Assembly (NCBI GenBank): GCA_964016885.1
Contig: OZ024743.1
Location: 303,676,001 to 303,740,000 of the forward strand
From: Eledone cirrhosa
Lineage: Eukaryota
Length of the DNA stretch: 64,000 nucleotides
Reading direction: 5' to 3'
Shown piece after piece: positions 1-64,000 of this stretch. Each line of letters opens with the position of its first letter. Position 1 is the first letter of the stretch. The position numbers and the translations under genes are program-made. The notes beneath the pieces were generated by a model. That model was not told where the DNA came from. It saw only the letters and a program-made list of their open reading frames with translations, and searched no databases.

Positions 1-539
1 AGGGAGTGAGTTGGATGGGGAGAAAAAGACAATAAGAAAAGAGCAAATATGGGAGGGAGAAAAAAGTAAAGAGGTAGGAAAGAGCGAGAGTGATTGGAGG
101 GATTCTTTAACTAACGTGTGTCCGCGTTTATATATGTATATTTACACACATATATGTGTGGGGGGCTTTCTTTAGCAGACGATATATGTTACCATCAAAG
201 CTTATTTTCTACATATGTCTAAAGGAATCACAGATGGTTTTATATATATTTTGTATATATGTATGTATTTAACAGACAAAACAAAAACGGTATTCTTAAA
301 AGATATTATTTGAATATATTATTTTCTGCTGTTATTTGAAGTAACACAGAAAATATTATTTTGTAGTGTTTGTCGTTTTTTGGGGATACAATCTGAAATC
401 CTAATATTTTCTACATATGTCTAAAATTAATTACACCTAATATACATTCATATAAAGAGATCATTTAAAACAACTTTACTGAGTGAACAATACATTCTAT
501 AGTTGTTTCTATTTCGGAAAGCCTGTGGTGCGTAATAAT

Positions 540-603
540 TGTTTTTACTTTTAGCACGAGGCAAGCTATTATTCCAGTGCATTACTGGTACTTTATTCTA
601 TCG
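540..603 (-). mobile_element. 5'-truncated SINE fragment (cephalopod-type tRNA-SINE 3' end) with TSD
   Basis: Similar to the copies at 19684 and 54870 (tgtttYtactttRGcacRagg...cagtgcattactggtactttattctatcg). Flanked by a 16-bp direct repeat tgtggtgYgtaataat at 524-539 and 604-619. Confidence 0.7.
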
Positions 604-629
604 TGTGGTGTGTAATAATATCACTTCAA

Positions 630-3600
630 ATGCCTAGAAAACGTTCCAGATCATTATGTGGAAGGTCATCTTCAGAGGTTAAGAGAAAGAAAACACAGCG
701 ATCTGAAGAAAGTGAAGAAGTTCGGCATGCCCGTTTAGCTGCTAACAGAGCCCAAACAGCTTTAGCACGAGCACACCGTTTGGATGAAAGGGAACAAAGG
801 ACTGCTGCTACACAAGAACAACAAATTTAGGACCGGCCCCAAATCAGACGAAATTCTAATCAAGCACATCGTTCTACTGCCCGAGCAAGAGAACAAGCCA
901 CAAGTAAAATGAACTGGCTGATGGGTGCTTTTACTTATGACGCCCAAAAGGACTACAGCAGTAATCCACAAATCAACATTGGGAAAATGAACAAATGCTG
1001 CCAGTATTGTGGTGCCAAGAATTGGGCAGCAAGTTTATGCTGCTCAAAAGGCAAACTGAGCCTTAAAACAATACAAGAACGTCCTGAATTTCTGAAGAAT
1101 CTGCTCCTTGAGCATACACCAGAAGCACGACACTTCAATAAATACATCATAAAATATAATTCTGCCTTTCAAATGACATCTTTTGGGGCTGACAGGAATG
1201 TGACTGACTTTAGATTCTGTACAACTTATAAAATTCAGGGACAGCGTTACCACTTAATGGGTGGCCTTCGCCACTTCCACAGGAGCCTCACAAATTTGTG
1301 CAGGTTTACTTCATGGATGGAAATGAAATACAGACACACAAAATGTGTACCAATGTCCGTGGTGGATTGCAGTTCTACATAGTCATAAAGTTACAAGAAA
1401 TGCTTCACCAACATCACATGTACGTCAGTGTATTTAAATATGCACTGGAGCATTTGAACAACACCAGAGATCGTAAAATCATCATTAGGACAGACAAACG
1501 CCCAGCTTCAGACCATGAACGCAGATTCAATGCACCTGTCACCTATGATTCACTCCAATATCCTCTAATCTTTTGGAATGGTCAAGATGGATATCATGTT
1601 CAGCTACGGCAGATAAACCCAGGAACGGGACAAGAAACTGGCCGATCAATCAGCTGCAAAGAATTCTATGCTTTTCATTTCATGGTACGTGATCACTTCA
1701 ACCAAGTTCTGCAATTCAAAGAAGTAACCAGCCAGTTTCTTGGTGGACATGTATGCCAAAATTGAAACAGAAAGATTGGATTTTCTGCGAAGGAATCAAA
1801 CTAAGTTGAAGGCAGATAACTACATCCACCAATTCTGATGTTGACCCAAGAAATGTTGGCCATACTACTATCAAGCTTCACGGAGGACCACGTTACATAC
1901 ATGAACGAACGCAAGATGCAATGGCCTATGTCAGAAAATGTGGTCGGTCAGATCTCTTCATTACATTTACATGCAATTTAAACTGGTCGGAAATATCAAA
2001 TGAATTATTTCAAAATCAAAAGCCAAATAATCGACATGACCTCATTGCTCTTTTTTTTCCATGAAAACAAAAAAAACAACTCGTCTTGCTCCTAAAAGAA
2101 GAAAGAATCTTAGGTGAGCTTAGTGCTTGGATAACCACTATTGAGTGGCAGAAGAGAGGTCTTCCTCACTCTCACACACTAATCTGGTGCAAGGAGAAGA
2201 TAAGACCAGATGATGTTGATAAGAACATTTCAGCAGAGTTTCCTGATAACGTTGGTGATCCAGAGCTCTTTGAAAACACCAAGTCCAAACTCATTCATGG
2301 TCCATGTGGAGTCATCAATCCAGCCTCTCCCTGCATGAATGATTAAAAATGCAGCAAACATTATCCTAGAGCTTTTATTCGGAAAACTCGGACTGACAAT
2401 AATGGATACCCCCTTTATCGTAGACGTAGACCAGAACATGAAGGCAATACTGCAAGCCTAACAGTTCGAGGAGCGGAGCTGACCATAAACAAGCAGAGGG
2501 TCGTCCCACACAACAAATTGTTGTGTAAACTTTAAAAGCTCATATCATTGTTGAGTAATGCAGCACCGTCAAGGCAATCCTATATGTCAAAAAATATATC
2601 AACAAGGGAAGTGACATGGCTACCTTTATTACTGACAAAGAACTCAATGATGGTGGGCTGGATGAGGTCAAATCGTATCAAACAGGTCGATACATCTCCA
2701 GCAATGAAGCTATCTGGCGAATCTTTGGATTTGATATCCACCAACGCCACCTAACAGTGGTCAACCTCGCAGTCCACCTGGAAAATGGACAGAGAGTGTA
2801 CTTCACTGAGATCACTACTCATCAGTTGGCACAAGCATCACATGTAACTACACTAACTGCTTTCTTACAACTCTGCCAGAATGAGGAATTTGCTCGATCC
2901 CTCCTATATGCTGAAGTCCCAACATACTACACCTGGACCAATTGCAAGACCTGGAATCGAAGAAAGCAGGGTCATTTAGTGGAAGGTCGTGAAGTCAAGT
3001 CAAGTGATGCTATTGGGCGTGTTTACAATGTCCATCCCAACAACAGAGAATGTTTTTATTTACGGCTACTTCTGCATACTGTTCGAGGACCAACGTCACT
3101 TGAGGATCTTAGGTGCTTCAGAGCAAGGGAGTGTCCAACATACCAAGAAGCATGTAAACAGCATGGACTCCTGCATAACAATGGACACTGGAAGAAGTGC
3201 CTAGAAGTAGCAGCAGCAATCACTCAAGTAGCCAGTAAAATAAGACAATTGTTTGCTATTATGCTCACTGAATGTGGAATTGATGAAGCTCATCTACTCT
3301 GGCAGGAGTACAAAAACAATATGTTGGACGACTATCTACACCTAGCCCGAAGACATCATGGCAATATGTATATGGAAGATACCCCCAGCATTTAACAATC
3401 AAGCTCTCTGTGACCTCTCCATCGAGTTCAGGCAATGAATAGCACATTAGCTAACTGCGGGATGCCAGAGCCAGATGAAGAAATGGAGGTAGCACAAGAC
3501 ATGTTTCAGGAGATAAACTACGATATTCAAGCATTGCGTAAGTTTGTGGATGAAAATTAAACTCGATTGATGGATGATCAGAAATACGCCTACCACAACA

Positions 3601-5100
3601 TTATCGAAAACATTCAAAATGACAGGGGAGGACTTTTCTTCATCGATGCTCCTGCTGGCACAGGTAAGACATTCCTCATAAACCTCCTGATTGCAAAAGT
3701 TCGCCAAAAGCAACATATTGCCCTTGCTGTGGCTTCAAGTGTCATTGCAGCAACACTTCTGGATGGAGGCAGAACTGCACACATTATGTTTAAGCTGCTC
3801 ATAGATCTCACACGGCATGAACAATCTTTTTGCAACATCAAGAAGAACTCACTCAAGGGCAAGCTTCTGCAAACATGCAAGATGATAATTTTGGATGAAG
3901 CTACTATGAGCCATAAAGGAGTAATTGAAACTTTGGACCGGACGATAAGGGATCTGAGAGAAAATAGTTGCATAATGGGAGGATAGACAATGGTTCTTGC
4001 TGGTATATGTGTTGATATATTTTAGACAAACTCTGTCTGTAATTCTTCGAGGGACTCGAGCTGTCCAGGTCAATGCCTGTCTGAAAACATCCTATCTCTG
4101 ACCCCAATTTCAGCTGCTGAGCCTTACAACCAATATGCGTGTGCACTTAACTGGTGACGAAGGTGTCAGTGAGTTTGCCATCCAACTACTTAATTTGGGA
4201 AATGGATTTCTTGAAAAGGACTCCAATGACCATATTCAGTTGTCATTTGGCCATATCATTGACACAGTACAAGAACTGATTGCCAGGTGTTTCCAAACAT
4301 TCAGACCAGGAGGCAATGTGATCCGAAATGGCTCTGTGAACGAGCAATCTTAGCACCTAAAAATCTTGCAGTGAAAGAAATCAACAGAAGGCTGCTGGAG
4401 AGAAAATATGCTACAAATATGTTACCGGGAGAGAAAATATGCTACAAATCAGTTGACACAATCACTTCTCAAGACCAGGTTGTAAACTATTCAACTGAAT
4501 ATTTGAACAGTCTTGAACAAGAGGGAATTCCCCTACACAACCAGATACTGTAGCTTGGAGCATCGGTTATGCTACTTCGCAATCTGGATCCTCCAAAACT
4601 CTGTAATGGCACAAGACTCATCATCAAAAACATGATGTCCAATGTTCTAGAAGTTGCAATCATGTCAGGAAAACATTTCTGGTGACAATTTTTTCATTCC
4701 CAGAATACCTCTGAAGCCAACTGATTTACCATTTCAATTTCAAAGACATCAATTTCCGATAAGGCACAGCTTTGCCCTGACCATCACAAGGGCAATCATT
4801 GAAAGTCGTTGGGTTGAATCTGGCAGATCCTGTCTTTTCACATGGTCAAATATATGTTGGCACAACAAGTGTTGGGAACCCTGATTGTCTCTTCATTGCG
4901 GCAACACAAGGCAAAACCAAGAATGATGTTTATCCAGAGGCTTTGGAATGAGCAATGTCGTAATTCCGCATTCAATGACAATACACATAGATCCTAATTC
5001 CTTAGTCATGTAGTTTGCAAGGTATTCTGAAGCCGCAAATTTACTACATGGTGTTACTTTGGAAGAATATGCAGGCACTCCCGGGTACGTCTGCTATATA
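630..5100 (+). mobile_element. Decayed Helitron (RepHel pseudogene, many stops and frameshifts)
   Basis: Collinear ORF fragments: N-terminal E/R-rich repeats (RSEESEEVRHARL), CQYCGAK...CCSKGK, YNSAFQMTSFGA, DLFITFTCN (~1951), HUH motif TIEWQKRGLPHSH, IHGPCG, KYINKG (~2591), GRYISSNEAIWRI, LAVHLENGQRVYF, PIF1-type helicase FIDAPAGTGKTFL, ILDEATM, RAILAPKN, QFPIRHSFALTI. A degenerate 3' terminus-like sequence (cccgggtacgtctgcta) lies at ~5079-5095. Confidence 0.95.
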
Positions 5101-5952
5101 AAGTAGTATAAGTGAGGACTTTGTTGGGTAGAAATAGCAGCCAAATTTCATTCAAATCCCACCTTACTTTCTCAGGTATGTATATTTGTATGAAGCCAAA
5201 AGGAATGGTTCTATGTGATAACTCGATCTACTAGAAATATTATACAAATCCATTTCAAATCACAAACAACTGTCTTACACACATACATGTGTGTGTATGT
5301 ATCTATGTATGTCATGTGAGCCACTATAACTGTTGGTATAGCTAATAGAAATAGAAAATAAATCTCTCTCAAACAAGATCCTACTGCAATAGAGGCAAAT
5401 ATTGGTGAAAGCTACAGTGTTCAAATTTAAATACACTTTCCCCGAATTACAGAAATGAGTACGTAAATGCTTCATTCAATCATAAACCAATGCTAAATTT
5501 ATTTTCTTATTTTATTTATGGTTTTTAAAATAATCTTTAAATGTTGTTTGAATTTCTGAGGTTCAGATTGAGCAAAAAAAAAAAAGAAAGAAAAGGAGAA
5601 ATAAAAAAGTCTAAATGTATTTTTTTGGACAAGGCCTTTTCACTGACAACACACCTAATGATTCATCTATGAGTAAAGCATTATATGCTGACTGTAATAG
5701 GGAGCAGTATTATGACATATATGGTGACTGTAAATCACCACTGGAAAAATCACCACTGGAAAAATCACCACTGGAAAAAACTAATATTTTTATCTAGATG
5801 ATTTACTTTGACCAAACGGCAATAAATATTCTATAATTCCTATTTTGGTTAAAATTCAGCAATCATATTTGAAAGGTCAAACATTTTGTAATGTGTGCCA
5901 AATATATTGTAACTTTCATAAAATACCCGAGTATCACCTGGTCGCTCAGCTA

Positions 5953-5998
<46 letters not shown>

Positions 5999-6448
5999 TA
6001 GCTGAGCAGATATATTAAATTATCTATATTTATCTCCAAATCACTGATTTGTCGAGCAAACCTGCCAAAACCACTACTAAATTTTTGGTGTGTTAGTAGG
6101 CGTCTGTCATCTTACCATCCCACTCCTACCGACTAGCCTCAGTGTCACGTGATTGATTCTTTAGAATCGGCCATTTGACCTGTGGCAGCGAGGATTTCAG
6201 TACTTGGAATCCAGTCCCCGATAGCTGTTCCATTTACCGAATTATTATTATTTTTATATGAGTCCCCAGTGTCCGCGCATTGCTTGGAGACTTGGCTGAG
6301 AATAGACCTCCCTGATGACGCAATGAAATTCTCAGCAGTTCATTACGTAACTGTCTTTATCCCATTGCAGAAACTAATTAGTTGGAGTGAAAATTTTAGT
6401 AAGTAAGTTAATTTTAAAAAAAATCTTTTTTAATTTTCTTATTTTATG

Positions 6449-6504
<56 letters not shown>

Positions 6505-6949
6505 CATCTTCCATCATCTTCAACTATATCTCATTAATTCTGTTTACTATCTCTAAATTACTATCCATATCACTTAGTTAAAGATAATCTTGATCGTATA
6601 TTTCATATGATTTATAACTTTATTATTTTTTCTACCCTTTATATGTTTCGTTGATCGTATGACGACCATGTTGTTCAACCTGTGCAGATGAGAAAGAACT
6701 GGCATAAGTTGAACCATTAGATCGACATAGGATCAACTAAACCTATATACTTGGTATGACGGCTTTGTTGTGCTGACCTAAATATTTATATTCTAACTCG
6801 CCGTACATACTTGAGTTGCTCTACACCTTGGATTTGTTTAACTATTAATAATAATAATAATAATAATAATATATATATATATATAATTATATATATACAC
6901 ACGCACATACGTACACACACACCACACACACACACACACACAAACACAT

Positions 6950-7462
6950 ACATGTTCGTGGATGCTACCCCTGGAAAGAACTTAGATAACCAATGTAGAA
7001 AGGCTCTAGGGAAGAACCACTTAACGATTAAAGTGGTAGAAAAGCCCGGAACTACCATAACATCCCTGATCAGCTAAACATAAACGAACTGTACCAATAA
7101 GGAATGTGTTATATGTAAAATGTGTTATAGGTAAAATGATTCCCCAGATAAACTATGAAACGAGAAATGTAGTCTATAGCATAAGATGTACAGAGGGTAC
7201 ATGCAGAAACATGACAGCTACATACATAGGCGAGACAGCTCGAAGCATAGGAGAAATAATAGACCAACACTGGGGGGAACTAAAAGGACAAAACAACGGT
7301 TCAGTACTATATGAACACGCCAGACACAGACATGACGCTAATATAGACAACATAGAAATTAAAATAATATCCAAGCATAGAAAAGAACCAACAGGTAGGC
7401 AAATCAGAGAAGCAACTGATATAGAACTAAGAAGACCGAAGTTGAACAGAAAGACCAAATGA
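6950..7462 (+). pseudogene. Penelope-like element 3' fragment: linker plus GIY-YIG endonuclease (element A)
   Basis: FVDATPGKNL...IKVVEKPG then VVYSIRC...TYIGETARS...HARHRH...RQIREA...PKLNRK. Frameshifted, 5'-truncated against a (CA)n tract, followed by an HHR motif. Confidence 0.85.
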
Positions 7463-7732
7463 AATAACAACAACAATCATACCCAAACAAAAAATACTGA
7501 CTTAAGAGAAATATAAATAAATAAATATATACACAAGTATAATAACAACAAACACATATAAACATGCACTAGTGAACAACGATAGAATACAAAAACACAT
7601 ACACTTTAACGTTATATACACACGCAAACGCATACGCAGAGACAGAGACAAGAAGAAATAAATGAATTAATAAGAATAAAAATAGCGTAGACATTACAGT
7701 ACAATATAATACAATAGGAGAAAACATAATAG

Positions 7733-7776
7733 TACCACTGATGAAGTTGCAGATATGCAACGAAAGAACTTTGATA
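7733..7776 (+). ncRNA. Type-I hammerhead ribozyme motif (stems I and III degenerate)
   Basis: tacca CTGATGA a gttgca-gata-tgcaac GAAA gaa CTT tgata: canonical core boxes and a perfect 6-bp stem II, downstream of the GIY-YIG fragment. Confidence 0.65.
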
Positions 7777-7935
7777 GACTATATATACATATATTTATAT
7801 CTGTATTTTTAACCGCTTGTCAATCAATGATAAACACTGATTGCCAAATAAATTAACTATTTAGATATAAATGATACAGAATCGAAAAGCAACCAAACAG
7901 TGAGTGTGTTCTGTTATTATTTCTAGCAATATAAT

Positions 7936-9877
<1,942 letters not shown>

Positions 9878-10062
9878 TAGAGCAAACAACACAAGCGCTC
9901 TATCTCAAAATTATTTTTGAAAAGCATTAGAAATGCGCAACTGGTAATAACTTAAAACTAAACTGAATACTAACCAGTACTCATTACTAATTTATACTTA
10001 TTCCTAATTAAACTATTTTTCACTCGGAAAAATGTGTCACCATTTTCTTTTCCTTTTACTAA
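9878..10062 (+). repeat. Dispersed HHR-like pLTR repeat (family I), single arm
   Basis: Similar to 60003-60200 and to the reverse complement of 60283-60375. Starts at tagagcaaacaa directly after (TA)n. Confidence 0.8.
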
Positions 10063-10331
10063 AGATGTATCATACCTAAACTACTTCTAAATTCCTCAAC
10101 TACGTAGTTTCGTGGCATAATCAAAAACAATACATATTACTAATTATATCTAATGTTTCTTCTCTCTTCATAATGTACTTTATAGCTCTGATTCTGGTTC
10201 AGTCTAATTCATTCGGATTGGTTTGTCTCAGTTATTCATAGAGCAACATCGGTTAAGGTTGGCACCATTAACTCAAGGAAGGATGTGGATATATTCATGC
10301 ATATGTGTGTCCGCGCATGTATCTGTGTGTT

Positions 10332-10484
<153 letters not shown>

Positions 10485-10901
10485 CAGTTGATAAAAGTTA
10501 GGTCATAAACAATCTCCCGGTTTTTTCGTAAACTGACATGAAGCACTGGACAACGATGTTAACAGCAAGTTAAACCATTAGCATATCAATGGATAGAAAA
10601 ACACATATCAATTCATCTGAAGAAAACGTACTGGGTGTTTATTAGTTTATTACATAACTACCTTTGCATCTTTGAAATACGTATGGTGAATTGTATAATA
10701 ACATGAAGATGAACAAATAAAACTGCTTCTCTTGTTTATTACACACACGCACGAACACACGCACACATACATTCACATATATACACATACATACATACAT
10801 ACATACATACATACATACATACATACATACATACATACATAAATATATGTATATGGATAACAGAAATCAAAGAACGCCTATATACTCAAACAATTTTTAT
10901 T

Positions 10902-10948
10902 CGCTGACAATCTTTCATCCATACCGTGTGGCAGGAATCATTAGAGCG
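10902..10948 (-). ncRNA. Type-I hammerhead motif, element B left arm (core-1 mutated)
   Basis: Minus strand: cgct CTAATGA ttcc...ggat GAAA gatt GTC agcg; stem I cgct/agcg. Confidence 0.7.
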
Positions 10949-13127
10949 TTGTAAACAAAAAATATAGGGTTGAATATAAGCTCTACCAAGCTTAGTCAAC
11001 AGAATAGTAGAGATACAGTATGTGATAATAAGAGGGAGATTGGAGATGAGAAGGATGGAGAGAATGCGTAATGGGGTTGTTAGTCAACATATAGCAAAAT
11101 ATGAGAATACAACCAGATTTTCTAACATGAACTGAAGCATGTGAAGGTACACAAAAGCAATTAAAAGCAATTAAAGATAATTAAAAAAAGAGAGAAAAAG
11201 AAATTGAGGCATATTAAGGAACACAAAATTAACAAAAAAAGGTATGCATTGGTCATCTATAGAAGACAGGTGAGTTAGTTTTCCATGACTTAGAGTCATA
11301 GAGTATCAAACGAGAAACAGAGGCAAGTAAATGTACACAGAAGTAATTAAATGACACATGCACTATGCACCATAGGAGGCAGGTAAGGCAAATTAATTTC
11401 ACATGACTTAGAGTCATAAGTCGTATCTGCCCTAATTATGGGTTCATAGGGTAAATCACAGAGCCTACGAACATCACAAGAGTCAATATTCGAATGTTTA
11501 TCAGATAAGTTTCATTTCACTACGAATAAGGCATGTCCCAAGTTACCGTAAGGGGAAGGATCATCGCCCAGCAGGATCAAGTCCTTCCTCTCGGTAGGCA
11601 AGTTCAATATGTCATGGTAGTATAGCTAGTGTTTTAAATGGCAAGTTACAAACTCGATTACTCAACAGCAACCATATAACACTCACTAGAGGGGCACTCA
11701 AGAATATAAAAGAGGCTATTAATGATCCCTGATGTATCAATCATTAAATACAGGCCATTATACATCTGATGCGTCTGTACGGGGAGAAAGGAAACGTTGC
11801 TATTGTGTATCCTACATAGGAGCCTTTCGTATCAACACGAACCAGAGAACTACTTCATACTGAATTCCCCGCGATGCATGACTCTGCATATCATTGGGGT
11901 GTCACATAGACAAATACCATGAGACATAGACAAATACCATGAGACCCTTAAGGTGTCTTAAGAAAGTCCAAATGGGATTTTATTCTCCCAATAGCATGAA
12001 CAATCAGGGCATACCAGTAGGTTATGGAATTACGTGGATAAGAGGTGTTAAGTTTTTATAGGGATTGGTACAACACCGATAGAATTCAAAATACAGGCAA
12101 AGCGGGGTCGATGCATAAACAAGCTGAAGCAATGAATACATAACACATATGGTTTAGTCACTGTTTAAAGCTTATTTGGCGAGAGGTCATAACACATGTA
12201 GATCATACGTAGATGGTAATCCAACCGCTTTCATATGTTCTAATTGGCGAGAAGTCACAACATATGTAGGTCATCCGTAGATGGTAATCCAACCGTATTC
12301 ATATGTCCACCGATGCATACCAGCACATATGGTCATATGTGTTACAAGCCGATGTTACATATACAATTCCCTATATGTGTAAAACTCCAGACTGAGATGT
12401 GTTACATGTCGATGTTACAATTCCAAATCTTCATATGATTATATGCATCCGTCTCCGTATTCCAACCGTAACCGCGTCCAAATATTGCTTGATTATATGC
12501 AGCAGTAATTGCGTGTTGACCCTTCCCATAAACAAGTGGTTTAACGAGTAACGTAAAACAAAAAAATAACATAAATGTGCTCAGATCAAATCCATAATTC
12601 CACCAGGCACAACAGCATGTCTGTTAAGTGAGGTCGTACTAATACAGGTATACATTAGTCGTACAAGACAGCTCTTAAATCCCGCAATAATCCAGGTACC
12701 AGGCTCCGCAATATATAAACACAGCCGCTTCACAATTCGTCCTAATGGCGATAGGTAAATACACACTAATCCATGTAAAAGTCACATACGGAGTATTACT
12801 ATTTTCAATCACTAATTAATGACGTTTCAGTGCCAGAGAAAGGGGGACTACTCTATCACGTCATCTATGAGACTATTTATTTCCAACTGCCACAAAAATT
12901 AATTCACCAAGTGAGTTACCACGCTGTGTCAAAAAGATTCGTACAAATAAAAAACTATATTAGACCTCCAGGCATACAATATTGTGTACCGAGGAAGGTC
13001 AACATGAAGAGAAGCTATTTGGTTAAGGAAATAGGTTGAAGGAGGCGAAAGGTTGAAAGAGTGCTACAGAGTTACCGATGAGGGTGGAGTCATATCCCGG
13101 CAGATCTAGCTGATTGGCTTAAAGTAT

Positions 13128-15115
13128 TAAAAGGAACTAAGATTCGTATGTCTGCAAGAAGAACATATTTCTGATTTCCTATTGAGCAGGTTACATCTAG
13201 AGTATATTATGGCGTGAGTCTCCAGAAGGTTACAAGTTTTGCTCGGGGGGTGGGTGGGGGGAGTAAGGCGTAGATTTAATTACCAATCTCCAATTAAGGG
13301 TATAATAAATACTAGCATTTTTTTAAATAAGAAACATAACTAGCCAAGGAGGTGGTATACTTGAGCCTATCTTATCTGAATGTATAATTGTGGGAGTTGT
13401 ATCCAGTCTTAAATGAGGTAAAAGTAGATCCCACATATGTTTTTGGTAGAGGTTGCCGTCACAACATCACATGCATAAACTATATTCCTCATGAGGTAAT
13501 TGCCCTTCATAGGGCAATTTTCTCTCCGTCTACAATTACAGTTGCAATGTGTATTGCTCCTCGTGTCTCAGGAGGACTGGTTGGTAATGCTTTCCCGATA
13601 CGGTATTTGTTCCTCTGATGTATCGTTACCACCATCGGGCAACTGATTTCCCAATGGGTTAGGTTGTTGTTGCTTACTTACAGATTTGATAGTGTCTAAC
13701 CCTACTCTAGTTTTCTTATTATTAGTGCGTGCTAGGTGGCTGGCTAGGTTTGGGGTAGCGAAGTTAGTTAGTTTAACCGTATTTTTATTAATTATACCAT
13801 GATATCTACTACCAGGCGGGAAATTCCTTTCCAGGATTAAGAAGAATGTTCTGGGAAGTATAGATATGATTTTTAGTCTTCTTCTATTTTTTCTATTTTT
13901 CCTCGCAAAAGTAGGGTTACAGTTAGAATATTATTGCTATAATTTACCTGTTGTGAATGCCCCACATTATTTTGGTCCCTACCTATATAACCAACCCCAC
14001 TGTGCATTGAGATTCTAGATCCCATCATACCGCTACTAGTGTTATTAGCAGAAATATGGGGAGGATGCACAGTAGGTTTATTCCGTAGGGGTTGGGCCAA
14101 ATTATTTATTATAAGAGTGTTACCCCTACTCCTATTTCTATTACTATTATTATACAATGACATTTTGTGCGTAATTATACTATTTGATCCAGCATGGGTG
14201 GTTTGGGAGTTAGTAGGTATGTAATATAATTTATTCCTACAGCCAGACCATGCTAGTGCACCACTATAATATTCAACATTAGAATTAAATGTGTCCTCAC
14301 TATATGACAAACGGCTAATCCTATTAGATACGCCTTTAATAATTGCATTTAGTACTGATTGAGGATGGTTGGAATTAGCATTCACATACGTCAGTCTCTC
14401 ATTAGGTTTATGATAAGGTGTGAAGATCTTATTTTCTAGGTTAAGGGTTATATCTAAATAGATAACTGTTTTATTATTCCTATCCATAATAATACTAAGG
14501 TTAAAGCCTTTAAAGAATTTACGCAGGGCCTTTCTTGTCCTTTCATTGGTATATTTTGTATACTCAAGTGTGAGGGGGGCATCGTCACGGTATAGTCCAA
14601 CGCGAAGATACGGAAATGTTTTATGCAGCTCATGGAGGAGATAAAGTACAACTAAATCAGTGACCTGTCCTGAGTCACTAGAAGCCATTGTGATATCAAA
14701 GTTGTTAGGTGTGTTCTTCCGGGTCCATAAATGCTCCTCAAAAAGGATTATAGTTTTACGTGCGGCAAGAACGATATCAATTTGGGATCTAGTTAGATCA
14801 CGATTCAGCATGGCCAGAATGAGGGCCTTATTCAGAAGGATGGGAGAGATAGAAGTGTAATACGAATCAATATCAAATTGGACAAACATAAGGGATTTAC
14901 CGTTACTAATGCTTTCTCAAGCATTAGTGACGATAAATCCCTTATGTTTGTCCATTCAATCACCTCCTCCGTATTCCCCCACAGTTTAAGGTAAATTTTA
15001 CTTCTAATTACAGGTATTACTCCATCCAAAATATTCTTACTTATGATCCCTATGTCAGATTTAGATGGGCTAATTAGTTTAACAGAGGGGTTACTAATAA
15101 AGTCTTCTTTATCAT
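13128..15115 (-). pseudogene. 5'-truncated, disrupted PLE reverse transcriptase plus GIY-YIG endonuclease
   Basis: NPSVKLISPSKSDIG, FVQFDIDSYYTSI (motif A), FDITMASSDSGQVTDLV (B'), GLYRDD (C), YLDITL (E), NSNHP; downstream CNCRRRENCPMKG...IVYAC...KTYVGST (~13420-13540). Confidence 0.93.
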
Positions 15116-16518
15116 CTGTGGATATGTAACAACAGCTTGTAATACATATGACCATATATGCTGGTATGTATCGGTGGACATATGAATACGGTTGGATTAC
15201 CATCTACGGATTATCTACATATGTTATGACTTCTCGCCAATTAGAACATATGAAAGCGGTTGGTTGGATTACCATCTACGGATGATCTACATGTGTTATA
15301 ACTTCTCGCCAAATAAACCTTAAACAGTGACTAAACCATGTTGTTCTGTATTGATTGCTTCAGTTTGTTTATGCATCGACCCGGCTTTGACTGTATTTTG
15401 ACTTCTATCGGTGTTGTACCTATCCCTACGCAAACTTAACACCTCTTATCCACGTAATTCCATAACCTACTTGTATGCCCTGCTTATGCATACTATGGGG
15501 GAGAATAAAATCCCCTTTGGACTCTCTTAAAATACCTTAAGGTTCTCATGGTATTTTTCTATGTGACACCCAGTACCATGCAGAGTCATGCATCGCGGGG
15601 AATTCAGTATGAAGTAGTTCTCTGGTTCGTGTTGATACGAAAGGCTCCCATATATGATACCCAATAGCGACGTTATCCTCTCTGCTCGTAGAGATGCATC
15701 AGATGTATAATGGCCTGAACTTAATGATTGATACATTAGGGATCATTAATAGTCTCTTTTATATTCTTGAGTGACCCTCTAGTGAGTGTTATATGGTTGC
15801 TGTTGAGTAATCGAGTTTGTAACTTGCCATTTAAAACACTAGCTATACTACCATGACATATCGAACTTGCCCACCGAGAGGGAGGACGTGACCCTGTTGT
15901 GCTATGATCCTTCCCCTTACGGTAACTTGTGACATGCCTTATTCGTAGTGAAATGAAACTTATCTGATAAACATTCTAATATTGACTCTTGTGATGTTTG
16001 TAGGCTCTGTGATTTACCCTATGGACCCATAGTTAGGGCAGATACGACCTATGACTCTAAGTCATGTGAAATTAATTTGCCTTACCTGCCTCCTATGGTG
16101 CATAGTGCATGTGTCATTTAATTACTTCTGTGTACATTCACTTGCCTCTGTTTCTCGTTTGATACACTATGACTCTAAGTCATGGAAAACTAACTCACCT
16201 GTCTTCTATAGATGACCAATGCATACCTTTTTTTGTTAATTTTGTGTTCCTTAATATGCCTCAATTTCTTTTTCTCTCTTTTTTTAATTATCTTTAATTG
16301 CTTTTAATTGCTTTTGTGTACCTTCACATGCTTCAGTTCATGTTAGAAAATCTGGTTGTATTCTCATATTTTGCTATATGTTGACTAACAACCCCATTAC
16401 GCATTCTCTCCATCCTTCTCATCTCCAATCTCCCTCTTATTATCACATACTGTATCTCTACTATTCTGTTGACTAAGCTTGGGAGAGCTTATATTCAACA
16501 CTCTATTTTTGTTTATAA

Positions 16519-16565
16519 CGCTCTGATGATTCTTGTCTCACGGTATGGATGACATATTGTCAGCG
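16519..16565 (+). ncRNA. Type-I hammerhead motif, element B right arm (GAAA box mutated)
   Basis: cgct CTGATGA ttct...ggat GACA tatt GTC agcg. The consensus with the left arm restores CTGATGA...GAAA...GTC. Confidence 0.7.
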
Positions 16566-17038
16566 ATTAAAAATTGTTTCAGTATATAGGCGTCCTTTGA
16601 TTTATTTTATCTGTAACGGCTCCGTTATTGTACATTGAACTAATACGATACTGTCACATATACGACACTGTGCAGGTGTGTTTATGCACATATGCTTCGT
16701 TGTCTACGCATTATATATATATATATATATATTAGTCGGGACAAGAAGAATTTTGGTAAAGTTTATATACATTTTTTCTTCAAACTTACATTTTACACTT
16801 AGCTCCGTTTAATTGGTTATGTGTCTAGTTAATTTCTAAGGGCTAAGAAGAAAGACTGGGTAAATGTTATCTGACTGTTCCTCGCGGGGGATAGTATGTA
16901 TCATGTATCTGTTATTTCTTCGAAGTTACATTTTAAACTTAACTCCGTTTAAATGATTATTTATCTAGTTGATTTCTACGGACTAGGCGATTAAACATTG
17001 GGTATATTTTATTTTATCTAACTGTTCTTCAAACTTGC

Positions 17039-17069
<31 letters not shown>

Positions 17070-17944
17070 AGAAAGTGAGGTTTTTCTTTACAAATTGAAA
17101 AATAACCGAGGTGTCCTACAAGAGTGAAAGTATAAATAAAAAAAGATGAAATCGAAAATGCAACTGGAGTCTTATTTAAAAAAATATATATATATTGTTA
17201 TTTGGCTCCTTTACCGGTTCCGCAGTTCTTCTGCTTTTCAAAAGTAGAGTTGTGATGGAGGGTCTGTGGTTTTTCTCACATCTGGTTGGTCTCTGAATGT
17301 TACTTGTTTTATATGTTTTTATTGGTGTTGGCTGAGCAAATCCACACAATGTTGAAAATCTTAATTCTGACACCCCAGCGAACTAACCATATTCACTGAA
17401 CCAGAACAATTCTCCCATCCAATTTCTCTTAACCATTATCTTTTACTTGTCATAAAATTCCCTAAAAAGGCTACATAATGGATTTCCAAATAAGGGCGCG
17501 AATATTTTTTGAAAACTTGTTCACGTGACAGCCATAATTTCATTTATAACCAATCAAATTACGTTTATAAAAAAAAAGCCTTCGTGAGCCCCCCTCCCTT
17601 TTTAAGTAAAAAGAAATCGAAACACTCATATATGAAAAAACAACCTGTGACCCCCCCCCCCTCCTTTGAAGAACTTTGTAACGCGAACTGGTGCGAAATT
17701 GATTTTAATTATTGAACAACCAATCAAATTACTTCTCGAAAAACCTGGCATTTCGAGCCACTTTTTCCATATAAAACAAGTAACATTCAAAGACCAACCA
17801 GATGTGAGAAAAACCACAGACCCTCCATCTCAACTCTACTTTTAAAAACCAGAAGAACTGCGAAACCGGTAAAGGAACCAAATAAATATATATATTTTTC
17901 TAAAAAATAAGACTCCAGTTGCATTTTCGATTTCATCTTTTTTT

Positions 17945-17951
<7 letters not shown>
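17070..17951. mobile_element. Non-coding fold-back insertion (probable PLE pLTR pair) between (TA)n tracts
   Basis: Inverted arms 17131-17315 and 17768-17951. The right arm has GAAACCGGTA aagg (HHR 3' half with palindromic ACCGGT). (TA)n on both sides. Confidence 0.75.
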
Positions 17952-17998
<47 letters not shown>

Positions 17999-18329
17999 CT
18001 TGAAATGTAATAGTAACCGCCATATAGCAGGTACTAATCGCGTTGTTTGAGGCATAGCACTTGTTAGATCGAGAAGCTAAACATTATTATCCAGAATAAA
18101 ACAACAATTATAAGGTGTGACCACTACAATAACGACCGAATGCAGTGGGCGACGTATACCAAATCAATGATAAATCTATAAAGGTTGAATACTATTCTGA
18201 ACCATCTCGAGACGATTCGAATAGTTAGAAATCAGTAAAAATCGTCGATAGTTTTCTGGGAAGCCCGGGAATTACTTCACAAGTTCTATAATGCATATGC
18301 AAATCCTGCGTTCATCTCCATATTGGAAC

Positions 18330-21300
18330 ATCAATTCCCGTCTTTTGCAGTTTTGTTTTACTCCATATCTCGGCTTGTTGAGATTGGCATTTGACCCTAG
18401 TATTAATTCTGATACATATAATATGTGATAACTTTGATAATGTTTATATGTTTCGGCCAGTATGGGCCCAGGTCATGTCTACCTTAATAACACTACATGT
18501 CTTTCAAGTCAGGATTTGAACACCATGACTAACTCAACCAGAGAGTTATTATTTAGGAACATATCCGGTTGTAGGAGATTTATCGGGGATTTCTTCGAGG
18601 AATTTGTCCAAAGACATTTCGAATGTTATGAGAGTGGTTTCTGTTTCATGTTTTGATGTAATGTTAAAGAGAGCAAGTCCAATTTAGGTGAAATAATTTT
18701 GCCGTAAAGTTGTTATTAGATGCGAGTTTGATTTTAGCTGTTGTTGGTTAGCACGGGGCCACGCCCAAGTTTCAGATGTTCTTTAAAGATGATGTCAACA
18801 TGATTTGAGCAATGCCGATGAAATACTTTCCCATGATGCATATAATGTAGCGCTCACGGTAGTGTTGGACAGAATAGAGTTTAACATTTTCAAATCAACC
18901 CCACTAGTCAAGGCCTGTCACCCTGTCTCTCTTTTTTGTTATCGAACTTTGAGGTGTTTCAATTTTCAAAATACTTTGTTTCGTGTAGCGAAACCACAAT
19001 GGACAATAATATTCAAGGTGGGGTCGAGTAAATGTAGAGAAGAGAAGAAGAATTGTATGGATATCTCTGATTTGAAATTTCTGAGAATCCAGGACCACAT
19101 TCTGCAGTCCATATCAACTTTGCTTTTTATATGAGTGGCCAGGCTTATGTCGTATTCAGCAATTACTCCCTACTGTATATTGCTGTTTGATACTGCGAGT
19201 GTTTCACCTGAAGGATAGGAATATGAGAGTTTCAGTGGATTTTCTTTCCCAAAGTGGATTATTTCAAATTTATCCTCGTTCAGCAGCATATTGTACTTTC
19301 CGCCCATTGTATAACAGCAATCGTCAGTAACAGTACTTATATAAATCATGAAAAGTACAGAGGACCTTGTTGAGTGACACTAGTGATTTTAGCTGGGCAT
19401 GATTGAAAAAATTCGAGTACAACAAACATCTTTCAGAGAAATCTATGGATATTGGATATCTTTCTCAGTAGAATATTGTGATGAAACCCTGTCAATTGTC
19501 TTGTTGAAATCAAGGTAGATGATATCAGTGTTGGAGCACGCTCTCGTAGCTCTTAACATGTTATGCAAGTGGTGCAGGAGCTGCGTTAGGCAGTCTCTTC
19601 CATCACTGAACCCTTTTCGGTTGAAATTCAGCAGATTGCTGCTGAAAGTGAGTTACTCGTATTCTCTCCACCCTCTCAAATATTTGTTTCTACTTTTGGC
19701 ACAAGGCCAGCAATTACTCAATGCATTACTGGTACTTTATTCTATCGACCCCGGAAGGATGAAAGGCAAAGTTAACTCTCAAATAACGTTATAATATGAG
19801 AGGTGAGTGAAATCGGACGGTAATTATCTGCAGGGGACTTGTTTCCCTGTTTGAAAATTGCGACAACAGACTGGGACAGAAAGTTTTCAGGTATATAGCC
19901 AGCATCAATGGACTTCCTCCACAGATTAGCAAGAGGAGATTCAAGTAGGTGTCGACACACCTCCAGGACACAAGCAGTGAAACTATCGGTGCTTACTGCT
20001 GAAGTTTGTTTAGTTTCGTTTATTGGCGCGCCAATCTTTATGCCCGCGCCAATCTTTATGTCCGATATTGTGTGTTTGGTATTAACAACACTGTGAACGA
20101 CCAGGCCAGCCATATCAGCATTGCTGAAAAAAGAGTATCATTGTTTCTTAGAGAGTACCATTTTCATCAATCAGAGGCCGAACAGTGGAGATAGTTACCT
20201 TGTGTTTAATTCGCAAATGAAAAGAACAATGTGTGATTCAATTTAAGTTTTTTCAATGGCCCATTTCTCAATAGCAGTTCTTTGGTTATTGGTGATGGTC
20301 TTCATGAATTGTTGGAAGTTATATTCTTTTTTTTAGTCGAGCAGTGCTATAGCAGCCAAATGTGTGTGTTGCTGTTGGCAGTATATTAGTTTATTTAATT
20401 TTTTGTTTTTTAATTTTATTTTTCTGATAAAATATTTTCTGTTTGGTCGGATTCTGCATTTAGCTTTATTCACAAATCTTGGTGAGGTGTGTTTTGTACG
20501 TATGTTTGTGACAATGTCTACAATAATCTGCCAATATATTTTGATGCTGGTGGAGATGTGTGCGTGTGTGAAAGACCAGTCAACATGTGATATCTCGTTA
20601 TTGATTGTATTCCAGATTGCATTATAAGGATCCATGTTATCAAATGGGTGGGCTGGAGAGAGGTCATTGTGTCTAACCTTCGACTGCTGTAATGTCTGTT
20701 TTCAGTGAACCATGCCATGGTGTAAAAGAATGTGTTTTTCCAATGTACTGTTATGTGTTAATATGGCTACTAAACACTAGGTCCAAAATATGTTTTCTGA
20801 TATGTTGTTGGTGCAAGGACAAGTTAAGACGAGAACATCTCATATGTAAAGTCGAGAAGAGACTCTACTGTTGCTTTGTCAACAGTTAAGGTGGCCATGC
20901 ATGCTTTCAAACTGTTTCTAGACCAATCAAAAAAGGGTAGAGTGAAGTCTCCCATCATAAATAAGTAACCAGAATGTCAATGTGGTATAAAACATCTAAA
21001 TGTTGCTAAGGCATGCTTTAAAGCGCAGTATGGGCGTTTGTCGTTGTTTATAAAGCCCAACTACTATCAAACCATTCGCTGATTCACATCAGCCATGGAA
21101 GAATGTGATATTTCTGTCTGTCGTAAATTAATCAAGCAGGATACTAAAAGATTCACCCTTCCTACTGCTGACACGATCCGTGTGGTTGGTTGTGATTGTT
21201 CATTTTCACATCAGCTACCAGTTTTCAAATCAGCTTTTCAGGTGTTCTCGAGATGGGTGTCAGTGAGGATTTAGAAACCAATGTGGTATGGGTGGTTACC

Positions 21301-22400
21301 AACCCAATCCTCAATGAATTGGACCTTCCATTTTCTGTATTAAAAGGGCTGATAACTTGTAGAAATATGGTGGCTAGAGTAGTGGATGGTTTTGACTATT
21401 ACAGGGGGCTTATTTTGAGTTTGCCTGTTAGTTACAACAATGAGGAGAGTTGGTCCACTGAGGTAATATCATAGGAAGGTTTTATAGGATAGCTAGAAAG
21501 TTTTTGGTATCTATTTTGCCAGGTCCATCATGTAAAAAAAAAGTTTTTGTTTTGTTTAGAGGGCAGGTTTTGACTGGAGGTGTGGTTGCAATGTTGGCTA
21601 GAGATGTAGTTTCCACTTTTGGATGCGATTTTGATTTTGTTGTTGTTTTTACACCTTCGTAAAATGTCTGGATGGGCATTACAGCAGCAGCAGATATTTT
21701 ACTGTTTTACTTTTAGGTTTTGGCTCTGAGCCGCATTTCTGTTTGTACATTGAGTACTTGGAAAATGACTGAAGGGACAGTAACGCGGTAGACATAGTCA
21801 CTCGCGTAACAAATAACGGCAGATTCCAAGTCACTCTTTTTATGGCGTTCAATTTATTCTTTGGTGCTGTTGATGTTATTGTGGGATGTATGCTTTCGCT
21901 TTGGCTGGTAGTGTTTATATGAATTGTGTCTCGGCCCAGGTAGACGCACAATTCATAAAAACAGGTAGTGTGAAGGTGCAATCATTGCGTGTACAGAGCC
22001 TCTGACATAGTGAATACTTGTATAATTTTAGAATTCATGTTTGAGCTGTAGGGTGGCGAATTCTGCTTCATATATTTTGGCAGTTTTTTTTTTTATAGTA
22101 CTGTAGGATTAAGGTGGCAATGTGGGGGAAGAAAGCATCTGTTTATTATTAGTAGTGAAAGTGGTAGAAGGCGATGGTGGTTGTGGTAATGACGATGATG
22201 GTGATGATGAGGATGATAATTGTGATGGTTGCTTGGTTGAAATTAGTGAATGAGAAAGTGGTGATGAAGTACTGTCTTTGAGTAGATCTGCTGTTGTGCT
22301 AGCACTCAGGAGTGGCTCTTTCTGTTGTTGTTGTTTTTGTTGTTCTTGTTGTTGATGATTAAAAAACAAGAGTGTGATATAATTTTGAAGATAGGTAAAC
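18330..22400 (-). mobile_element. Decayed CR1/L2-group LINE (APE endonuclease plus RT remnants)
   Basis: Minus-strand fragments MMGDF (~20945), ILDLVF (~20775), VAIFKQGNKSPADNYRPISLTSHI, YLDFNK (~19505), RPHLEYYCPLW...KIETPQSSITK. Both boundaries and the ORF1 region are approximate. Confidence 0.85.
19684..19778 (-). mobile_element. 5'-truncated SINE inserted into the LINE RT, 10-bp TSD
   Basis: ...actggtactttattctatcgaccccggaaggatgaaaggcaaagttaactc; direct repeat ctctcaaata at 19673-19682 and 19776-19785. Confidence 0.85.
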
Positions 22401-23686
22401 GGGGTTTCTCACGAAATATTTCGGTTTGAAAATTGCGCCAAACTTATTGAAGAAACAATTAGGTTCAGGCCGCAGTTCTGCTCAATGGAAGAACGTGATT
22501 GCTTTCTGAACGTGTCAGAAAATTTCACAGTCTTGATAAGTAACATTTCAATAAACATTTATGAATTATTACATTTTTATTAATTCTAGTTTCGGGATAT
22601 AGTGAAATTATACATGAGTAATACTATCTTATATCATATTGTAGCAACAACAGCAACAAGAGCAGTAGTAATACAAGAACATACTAGTAGCATTGACAGA
22701 TATGAAATATAGCTGTGAAAAACAATGTATCTATGATATGACATAGCTGAAACCAACCCAAACAAAATTTGTCAACATTCTAGGGGACATTTATGAACAC
22801 ACACGACAGTTAACCATTGTATTTTCCATCTATTATATTTACCACTTATGGAAAGTTTCATGCAACTTTTACCCTGCCAGAAGTGTAGCGTAACCACAAG
22901 AAAAACGCTTTGTAGCTACCTTTTCTCTTTTGTAAGTAATTATATAAAATTACATATTTATCTTCAAACAGACCCTCAGAGAAGTAATATATTTTATATC
23001 ATATTCAATGATTTATAAACACATTATGCAATACATCATGTATCTTACTTACTGCGTTTAGTTATTTTCTTTTCATTTCAAAACCCGACAATTTAATCCC
23101 AGTATGCTGAGAGCGTACATTAAATAAGAATGATTAAACATGAAAAACATCCTGGTTACACGAAACAGTATATTTTACTAACAGACATTGCCAGCTGTAA
23201 TTTCCTGAAGCATTTTTAATAATACATGAGTTAAATAATATCCAATCTCTTTATGACGTTAGTTTAAATAAAAGTAACAAAGAATTATTCCAGTTTCTGT
23301 TTGATTTATTCGAACAGGCTGGACACCCTGTCGTAGATTTTAAGACGAATCACCTTTGAATCCACATGCACAGAGAAAAGCACAGTTTATCATACTGCAG
23401 AATCTTTAAACTTATTAAATAACAAACCAATTGCATTAATTCTGTTTCGGATAGGATTTCTACATTTTGTTTAAATTTATAGAATTGATATCGGCGAAAG
23501 AGTTCATAATTTAAGTACAACTTGTACAGAATGTCTATTCAGATAGCGAAACTACATCACCCAAATATATGCAGAAACAGACATTGTCATTTAATACAGT
23601 ATATAAAGACAAAAGGTTTATTTAATCATATACTGAATAATAGCCTGCCTTTGTTCGTATCACTATGATACAAAATCTATGTGTGC

Positions 23687-23736
<50 letters not shown>

Positions 23737-23738
<2 letters not shown>

Positions 23739-23920
23739 CGAAGGAAATGTGGTAAGGAGCCAGGTGGACCATAACGCACCAAAGTACTCAATACTTTGGG
23801 TAGTAGAATGGGTAATAGGAACGAGTAGGACCCCGACGGCTGAGCTCAAGCCGTTTCGACGGCTAGTTCTGGACTAGCCGTCGAAACGGCTTGAGCTCAG
23901 CCGTCGGAGTCCTACTCGTT

Positions 23921-23925
<5 letters not shown>
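23737..23925. mobile_element. Mini fold-back insertion containing a hammerhead 3' half
   Basis: GC-rich near-perfect palindrome 23815-23925 centred on ~23870, between two (TA)n tracts. Contains GAAAC-ggct-tgagctc-agcc-GTC. Confidence 0.75.
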
Positions 23926-24605
<680 letters not shown>

Positions 24606-24788
24606 AGTTACATTAATATTTATAAAAATAATAATTTTAAATTTAAAATCTAAACATTTATATATCCGGAAATCGAAAATGATTATGAGTTTTCGAACAC
24701 TCACACTGAAATTTACCACTTTCTTTTTACGTACCTCATGTCAAAATTATGAAAAAGATATCACATGCTCGTAGAAAGTCTATTGCAT

Positions 24789-26126
24789 TTAAGTAATAAT
24801 TGTTTGTATGAACTTTTGATGAAATTGTCTTATTTTTTCCAATTGCTCATGAAGCAAAATCTGATCAAGTGGAAATGTAAATTTAAAATGAAAACGTTGA
24901 TGATTTTCTCCAAAAGCTTTGCCAGGAATAACGTAAATACCCGTAATTTTATATAACTCATTACAGTAATTTTCTTCGAGATCTTGATATTTCTCCTGAT
25001 CGGAAATCCATCGGTTTGGAAACATTAATTTCGGAAATGCACATTGACCAGCAAATACACGGCAGCAACTCATATATGGTTGTAAGTTGAAAAAGTCAAC
25101 GGTGATTTCAGCAAGATTTCCAAGTAAATCTACAAAGTTATTTCGTTCATTTTCGAATCGCGTAAATGATTCGTATTTTCTTATGTGTTTTGGTGCAAGA
25201 AAAAGACTTAAGTAGATTTGATGTAATGTGGCAGGTGAATGGAACATATTTTTCGCAAATTTCTCTACCAATTTGTCTGTGCGTAAACAATCAACATAAC
25301 TTATATGCATACCTTTGTCACCCTGTGGACTTCTAGCTGGGGAGAAGAATGACATCAATTGCACAGATTCGTAAAATTCTCCCATCTGCAAAAGGGCTTT
25401 TCTTGATGATAAGAATGGTGAATTGTATTTTCTATGAACATCCAGCTGTAAATTCTCAATTGCCAGAGGCACAACTTTATGTTGCTTCGAAAAACGAAAG
25501 AATATCTCGAAGTCCTTTTGTGAATAAAGATGACCTGTCGGATATCCAGGGTTTTCTAAAAATATACAATGTATCTTACAATCAGAACCCTCCAGTGCAT
25601 TGACAAGTGCTTCGTTCTCCACAGTCCAATGATCATCTGCTTCGGTCAAGTAATAGGGGACAGGCATGAAACCACATAATTCTACTACTTGTTGAATTGT
25701 AGGTGATGACGGATACGGAATTAAAATGCCATAACCGCTATTCATATGAGCCCCCACGAACAAAGCTAACATATCGGTCAATAACGTTGATTCATTATTT
25801 TCAAGGAGAACCTCCTCATCGTCTTCCAGATATGAATTAGCATCTCTTTCCAAAATATAATTTGCTACCTGCTCTTTTATGAATTTATCTCCTGTCGTTT
25901 CAGAATAAGCTCCAACCGCGTTACTTTCAAATTCATCAAGGTAAAGTCCTGCCAACTCTTTTACATCTTCAGGAAAATCATTCGACGATGAAAGGTCCGA
26001 AAATAAGCACAAGGTTAAGACTTCTTTTAAATAATTGTATTCTATATTTTCTTCTGTGTAGGGGATGGAATCTAACTCCGACCGGTTTTCAAAATGCAAT
26101 TCTATTTTCTGTGTATCGCTGTCCAT
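24789..26126 (-). CDS. Intronless, divergent alanine aminotransferase-like protein (fold-type I PLP family), catalytic residues substituted
   Basis: Open 445-aa frame collinear with ALT motifs recalled from memory: GAYSETTG...IKEQVANYILERD, GILIPYP, VPYYL, ENPGYPTG, AIENLQ (ADEVYQ position), LMSFFSPAR (LASFHSTSK position), YCNELYKITGIYVIPGKAFG...HFKFT. Confidence 0.88.
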   Translation of the reverse strand: MDSDTQKIELHFENRSELDSIPYTEENIEYNYLKEVLTLCLFSDLSSSNDFPEDVKELAGLYLDEFESNAVGAYSETTGDKFIKEQVANYILERDANSYLEDDEEVLLENNESTLLTDMLALFVGAHMNSGYGILIPYPSSPTIQQVVELCGFMPVPYYLTEADDHWTVENEALVNALEGSDCKIHCIFLENPGYPTGHLYSQKDFEIFFRFSKQHKVVPLAIENLQLDVHRKYNSPFLSSRKALLQMGEFYESVQLMSFFSPARSPQGDKGMHISYVDCLRTDKLVEKFAKNMFHSPATLHQIYLSLFLAPKHIRKYESFTRFENERNNFVDLLGNLAEITVDFFNLQPYMSCCRVFAGQCAFPKLMFPNRWISDQEKYQDLEENYCNELYKITGIYVIPGKAFGENHQRFHFKFTFPLDQILLHEQLEKIRQFHQKFIQTIIT

Positions 26127-26700
26127 AATGTAAAGGAGAATAATTATACAAAAATAATTGTAAGTAAATAAAATATGCCTTACACGTTCAACTTAGTTAT
26201 TCTGTATTTTGTGGTGTTTGGGTTAAAATACAAATTGAATTCCAACTATATCCGTCTCATCTGTTAAAAGATTAAAGAAGCATTGTTTTTTAAACCGCCC
26301 ATCCCTGCTTTTATATCTATGGTTATATGCATATTCAGTTTGGATAAGTTATGTATAATATATTCCCGAACAGGTGTATAGATAACTAAATGTTAATTAA
26401 AGATAAAGGTAAAAGAACATACGAATCAAAGGAAAATATATAATTATGGCAATTGTCAGTAGAATTCTAGGCATACTTTTGTAGCTTCTGATGTTAAGAG
26501 TTTAAAGACAGGCATGGACCTTATACGGAAGTTCAGGATTGTTTCGAAATAATTATTAAAATATATACTCTGAATAATTTATAAAAATGATCTTGTCTTT
26601 CGTATCAGATATGATTATTTCGTGTGGATATCTTTTCACTTAACTTACAAATTATAAAATAAAACAATATAATGTTTCGTCGCATACATATATGCATATA

Positions 26701-26764
<64 letters not shown>

Positions 26765-27089
26765 CAAATAATGTTGTCTCAGATCGTGACGGAATATATA
26801 AAAAGGAGAAAACTCATGGTTAGAAGAGCTGCTATAAGGGCAGCTAAACAATGTCAGAATAAGCGATGGGGAAGATGTCTCAGATGACAGACACTAGTTG
26901 CCAGTGGTGAACAGGGAGAAAATACAAAAGTTGGGTGACATGCAGATGTAAAGTTGAAAAGATTGAAAGAGGAGGAGGACAAGTTGAAGGGTGTTAGTGC
27001 ATACAATTGACAGGGAATAGTCAATAAAGCAAAGTGACATACAAGACAGTTTTACACATCACATACTCAGCCTCATTAACTCGCAATCC

Positions 27090-27220
27090 AGCAAATTCGT
27101 TTCACAACCAACGTGAAATAAAGTGTCTTACTCAAGGTCATAACTCAGCACATAGTTCCGGATTTGAACTTGTAACTTCACGATTGCGAATCCAATACGG
27201 TAACCACCAAGACATGCGCA
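27090..27220 (-). mobile_element. tRNA-derived SINE head
   Basis: Minus strand: A-box-like tgtcttggtgg, B-box GTTCAAATCC, then ccttgagtaagacactttatttcac. Confidence 0.7.
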
Positions 27221-30200
27221 TTCGGTGATGTCACGTGAAGCAGTTGGTGTATTCATTACTTGAACTCGAGGCATTCCTTTAGAAACGTAGTTAAATGTAC
27301 TAGTAACTAATTTATCCTCTTAGTTTACAATATCCTGTGGCTCAACTGCACCGGCGAACCCATTTAGAATTACTTCAACGTTTCTCTCTTGTTGCAGTTT
27401 TACCGGAACTGATCGTCTCCCTCCAGGGGGAACATTAATTATCTCATTTATTGTTGTAGTACAGTGTCCAGGAAATCCTTTTCACTCTTGAATGAAGGGT
27501 AATTGGACTGATTTCGTGCCAATAAAGCCAACATTTTATACATTTTGGTTTTAGTTGCTGAAAATAGATCCGGTCCCAATTTGACAAGATAATCAAACAC
27601 TGAATAGAAAATATGTTTCCTTCAAACGCCACATTCCACTTGAACGTTCTACCGTACATTAACACATGCACCATTAGTTGCTGTTGCCATAACATCGCGC
27701 GTGTTCTAGCTGAATACATTTTAAAATATCATAATTTGTTTTTAATACTACAATGATCATTGTCAAAGCTAATTCCCTATCAACAAGTGCGTCGATAGAT
27801 TAATCATTAAGATGAATGTTATTAAGAGAGGAAAGTTCATTATTTTGCGCCGAAACCGTTGTGCCGCACGCATCGTTTATGTCGTGGCATTTTAAAGATT
27901 TGTCCCAGAATGATTAGCAGTCATTTGCAAAGTGGCCAATAACCCAGCAATTATAAAAGCTATTCCTGCTAACGTGTCCTTTTGCAAACACTTTTGACTT
28001 AGTACAATAATCATGTGTCATGGGTCTAATTCCGCTCTCTATATATATCGACCTCTAGATTAATTATTATTGAAGAATAAGCATTATCTTTACATCCGTA
28101 ACACACCAATGGTGCTTCTTTCGTTACTAAACGCCTTTAGCATGGTGGGCAATAAATAGATTTGTTTACGGAATTAATCCGCTTTATTTTGCATAGCATT
28201 TGGATCTTTAAGAGATACACTTTCCTGTAATGGCATAATTTGATCTTGACTTCTTTTTCTACTCTCAATTTTGTACACCAAATGAAGTAACGTATGGGAA
28301 ATCTTAGGGAGATCAAGCAAATATTTCGATTAAAATTCATCAAATTAGTATTTACAATACGACTGTCATTGCAATACCTCCATCGTTTTTCAAATATGTC
28401 CATCTCTATCACCAATTGTTGCAAGATTCAGATTCCCAAAGTATATCTTCAGTCCACGGCCAGTGTTACATCCAGTTTTTTCTCATTATTTTTAATACTT
28501 CCGCTCGACAACTTTACATGACTTTGGTATACAATATATACAAAGGCTAAAGCAATCATAATTTCACGATTTTGCAGCACAACAATCAGGTGGTGTTTCG
28601 GCTGACCTCCTAACTCGAATTGTTGCTATATAACTGAGACGATTGATCTAATAGGTATACCAATCTATGTGTGTTTCTAACTGTTGGTTAATGTTTGTGT
28701 TCTAGGAGATGGTGTCGCGACTTGTTTTCATTTTATTTGTATTAGTATTATTTGTTTAAAAAATAGTTTTGTATGTAGAATCCGCATACAATATTGTTAC
28801 TTTTTCCATTTCAGACAACTACATTTTAGATATTTGACATATGAAATATTCTTGTCTCGGTGTATTAAGCGACTTGTTGAATCATTGATAGGATTATGCT
28901 CTTTCGTTTATCATGATTTCTTCCCTACAAAAAGAAAACACAAGCAGGCACCTGGGAAACGTTTATAACTATATTTGTGTGTAATAGCAAAGCGGAACCC
29001 CCGTAACAATGAAGTTACATAATCGATATATCTCCCAATACTTTTGAATATAAACATCAATGTATGCAAAATATCAAACCTTCAAAACGTTAAGGAGTTA
29101 CGAAATTCATAAAAAATAGAGGACACTAAGACGCAGGAAACAACTGTAACTACAGTTTTATGGAATAAACTATAGCATTGAAAATCAGTAAAATATGTGC
29201 AGTGGCCACTACGACTAAATACAGTAATGTTTACATTCAGAACCATTGGGAATATATCGGTTATATAACTTCCTATGCATCTCGCTGAAGCTTCTCCTTA
29301 AACACATTTGGAGTTATATTCGATCTCGATATATGATACTATTCTCAAGCATCAAGCAAATAATCCAAACGAAAACATATTGTATCGTTGCATGTTGTGA
29401 AACTATAGAGACATTTCACATTATTACGGAATAGTGCCAATTAAATATTATCTAGATATCTTTCCATATGAACTTTATTATTAAATATTATCTAGATATA
29501 TTTCCACTGTAGTGATAGAAAATTCATTATAGATTGTCGTCAGATTATTTTAAATAACAATTACATCAGGCTCGATGAAACAGCCGACCGACACTTATCA
29601 GGCACATCATATGCCAAACTATTCATATGAAAACATGGTTAAGGGTGTTCCGTTTTGCTATTATATACAAATTCTTTTATAAATGTTCACCGGGCGCCTG
29701 TTTTTTGTTTTCTTTTTGTAGGGAGAAAATCATGATAAACAAAACAACATGCATAATACAGTCAATAATTTAACGAGTCACATCTAAATCAGTATAAGGT
29801 TTAAAAATGAAAAAGTCCCAATCTAATAACACAATGAAATTGATATATACAACGGACTGCTTTTCACATAATCTCAACCAAACCAGAGGAACCAGAGGAA
29901 TCAATGCAATTCAGCTAAGCGAATATTCACAAATGTCTAAAATTTAACAATAGGCGTACACAGACGAAATCAGATGACAAAAGACTCATCAATATTTTCA
30001 ATACATAATTAATAGTGATATACATATGTGAGACAAATATAAATCTAGGAACTCAAAGAAAGAAAAAATAATAAAACAATTACATTTTACCACATATAAC
30101 TTTTCATCCAAATGAAGCCGAGGTTTTTACGTATACCCCCCCCCCCCCCCTCATCGTAATAACTCTTCTAAAGAAATAAAACAAAAAGAATATAGTGATT

Positions 30201-32393
30201 TAAAATAACATGCAGAAATAACCGTTGTGGAAAGGAAAAGATTGCGTACATCAGTAAATGCCGAATGTGCATCAGCATATTACAATCAAAGTTTCTAAAG
30301 TCAAGAAATGCAATCGAACAAACTGTGGAGTATGCAGCTGCCTACAAGAGGATCCCGAATTCCACTTCGGATAAAGATCCATCTCTAAAGTATAAACAAA
30401 TATTGCATGCCCCTCATATATTTCAATGGTTTAACACGTAATAGGTCCTGTATCAATCAATCAAGTATCATGCGTCAATCAGAAAATTCAATCAACTTAC
30501 AAACAAACAAATAATATCATGAAACATAATGTTGTAGGGAACAAACCTTGCTAATTCTAGATATTTCTTCCTATGATCAATGCAGCAAGTCAGTAAAGGA
30601 GCAGCCATGTATAGGAAATAATGCATTTTATCACAAAATACACACCGTAGGTTGTATTTAAACAAAATAAACGTTATTGAATCGTGTCTATTGAAAGTAC
30701 GTGGCACATAAATGAAGCGTTACAATACACAAAACCAGTATACACATTATCTTGAAAATTATATCTTCAAATGCTCACGATAGCGGAGGACGCTTAATGA
30801 AGAAAAAAAGGAGAAAAAATGAGATAACCTTGATGTTTTCTGAAAATTCCATTAGCAAATAACGGTAATTAAATTTGTATGACCTAATTTATTTGTGTGT
30901 ATGCACAAAGAAGCATTAGGTGCATCTTTGAAATCTAACGTATTATTTTTCCTAATGTAACGTGTGCAGGATTCTTAATTATTTATCCCCATCACATACA
31001 CGCGCACCACCCCCCCACATATATATATATATATATATATATGTGCTAACATTCGCCTGTCCATAACTGAATGAAAGACGCCCATGTTAACTGTTTGGCT
31101 GAGGTAATTAAAATAGCGGAAAAAACCTTCTAAATTGCCAGCATGATGGGACTTTTATTGCAAACGCAAGGTTCATAAAACCTTCGCTAAATACAAACTG
31201 AACTAGGACAAGATTCGATCCCTAATACCCAGGTTTTATTATATCCTACTTGATACATATCCTGTGGCATTTAAACTGTTCACACCCAATGAATTCAGTA
31301 ATATTGAAATCAATACCAGTTTCTTAATTCCTTTCCTCTTTACCCACTCTATACTACTCTTAATCTCTACCTTAAACTTCCCTGTCCCTCTCCGTATACT
31401 TTCCCTACCCCCATATATGGTATACATCAAAACATTCAGCTATACCAATGGTCAAATAATAATTATTCCACATCAGCGCACATATTGATAATGTGAAACT
31501 CTTTACCTCTACTCCCTCTCCTGTCTGTATTTCATGCCATTTTTAAGTTACTCACATTTTCTTAATCGAATACTCATTACTACATTCTACTCCGTGATGA
31601 ATAGTTGAATTCCACTAGTATAGGCTTTCTGCCGAATTGTAATAATTATTGCATATGATAGGAAAATATTTATTTTAATCAGTATAAGTACACAGTTTTT
31701 AATAGACATTGAAACATATGTCAAAGCAAATAAATCCATAATCTCTTCACGCCGATGTTTTATATTTCTCGGTTCAATAATTGCATATATATATAGTATA
31801 AAAACACGAAAAATCAGTGATGCATCTGAACTCAGTTTATTGCGTGTTACAATTGTTTCGCCGACAGGTAGCTCGAGACATTATCACTGTATGGATCTGG
31901 CTGATTCTACGGCTGCAGGTTCCTTCATGTGTGTGTAAGCATGTGTGTGTAAGCAAATATCCGTATGTGCATGTGTGTGCATGTGGCCGTCCGTGTGTGT
32001 GTGTATATGTATGTACATGTATATATGTGTGCATGTATATATGTATGTATATGTGTGGGTGTGCGTATGCATGTATAGTTTTTTATATATATGTGTGTGT
32101 GTGTATGTATGTGTGTATGTAGTTAGGTGTACGTATGTGTATTATGTATGTAGGTGTATGTGTAAATACATATATATATATGTATATAAGGTTGTGCGTA
32201 GGTATATGTGCGTGCGTATGTGTGTGTATATGTGAATGTTTGCGTGTGTGTGTGTACACATATGGACATATGTGCGTATAAGTATGTATGTGTATGTACG
32301 TGTATACATGTGTATGTGTATATGTATGTGCGTATATATATATGTGTATATACGTGTGTGTCTGCATGCGTGTGTATGTGTACCCACACGTAA

Positions 32394-32443
<50 letters not shown>

Positions 32444-32646
32444 TTAAGGATACTATTTATGGTTGTGTATGTAATAAAACCTTTTATGTTAATATATTTG
32501 TTATACAAACCTTAAATAGTGAAAGATAGTCATTAATTACTATCATATTACCAGTAAGATAAATAGCTCAATGTAATAACATCGGTTGTTTTACAGAGCA
32601 GATATATAGAGATTACAATAATCAAAGTTCAGTTTAAATCATTTAT

Positions 32647-32695
32647 TTGCTTACAATTGTTTCCTCCAAACCGAGGTTTGGCTTCTTCGGAGCAA
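32647..32695 (-). ncRNA. Type-I hammerhead motif with variant core CCGAAGA (element C left arm)
   Basis: Reverse complement of 39560-39608. Confidence 0.75.
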
Positions 32696-33825
32696 CTATT
32701 TAGTGATCTAGTACATACTTGACCTCCTTTTCAACACAAGAGACATATAAAACATATGCACATATTGATCCACAGTGGGATGACATCCATCAAAATGATA
32801 TAGCATGGCAATTTACATATAAAGGTTAAAGGATAAAAATAAAAATAAAAATAAAAATAAAAATAAAAATAAAAATAAAAATAAAAATTAAAATTAAAAT
32901 TAAAATAAATAAAAATAAAAATAAAAATAAAAATAAAAATGAAAATAAAAATGAAGCGTTGGCAGTATATGAAAATAAAGCAAGAGGAAAGTTTAGAGTA
33001 GTCAGTGTATGAAACAATCTCACGTGTAGCATGCACGCGTGTCTTATTTATACAGGATTAGAGTGCCTCAGAATGTTATTTGCAGGGTCAGGCAGTTGAA
33101 GCAGGTAATCGATATTATTATGTGGGCTGAATTATTAAGTCATTTATTCGCATACACCTGTATGATATACGGTCCCGAATGTAGAGAAACACCAAAATAT
33201 CAAAAGTTTCAAAAATATTATAAACCATATTGTATCGTAGGCAAAACAGTACCACTGTCTTCGCTCACACCACCACTCGCATAATCCATGAGACGCAATA
33301 TATAGAACACGGGTCTATCATATAATTCACGATGGTTCAGCATATAACCAAGTTATAAACCGTATCTTGTCGATTCTTAATTAATAGATCATGTTGTTTA
33401 GTTTTGTGTGATGATATTATATTCCGGAAGTGTCTTTATGACCAAGGGGAATTAATGCGTGAGGGGAGGTAACTAGCTGGTTTTCTTAGTTAAATTTATT
33501 ATCATAAATTACATTAATGGTGTTTCAAATAAGTGCCTATCATATGATGGTATAACTAATTTCTAGAATATGTTACTTATTTATAGGTTACAGTGTTGTC
33601 CATTAAGAAGGACTAGGGTGTATATATTAGGATGATTACCTTCTATTAAGGAGTGTCATATCTGAACATTTTATAAGAGGAGTCAGACTCCCAAATCAAT
33701 GTTCCATGTAAATGTAATTCCCCCCGCAGGACCTGGCATGGTCCTATTATTATATATGACTCCCGGTAGGCTCTGGGTCATTGTATGTCTGAATCCTTGG
33801 TAAATCTGAATATCTTCAGGATGGT

Positions 33826-34138
33826 CTGGAGATTAAATTTCTCATATAAAGACACCAGTCTGGCCATCAAGCAATAGGTTACCCCCATCTCATATATAAA
33901 TTAAATTAGGTATCTTATCTACAAATTAGAGTGGAGTCTATTAATAGGTGCTGAAGGAGTTCATATCATGCTGATTACAATCTGGAGATCAAATCTCTCA
34001 TATAAGGACACCAGTCTGGCCATCAAGCAATACATAAACTCCCATCTCACATATAAATTAAATTAGGTATATTATCTGCAAATTAGAGTGGGGTCTATTA
34101 ATAAGTACTAAAGGAGTTCATATCATGATCATTACAAT
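33826..34138. repeat. ~155-bp tandem duplication in the element C 3' UTR (mirrored at ~37706-38018)
   Basis: Two diverged units starting tctggagat...gacaccagtctggccatcaagcaata...ggagttcatatcatg. Confidence 0.85.
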
Positions 34139-34724
34139 CCAACATGGAGTGTCACACCTGGACAATCTATAAGAAGAGTCAGACTACAAAATTAATTATA
34201 TGGGTCTGACTACTAATAATGGTCTTATTATCATACAAGACTCACGGCAAGATTCAGGTCATAGTATGACTGCATCGCCGGTAAATTCACCAGCGTCGTA
34301 CGGTGGCCAGTTCTCTCATCAAAATATACCAATCAGGTCATCAAGCAACACAGAAATTCCTAACTCATGTATCACCTGTGCATAATTCATTGAACTGATC
34401 GTATATAGTATATACTCACATAACAATAAGATTACCTATCTAATCATCAATCTATCTCTTGGTGGCATTCCATGCACAGGATTATGTTATCAAAACCAAT
34501 ACCGTGTCAAAAGTTTATATTAATCATATATTTGTGCAATGCAGTTTAAGTAGTCTACGGCCGAGATATCGGAATCAGAAGTACATGGGGCTATTCCCAG
34601 GGCAGATGGTACTAAAATGCTGCCAGTATTACCGTTAGAGTATATAAATGGGTGTGGAGATGAGGTGTGAGGTGTGCTACTGATGCTAATTGCTAGGGGT
34701 GGTGACGGTTCCAGTCTGACATTG

Positions 34725-36238
34725 TTATATATAGGGTTTAAAATTTTGGAACGAGTGTCGGAAGCGGTGTTAGCAAGATGAGAACACTTCTGACTTTTTA
34801 TTAAGGAGATCATGGTTAGAGAAGATGATAGTATGGGTCTCTAGTAGACAGAGGTTACAAAATGTATTAGGTGGTTTGTACGATGTTGCACTACCTACCA
34901 CTTCCCATTTAAGAGTATATATTTTATTTTTAGTCTTTAGATAATGTATGTAGCTAGATAGTGAAGTGGAGTTGGCTAGACTGTGTTTTTTGAAAGAGTG
35001 GAGGTGCGAATTGTATCAAGTTTTGAAGCAGTTAGAAGTAGAGCCTATATAGGTTTCAGACGAGCTGTTAGTTGTGACTTTACATGAGTATATGATATCC
35101 TTGGTTAAGCATTTTATATCTAAAGGGCACGTTCTATTTGATCTACAGTTACAATTATTCTGGGTGCTAGTCTGCCGGTTACTATGCTGTGTAGAAGTTT
35201 GGATGTTAGCCATAGGGTTATGGTTATGTGGGTTGTCGTACGCAGCGTTAATGTTTACACTAGTACTAATATTATTATTTCCATTGATATTATGGTTAGT
35301 TGCTATAATGTTATTTTGAATGTTATTTTGAATGTTATTTTGAATGTTATTTTGAAGGTCTATCGTCTGTTGTGATTTAGTTTGTTGGAAGTAAGAATTA
35401 ATTTTTCTTTTATTGCTACTAGCTATGTGGTATGCTAAGTTAGGCGTAGTAGAGTATTAGATTTTAATAGTGTTTTTCTTTAAAATGCTATGGTACCTGT
35501 GGCCGGATGGGAAGTGTTTATCCAGTAGTGAGAAAAAAGCCCTAGGTAGGCTGGTAGAGACGTTTAGATTGAAAGGAGGGTTGAAAAATGTATTATTTCT
35601 TCTTCTATTTCTGTTTTTTTATGTCTGGTGATTAGTTTCCTTTAATGCTACTATGGTAATTTCTGTGGTGCGGGTTACTTTTGTTGTTACTATCCCTATT
35701 AGTGTGTGTGCAGTTGCTATTCCTATTATTAAATTTTCCCATGGACATGTTGTGTGAAATAATGTTGTAGCTATACGTTTTTGTAGGTGGGAACTCTATC
35801 CCTGTATTATGGCCTGATCTAGCTAATGCCTGATTATAATACTGCGAGTTATTGTTAAATGTGTTTATGTCATAGGATAGATTAGAGATTCTATTAGATA
35901 CTCACTTAGAGATAGAGTTCAATATAGATTTAGGGTGGTTAGACTTGGTATCTACGTAGATGAGTTTTTCATTAGGTTTGTGGAAAGGTGCATATATCAT
36001 TGAGTCTAGGTAGAGTGTGGCGTCTAGGAAGTTTACGTTTTTGGTGTTTTTGTCCATGGTAATACTAAGGTTAAAGTTTTTGAATGTTTTGTGCAATAGT
36101 TTTCTAGTTCTTTCTATATTGAATTTTTTATAATATATAAGTAGAAGTGCATCGACGCGATACAAACCACCGCTGAGGTAAGGTAGGTCCCTATGGATTT
36201 GGTTAAGTAAATATAGGCCAACTAAATCAGTGACCTGC
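34725..36238 (-). pseudogene. 5'-truncated, disrupted PLE RT C-half plus GIY-YIG
   Basis: QVTDLVGLYLL, GGLYRVD (YRDD mutated), VNFLDATL, KSNHP, FFNPPFN, CNCRSNRTCPLDIKC, IIYSC...TYIGST; in-frame stops. Confidence 0.92.
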
Positions 36239-36630
36239 TAAACAGAAATAGAAGAACAAATAATACATTTTTCAACCCTCCTTTCAATCTAAACGTCTCT
36301 AACAACCTACCTAGGGCTTTCTTCTCACTACTGGATAAACACTTCCCATCCGGCCACAGGTACCATAGCATTTTAAAGAAAAACACTATTAAAATCTAAT
36401 ACTCTACTACGCCTAACTTAGCATACCACATAGCTAGTAGCAATAAAAGAAAAATTAATTCTTACTTCCAACAAACTAAATAACAACAGACGATAGACCT
36501 TCAAAATAACATTCAAAATAACATTCAAAATAACATTATAGCAAATAACCATAATATCAATGGAAATAATAGTATTAGTACTAGTGTAAACATTACCGCT
36601 GCGTACGACAACCCACATAACCATAACCCT

Positions 36631-37119
36631 ATGGCTAACATCCAAACTTCTACACAGCATAGTAACCGGCAGACTAGCACCCAGAATAATTGTAACTGTA
36701 GATCAAATAGAACCTGCCCTTTAGATAAAAAATGCTTAACCAAGGATATCATATACTCATGTACAGTCACAACTAACAACTCTTCTGAAACCCATATAGG
36801 CTCTACTTCTAACTGCTTCAAAACTAGATACAATTCGCACCTCCACTCTTTCAAAAAACACGGTCTAGCCAACTCCACTTCACTATCTAGCTACATACAC
36901 TATCTAAAAACTAAAAATAAAATATATACACTTAAATGGGAAGTGGTAGGTAGTGCAACATCGTATAAAACACCTAATACATTTTGTAACCTCTGTCTAC
37001 TAGAGACCCATACTATCATATTCTCTAACCATTATCTCCTTAATAAAAAATCAGAAGTGTTCGCATCTTGCCAACACGGCTTCCTACACTCGTTCAAAAA
37101 CTTTAAACCCTATATATAA
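36631..37119 (+). pseudogene. GIY-YIG endonuclease of the inverted arm of element C
   Basis: CNCRSNRTCPLDKKC...IIYSC...THIGST...FKTRYNSH...CNLCLLE...LLNKKSE. No RT upstream; YIG is mutated to HIG. Confidence 0.9.
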
Positions 37120-38885
37120 CAATGTCAGACTGGGACCGTCACCACCCCTAGCAATTAGCATCAGTAGCACACCTCACACCTCATCTCCACACCCATGTAT
37201 ATACTCTAATGGTAATACTGGCAGCATTTTAGTACCATCTGCCCTGGGAATAGCCCCATGTACTTCTGATTCCGATATCTCGGCCGTAGACTACTTAAAC
37301 TGCATTGCACAAATATATGATTAATATAAACTTTTGACACGGTATTGGTTTTGATAACATAATCCTGTGCATGGAATGCCAACAAGAGATAGATTGATGA
37401 TTAGATAGGTAATCTTATTGTTACGTGAGTATATACTATATACGATCAGTTCAATGAATTATGCACAGGTGATACATGAGTTAGGAGTTTCTGTGTTGGT
37501 TGATGACCTGATTGGTATCTTTTGATGAGAGAACTGGCCACCGGACGACCCTGGTGAATTTACCGGGGATGCAGTCATACTATGACCTGAATCTTGCCGG
37601 GAGTCTTGTATGATAATAAGACCATTATTAGTAGTGATACCCATATAATTAATTTTGTAGTCTGACTCTTCTTATAGATTGTCCAGGTGTGGCACTCCAT
37701 GTTGGATTGTAATGATCATGATATGAACTCCTTTAGTACTTATTAATAGACCCCACTCTAATTTGCAGATAATATACCTAATTTAATTTATATGTGAGAT
37801 GGGAGTTTATGTATTGCTTGATGGCCAGACTGGTGTCCTTATATGAGAGATTTGATCTCCAGATTGTAATCAGCATGATATGAACTCCTTCAGCACCTAT
37901 TAATAGACTCCACTCTAATTTGTAGATAAGACACCCAATTTAATTTATATATGAGATGGGGGTAACCTATTGCTTGATGGCCAGACTGGTGTCTTTATAT
38001 GAGAAATTTAATCTCCAGACCATCCTGAAGATATTCAGATTTACCAAGGATTCAGACATACAATGACCCAGAGCCTACCGGGAGTCATATATAATAATAG
38101 GACCATGCCAGGTCCTGCGGGGGGAATTACATTTACATGGAACATTGATTTGGGAGTCTGACTCCTCTTATAAAATGTTCAGATATGACACTCCTTAATA
38201 GAAGGTAATCATCCTAATATATACACCCTAGTACTTCTTAATGGACAACACTGTAACCTATAAATAAGTAACATATTCTAAAAATTAGTTATACCATCAT
38301 ATGATAGGCACTTATTTGAAACACCATTAATGTAATTTATGATAATAAATTTAACTAAGAAAACCAGCTAGTTACCTCCCCTTACGCATTAATTCCCCTT
38401 GGTCATAAAGACACTTCCGGAATATAATATCATCACACAAAACTAAACAAAATGATCTATTAATTAAGAATCGACAAGATACGGTTTATAACTTGGTTAT
38501 ATGCTGAACCATCGTGAATTATATGATAGACCCGTGTTCTATATATTGCGTCTCATGGATTATGCGAGTGGTGGTGTGAGCGAAGACAGTGGTACTGTTT
38601 TGCCTACGATACAATATGGTTTATAATATTTTTGAAACTTTTGATATTTTGGTGTTTCTCTACATTCGGGACCGTATATCATACAGGTGTATGCGAATAA
38701 ATGACTTAATAATTCAGCCCACATAATAATATCGATTACCTGCTTCAACTGCCTGACCCTGCAAATAACACTCTAATAATCCTGTATAAATAAGACACGC
38801 GTGCATGCTACACGTGAGATTGTTTCATACACTGACTACTCTAAACTTTCCTCTTGCTTTATCTTCATAGACTGCCAACGCTTCA

Positions 38886-39422
38886 TTTTTATTTTTATTT
38901 TTATTTTTATTTTTTTTATTTTTATTTTTATTTTTATTTTTATTTTTATTTTTATTTTTATTTTTATTTTTATTTTTATTTTTATTTTTATTTTTATTTT
39001 TATTTTTATTTTTATTTTTATTTTTATTTTTATTTTTATTTTTATTTTTATTTTTATTTTTATTTTTATTTTTATTTTTATTTTTATTATTTTTATTTTT
39101 ATTTTTTATTTTTATTTTTATTTTTATTTTTATTTTTATTTTTATTTTTATTTTTATTTTTATTTTTATTTTTATTTTTATTTTTATTTTTATTTTTATT
39201 TTTATTTTTATTTTTATTTTTATTTTTTTCATTTTTATTTTTATTTTTATTTTTATTTTTATTTTTATTTTTATTTTTATTTTTATTTTTATTTTTATTT
39301 TTATTTTTATTTTTATTTTTATTTTTATATATATTTTTTTTTTTATTTTTATTTTTTTTTATTTTTTATTTTTATTTTTTTTTTTATTTTTTTTTTATTT
39401 TTATTTTTATTTTTATTTTTAT
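38886..39422. repeat. (TTTTTA)n hexamer tract in the element C 3' UTR
   Basis: Directly visible; its counterpart at 32833-32952 is much shorter. Confidence 0.97.
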
Positions 39423-39559
39423 CCTGTAACCTTTATATGTAAATTGCCATGCTATCTCATTTTGATGTATGTCATCCCACTGTGGATCAATATGTGCATA
39501 TGTTTTATATGTCTCTTGTGTTGAAAATGAGGTCAAGTATGTTATAGATCACTAAATAG

Positions 39560-39608
39560 TTGCTCCGAAGAAGCCAAACCTCGGTTTGGAGGAAACAATT
39601 GTAAGCAA
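39560..39608 (+). ncRNA. Type-I hammerhead motif with variant core CCGAAGA (element C right arm)
   Basis: ttgct CCGAAGA ag ccaaac-ctcg-gtttgg ag GAAA caatt GTA agcaa: 5-bp stem I, 6-bp stem II, palindromic ACAATTGT stem III. Confidence 0.78.
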
Positions 39609-40438
39609 ATACATGATTTAAACTGAACTTTGATTAATGTAATCTATATATATATATATATATATATATGTATGGCGTGTCTGTGGGCGCGTACGTACAC
39701 CCACATAGGACAGGGTTTGTCTATGTGTTTATATGCGGCTACATGTACTTGTGTGTAGATATATATACAGGTCTGTGTATATGTGTGTATGTGTGCTTAT
39801 GTCTTTGGAAGTGTGTCTGTTCTTGATGCCTATCAATAAGGATGTGCGTGTATGTGCATGTGTAACCATGTATGTGTCTGAGAGTGTGTGTGTATATATG
39901 TGCTGATGTGCCCGAACGCCGATATGTGTCTTTGTATGCGTGGACGCGTGTGTCTGCGCGGGTGGGCTTGTATGCGTGCGTGTGAGACCGGATGTATGTC
40001 GCTGTTTAGGCAGGCGCCAATAAGCATGTGGCGGTCGGTATCTGGATGTGGGTGTGCCTGGGTTTGTGGAAGAGACGGAGAGTGTGTGCGTGTATATATG
40101 TGCATGGGGTATGTGTGTCTACACATGTATGCGTACATATGTGTATGCCTGCATGTGTTTGTGCCTGCGCGCGTGTGTGTATATGTGTGTGTGTGTATAT
40201 ATGTGGGTACATACTCCGGAGTGTGAACAGACGTGTGAGATACCGAACCCAGCATGGCTCCATTGAAGTGTGTCGGACGGATAATGGCTGATGACCCGTG
40301 TAGCAGTAAATAGTGACGAGAACTTAAGATGACGTGGAATAACAACAGCCAATGGCATGACAAGTGTGGAATATGTTTTTTGAAGGTGTTTTTTGACGAT
40401 AACACCCCAGTGAGAAAATTTGCTCCGAACGAACTGCC

Positions 40439-40529
40439 CGTGTCCGAAGGAACCTGCAGCCGTTGAATCAGCCAGATCCATCGAGTGATCATGTCTCGAG
40501 CTACCTGACAGCGAAACAATTGTAACACG
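40439..40529 (+). ncRNA. Hammerhead-like motif with core CCGAAGG and ~60-nt stem II region (element E)
   Basis: cgtgt CCGAAGG ...62 nt... GAAA caatt GTA acacg; stem I cgtgt/acacg; followed by AATAAA. Confidence 0.6.
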
Positions 40530-40660
40530 CAATAAACTGAGTCCAGATGCATCACTGTTTTTTCGTTTTTATATACTATCCACACTCTGCTTTGTATGAA
40601 TATTGAGTGCTAATTTTGGCATACCGCCTATGGAAGCACCATAGCTACCATTATATACAC

Positions 40661-40701
<41 letters not shown>

Positions 40702-43700
40702 TATAGATATGTATGTGTGTGTGTGTGGGTGGGTGGGTGTGCGTGTGTGTGTATATATGTATATATATATGTGTATGTGTGTATGTGTATGAGTGCTTGT
40801 GTGTGAGTACGACGGGGGGGGGGTAGTGCGTCTAAGTGTTGTCACTGTTTGTGTGTATATGTATATTTTAGTGTGAGAGTGTTTTATTTGTACTCATTTA
40901 TGTACATTGTATGGACGAATATGAAGAACAACTCAATTAAAAGAAGATATATTCTTATTTCTTCGGATCATATATCTCACAAATTTTCTATATACTATTC
41001 ATGCTGCATACCACTTCTTGTGATGACCGATTACTCACATTCTCACGAATGCTGTGAATGGAAGTTCCTTTATGCTTCGATATTTCGACAGATTCTCCTA
41101 CTTTTGGACAATTGTTTCGCTAAGGGCAAATAAAATATGTCAATTCTATTAACATGTGATTTGCGTATTAATTCAAAATTGTACGAAAGCCAAGAATATG
41201 AAATTATCATTCATTCATACATCTATACGAACGTGTCAATGCGGCTAGAATATCACATCCATTTGCAGAGCATTTGGAGATGGTTAGTTAATAATAATCT
41301 CCATTATGGGTGCATTATGTCTATGCTATCTCTTCAGGAAATATACAGAAGTAAAAATAATAAAAAAAGCAATATCAAAAGCATGGAGCTGTTATTCACG
41401 CATTGAGATTTCAATTGAATACTATGCAGAAGCATTTATAATGGGTATTTTCAAATATGCAATTTTATAAGCTCATTTGTTTTTTTTTCCAGGAAAATAT
41501 AGTTATAACTTAAAAAGGGTTTTTAAAAGTTTTTCTTTATCAAGTTAGGATTTTTTTTTCAGTTAGTTATATGAGAAAGATTTGAAAAGCATTTACAAAT
41601 TGTTTTCTGTTACTTAGCGTTGTACACGTGTATAGAAAAGTACTGTATATATAGAAAGATGTATATTCTCATATATATATACACAGTATGTGTGTCCACT
41701 TCAGGTTTAATTCTAGAACTAGATTAGGATAACATATTAGGTATTTGTATACATCTACTGAGAATAATTGTATCTCTCTCTATATATATACAAAGATGTA
41801 TGAATAAATAATACTTTCTTATCCTTCACTTTCTTAAAATTTTGTATTATACATCAGTGTATATACTAAACTAAATGCAGTGCAAATATATCATAATTCT
41901 ATTTTGTATATAGTCACAGATACGCATATAATAAAAGAAAATCATCATATGATTACAATCTTCTTTCAATATCATAGAATATTAATCAACTTTCAGAAGA
42001 TAGACTTTTTAAAAATAATGTTTAAGACTTCAAGTTATTTTATTTCGGAGATATTTCTCTTTCACTCAGATTGAATAAATTTCATATCAAGTGTTATTAA
42101 AGGATGCTTCACAAACGATACAGTTGATGATTATAAAGATAAACTGTAACATATTGTATGTCAAGTAGTATCAAATTGATTGCGTTGTCATACATTATTG
42201 CAGTGTTATTTTTTAAAGTACGCTCGAAGCAGGTCCGGATTAAATAACAGGTTTGACAAGTGAAATTATATTATTACAGGGAGTGACACACACATAGACA
42301 CACATAGGCACATAAATGCGCACGAACAGAGTCTCACACACTAACACACACACATATATACACATAAAATAACATCAGTTAGAAGACTAACTGAATTTAA
42401 TATACAATCTATACTATGGTGTTGCAGCTGCTGGTTAAGATGATGATGATCGTAATAATGATGCATCTTCTATACACTAATGTAGTAAATCATTCAATAT
42501 AAGCTTGCCCTAGTGTGGTATTCTGTCAAAGTTATATCACAATAACATTTTCCTAACGAGCTATCAGGCAATACGGTTTCAATTACCGGTTGAATCAATT
42601 TGACACAACTAGTTGATTTCCCAAGGATAAAAAAAAACAAAAACTAGTTTAATTATATTTCAAATCCCTCTATAATATGGTATTCTCTTCTTCTCACTCA
42701 TTTTCTTTTTCTATCACTATCTCTATCCCTGTTTCTCTCTATCTCTGAACATTACATTTCCCAATCATCGTTCACCAAAGGTTTGGAAGAAGATAAATTT
42801 GTATATATTTGTCTGATTGCTCTATTTGTGTTACTTCGAAACAGTTCTGGCTGTGCAGACTTACAATAACAGTATTTCATCTATGGCAATCTCCTTTTCT
42901 TTATATTGAAGATTGTCTTGTCGATTATTTCGTTTGGTTTTTAAGCTTCTTCTAACAATCTGAATGTCGTATTAGGCGCTTTCTCGTGTCAACTGATTTT
43001 GGTTGCAGGGAGAATGTTATCGCTTGCTTTGTAGCACCGTATACATGGCACATGGAATTTCTGCTCACCATTGCGTAACGCAGCTCTCTATACTTTGCTA
43101 GGGGATTGAGCAGTGTATACATTTCCAGTTGCTCCGGTTTTATCAGATGTAACATCTCTATAGTGAAGACAGGTTATTTCTTCTCTCAGGATTATATCTC
43201 GTCCAGGCAGGTTTTGATTCTCTTATGAGTGACGCGGGCTAAAATTCAATAGATGTCCAGCACCGGTGGAAGACTTGATATAATCAACAAATTAGAATGT
43301 CTCTCTCTCAGTTGAAATGTTAGAATGTTATACCTGTCAGCTCAACAGTGAACCAAGCACCATTCATATTTGTCAATGACCATCCAACACCAGACTCTAG
43401 CGAATTTCTCACGATACATTTTATTAATTCCAATTAATACTTTTTCAAAAGATTCATAGAATGTGCTATGCTGAAGGAGTTAAATGTTAATCGAGAACTT
43501 ATTTATGTATCAAAAGATTGGATTGAGACAAGTGATTCTAACTAGACTTTTTCCTTCGTACAACTGTAAGATGTAATATCATATACTGATTATATATGCA
43601 ATTGAAGAGGGCAAACAACATTTATATACATTGTTTTCACAGTCTTAGCAACAATGAGGAGAAATAATTATTTCCTTATTTGAATAGGGCTCCGTTAATC

Positions 43701-44267
43701 GTTCAGGTATCTAGTTTTACTGTATTTATTCCCATTGCATGTCAAAGAGCTTCTACTAGAGATCGGGATGACACATGAAGTGTTATTGGAATTTGTTGGA
43801 CGAAGATTCCAAAGCGCCTGAAGACTAGCTCACAAATTGTATCCCTCTTACAATCTGAAGATATGATCAATATTATAAATGAAAACTTACGAAGCACCAA
43901 TGATCCGCCTATGAAGATAAATATATATTATAATTTATCAGATCTCATACCTGATTGATCACTGCATTGCGTTCTCTGTTTTCACATCACATCCATAGAT
44001 ATATGACAGCACACACACACACACACACACACATAACAAAACACAGGCATATATATATATATATATATATATATTCATATGAGGTGATCAATCTCCAATG
44101 AAGTCAATAAGTCTAACCTCAGTCCATTACCTAAAAGCTTAGAAATACGAGGCAAATACGCTTCTAAACGGAGAAATGAAGACACTGGGAATACTAGAAT
44201 TTAATCTTAACGCTCAATACCATTGAGTTAAACGTCATATGCCATTGATTTTGAAACATGTATATTA

Positions 44268-44425
<158 letters not shown>

Positions 44426-46490
44426 TGGCGCAATTGTACGTGCGCATGTGTTGGTGGCTGGCTTTCTTTGTTTATGTCTGTGCCTGTTCTATTTCCTATA
44501 AATTACAAGTTCTAAATAAAGATCGATAAATAAGTACCAGACATGATGACTTAAGAAATGAGGTGGATATTGATCGACAAATCGAAGGCGGTATCGGGTC
44601 ATGACCACAATATTATAACATTAGAAAATGATGAAGGGATAAAACATTGTTCAGAAAGTAATGCAGGTTTTTAAAGTTTTTATCTAAAACGACATTTATT
44701 AGTGAAGCGCATATCTCATTGATCAAAATACAAAAAAAAAAGTAGAAAGTATATTAGCAGCTGCATAGGTTCGCTAACAATATGCACATCTATGTTGTCT
44801 GCTATCTTTGAATTCTTGAGTTCAGGCTATAGGTTCTTCGGAGGGATTTTCTTGCATTTATTTGTATAATGATGTATTTTCCTTCCAATATATTTTAGTC
44901 ATGTTTAAAAATATGGTCGTCAGAATGAGGCAGTGTTCCGTTGTCCGATTCGTCCTACTTCACGAAGGCTGGTTGTGCGATGTGTGGTTGAGCTTTCTAA
45001 TTCAAGAGGATTGAAAATGTATAGATTAATTTATTTTCCTATTATTGAGTACTTTCATCGTTTTCTTTTCAATTTTTCAATACCTCTCTACTGGGTTGTA
45101 AATATTAAGTAGCGAAACAACTTTTACAGACAATGGATATGTTAGAATAGGTATTAATTGGTTCTATGATAATGAGCAAGTGTTGAATGCTTTAAAAAAT
45201 TCTGGTTCCACTATGTCTAAACAATTTCACTATCGATACGTGTGATAACGAAGGCAATTATATTTTTGTCGATTCCTTTAGTAAATATACAAAATATTAT
45301 TAAATGATATTGTATTAACTTATTGTAAATCGTTTATTCAATTCTAAATTAACGTTTTAAGTAATATATCTTTCGTAAAACAATCCATCATCATATACGC
45401 CTGAGTAAAACTTGTGTTACCAACAAATTTTTATCTGGGTAGGGAGTGGAGATTTTCTGCTTCAGCAGCCGGTTTTGTAATTTATATTATATTCCCAAAT
45501 GACAAGAAAACATGCATTGCACGTAGAGGAGATGTACTTATACAATTGCAACATCATGTATATTGTAAAACACAATATATATTGTTTAAATACGACGATA
45601 ATGTATTATCGAAAATGCAATCATGTGAGAGCGTATAATATAAACGTATAATGCAGAACATGGAAGGAAATTTGACTGAGCAGGAATGTTTATCCATTTC
45701 TGAACATCCGACCTCTTCTTGAGACGACCATATTTGAATTAGATTTATGCAGCAGTCAGCCGAACGCGGACAACTACAAGCTCCCATATCATCGGACATA
45801 TCGTTGAATACAATACAAGCGTCGGATTATTACACACACACACACACACGCGCACACACACACATACACACATATATGTATGCATTATATACATACACAC
45901 ACACACATATATATATACATATATATATATATATTAGGTATAGGATTATCCAAGATGTAGTGATGGTTAATTACTACACTGGATATGGTTGACGTACGGT
46001 AAGAGGTTACTCTACGAGTTATGGAAGAATTGTACAAGAAACTTAGTTCCTGATCCTTCAGTATTCCGGAGTGTATATAAAGAATGAATAATAACAGGTA
46101 GACATCATAAAAAGGTAGTTTATTCCGTGTGCTTACAAGTGTTTCCACGGTGGTGCTGCAGCCTAGTTCCGCTACGTGCAAATTCACAAGTATTTGCACG
46201 TAGCGGAACTAGGCTGCAGCACCACCGTGGAAACACTTGTAAGCACACGGAATAAACTACCTTTTTATGATGTCTACCTGTTATTATTCATTCTTTATAT
46301 ACACTCCGGAATACTGAAGGATCAGGAACTAAGTTTCTTGTACAATTCTTCCATAACTCGTAGAGTAACCTCTTACCGTACGTCAACCATATCCAGTGTA
46401 GTAATTAACCATCACTACATCTTGGATAATCCTATACCTAATAATCGCCTCCTACACAGTTGAGCAACCACACCGACACACGGCATTAAT

Positions 46491-48815
46491 ATGGAAAGGC
46501 ATCATATAGGTATGTCACTTAAAAACATACCTATACCTAACAAAAGGGAATATATTCTCAGTATGATTCAACGCAGTAACGACTTCATTCGGCGTGTACG
46601 ATGGAAAGCTTTCCACTTCGATAAAGGACGCGCCAGTCACTCGTCTGAATCATATGGTTTTAAATCATGTAAAAACCCACCTACAAACCCTCACCTCGAA
46701 GCTTTCGAACAGGACTTATTGAAAACTACCATGAACATTAAGTTCAAAAGACATAGAAATAATGAGCTGCAGAACAACATGAAAGCACTACTCCGAAGAT
46801 TGCAAAATACCAATGGAATTGTTGTGAAAGCTGACAAGACTTCTAACGTGTATACCATGGATATCGATACGTATAATAACTTCATACGCAACGAACTACA
46901 CAAAAAATATAGAAAAACAAATGAAACTACGCTAGCAAATATTAACAACGAGGCATATGAAGTGGTAAAGAATCTCAAGATAGACGATAGAACCGAGCCG
47001 ATTATACCCGCTACCCCCACCCTCAACCTGAAGGACCATAAGGTAAATTTTGACTCTAACCCTAAGATTAGACTTATATGCCCTTCTAAATCAGACATAG
47101 GGAAAATTAGTAAACATATACTTGACAGAGTAATAACTCAAGTGAAAAAGAAAATTGAAATTAAATTATGGGGCAACACTAGCGAAGCAATTCGCTGGTT
47201 TAATAATGTTAAGAATAAGAATAAATCTAAGTTTATACAATTTGACATAGACGAATACTACTCTTCCATCTCACCAAGCACTTTACGTAAGGCCCTATCG
47301 TTTGCTAAGGCCAATTCCGACCTAACGGAGGACGAAATTAATATTATTCTCGAGGCTAGAAAAACCATTATTAAGTTCGATAACTGCTACTGGGAACGTA
47401 AGGACAGACCCACAAATTTCGATATTACCATGGGTTCCAACGACTCGGCGGAGGTCACGGATCTCGTGGGAATTTACATAGCCTACATATTACATAGTAG
47501 ATTTAGTAATCTACAGGGGGGGATATACAGGGATGACGGGCTCTTATTAGTTAATAACTTGAATAACCAAAATCTTGAAAGGCTACGGAAAAATATTAGA
47601 AAATCTTTTAGTGAACTGGGTCTAAAAATAACATACGAATACAATCTTAAGGTAGTAAACTTTCTGGACGTAACTCTTAATTTAAATACCGGACAGATAC
47701 GACCCTTCCACAAGGTAAATGAGAACCTTACGTATATTGACTTTAACTCTAACCACCCACTCTCCATGATCAAATCAGTTCCCCGGAGTATTTCTCTTAG
47801 AATCTCTCGCCTATCGTCTAACTCTGATATTTTTAGCGAACATGCTGAATACTACAATAATGCATTAAGGAATGCTGACCACCGGGATACAATAGAATAC
47901 ATCGATAGTAATTTCCACAACACACATAGCTCTACACGTAATCAAGGTATACGTAACCGGGGGACTAAAACACAAGCACACACACACAGTACTACCAGAC
48001 ATACTAATAATAGAAGATCACCACCAAATAAATCACGTTGTAGAAAGTATATCTGGTATAATCCTATTTTTAATGCCTCGATTAGTACAAAACTATCTCT
48101 TTCATTCTTTAAATTAATCAATAAACACTTCCCTAGTTCCCACAAGTAAAGCAAAATTCTGAACTCCAAAACTATTAGACTATCATACTCCACGGCACCA
48201 AACCTTGAAGCATACATAAAACTTAACTTAAGGCAATTAAACAACTCTACAAAACAAAACATTTTAGTAACAGATGGGCAGAACGCAATATCTGCCTCCC
48301 AACCACTAAATGGGAGACGGGTATTGCACAACCCACCTGTACCGCTATCACAACCTATCCATGGTATACCCGCTACCCACAACAAAGCATGTAACTGCCA
48401 TCTACCTGAAAGATGTCCATTGCAGAATGAATGCCTAAAGTCCAACATTGTTTACCAATGCACGGTTGAATCGGACGACCAGAAATGGTATTATATCGGA
48501 TCTACCACCACATCGTTTAAATCTCGCTGGTACCGTCATCGATTCTCAATCAAACATCAGAATCACCGTTTTGTGCCCACGCTCGCCAACAAGACCTGGC
48601 AACTCCGTGAACACAACCAACAGTTCACCTTAAAATGGGATATACTTTCCAGCGCAAATGCATATCGGAGTGGTCTGAAGTACTGCAGGTTATGTAACCT
48701 TGAGCTATTTTACATACTAAAATCCAAAAACAAACTACTTAACGATAGAATTGAACGATCATTATACTGCAACCACAAACTAAAAGCTAAATTCTCTCAC
48801 TATAAAATAACTTAA
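46491..48815 (+). pseudogene. PLE RT plus GIY-YIG polyprotein (774 codons) with one in-frame TAA at 48147-48149
   Basis: VKADKT, FIQFDIDEYYSSI, ITMGSNDSAEVTDLVG, IYRDDGL, VNFLDVTL, WYNPIF, CNCHLPERCPLQNEC, IVYQC...YYIGST, FKSRWYRH, CRLCNLE. ORFs 46491-48149 and 48324-48815 are in the same frame with no other stop between them. Confidence 0.95.
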
Positions 48816-49298
48816 CATTCGAACCCGTAACTACAACACCACTTTCTAGCTAACAACCGTCTCTTCCCCCCACACTACAAGACAATACACTGCTTATCAC
48901 TATACATGGTAACTCAGTACAACTCCTAGAATACTACTACAAAACCAAAAGTTCACTCACCACACATAATTATCTGTCCCCTATATATCTCTCTCTACAT
49001 CCATTACACTCTCTCTCTCTCACCTTTGACCTACCTCCCTCTCAACATTTATGAACCTGCCCTCTGGGGCAATAAATAATTCCGACCTCAACTATCTACG
49101 CATCTCTCCAAAAGTAACTAATAAAACCCCTACCATAACATTTTGATTAAGATATCTACAAGCCACTCTCTCCTACTTCTCCAACCCCTGCATATCTTTC
49201 CTTCTCTCTCCTTCTTCCCTACTTTTCTCTCTTCCTGTTCCACTCTATCTTCCCCAACAACCCCACTTAAGGGTTTTTACATTGTATATTTACCATTC

Positions 49299-49410
49299 TG
49301 CTCTGAGGAAACAGTGGTCACAGCATTGGATATTCGAGTTCTGCAAATACTTGTGAATTTGCACGTAGCGGAACTAGGCTGCAGCACCACCGTGGAAACA
49401 CTTGTAAGCA
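49299..49410 (+). ncRNA. Type-I hammerhead with canonical core and ~80-nt extended stem II (element D 3' pLTR)
   Basis: tgct CTGAGGA a acagtggt...accaccgt g GAAA cactt GTA agca; internal hairpin tgcaaat-acttgtga-atttgca; AATAAA follows. Confidence 0.75.
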
Positions 49411-49722
49411 CACGGAATAAACTACCTTTTTATGATGTCTACCTGTTATTATTCATTCTTTATATATATATGATATATATGTGTGTGTGTGCGACTTCAC
49501 ATATGACAAGCTGTTTTGGCCGTTGACTTTCCCTTTAGACAAACATCGCTAGCGTGAACAGTGGTGACTGGTATGTATGGTCGACTGCTGGTCTTCCACT
49601 AACAACATTGCCCGGATTTGTGTCTGGGAGGGAATCTTCCTAGATGAAGTGACTGAAGGCTGTTTTAACCTTTACCCTATATATATATATATATATATAT
49701 ATTATATTTATATACATATATG

Positions 49723-49772
<50 letters not shown>

Positions 49773-49776
49773 TACA

Positions 49777-49821
<45 letters not shown>

Positions 49822-50474
49822 GTGAACAAGTAAGAAATAGGAGAATAGACCGTTAATACATGTTTATTTAAAACTGCACCTACGTACGTACGTTTCGCCC
49901 GGATTCGCTTCTCAAGGGCATAAATAACTAAAAAGTGTTCCTTACATGGCCCGGAAAGTGTTTTTGGAGGTAAATTCACGTCAAAGTTCATTCTTCACAC
50001 AAAAGCGTGTTTTGATTTTGCAGTAGGTCAAGGGAGGTAACTCTGGCCGGTATTATGGCAGTCTTTCCCGGCCAAATTTTTTATCCGTTACAAGATGTGG
50101 TTACAATTTTACCATTGTCGATACGCACAGGGTCAGGTAAGCAACGTTTGTTTTGAGACGTTTGTTTACTGCACCTGCCCGCCTGGGTCCTTTGAGGCTG
50201 GGTCTGGGATGCATGGTTAGTTTCCGGATGCTTTTTGCAGCGCCTGGAAGGTGCTGCAAATAGGAACACGACCGCAACGTTGATTACACTGGAGATAGTA
50301 TAGGTAACTTACCACAATAAAGATCACGACCCCGGTGACAGTGACCATTGTAGCCTACTCGAATGTTTCCCCTACTATAAAATCAACAAAGGCAACGGCT
50401 TACTACTAACGCCTTCCAACCAACATCTTCCTGTACATAAACATAGTAGGAGGAAGAGTGCACCCGAGCATAAA

Positions 50475-51501
50475 GTGAAAGGGGCATATAACGGGCTACA
50501 GCGCATTAACATGCATAAGGATGGTTACCTTGTTGGGACCACCCGTAGCAAACATATGAGGACACGTAATCGCCACCGTAACGTCCTATGGTTCCATCCC
50601 CCTTACTCTCCGAGTGTGGCCTCCGACATACCTCGGATATTCTTTGAAGCCTTAGAGAAGAACTTCGCACCCAACCATAGGTATAGAAAAATCCTTAATA
50701 GAAACAATATAAATATATCCTTCTCTACTACACCTAACCAAGCAGACATCATAGGAACAACTAATCACAGTAAGATCACCACCACACAACACCTTAGTAC
50801 AGACGCACCTACACCTGACAATAACCATATCGGCCTTAACGACTCCCTAGCAGCATCCAATAGTGCTGGCAACAGCCTCTATAGACGCAACCAGCATAAC
50901 CGCGACATGACTGGGGAACATGCAGGACATTGACGTGCGGAATAATAATGGTATCACCCCGCGCACAGTGCGCTGTAATGTTTCTACCGACAGGTGCGGG
51001 AGAGTACGTAACAACAGAGATAGCAATAATGATAGCATTACCGTGGGAATTAGAAGGGACCGCGACCGAAATTTCAACTGCCACGACAGAGGACGCTGCC
51101 CCCTTAGGGGATACTGCTTGACTGATAGGGTTATATATAGGTGCACTGTAACTAGCCACAATAGAGTTAAACATTATACATGGGCTACCTCTGGCCCGTT
51201 CAAAATTGGATTTCGAACACATCTCCACTCTCTCAAAAATAAGAAATTAAGACATTCCACTTCGCTCGCAGACTACATCACATCATTAGAATACTTAAAC
51301 ATCGGCTTCTCCGCGCACTGGGATATTGGCGGCAGGGCTGCACCGTACAACTTCAAGAGGAAGTGCGATATTTGCCTCATGGAGCTCTACCAAATCATAA
51401 CGGCACCCCACGAACTCATCAATAGCAGAGCTGAATCGACGATAAGCTGTACACATCGCTTAAATATACCCTTCTTTAGATGGAATAAGTGTGAGGAGTG
51501 A
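50475..51501 (+). pseudogene. PLE linker plus GIY-YIG endonuclease, frameshifted
   Basis: RNVLWFHPPYS...NHRYRKILNRNNINISFSTTPN, then FNCHDRGRCPLRGYC...VIYRC...HYTWATS...CDICLME...LINSRAE. Confidence 0.9.
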
Positions 51502-51864
51502 AAACCGTATACCGGGTCTCCCTGCAAAAAGCTTTAACACCCCTGCGGGCAGGCGCTGCAAAAAACATCCGGAAACTAACCATGCATCCCAGACCCAGGC
51601 TCAAATGACCCAGGCGGGCAGGTGCAGTAAACAAACGTCTCAAAACAAACGTTGCTTACCTGACCCTGTGCGTATCGACAATGGTAAGGTTGTAACCACA
51701 TATTGTAACGGATAAAAAATTTGGCCGGGAAAGATTGCCCTAACACGGGCCAGAATTACCTCCCTTGACCTACTGCAAAATGAATACACGAATCAACTCT
51801 GACGTGAACTTACCTTCAACAACACTTTCTGGGCCATGTAAGGAACACTTTTTTTAGTTATTTG

Positions 51865-51906
51865 TGCCCTGGAGAAGCCCATCCGGGCGAAACGTACGTA
51901 GGTGCA
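51865..51906 (+). ncRNA. Type-I hammerhead motif, element F (mirror copy at 49875-49920, minus strand)
   Basis: tgcc CTGGAGA a gccc-atcc-gggc GAAA cgtac GTA ggtgca; palindromic ACGTACGT stem III; core-1 degenerate in both copies. Confidence 0.65.
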
Positions 51907-52393
51907 GTTTTAAATAAACATGTATTAACGGTCTGTCTATTCTCCTATTTCTTACTTTTCCACGTGCTTATTAAAGAATTAAAGATTTAAAATTAAGAGG
52001 TAAGTTTTATTATCTTCCCAGTTGAGAAGGAGCCTGGAAAATGACAAGAAAGATTTTTTAAAATGTACCTCTTAATTTTAAATCTGTATAAAATGTTTAG
52101 TTTTTAATTCTTATTAATTTTTTTTAATTGTAATACTCATCATTTGATACGATTAATTTTACTAATACATCGAAACCGCTAATACTTGATATACTTTATA
52201 TACATTATAATACTCTTTTTTAAAAGAATTGTTCCTCTCATTATTTCAAAAATGTCACTTTGACGAATCAAAGAAAGGAAGAAAAAAAAGTAAAAAAGAA
52301 AAGCAGCCCCTAAAAAATATTTTCTGTTCTATTTCCAACTTAACCCCTTTTCTCTATAACCACTCTTTTGTATATAACCTTACTTCCTTTTTC

Positions 52394-52441
<48 letters not shown>

Positions 52442-53759
52442 TTGCGTTAATACATTTACTCAATTCTCAGCGTAGGCTGTAGGCATCTTTTTATGTATAG
52501 AATTGACTATTACCGGATTAACACTCTTTCATTGAAATCTAAATCATCAAGAATATTCCAGTAGACGGGTTATACTTTATCGATAACTTTCGCCACACTA
52601 AAGATATGGATGGGAGAGAAACCTACTTAATCAAGACACTGATTTGTCACATTCTGTTTTATAAATAAAACAAATAAGCCTCACACAACGATGCAAAACA
52701 TCATTTGCTGAATGAACAGTAGCGTATGTTTTGTTACATTAGCTGTAACTACCCATCTATATATATTCAAAGGTTGGTGTACTGGCTTGTATGAGAGCCC
52801 ATATATCTTCTGAAATCATTTAAAGGTTAGATTAGTTTCTGCCATATTGTGTCATCTAACATTTAGTGTTACTAAATGATGTGACAGTTATGCAGTCGCA
52901 TTTTTCAACCTGCAGATGCCCTGTCTCATTTCACTGATTTTTATTACCTTTGACAACGCCACGTCGACATACGAACGTTTGACATACACGTCCCTCTATC
53001 AACCAGGTTATGTGCACCCCACAATACCCATACTGAAATCGAAACCCATTGTAGCTAAGAATCACGACGCTTCTAAAGTCTATTCTTCTCTCCACAAACA
53101 ACAATCTGATTGGAAGTTTACCAACATCTATCTGACCAGTATTGAAAGGTATGCAAAAGTAATAGGCATTAATTTTCCCTCTGAAGTCAGGAAATTACAG
53201 ATCTGCTTATGCTGGACCCCATGAAATATTGCAGAAATATAGATGCATATATATACTATATTTTAGGAAAAGCATCAGTTGTTAAACGGTATTCATTGTT
53301 TGATAAGAAATAAGAATAGTGATATTAATTTAACATTTATAGACGGAATAAGAAGGCAGCATACAAAATCTGTGATTTCCCTAACATAATTCTTACAACT
53401 TACAACTTTTAACGGATATTGATTAATATATTTTTAACTAAAATAATATTCCATATTTCTGTTCTCCTTCAACAAACAAGGCATACAGAAAGAGAATGAT
53501 ACCCTTGTTTGATATATAATTTTTTACCTAGTCATTTTTCATCGTGAATATAATCTTTACCTTCATACACTTGATTTCCAATAATTCGAAATTCTCCCAA
53601 ACGAAAAAAAAAAAATCATTTGATCTCAAGAGAAATTTAAATCATAGTTTCCTATATGCAGACCAAATGCACGCATATACATATATACATATTCATTTAT
53701 ACGCATGCACACACACACAGACACACTGACACACTGACACACAAACACACGCACACACG

Positions 53760-53818
<59 letters not shown>

Positions 53819-54869
53819 AAAGGAGAAAGAAAATGTGAGAAATAAAGATGATTTAATAACCGTAAAATGACTACACAATAATGGGAATATCCTTGTTTTT
53901 CCTGATCTATGCACACAAACCTTAATAACAACTTCAAGCATTGCATTTTGTCAGTTTTTAGAATAATACGCTTTGATAGAATGGGTTTTATATATTGAAT
54001 AACGAGAATCAATGTATATGAAATGGGAGGGAATTTAGTGATAATTGGAGTTTCGTATCAGCATGACATTAGGAAAATGTAATGCTGTATGAGGTTGCCT
54101 TATTGATAGAATATCACCACAAAATGTCTCACTTTCCTGCAGGGATCACGAAAGAGATAATATATTCTATATTTTGAGTTCACTGTTTGAATGAAACTAA
54201 CATCTAAGTGGATAACATATATAACTAAATCGAAATACGCCAGTGTTTTGTTAATTAGTTTCGTTTAATATGACAACGGCTTGGGAGGGAAACGATTTCG
54301 TCAGATGTGTATAACGTTACTTAAAACTAAAATGTTTGCTCTGTTCTTTTTTACACGATTCATGTAGCCCATCCCTCCCATTTCTCACACTTATATTGAT
54401 ATGTTCTATATCATATTTACTTTTTAATATAGAATAATGTTTAACATGATGCGTAGAGTATATCAATTGTGTTACACCAAGTAAGGCAATGTGAGGTCCG
54501 GTTCCCACATGAACAATATAATTTGGCCTCTAATATAGCATTTACTCTGTTTAATTGTTTGGAAATAACGCTAATTTTGTTTTAATTCAACTATCAATAG
54601 CTGTATTTATAAACCGACTGGAATACACGTCTGTTTTACAACTTCCTATGCGTGCTGTAGTAAATTGTAATTCATGCTCAGAAACTAAACACAAATGTAG
54701 CTCTTGCAGCTTTTTTACTTCAGAATTTAAGAAATGTAATCAAATACTACTTTGCATAATTTTGTTAGTTTATAATAAATTCTGAAACAGTCTGCAATAT
54801 GTAACTTTGTATTTGACTCGTAGTTGAAATTACATAAAATAAATGAAAAGTATATAGCACTTAAATAAT

Positions 54870-55157
54870 TGTTTCTACTTTAGGCACAAGGCCAGCAATT
54901 ACCCAGTGCATAAAGCACTTAAATAATGACTTCTACTATAGGCACAAGATTAGTATTTTATTTTGTTTTTTTCGGAGAAAGGTAAAGTTGATTAAATCGA
55001 CGCAGTGCAATAATGGTGCTTTATTGTATACACCCCGTAAGGATGAAAGGCAAACATAACCTTGGCGGATTTTGAAATCAGGCCGTAAAATTCAGTAACT
55101 CTATTCTGCAAAGCATTGTGTCTAACACACTAGAAACACTGCCAATCCACCGCCCAC
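54870..55157 (-). mobile_element. Two tandem SINEs (truncated 54870-54910; near full-length 54928-55157)
   Basis: caccccgtaaggatgaaaggcaaa...cttggcggattttgaaatcagg (B-box on the minus strand); agcacttaaataat repeated at 54856, 54914 and 55160. Confidence 0.85.
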
Positions 55158-55770
55158 AAAGCACTTAAATAATAAGAATATTACGTAACTCACAGAAAAC
55201 CGTGATTCATTCAAATTTACATATCTAGTCTAATATCACATTATATGGCTAAAAATGTGATATGAAACCTCAATACTCTAGTATAGAAACGATGCTTTCC
55301 ATGAGTATTTATCGAATTTATATAATTGAATCCAAAAAATGTGCCTAAAGGTGTCTATCAATTTTGATTTCTTGAAAAATATGTACATTATATTGTATCA
55401 TAATATTCCTACACTATTTTCAATAGATAAATTGTATATATTTAAAGTTTAATTAGATAATAAATGAGTATGTAGAATAAATGTATTTGAGAAATATGTT
55501 CAATATGTAATAAACATACGTGTTTCTGTATATATATATATATTGTTATACTTTTGGAGGGTCATACTGCCAAGAAAAACACACGCACCTGATGATTCAC
55601 TTCAATTTATTATAAGTTTCCGGTTGGTTCGTTGGTTCAATAGCCAGAAGGTTGTTTATATATTGTAAAAGGTCTTTTGTCACCCATTCTGTGACCTCCT
55701 CAGTAACTAGTTATTATTATTTGTGTCTCTCCTTTGTTCTGTCCTATACCAGTTTGTATTTCTATTATAT

Positions 55771-55804
<34 letters not shown>

Positions 55805-55807
55805 GTA

Positions 55808-56154
55808 TATTAAAATAACAGATTAAAGTTTAAGCAAAGAATCGCTGCTTTCACCCTTAACAAGATCTTTTGAAACTTCAAAATATAGTAATAATAATAA
55901 ATTTGAAGACTAAAATCCAAAGAGGGCTCGATAAGGATAAATATATATCAAATGTATAAGAACCGTAGAGCAAATATTTATTAAAATAACAGATTAAAGT
56001 TTAAGCAAATAATCGCTGCTTTCACCCTTAACGGGATGTTCTGAAACTAAAAAAGTCAATCTGTGAACGCAGAAGTGAATATTTCAAAAAACGTTGCAGC
56101 CGGAGGAAGACAGGAAGAGGATACTTTGGTTCGTGGAAACTAAATTTGAAGACT

Positions 56155-56160
<6 letters not shown>
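55808..56160. repeat. Partially tandem dispersed repeat between (TA)n tracts; second copy at 61243-61328
   Basis: tattaaaataacagattaaag...cacccttaac occurs twice; tagtaataataataaa.ttgaagactaaaatccaaag...aaccgtagagca recurs at 61243. Confidence 0.75.
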
Positions 56161-56206
<46 letters not shown>

Positions 56207-56532
56207 TTATTTTTTTTTATTGAGTCTAATACTTCATACACAATATTTATATTGGTATTGATTCGGATTTTATCGCCTTTCACTTCTGGTTTGCTTCTGG
56301 GAAAATTTGCACATAATTACACCTCATATTTAAACAATTCCATAAAGATCATATTATTTTCAATTTATAATTATTTCTTTCCTACGGTGTTTGATTCATT
56401 GGAAATAAGAATACGTTTACTTTTGTAACTTAAGCAACAAGGCTTATTATATATGTTGTATCATATACTGGTAGGATGTGATATTCATACAATTTATAAA
56501 AGCAAGTATTCAGGGCCTTCTAATTATTCGGT

Positions 56533-56648
56533 AGGCAGTATCGATAGACAGTCGAACAGAATGTTTTTTCCGGCATAGTCTTAAGCTCCTTTACGTCCTG
56601 AGTTCAACCCTCGCCGAGATTAGTTTCACCATTCATCCTCACAGGGGC
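56533..56648 (+). mobile_element. Diverged SINE head (same family as 54928-55157)
   Basis: ggcagtatcgatag...tacgtcctgagttcaaccctcgccgag...ttcatcctcacagggg. Confidence 0.65.
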
Positions 56649-56708
56649 CTGCTGGAATGAGCGTTTGAGGACTCTGCCCCTTCTCATGAATAAGTGAGCA
56701 AAGACGGA

Positions 56709-56808
56709 GAAGAAGAAGAAGAAGAAGAAGAAGAAGAAGAAGAAGAAGAAGAAGAAGAAGAAGAAGAAGAAGAAGAAGAAGAAGAAGAAGAAGAAGAAGA
56801 AGAAGAAG
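56709..56808. repeat. (GAA)n microsatellite
   Basis: Directly visible. Confidence 0.98.
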
Positions 56809-59437
56809 AGATATATATATAAGATTATACAGCAGTGAAACAGGTAAATGAAAATAGATATTACGTTTCTATCAGTTGTTAAACGAGATTATTTAGCCTC
56901 CTGCGTAGAGCATGACAATATATTTTGCAAATTGTAGTGAATTATCTTAATTGATCTCTTAAAGAAATAGGTTCCATATACTTAAACTTAGGGAGCCACA
57001 TTGTAACAGTTTCTTTGCCTACATGCCTTTATGAAATTGATTTCTCTGTAGAATTTTCAATCAGAAACCAAATTGCAAATTCTACGCCATGACACTTATT
57101 ATACCTATTTTCGTTTTAAAATTTCATTTTCAAAATTTAAAGCAACATAGAATCAATTTATATATATTTAGATCAATGTATTACACGTACAGTATCAAAC
57201 ATTCTGAGATAACAAAAAGTGACCAAATATGCCTTTTTAATATGTCCTCGCCTACCTCAATTATAAAAAGTAAAGCGGTTGATTATGTTTTATTGAGATA
57301 TGAATACAATATATTTACAGAGTGCATATATTTCAGGGACGAAGCGAGAATGGATTAGAAACACAAAACTTAAATGGTAAATGTTGCTTAGCACTTCATG
57401 GTATTAATTAAGGAAGTAAAGATATGCGGTATATTGAACTGTCAGATAGATGTGAAAATCAATTATCGGAGATGATGATATTCAGAATTTACTCCGGAGC
57501 TAAAATAGCTATTCAAATATATAGATGGTGTTAATTATTCATTTCAAGGTTCCTGTGAATATGTCTGTAAGATTATGTTTGTGTATTCATCGATTCTACT
57601 ATCTGTTTTCATGAATTAGTTTACTCTTCTTTTAACAGCTGTCTTGTCAATAATATCCAGGAAATGGATGTATAAAGATACGGAATACGTTTAAACAAAA
57701 CATCGTTATTAAGAATCCATCACGTGTGCATATATCATTCCGGAAGAGACGCAAAGAAAGGCCACTGAGTTCTTTAAAAATGACCCAGAGCAACTTAAGT
57801 AATAAATTGATTTTAATTAGCGATAACCGTAGAATGGAATCACGATAACAGATGTAACTATAGTGTAGCTAATTGGTTTTTGCAAGTAATTGTAGAAATG
57901 CATAATAAAGAAATTATATTTGTTCAGAAGAATAATTACTAAGTATTACCTTTCAAAGGAAACACTTTTCCCTTCTAAACCAGATTCTTATCTGCTTTTT
58001 TTTTTTAAAGTAGTAATCAAACTAAGTTATGTTACAGAAAATAAATACATATTCATTTGAAATTACATTTAAATATAACTTACACACGTAGGTGTTGAAT
58101 ATCATATAGGTATCAATATCATATACGAGTAGGTTTGTACTATAATCCCTAATTATTATGTGTTATGTAAAGGATAATGGTGGAAATTTAAAAAAATTGC
58201 GATTAAGACAAGTAATACATTGTCCAGTTCTAATTAGTTGAAGAAATAACAATTTTAGCTATCAACCGTTTATGCAATTGAAACATTGGTGGCATTAGTG
58301 CAATGGTGCTAGTATGGTGTAATTTATGCTTACTGTTCTGGTTTATCCCAATGTCAACTCTAACTGTTGTACTTGTAATCAAAGGTACAGTGTATAGTAA
58401 TTTGCAACTAGATATATTACTGAGTATACTGCTAGGAAGAACGCTCGATTCATTAATTTAAGCTATTCGAATGTTAATATACCATTTGTTTAATTGTTTG
58501 AAAACAGATTCAATTTTATATCTCGTCTAATGAACTGGATAGATATAAATTAAACGGTGAGTAAGGAGACCACATTAACACTCTGAATTCAAACACTTAA
58601 TCCACATGAACGTAAGCACTGTATTTAACTAAGGTACATTTTTATTATTCGCTACTTCGTGATATAAGCTGTAGGAATGTAATTATGCGAGATTCATTGC
58701 CTGAAAATGATCAACCTTTGTCATAACATATTTTGCACTCACCTAGGGACTTTGAATACAATACAATTGAATACTACAAGGAAATAAATTAAAGTGTATC
58801 ACGGAAGCATATTGGAATGTAAATAATAGACGGCCTAAAGAGCGTAGAGAATGAGTGAAATTTATGAGTATGTTATGCCTTTTGCAAAGGTTGCTACATA
58901 ACACATACACTACAATACTGCTGAAGGGAATCGAGGATATGACGCCCTGAGGCAAACAGTTTAACTATGCCAACGCACTATTGTGAAAGAACGGCTTAGA
59001 ACTACATGCATTACCAGTACACGTGTAATAGAAATACGGCATTGTAGCATACCAGAGTAGCGTCGGTCGATTCGACTGGTAAAACCTTTCAATTCTTTTT
59101 CCGTCTGAAGGTATTTATATATTAGAATTAACGAAGAAATATTATTGCTAATATGCATTGTAGAATACCTTGCAAGAAAGAAATTATATGGTGACACACA
59201 CAAACATAAGCACTGGTACAAACCTACCCCCCTCACACACACCTACATAGACACTCACAGACACATACACGCCTACACACACACACAGACACACATACTC
59301 ACACACACACAAACACACGGGTAAATATATATGTATATATATATATATATATGCAAAAGTTATATTTAAATTGTTGGGATACAACAAGCAAATATTGTTA
59401 TAACTGATATAAAGCACTCGACAAATATTTGGAGTAG

Positions 59438-59805
59438 ATATACGATATTAACAAATGGAAACTATATATATAAAACCATATTTATTTCATTATACATATT
59501 TCAAGGATACCAAGTTAAGTTATGGTATGCCTTCATCAGACAAAATACAATATATACCAGTTTTATAAATAAACATTGACGTACCCTTTCAAAATGCAAC
59601 AGTTACTTTTGGAAGACATCAGGATAGTCTTCCAAAAGTAACGGTTGCATTTTGAAAGGGTACGTCAATGTTTATTTATATAACTGGTATATATTGTATG
59701 GTGGCTCTTGAAGGCATACCATAATTTAACTTGGTATACTTGAAATATGTATAATGAAATAAATATGGTTGTATAAATATAGTTTCCATGTTAATATGGT
59801 ATATA
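59438..59805. mobile_element. ~370-bp palindromic pLTR pair with hammerhead motif
   Basis: Arms 59438-59617 and 59627-59805. Minus strand ~59493-59539: CTGATGA aggcatacc...ggtatcctt GAAA tat GTA. Confidence 0.8.
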
Positions 59806-60203
59806 TATATTGGTAGACGGAATAGAAAATGCTGACAAATTGTTCACAGTTGAAAAATGGTTTAATTAGGAATAAAAGAGTATTAGTAATTGTATGGGTT
59901 AGTATTCAGTTGTGGTTTTAAGTTTTTAAGTTTTTACCGGTTGCGCATTTCTAAATGCTTTTCAGAAATAATTTTGAGATAGAGTGTCCGTGTTGTTTGC
60001 TCTAGAGCAAACAAGACGGACACTCTATCTCAAAATTATTTCTGAAAAGCATTTAGAAATGCGCAACCGGTAAAAACTTAAAAACTTAAAACCACAACTG
60101 AATACTAACCCATACAATTACTAATACTCTTTTATTCCTAATTAAACCATTTTTCAACTGTGAACAATTTGTCAGCATTTTCTATTCCGTTTACCAATAT
60201 ATA
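59804..60203. mobile_element. 400-bp spacer-less palindrome of family I HHR-like pLTR
   Basis: Centred on tct|aga at 60003/60004; I saw two mismatches between the arms. ttt CTGAAAA gcattt-ag-aaatgc GCAA ccg GTA aaa at ~60038-60076. Confidence 0.85.
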
Positions 60204-60233
60204 ATAACTTGTGTGTTACACCTCTATATCTTT

Positions 60234-60285
<52 letters not shown>

Positions 60286-60394
60286 TAAAAGGAAAAGAAA
60301 ATAGTGACAAATTGTTACCAGTGAAAAATAGTTTAATTAGGAATAAGTATAAATTAGTAATAAGTATTGGTTAATATATATATATATATATATA

Positions 60395-60474
60395 TTTCTA
60401 ACCTAGAAGAAAGAGAAAAAATAAAAATTAAAAAAAAAATATTTTCTTCCTAATAATCGTCTATTTCTCCCTAT

Positions 60475-60565
<91 letters not shown>

Positions 60566-61229
60566 CATATATATATATATGAAAATAGGGAGAAAAAGAC
60601 GATTATTAGGAGGAAAATATATATATATATTTTTTTTTTTCTCTCTTTTTTCTGGGTTAGAAAATGTTGAAAACAAAATATTTTACTTTGTGTGAAGTGT
60701 TAATGTATTAGTTAATTTATTTATTAATTAACAATGGCATTTGTTTATTTATTTATATATTTAATAATTGTATATTACCGGTTTCAGCACTTTATGCATT
60801 ATCAAAGGGTGGAATTTGTATTGGTTTAAAATGTTGGAGAGAAAATGATGTGATGTTGAACATGTTAAGGAAATGTGGAAGAATGAATAATATTATTTAC
60901 AAGAAGGTTTTTAAAGTAAAAAGAAAAAAGACAAAAATGGGGTGATGTGAAACATGATATGGTAATGGGAAAGAAAGAATAGTATTATTTACAGGCATAG
61001 TTGTTGAGGATAAGCAGTTCAAAATGTGTTCTTATGGCAAGAGCACTTAGGTGATGCATGCCTCCATCATGCAATAATTGCCATTGTTAAATACTAAATA
61101 AATTAACTAATAACTTAACACTTCATACAAAGTAAAATATTTTGTTTTAAACATTTTCTAACCGAGAAAAAAGAGAAAAAAATAAAAGGAAAGACATATT
61201 TTTTTACTTCCTAATAATCGTCTTTTTCT
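60395..61229. mobile_element. Diverged fold-back insertion (arms 60579-60740 and 61079-61229) plus a third tail-to-tail copy at 60395-60482
   Basis: Shared ttctaacc.agaa.aaagagaaaaaa...cttcctaataatcgtct; degenerate HHR TTTGATAatgca...tgct GAAACCGGTA on the minus strand at ~60774-60808. Confidence 0.7.
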
Positions 61230-61330
61230 ATACATATATATATAGTAATAATAATAAAATTGAAGACTAAAATCCAAAGAAGGCTCGATAAGGAAAATAT
61301 ATATCAAATATATAAGAACCGTAGAGCATA

Positions 61331-61408
<78 letters not shown>

Positions 61409-62329
61409 GATAAATCTACCAAGAGTTTACGGTAGTGTCCAATCCGTATGAAGAACTCAATGTATTCCGGATATCATGGAAAGAAGAGATGTAATGAAAA
61501 TCCAATTTCGGTGAAAGATAAACGGTATACAGAGTCAAGATAAAATATTAAACAAATAATGAACAAACAATTCCTTATATTAAACAAAAAAAGTTCACTA
61601 TTTAACGATCGTTTCTAGGGCATATATGTGTTATAATTGGTATGCATATTTAACAGATCTATGTACAAAATTATACAAAATTATACAAATTATCAAGATT
61701 AAATATACATACCTAACTCATATATACGCCGTCTTCAGAAATAATGAAGTATATTTATTGATAATAACAACAATTCAAAATATCAGTTCAAAATTGACCA
61801 ATGAAAACACAAAGGGTTAAAAAGCAGTTTGGTGTGTGTATATACATGTAAAACCCCACACACATTTTACAATAATGTGTGTATAATCTGTATGTGCATA
61901 CTAAAAAGATGGATGCAAATAAAAAATTTCAAGGTTAATATCTCTGTAAGCTTAATGCGCTGATAAGATACGCAATGATACTTATGGAGTCAAGCATATA
62001 AATATATTTTTTTCATACTCACACATATCAGTATAATCACACATACATGTGCGTATATATATAAATATACATATAACCACGAACACACAAACACACACAC
62101 TCCCCCACTCACATTTATATATGTGGATATAAAATCATAAGCAAATAGAAATTAAGTCACTCACATAAACACACTGGTACACACATTTCAAGATCAAGAT
62201 ACAGAAATTAGGTGGGAGGGGGGGGGAGGGGTCAGTATTAGACTGTCAGACCAGACAACCTTAATATAAATGTATCTATAAATTATGAAAAATAAAAAAA
62301 TAAAAACAATAAAGTATAATACATATAAT

Positions 62330-62517
62330 ATAATGTACGTACGCATACAGATATACATACACATACATACATGTACGCGCACATAGAGATATCTATACAT
62401 ACATACATACACACATACCTATACTGTCATACACACACATACATTTACACGAACATACACATACACATATAAAAAGATATAAATACGGACACACACACGC
62501 GCAACACATACATACAT

Positions 62518-62564
<47 letters not shown>

Positions 62565-62675
62565 TATACACACACACGTAGACTCATATATATATATACA
62601 TACACATACATACATTTATACACAAACATATATATCCCACACTCATACCACCATAAAAACACATACAAACATCCA

Positions 62676-62726
<51 letters not shown>

Positions 62727-62822
62727 ACATACACACACGTACACACATATGTATATATACATACATATATACACACATACACATATATATATATCCACAC
62801 ACACACATAAAATACAGACATG

Positions 62823-62857
<35 letters not shown>

Positions 62858-62951
62858 CATTACTCTTATATATACACATAGTATATATACATACACAATC
62901 TCACTTATACACATATACACATAAGTTATATTACAATAATAATAAAGAATA

Positions 62952-62982
<31 letters not shown>

Positions 62983-63131
62983 CATATATATACACACATA
63001 TACACATATACATACACACACATACACATACATACATACATACACATACATACATACACCTAAATATAAACATATATAAATACACACATACGAATAAAGA
63101 CATATATTCACACATAGACACCTATATACAC

Positions 63132-63180
<49 letters not shown>

Positions 63181-63195
63181 TACACATACATACAC

Positions 63196-63233
<38 letters not shown>

Positions 63234-63262
63234 GCACACACATACAGACACACATACACACT

Positions 63263-63297
<35 letters not shown>

Positions 63298-63810
63298 GTG
63301 TATGTGAGTGTGCGCCAATACATATATATATATATACACACACACATACAAACACACACAAACTCATACATATGCATACGCACACACACACACACATATA
63401 CCACATAGATACGAAAATAAACATATAAATAGAGAGACATACAAATATATACAGCATAATATAATTATATGCATACATATGCATACGCACACACACACAC
63501 ACATATACCACATAGATACGAAAATAAACATATAAATAGAGAGACATACAAATATATACAGAACCCATATACACGTACATACAAACACGCATATACATAT
63601 ATATATATATATACACACATATATATTCCTATATACAAGCATACACATACACACACATATATACATATACATACACATATACATATCACACATTCACATA
63701 CACGTACATATATAATACATATATATACATACATATACATATATATGTATGTACAATCATATATACACACTCAATCTTACATTCATATTTACATGCTCAT
63801 ATATGTATTT
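62330..63810. repeat. Long compound (CA)/(TA)/(TACA) low-complexity tract with an internal duplication (63365-63455 vs 63474-63562)
   Basis: Directly visible. Confidence 0.95.
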
Positions 63811-64000
63811 TTATATTTAGAAATAAATACCAAAAAAACTATATAGATACCCATCTACACATATATTCATACATATACACTTACAAAAACAGATGATAAT
63901 AGTATGGGGGAAAGGGGGGGTTTGGAGAAGGGGATCAAAGTAAATATATGTTTCAAGAAACATATAATATTTTCCATATCTTAATTCAATGTATGTTCCT

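What the first reader, a model, noticed from the sequence alone, without database searches (positions are those of the whole stretch)
24789..26126. Intact, intronless alanine-aminotransferase paralogue with the catalytic set replaced: candidate pseudoenzyme
Seen: a 1338-nt uninterrupted ORF in a region where all TE ORFs are disrupted. By eye-alignment to remembered ALT motifs: STSK to SPAR (Schiff-base Lys to Arg265, codon 25332-25334), ADEVYQ to AIENLQ (pyridine-N Asp to Ile223, Tyr to Leu), NPGNP to NPGYP, RGGY to HISY (phosphate Arg), HFRMT to HFKFT (carboxylate Arg). The N-terminal ALT segment is missing. Established: these residues are required in fold-type I aminotransferases, and animal ALT genes are normally multi-exon. 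Inference: an old retrogene under selection for a non-catalytic role (structural, crystallin-like or sperm protein, or a regulator of ALT dimers).
Basis: partly seen in the sequence, partly recalled or inferred. Interest (0 to 1): 0.75.

Follow-up and report, generated by a model that had tools for sequence, protein, structure and literature searches.

The report
Conserved dead alanine aminotransferase in octopuses
This intron-free octopus gene encodes a copy of the enzyme alanine aminotransferase that has lost most residues needed to hold and use vitamin B6, yet it is kept as a tandem pair under purifying selection and has relatives in three other octopus species, so it is likely a non-catalytic protein, possibly a structural one in sperm.

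Summary
Observation confirmed. The minus-strand ORF 26126-24789 (445 aa) is predicted to keep the ALT fold (pLDDT 91; Z 41 to human ALT2). Ten of 13 alignable first-shell residues are replaced, including the Schiff-base Lys (Arg265); no other Lys is in register. A second intact copy lies 32 kb away, just outside the window (64% identity, dN/dS about 0.23-0.5). Three Octopus species have two gene models each, and three unnamed relatives lie at about 40%. One of those keeps the Lys but lacks the Asp, Asn, Tyr and both Arg, so the cofactor contacts probably went first. Several pocket positions are fixed to new residues (E191, Y195, N225, L226, K415), so the pocket looks rebuilt rather than eroded. 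The retrogene reading needs a correction: this genome also holds an intronless, catalytically intact ALT, and trees weakly favour that lineage as the source over the multi-exon gene. Role and tissue are untested. Best guess: a cofactor-free structural protein of the male germ line. Rivals: a new ligand site, an SPT1-like partner of ALT, or a somatic bulk protein. It is a new variant of a known kind (pseudoenzyme), not found in the literature searched.

The parts
24789..26126 (-). Single-exon ORF, 445 aa, ALT-derived pseudoenzyme (P0001). A tandem paralogue on the same strand lies outside the window at G000:C4:303667212-303668537 (L002, P0062), 32,252 bp beyond the stop.
   Evidence: model pLDDT 91.4
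26037..26126 (-). Residues 1-30: short acidic N-terminus replacing about 68 residues of ALT; the YAVRG and NIG motifs are absent; low model confidence
25905..25907 (-). Tyr74, equivalent of the trans-acting Tyr70 of aspartate aminotransferase (equivalence by recalled motif); the only first-shell residue kept in all family rows
   Evidence: 12 of 12 family rows; 119 of 119 catalytic ALTs
25791..25793 (-). Glu112 at the Gly108-equivalent of the phosphate cup (Ala in 119 of 119 ALTs); an acidic side chain where the PLP phosphate would sit
   Evidence: effect on binding inferred
25554..25556 (-). Glu191, invariant in 8 of 8 family rows and in 0 of 119 ALTs (Ile); last residue of the strand before the NPGYP loop
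25542..25544 (-). Tyr195 replacing the Asn194-equivalent (NPGNP to NPGYP); invariant in the family
25449..25460 (-). I223-E224-N225-L226 replacing D-E-V-Y: Asp222-equivalent lost (I, V, S or L across the family), Tyr225-equivalent fixed as Leu
25332..25334 (-). Arg265 (AGA) at the Schiff-base Lys258-equivalent; Arg in 7 of 8 family rows, Lys in P0058
25305..25307 (-). His274 at the phosphate-binding Arg266-equivalent (H, Q or S across the family)
24882..24884 (-). Lys415 at the carboxylate-binding Arg386-equivalent; invariant in the family
23923..24561 (.). (TA)n microsatellite about 230 bp downstream of the stop; a second, shorter one at 26684-26761 upstream. Context only.

Best explanation
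The gene encodes an alanine-aminotransferase-derived protein that is predicted to keep the whole fold, has lost the residues that bind and use PLP, is under purifying selection, and likely serves as a cofactor-free structural or scaffold protein, possibly in the male germ line. Shown: residue losses, tandem pair, dN/dS below 1, relatives, intronless catalytic paralogue. Inferred history: a duplicate of the intronless molluscan ALT lineage lost its N-terminal substrate loops and the Asp222, Asn194, Tyr225, Arg266 and Arg386 equivalents; the Lys became Arg later in one branch. Inferred mechanism: new fixed side chains (E191, Y195, N225, L226, K415, and a basic residue at 265) pack into the empty cofactor site and stabilise the fold without vitamin B6. 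The strongly acidic protein is then used in bulk or as a binding surface. The tissue is inferred by analogy only.
For: Ten of 13 alignable first-shell positions are changed, against 117-119 of 119 conserved in catalytic animal ALTs (first-shell list from PMC3823064 passages). Lys-to-Ala alone abolishes the function of a fungal ALT in vivo (PMC9040767 passages). Fold intact in the model: pLDDT 91.4, pTM 0.90; Z 41.3, rmsd 3.0 over 423 residues to 3IHJ. Selection: dN/dS 0.23-0.37 by four Biopython methods, 0.30-0.51 by a kappa-weighted count, bootstrap upper bound 0.62. 29 columns are invariant in 8 family rows but differ from the ALT consensus, 25 of them never seen in 119 ALTs. All 8 rows are acidic (pI 4.9-5.7) whereas 4 catalytic ALTs checked have pI 7.8-8.3. 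Traits common in male-reproductive genes (general knowledge; PMC2724483 abstract start): no introns; faster divergence than the catalytic paralogue (69% against 79% to Octopus orthologues); tandem duplication, signs of gene conversion and one truncated copy. Precedent: Drosophila S-Laps are inactive, testis-specific and structural (PMC6388916 passages).
Against: The tissue and the structural role rest on analogy; nothing here tests them. The N-terminus is acidic and does not look like a mitochondrial presequence (by inspection), unlike the mitochondrial S-Laps. Fixed new residues are enriched at first-shell positions (4 of 13 against 9 of 115, Fisher p 0.028), which fits a new ligand site as well as a plugged one; this was one of three post hoc tests (the others p 0.11 and 0.079). 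The 8 rows stand for only three deep lineages, 5 of them octopods. The model was built on an alignment in which 73 of 81 rows are other ALT-family proteins, which biases it towards the ALT fold. dN/dS comes from one paralogue pair. No family member from Argonauta appeared or 21 although two Argonauta ALTs are in the collection.
Confidence: 0.42

Rival explanations
1. The pocket was rebuilt for a new ligand or new chemistry: a non-covalent binder (for example of an unphosphorylated B6 vitamer, amino acid or keto acid) acting as sensor or carrier, or a non-transaminase enzyme. E191 would stand in for the lost Asp, Y195 for the lost Tyr, K415 for the Arg.
For: Invariant new polar residues cluster in the active-site loops (E191, Y195, H199, N225, D229, S266, K415). 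Position 265 is always basic. Enrichment 4 of 13 against 9 of 115, p 0.028. Every row has a Glu at the Gly108- or Thr109-equivalent of the phosphate cup. P0058 keeps the Lys and the ring-stacking Tyr.
Against: The N-terminal substrate loops are gone. The ring-stacking Tyr is Ser in 7 of 8 rows. The enrichment is weak and post hoc.
Confidence: 0.22
2. It is a non-catalytic subunit that heterodimerises with a catalytic ALT (most likely the cytosolic-type C15 enzyme), as SPT1 does with SPT2, and tunes or dampens alanine transamination.
For: The one first-shell residue kept in all rows is the Tyr70-equivalent, which acts across the dimer (role recalled). SPT1 lacks the PLP Lys and other catalytic residues and forms an obligate heterodimer (PMC6148460 passages). 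The family is acidic and the catalytic ALTs checked are basic.
Against: The segment matching ALT's xRLCPP motif (a second cross-dimer element, role recalled) has a 3-residue deletion in all 8 rows and varies freely. The N-terminal 130 columns and columns 261-350 are the least conserved parts (56% and 72% against 77% and 74% for P0001 and P0002), which is unexpected for a surface that binds a conserved partner. The N-terminal arm is lost.
Confidence: 0.12
3. It is a bulk somatic protein recruited from an enzyme, such as a lens or skin crystallin-like protein or a secretion component, and not a germ-line protein.
For: Cephalopods have recruited enzymes as lens crystallins (S-crystallin from GST, omega-crystallin from ALDH; recalled). 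The protein is acidic, with no hydrophobic leader by inspection, and the family has been duplicated.
Against: Divergence is faster than that of the catalytic paralogue and one O. bimaculoides copy is truncated in its gene models. One search found no paper naming six of the Octopus accessions; supplements were not covered by that search.
Confidence: 0.15
4. It is still an aminotransferase, through a relocated Lys or through RNA editing that restores catalytic residues.
For: A-to-G editing could turn H274 and K415 into Arg; coleoids edit heavily (general knowledge). Databases name the orthologues alanine aminotransferase.
Against: A-to-G change cannot give Lys265, Asp223, Asn195 or Tyr226 (8 of 10 changed positions are not restorable). 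K271 aligns to ALT's Cys and is not conserved.
Confidence: 0.03
5. It is a decaying, unexpressed pseudogene.
For: It sits among broken Helitron, LINE-type and GIY-YIG elements. No AATAAA or ATTAAA lies in the 228 nt between the stop and the TA repeat.
Against: Two intact copies with dS of about 0.5-1.0 and dN/dS of 0.23-0.5; neutral survival of the frame in 0-1 of 2000 runs; full-length relatives down to about 40% identity.
Confidence: 0.03

Closest known systems
Alanine aminotransferase (GPT/GPT2, fold-type I; human ALT2 PDB 3IHJ, barley 3TCM)
   Same: Top sequence and fold match (E 4.7e-50; Z 41.3, rmsd 3.0, 423 aligned); PF00155 above the cut-off; Tyr70-, Thr109- and Ser255-equivalents kept.
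   Different: 27% identity; about 40 aa shorter at the N-terminus; 10 of 13 first-shell positions changed, including the Lys; acidic instead of basic.
SPT1/LCB1, non-catalytic subunit of serine palmitoyltransferase (PMC6148460, passages read)
   Same: PLP-fold protein lacking the Lys and other cis-catalytic residues, beside a catalytic paralogue.
   Different: SPT1 is ancient, essential and an obligate partner of SPT2. This family seems limited to cephalopods, evolves fast, and has altered one of its putative cross-dimer segments; no partner is shown.
Drosophila sperm leucyl aminopeptidases (S-Laps; PMC6388916, passages read) and Bb8 (PMC4986964, PMC10652781; search listing only)
   Same: Duplicated metabolic enzymes with conserved changes at catalytic residues; S-Lap1 and S-Lap6 are inactive in vitro and structural in sperm.
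   Different: Unrelated fold; mitochondrial; testis expression is shown for them and untested here.
Lys-less ALT-like proteins of rays, teleosts, a salamander and a ladybird
   Same: ALT paralogues with the Schiff-base Lys replaced (by R, S, N or D), all annotated as ALT or hypothetical.
   Different: They do not group with this family, they keep the Arg266- and Arg386-equivalents, and they lack the ENPGYP, ENLQ and HFK signature; independent origins are likely.

Membership tests
Aminotransferase class I/II (PF00155), ALT branch by descent | Pfam score above the curated cut-off; ALT as nearest solved relative | tested here: met
   51.5 bits against 19.7; 3IHJ and 3TCM top by sequence
Aminotransferase class I/II (PF00155), ALT branch by descent | Fold-type I two-domain fold | tested here: met
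   Predicted model pLDDT 91.4; Z 41.3, rmsd 3.0, 423 aligned to 3IHJ
Catalytic alanine aminotransferase (EC 2.6.1.2) | Schiff-base Lys (Lys258-equivalent) | tested here: not met
   Arg265; Lys in 119 of 119 ALTs; K271 out of register
Catalytic alanine aminotransferase (EC 2.6.1.2) | Pyridine-N Asp222, and O3' contacts Asn194 and Tyr225 | tested here: not met
   I223, Y195, L226; each 119 of 119 conserved in ALTs
Catalytic alanine aminotransferase (EC 2.6.1.2) | Phosphate cup (Gly108, Thr109, Ser255, Ser257, Arg266, Tyr70) | tested here: not met
   E112, A264, H274 changed; S113, S262, Y74 kept
Catalytic alanine aminotransferase (EC 2.6.1.2) | Carboxylate-binding Arg386 and N-terminal substrate loops | tested here: not met
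   K415; YAVRG and NIG motifs absent
Catalytic alanine aminotransferase (EC 2.6.1.2) | PLP binding and transaminase activity | not testable with these tools
   Needs purified protein
Retrogene | Intronless coding sequence with a multi-exon homologue in the genome | tested here: met
   One open frame; the C8 homologue gives 12 separate tblastn segments
Retrogene | Direct descent from the multi-exon parent | tested here: inconclusive
   Sister to the cephalopod C8-type p-AU 0.028; with the intronless C15-type lineage 0.73-0.75; basal placement not rejected, 0.19; very long stem
Retrogene | Poly(A) remnant and target-site duplications | tested here: inconclusive
   None evident by eye in 230-300 nt flanks; expected to erode at this age
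SPT1-type non-catalytic heterodimer subunit | Cis-catalytic residues lost | tested here: met
SPT1-type non-catalytic heterodimer subunit | Cross-dimer residues conserved | tested here: inconclusive
   Tyr74 invariant; xRLCPP-equivalent segment deleted by 3 and variable; interface assignment recalled, not mapped on coordinates
SPT1-type non-catalytic heterodimer subunit | Heterodimer with a catalytic paralogue | not tested
   No heterodimer job was run
S-Lap-type sperm structural pseudoenzyme | Conserved loss of catalytic residues in a duplicated family | tested here: met
S-Lap-type sperm structural pseudoenzyme | Testis-specific expression and presence in a sperm structure | not testable with these tools
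   No usable expression data were reached
S-Lap-type sperm structural pseudoenzyme | Mitochondrial location | tested here: inconclusive
   Acidic N-terminus by inspection only; no predictor run

The most novel reading that the evidence does not exclude
An ancient cephalopod family in which the aminotransferase active site was re-engineered rather than killed: Glu191, Tyr195 and Lys415 replace the roles of Asp222, Tyr225 and Arg386, a Glu takes the phosphate's place, and the protein became a PLP-independent ligand sensor or an enzyme with new chemistry. The Lys-keeping member P0058 would be a living intermediate in that conversion.
Probability: 0.15. Interest if true: 0.8.

Novelty: new variant of a known kind. 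Interest (0 to 1): 0.5.

Why it matters
Pseudoenzymes of the fold-type I aminotransferases are little characterised beyond SPT1. This family is old, selected and mis-annotated as alanine transaminase in NCBI and UniRef records. It offers a natural series (catalytic ALT, Lys-keeping P0058, Lys-less octopus proteins) for asking how a PLP fold is stabilised or repurposed without its cofactor. It also flags a wider blind spot: 16 of 175 other ALT-like hits with a residue at that column lack the Lys too, so ALT pseudoenzymes seem to have arisen repeatedly in animals.

Tried and rejected
Expression: no RNA holder listed. The three runs behave as genomic DNA contigs, from one sample, and show no differences where they cover the ORF; this says nothing on expression. 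Homodimer prediction (residues 23-445, two copies): no answer, score 0.01 in two runs, alignment not used, controls not folded; it is not evidence either way. Literature: no paper describing this family turned up (8 unrelated papers; 0 papers; 0 papers with any of six accessions) or 67 (none of the 30 listed holds 'alanine aminotransferase 1-like'); most subscription papers and bioRxiv supplements are not covered. Supplements of PMC11202624 hold no per-gene testis table; those of PMC6341066 and PMC9068888 had no hit; bioRxiv 2024.12.09.627507 has no mention in its main text and its supplements are closed. Two papers asked for by recalled id were not held, so a recalled parallel with pyridoxamine-pyruvate aminotransferase (a Glu in the phosphate site) is unverified. 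The careful tree did not finish; FastTree LG put the family at the base; 10 clade-diagnostic columns were not decisive. The ESM Atlas gave only ALT clusters. Host gene: Pfam scans of 72 of 73 window ORFs and 81 of 94 flanking ORFs found only transposon domains; short exons would be missed. Rejected: relocated Lys (K271); rescue by A-to-I editing; haplotype or assembly duplicate (copies 64% identical); a third, P0058-type copy in this genome (3 matches of 5 candidates, all known loci).

Full report
Observation. The ORF is real: minus strand, 26126-24789, 445 aa. It matches PF00155 and, best of all solved proteins, human ALT2 3IHJ (E 4.7e-50). I took the 16 first-shell residues of E. coli aspartate aminotransferase from PMC3823064 (passages; the role of Lys258 from PMC9430417 passages) and mapped 13 of them onto ALT by motif; that mapping is recalled, not computed from coordinates. 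P0001 keeps 3 (Y74, S113, S262) and changes 10. The same positions are conserved in 117-119 of 119 catalytic animal ALTs (the 120 listed plus the C15 protein, 2 dropped for length). K271 aligns to ALT's Cys and varies in the family, so it is no substitute. A-to-I editing could restore only 2 of the 10 changed positions, and not the Lys. The predicted model is confident outside the first 22 residues (pLDDT 91.4) and is closest to ALT2 (Z 41.3, rmsd 3.0, 423 aligned).

Genomic setting. The genome holds four ALT-family loci: this gene; a second intact, intronless copy on the same strand 32,252 bp away, just outside the window (442 aa, 64% identical, same losses); a multi-exon catalytic-type ALT on C8 (12 tblastn segments; catalytic motifs visible); and an intronless ALT on C15 with every catalytic residue intact. 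The neighbourhood gave only transposon domains.

Selection. Over 442 aligned codons of the two copies, dN/dS is 0.27 (NG86), 0.37 (LWL85), 0.23 (YN00) and 0.24 (ML). My own count gives 0.30-0.51 for kappa 1-4, with a bootstrap range of 0.36-0.62 at kappa 3. Neutral simulation left the frame open in 0-1 of 2000 runs.

Family. O. bimaculoides, O. sinensis and O. vulgaris each have two gene models, about 66-69% identical to P0001. The O. vulgaris accessions are consecutive and the other pairs share a contig length, so the tandem layout is probably conserved. One O. bimaculoides copy is truncated in both of its models. Within O. sinensis the two copies are 96/129 identical in the first 130 columns but 126/127 and 95/96 in the core and C-terminus, a gene-conversion-like pattern. 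A profile search of 1.84 billion representatives gave three family clusters (860, 600 and 435 bits); the next hit is a lizard ALT at 233 bits. The organisms of the unnamed proteins are not on record; that they are other cephalopods is my inference from divergence. The family is one clade on a very long stem. P0058 branches first (the fork is open) and keeps the Lys and the ring-stacking Tyr while lacking the Asp, Asn, Tyr and both Arg, which suggests that the Lys was lost last; a reversion cannot be excluded.

Origin. Molluscan ALTs form two clades, one holding the C8-type gene and one the C15-type gene. A site-heterogeneous quick tree put the family inside the C15-type clade (SH-aLRT 99, with a long-branch warning). 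An AU test on fixed trees (LG+F+G4, 5000 replicates, fewer than recommended; 8 of 9 placements printed) favoured the C15-type lineage (p 0.73-0.75), rejected sisterhood with the cephalopod C8-type gene (0.028) and did not reject a basal position (0.19). FastTree put it at the base. The weak reading is a DNA-level duplicate of an already intronless gene, with any retroposition older.

Mechanism. In 8 family rows (of 14 held; near-duplicates and truncated models left out), 83 columns are invariant: 54 match the ALT consensus and 29 differ, 25 of these never seen in 119 ALTs. The new fixed residues include E191, Y195, H199, N225, L226, D229, S266, A359-G360, K415 and P419, many in the former active-site loops, while the phosphate cup and the Asp222 position drift. 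Fixed new residues are enriched in the first shell (4 of 13 against 9 of 115, p 0.028; two sister tests gave 0.11 and 0.079). All 8 rows are acidic (pI 4.9-5.7) against 7.8-8.3 for four catalytic ALTs. I read this as a pocket plugged by the protein's own side chains, giving a stable cofactor-free fold used structurally. The same data allow a rebuilt ligand site, and I could not measure the pocket. A role as SPT1-like partner (PMC6148460 passages) is favoured by the invariant Tyr74 but weakened by the deletion and variability in the xRLCPP-equivalent segment and by the fast-evolving N-terminal third. The male germ line is my best guess for tissue, from intronlessness, faster divergence than the C15 enzyme (69% against 79%), duplication and loss, and the S-Lap precedent (PMC6388916 passages). 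It is untested.

Comparison and verdict. By descent and fold the protein belongs to the ALT branch of PF00155. It fails the membership tests for a catalytic ALT; Lys loss alone inactivates a fungal ALT in vivo (PMC9040767 passages). Lys-less ALT-like proteins also occur in rays, teleosts, a salamander and a ladybird, apparently independently. The searches listed under Tried and rejected found no description of this family; supplements I could not see may hold expression data. Odds: not a working transaminase about 0.9; under selection about 0.95; structural germ-line role about 0.4. Verdict: a real, conserved pseudoenzyme family, a new variant of a known kind, interest 0.5.

Noticed in passing
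L002:1495-2823 (G000:C4:303667212-303668537, minus strand; about 7.5-8.8 kb before the window start): Second intact, intronless copy of the same pseudoenzyme, 64% identical; part of this finding but outside the window.
   Followed up: yes
L003:1489-2946 (G000:C15:43564113-43565570, minus strand): Intronless ALT with all catalytic residues, in a clade with bivalve and snail ALTs; possibly an ancient molluscan retrogene. Intron status in other molluscs was not checked.
   Followed up: partly
Proteins P0064, P0070, P0065, P0073, P0076, P0080, P0085: ALT-like proteins of stingrays, a skate, teleosts, a salamander and a ladybird also lack the Schiff-base Lys; 16 of 175 non-family rows with a residue at that column are not Lys. 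Probably repeated, independent ALT pseudoenzymes.
   Followed up: partly
Proteins P0003/P0037 and P0038/P0039: The Octopus tandem copies are nearly identical in the core and C-terminus but about 74% identical in the first 130 columns, a gene-conversion-like pattern that spares the N-terminal third.
   Followed up: partly
window 46464-48815 (+): A 561-codon open frame followed by one stop and a 221-codon frame with a weak GIY-YIG match (E 2.3e-4); looks like a fairly young Penelope-type element (class name recalled).
   Followed up: no
window 2065-3986 (+); L026:7869-8821: Broken Helitron-like elements (Helitron_like_N and PIF1 domains), one between the two pseudoenzyme copies.
   Followed up: no
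L025:1318-2310 and 4768-5568 (-), just past the window end: Long frames with no Pfam hit and with Thr, Lys, Asn and Ile-rich translations; they might be the opposite strand of a mitochondrial DNA insertion. Not tested.
   Followed up: no
L021:6249-9666 (-): Endonuclease plus reverse-transcriptase retrotransposon with a 609-codon open frame, about 3 kb beyond the paralogue.
   Followed up: no
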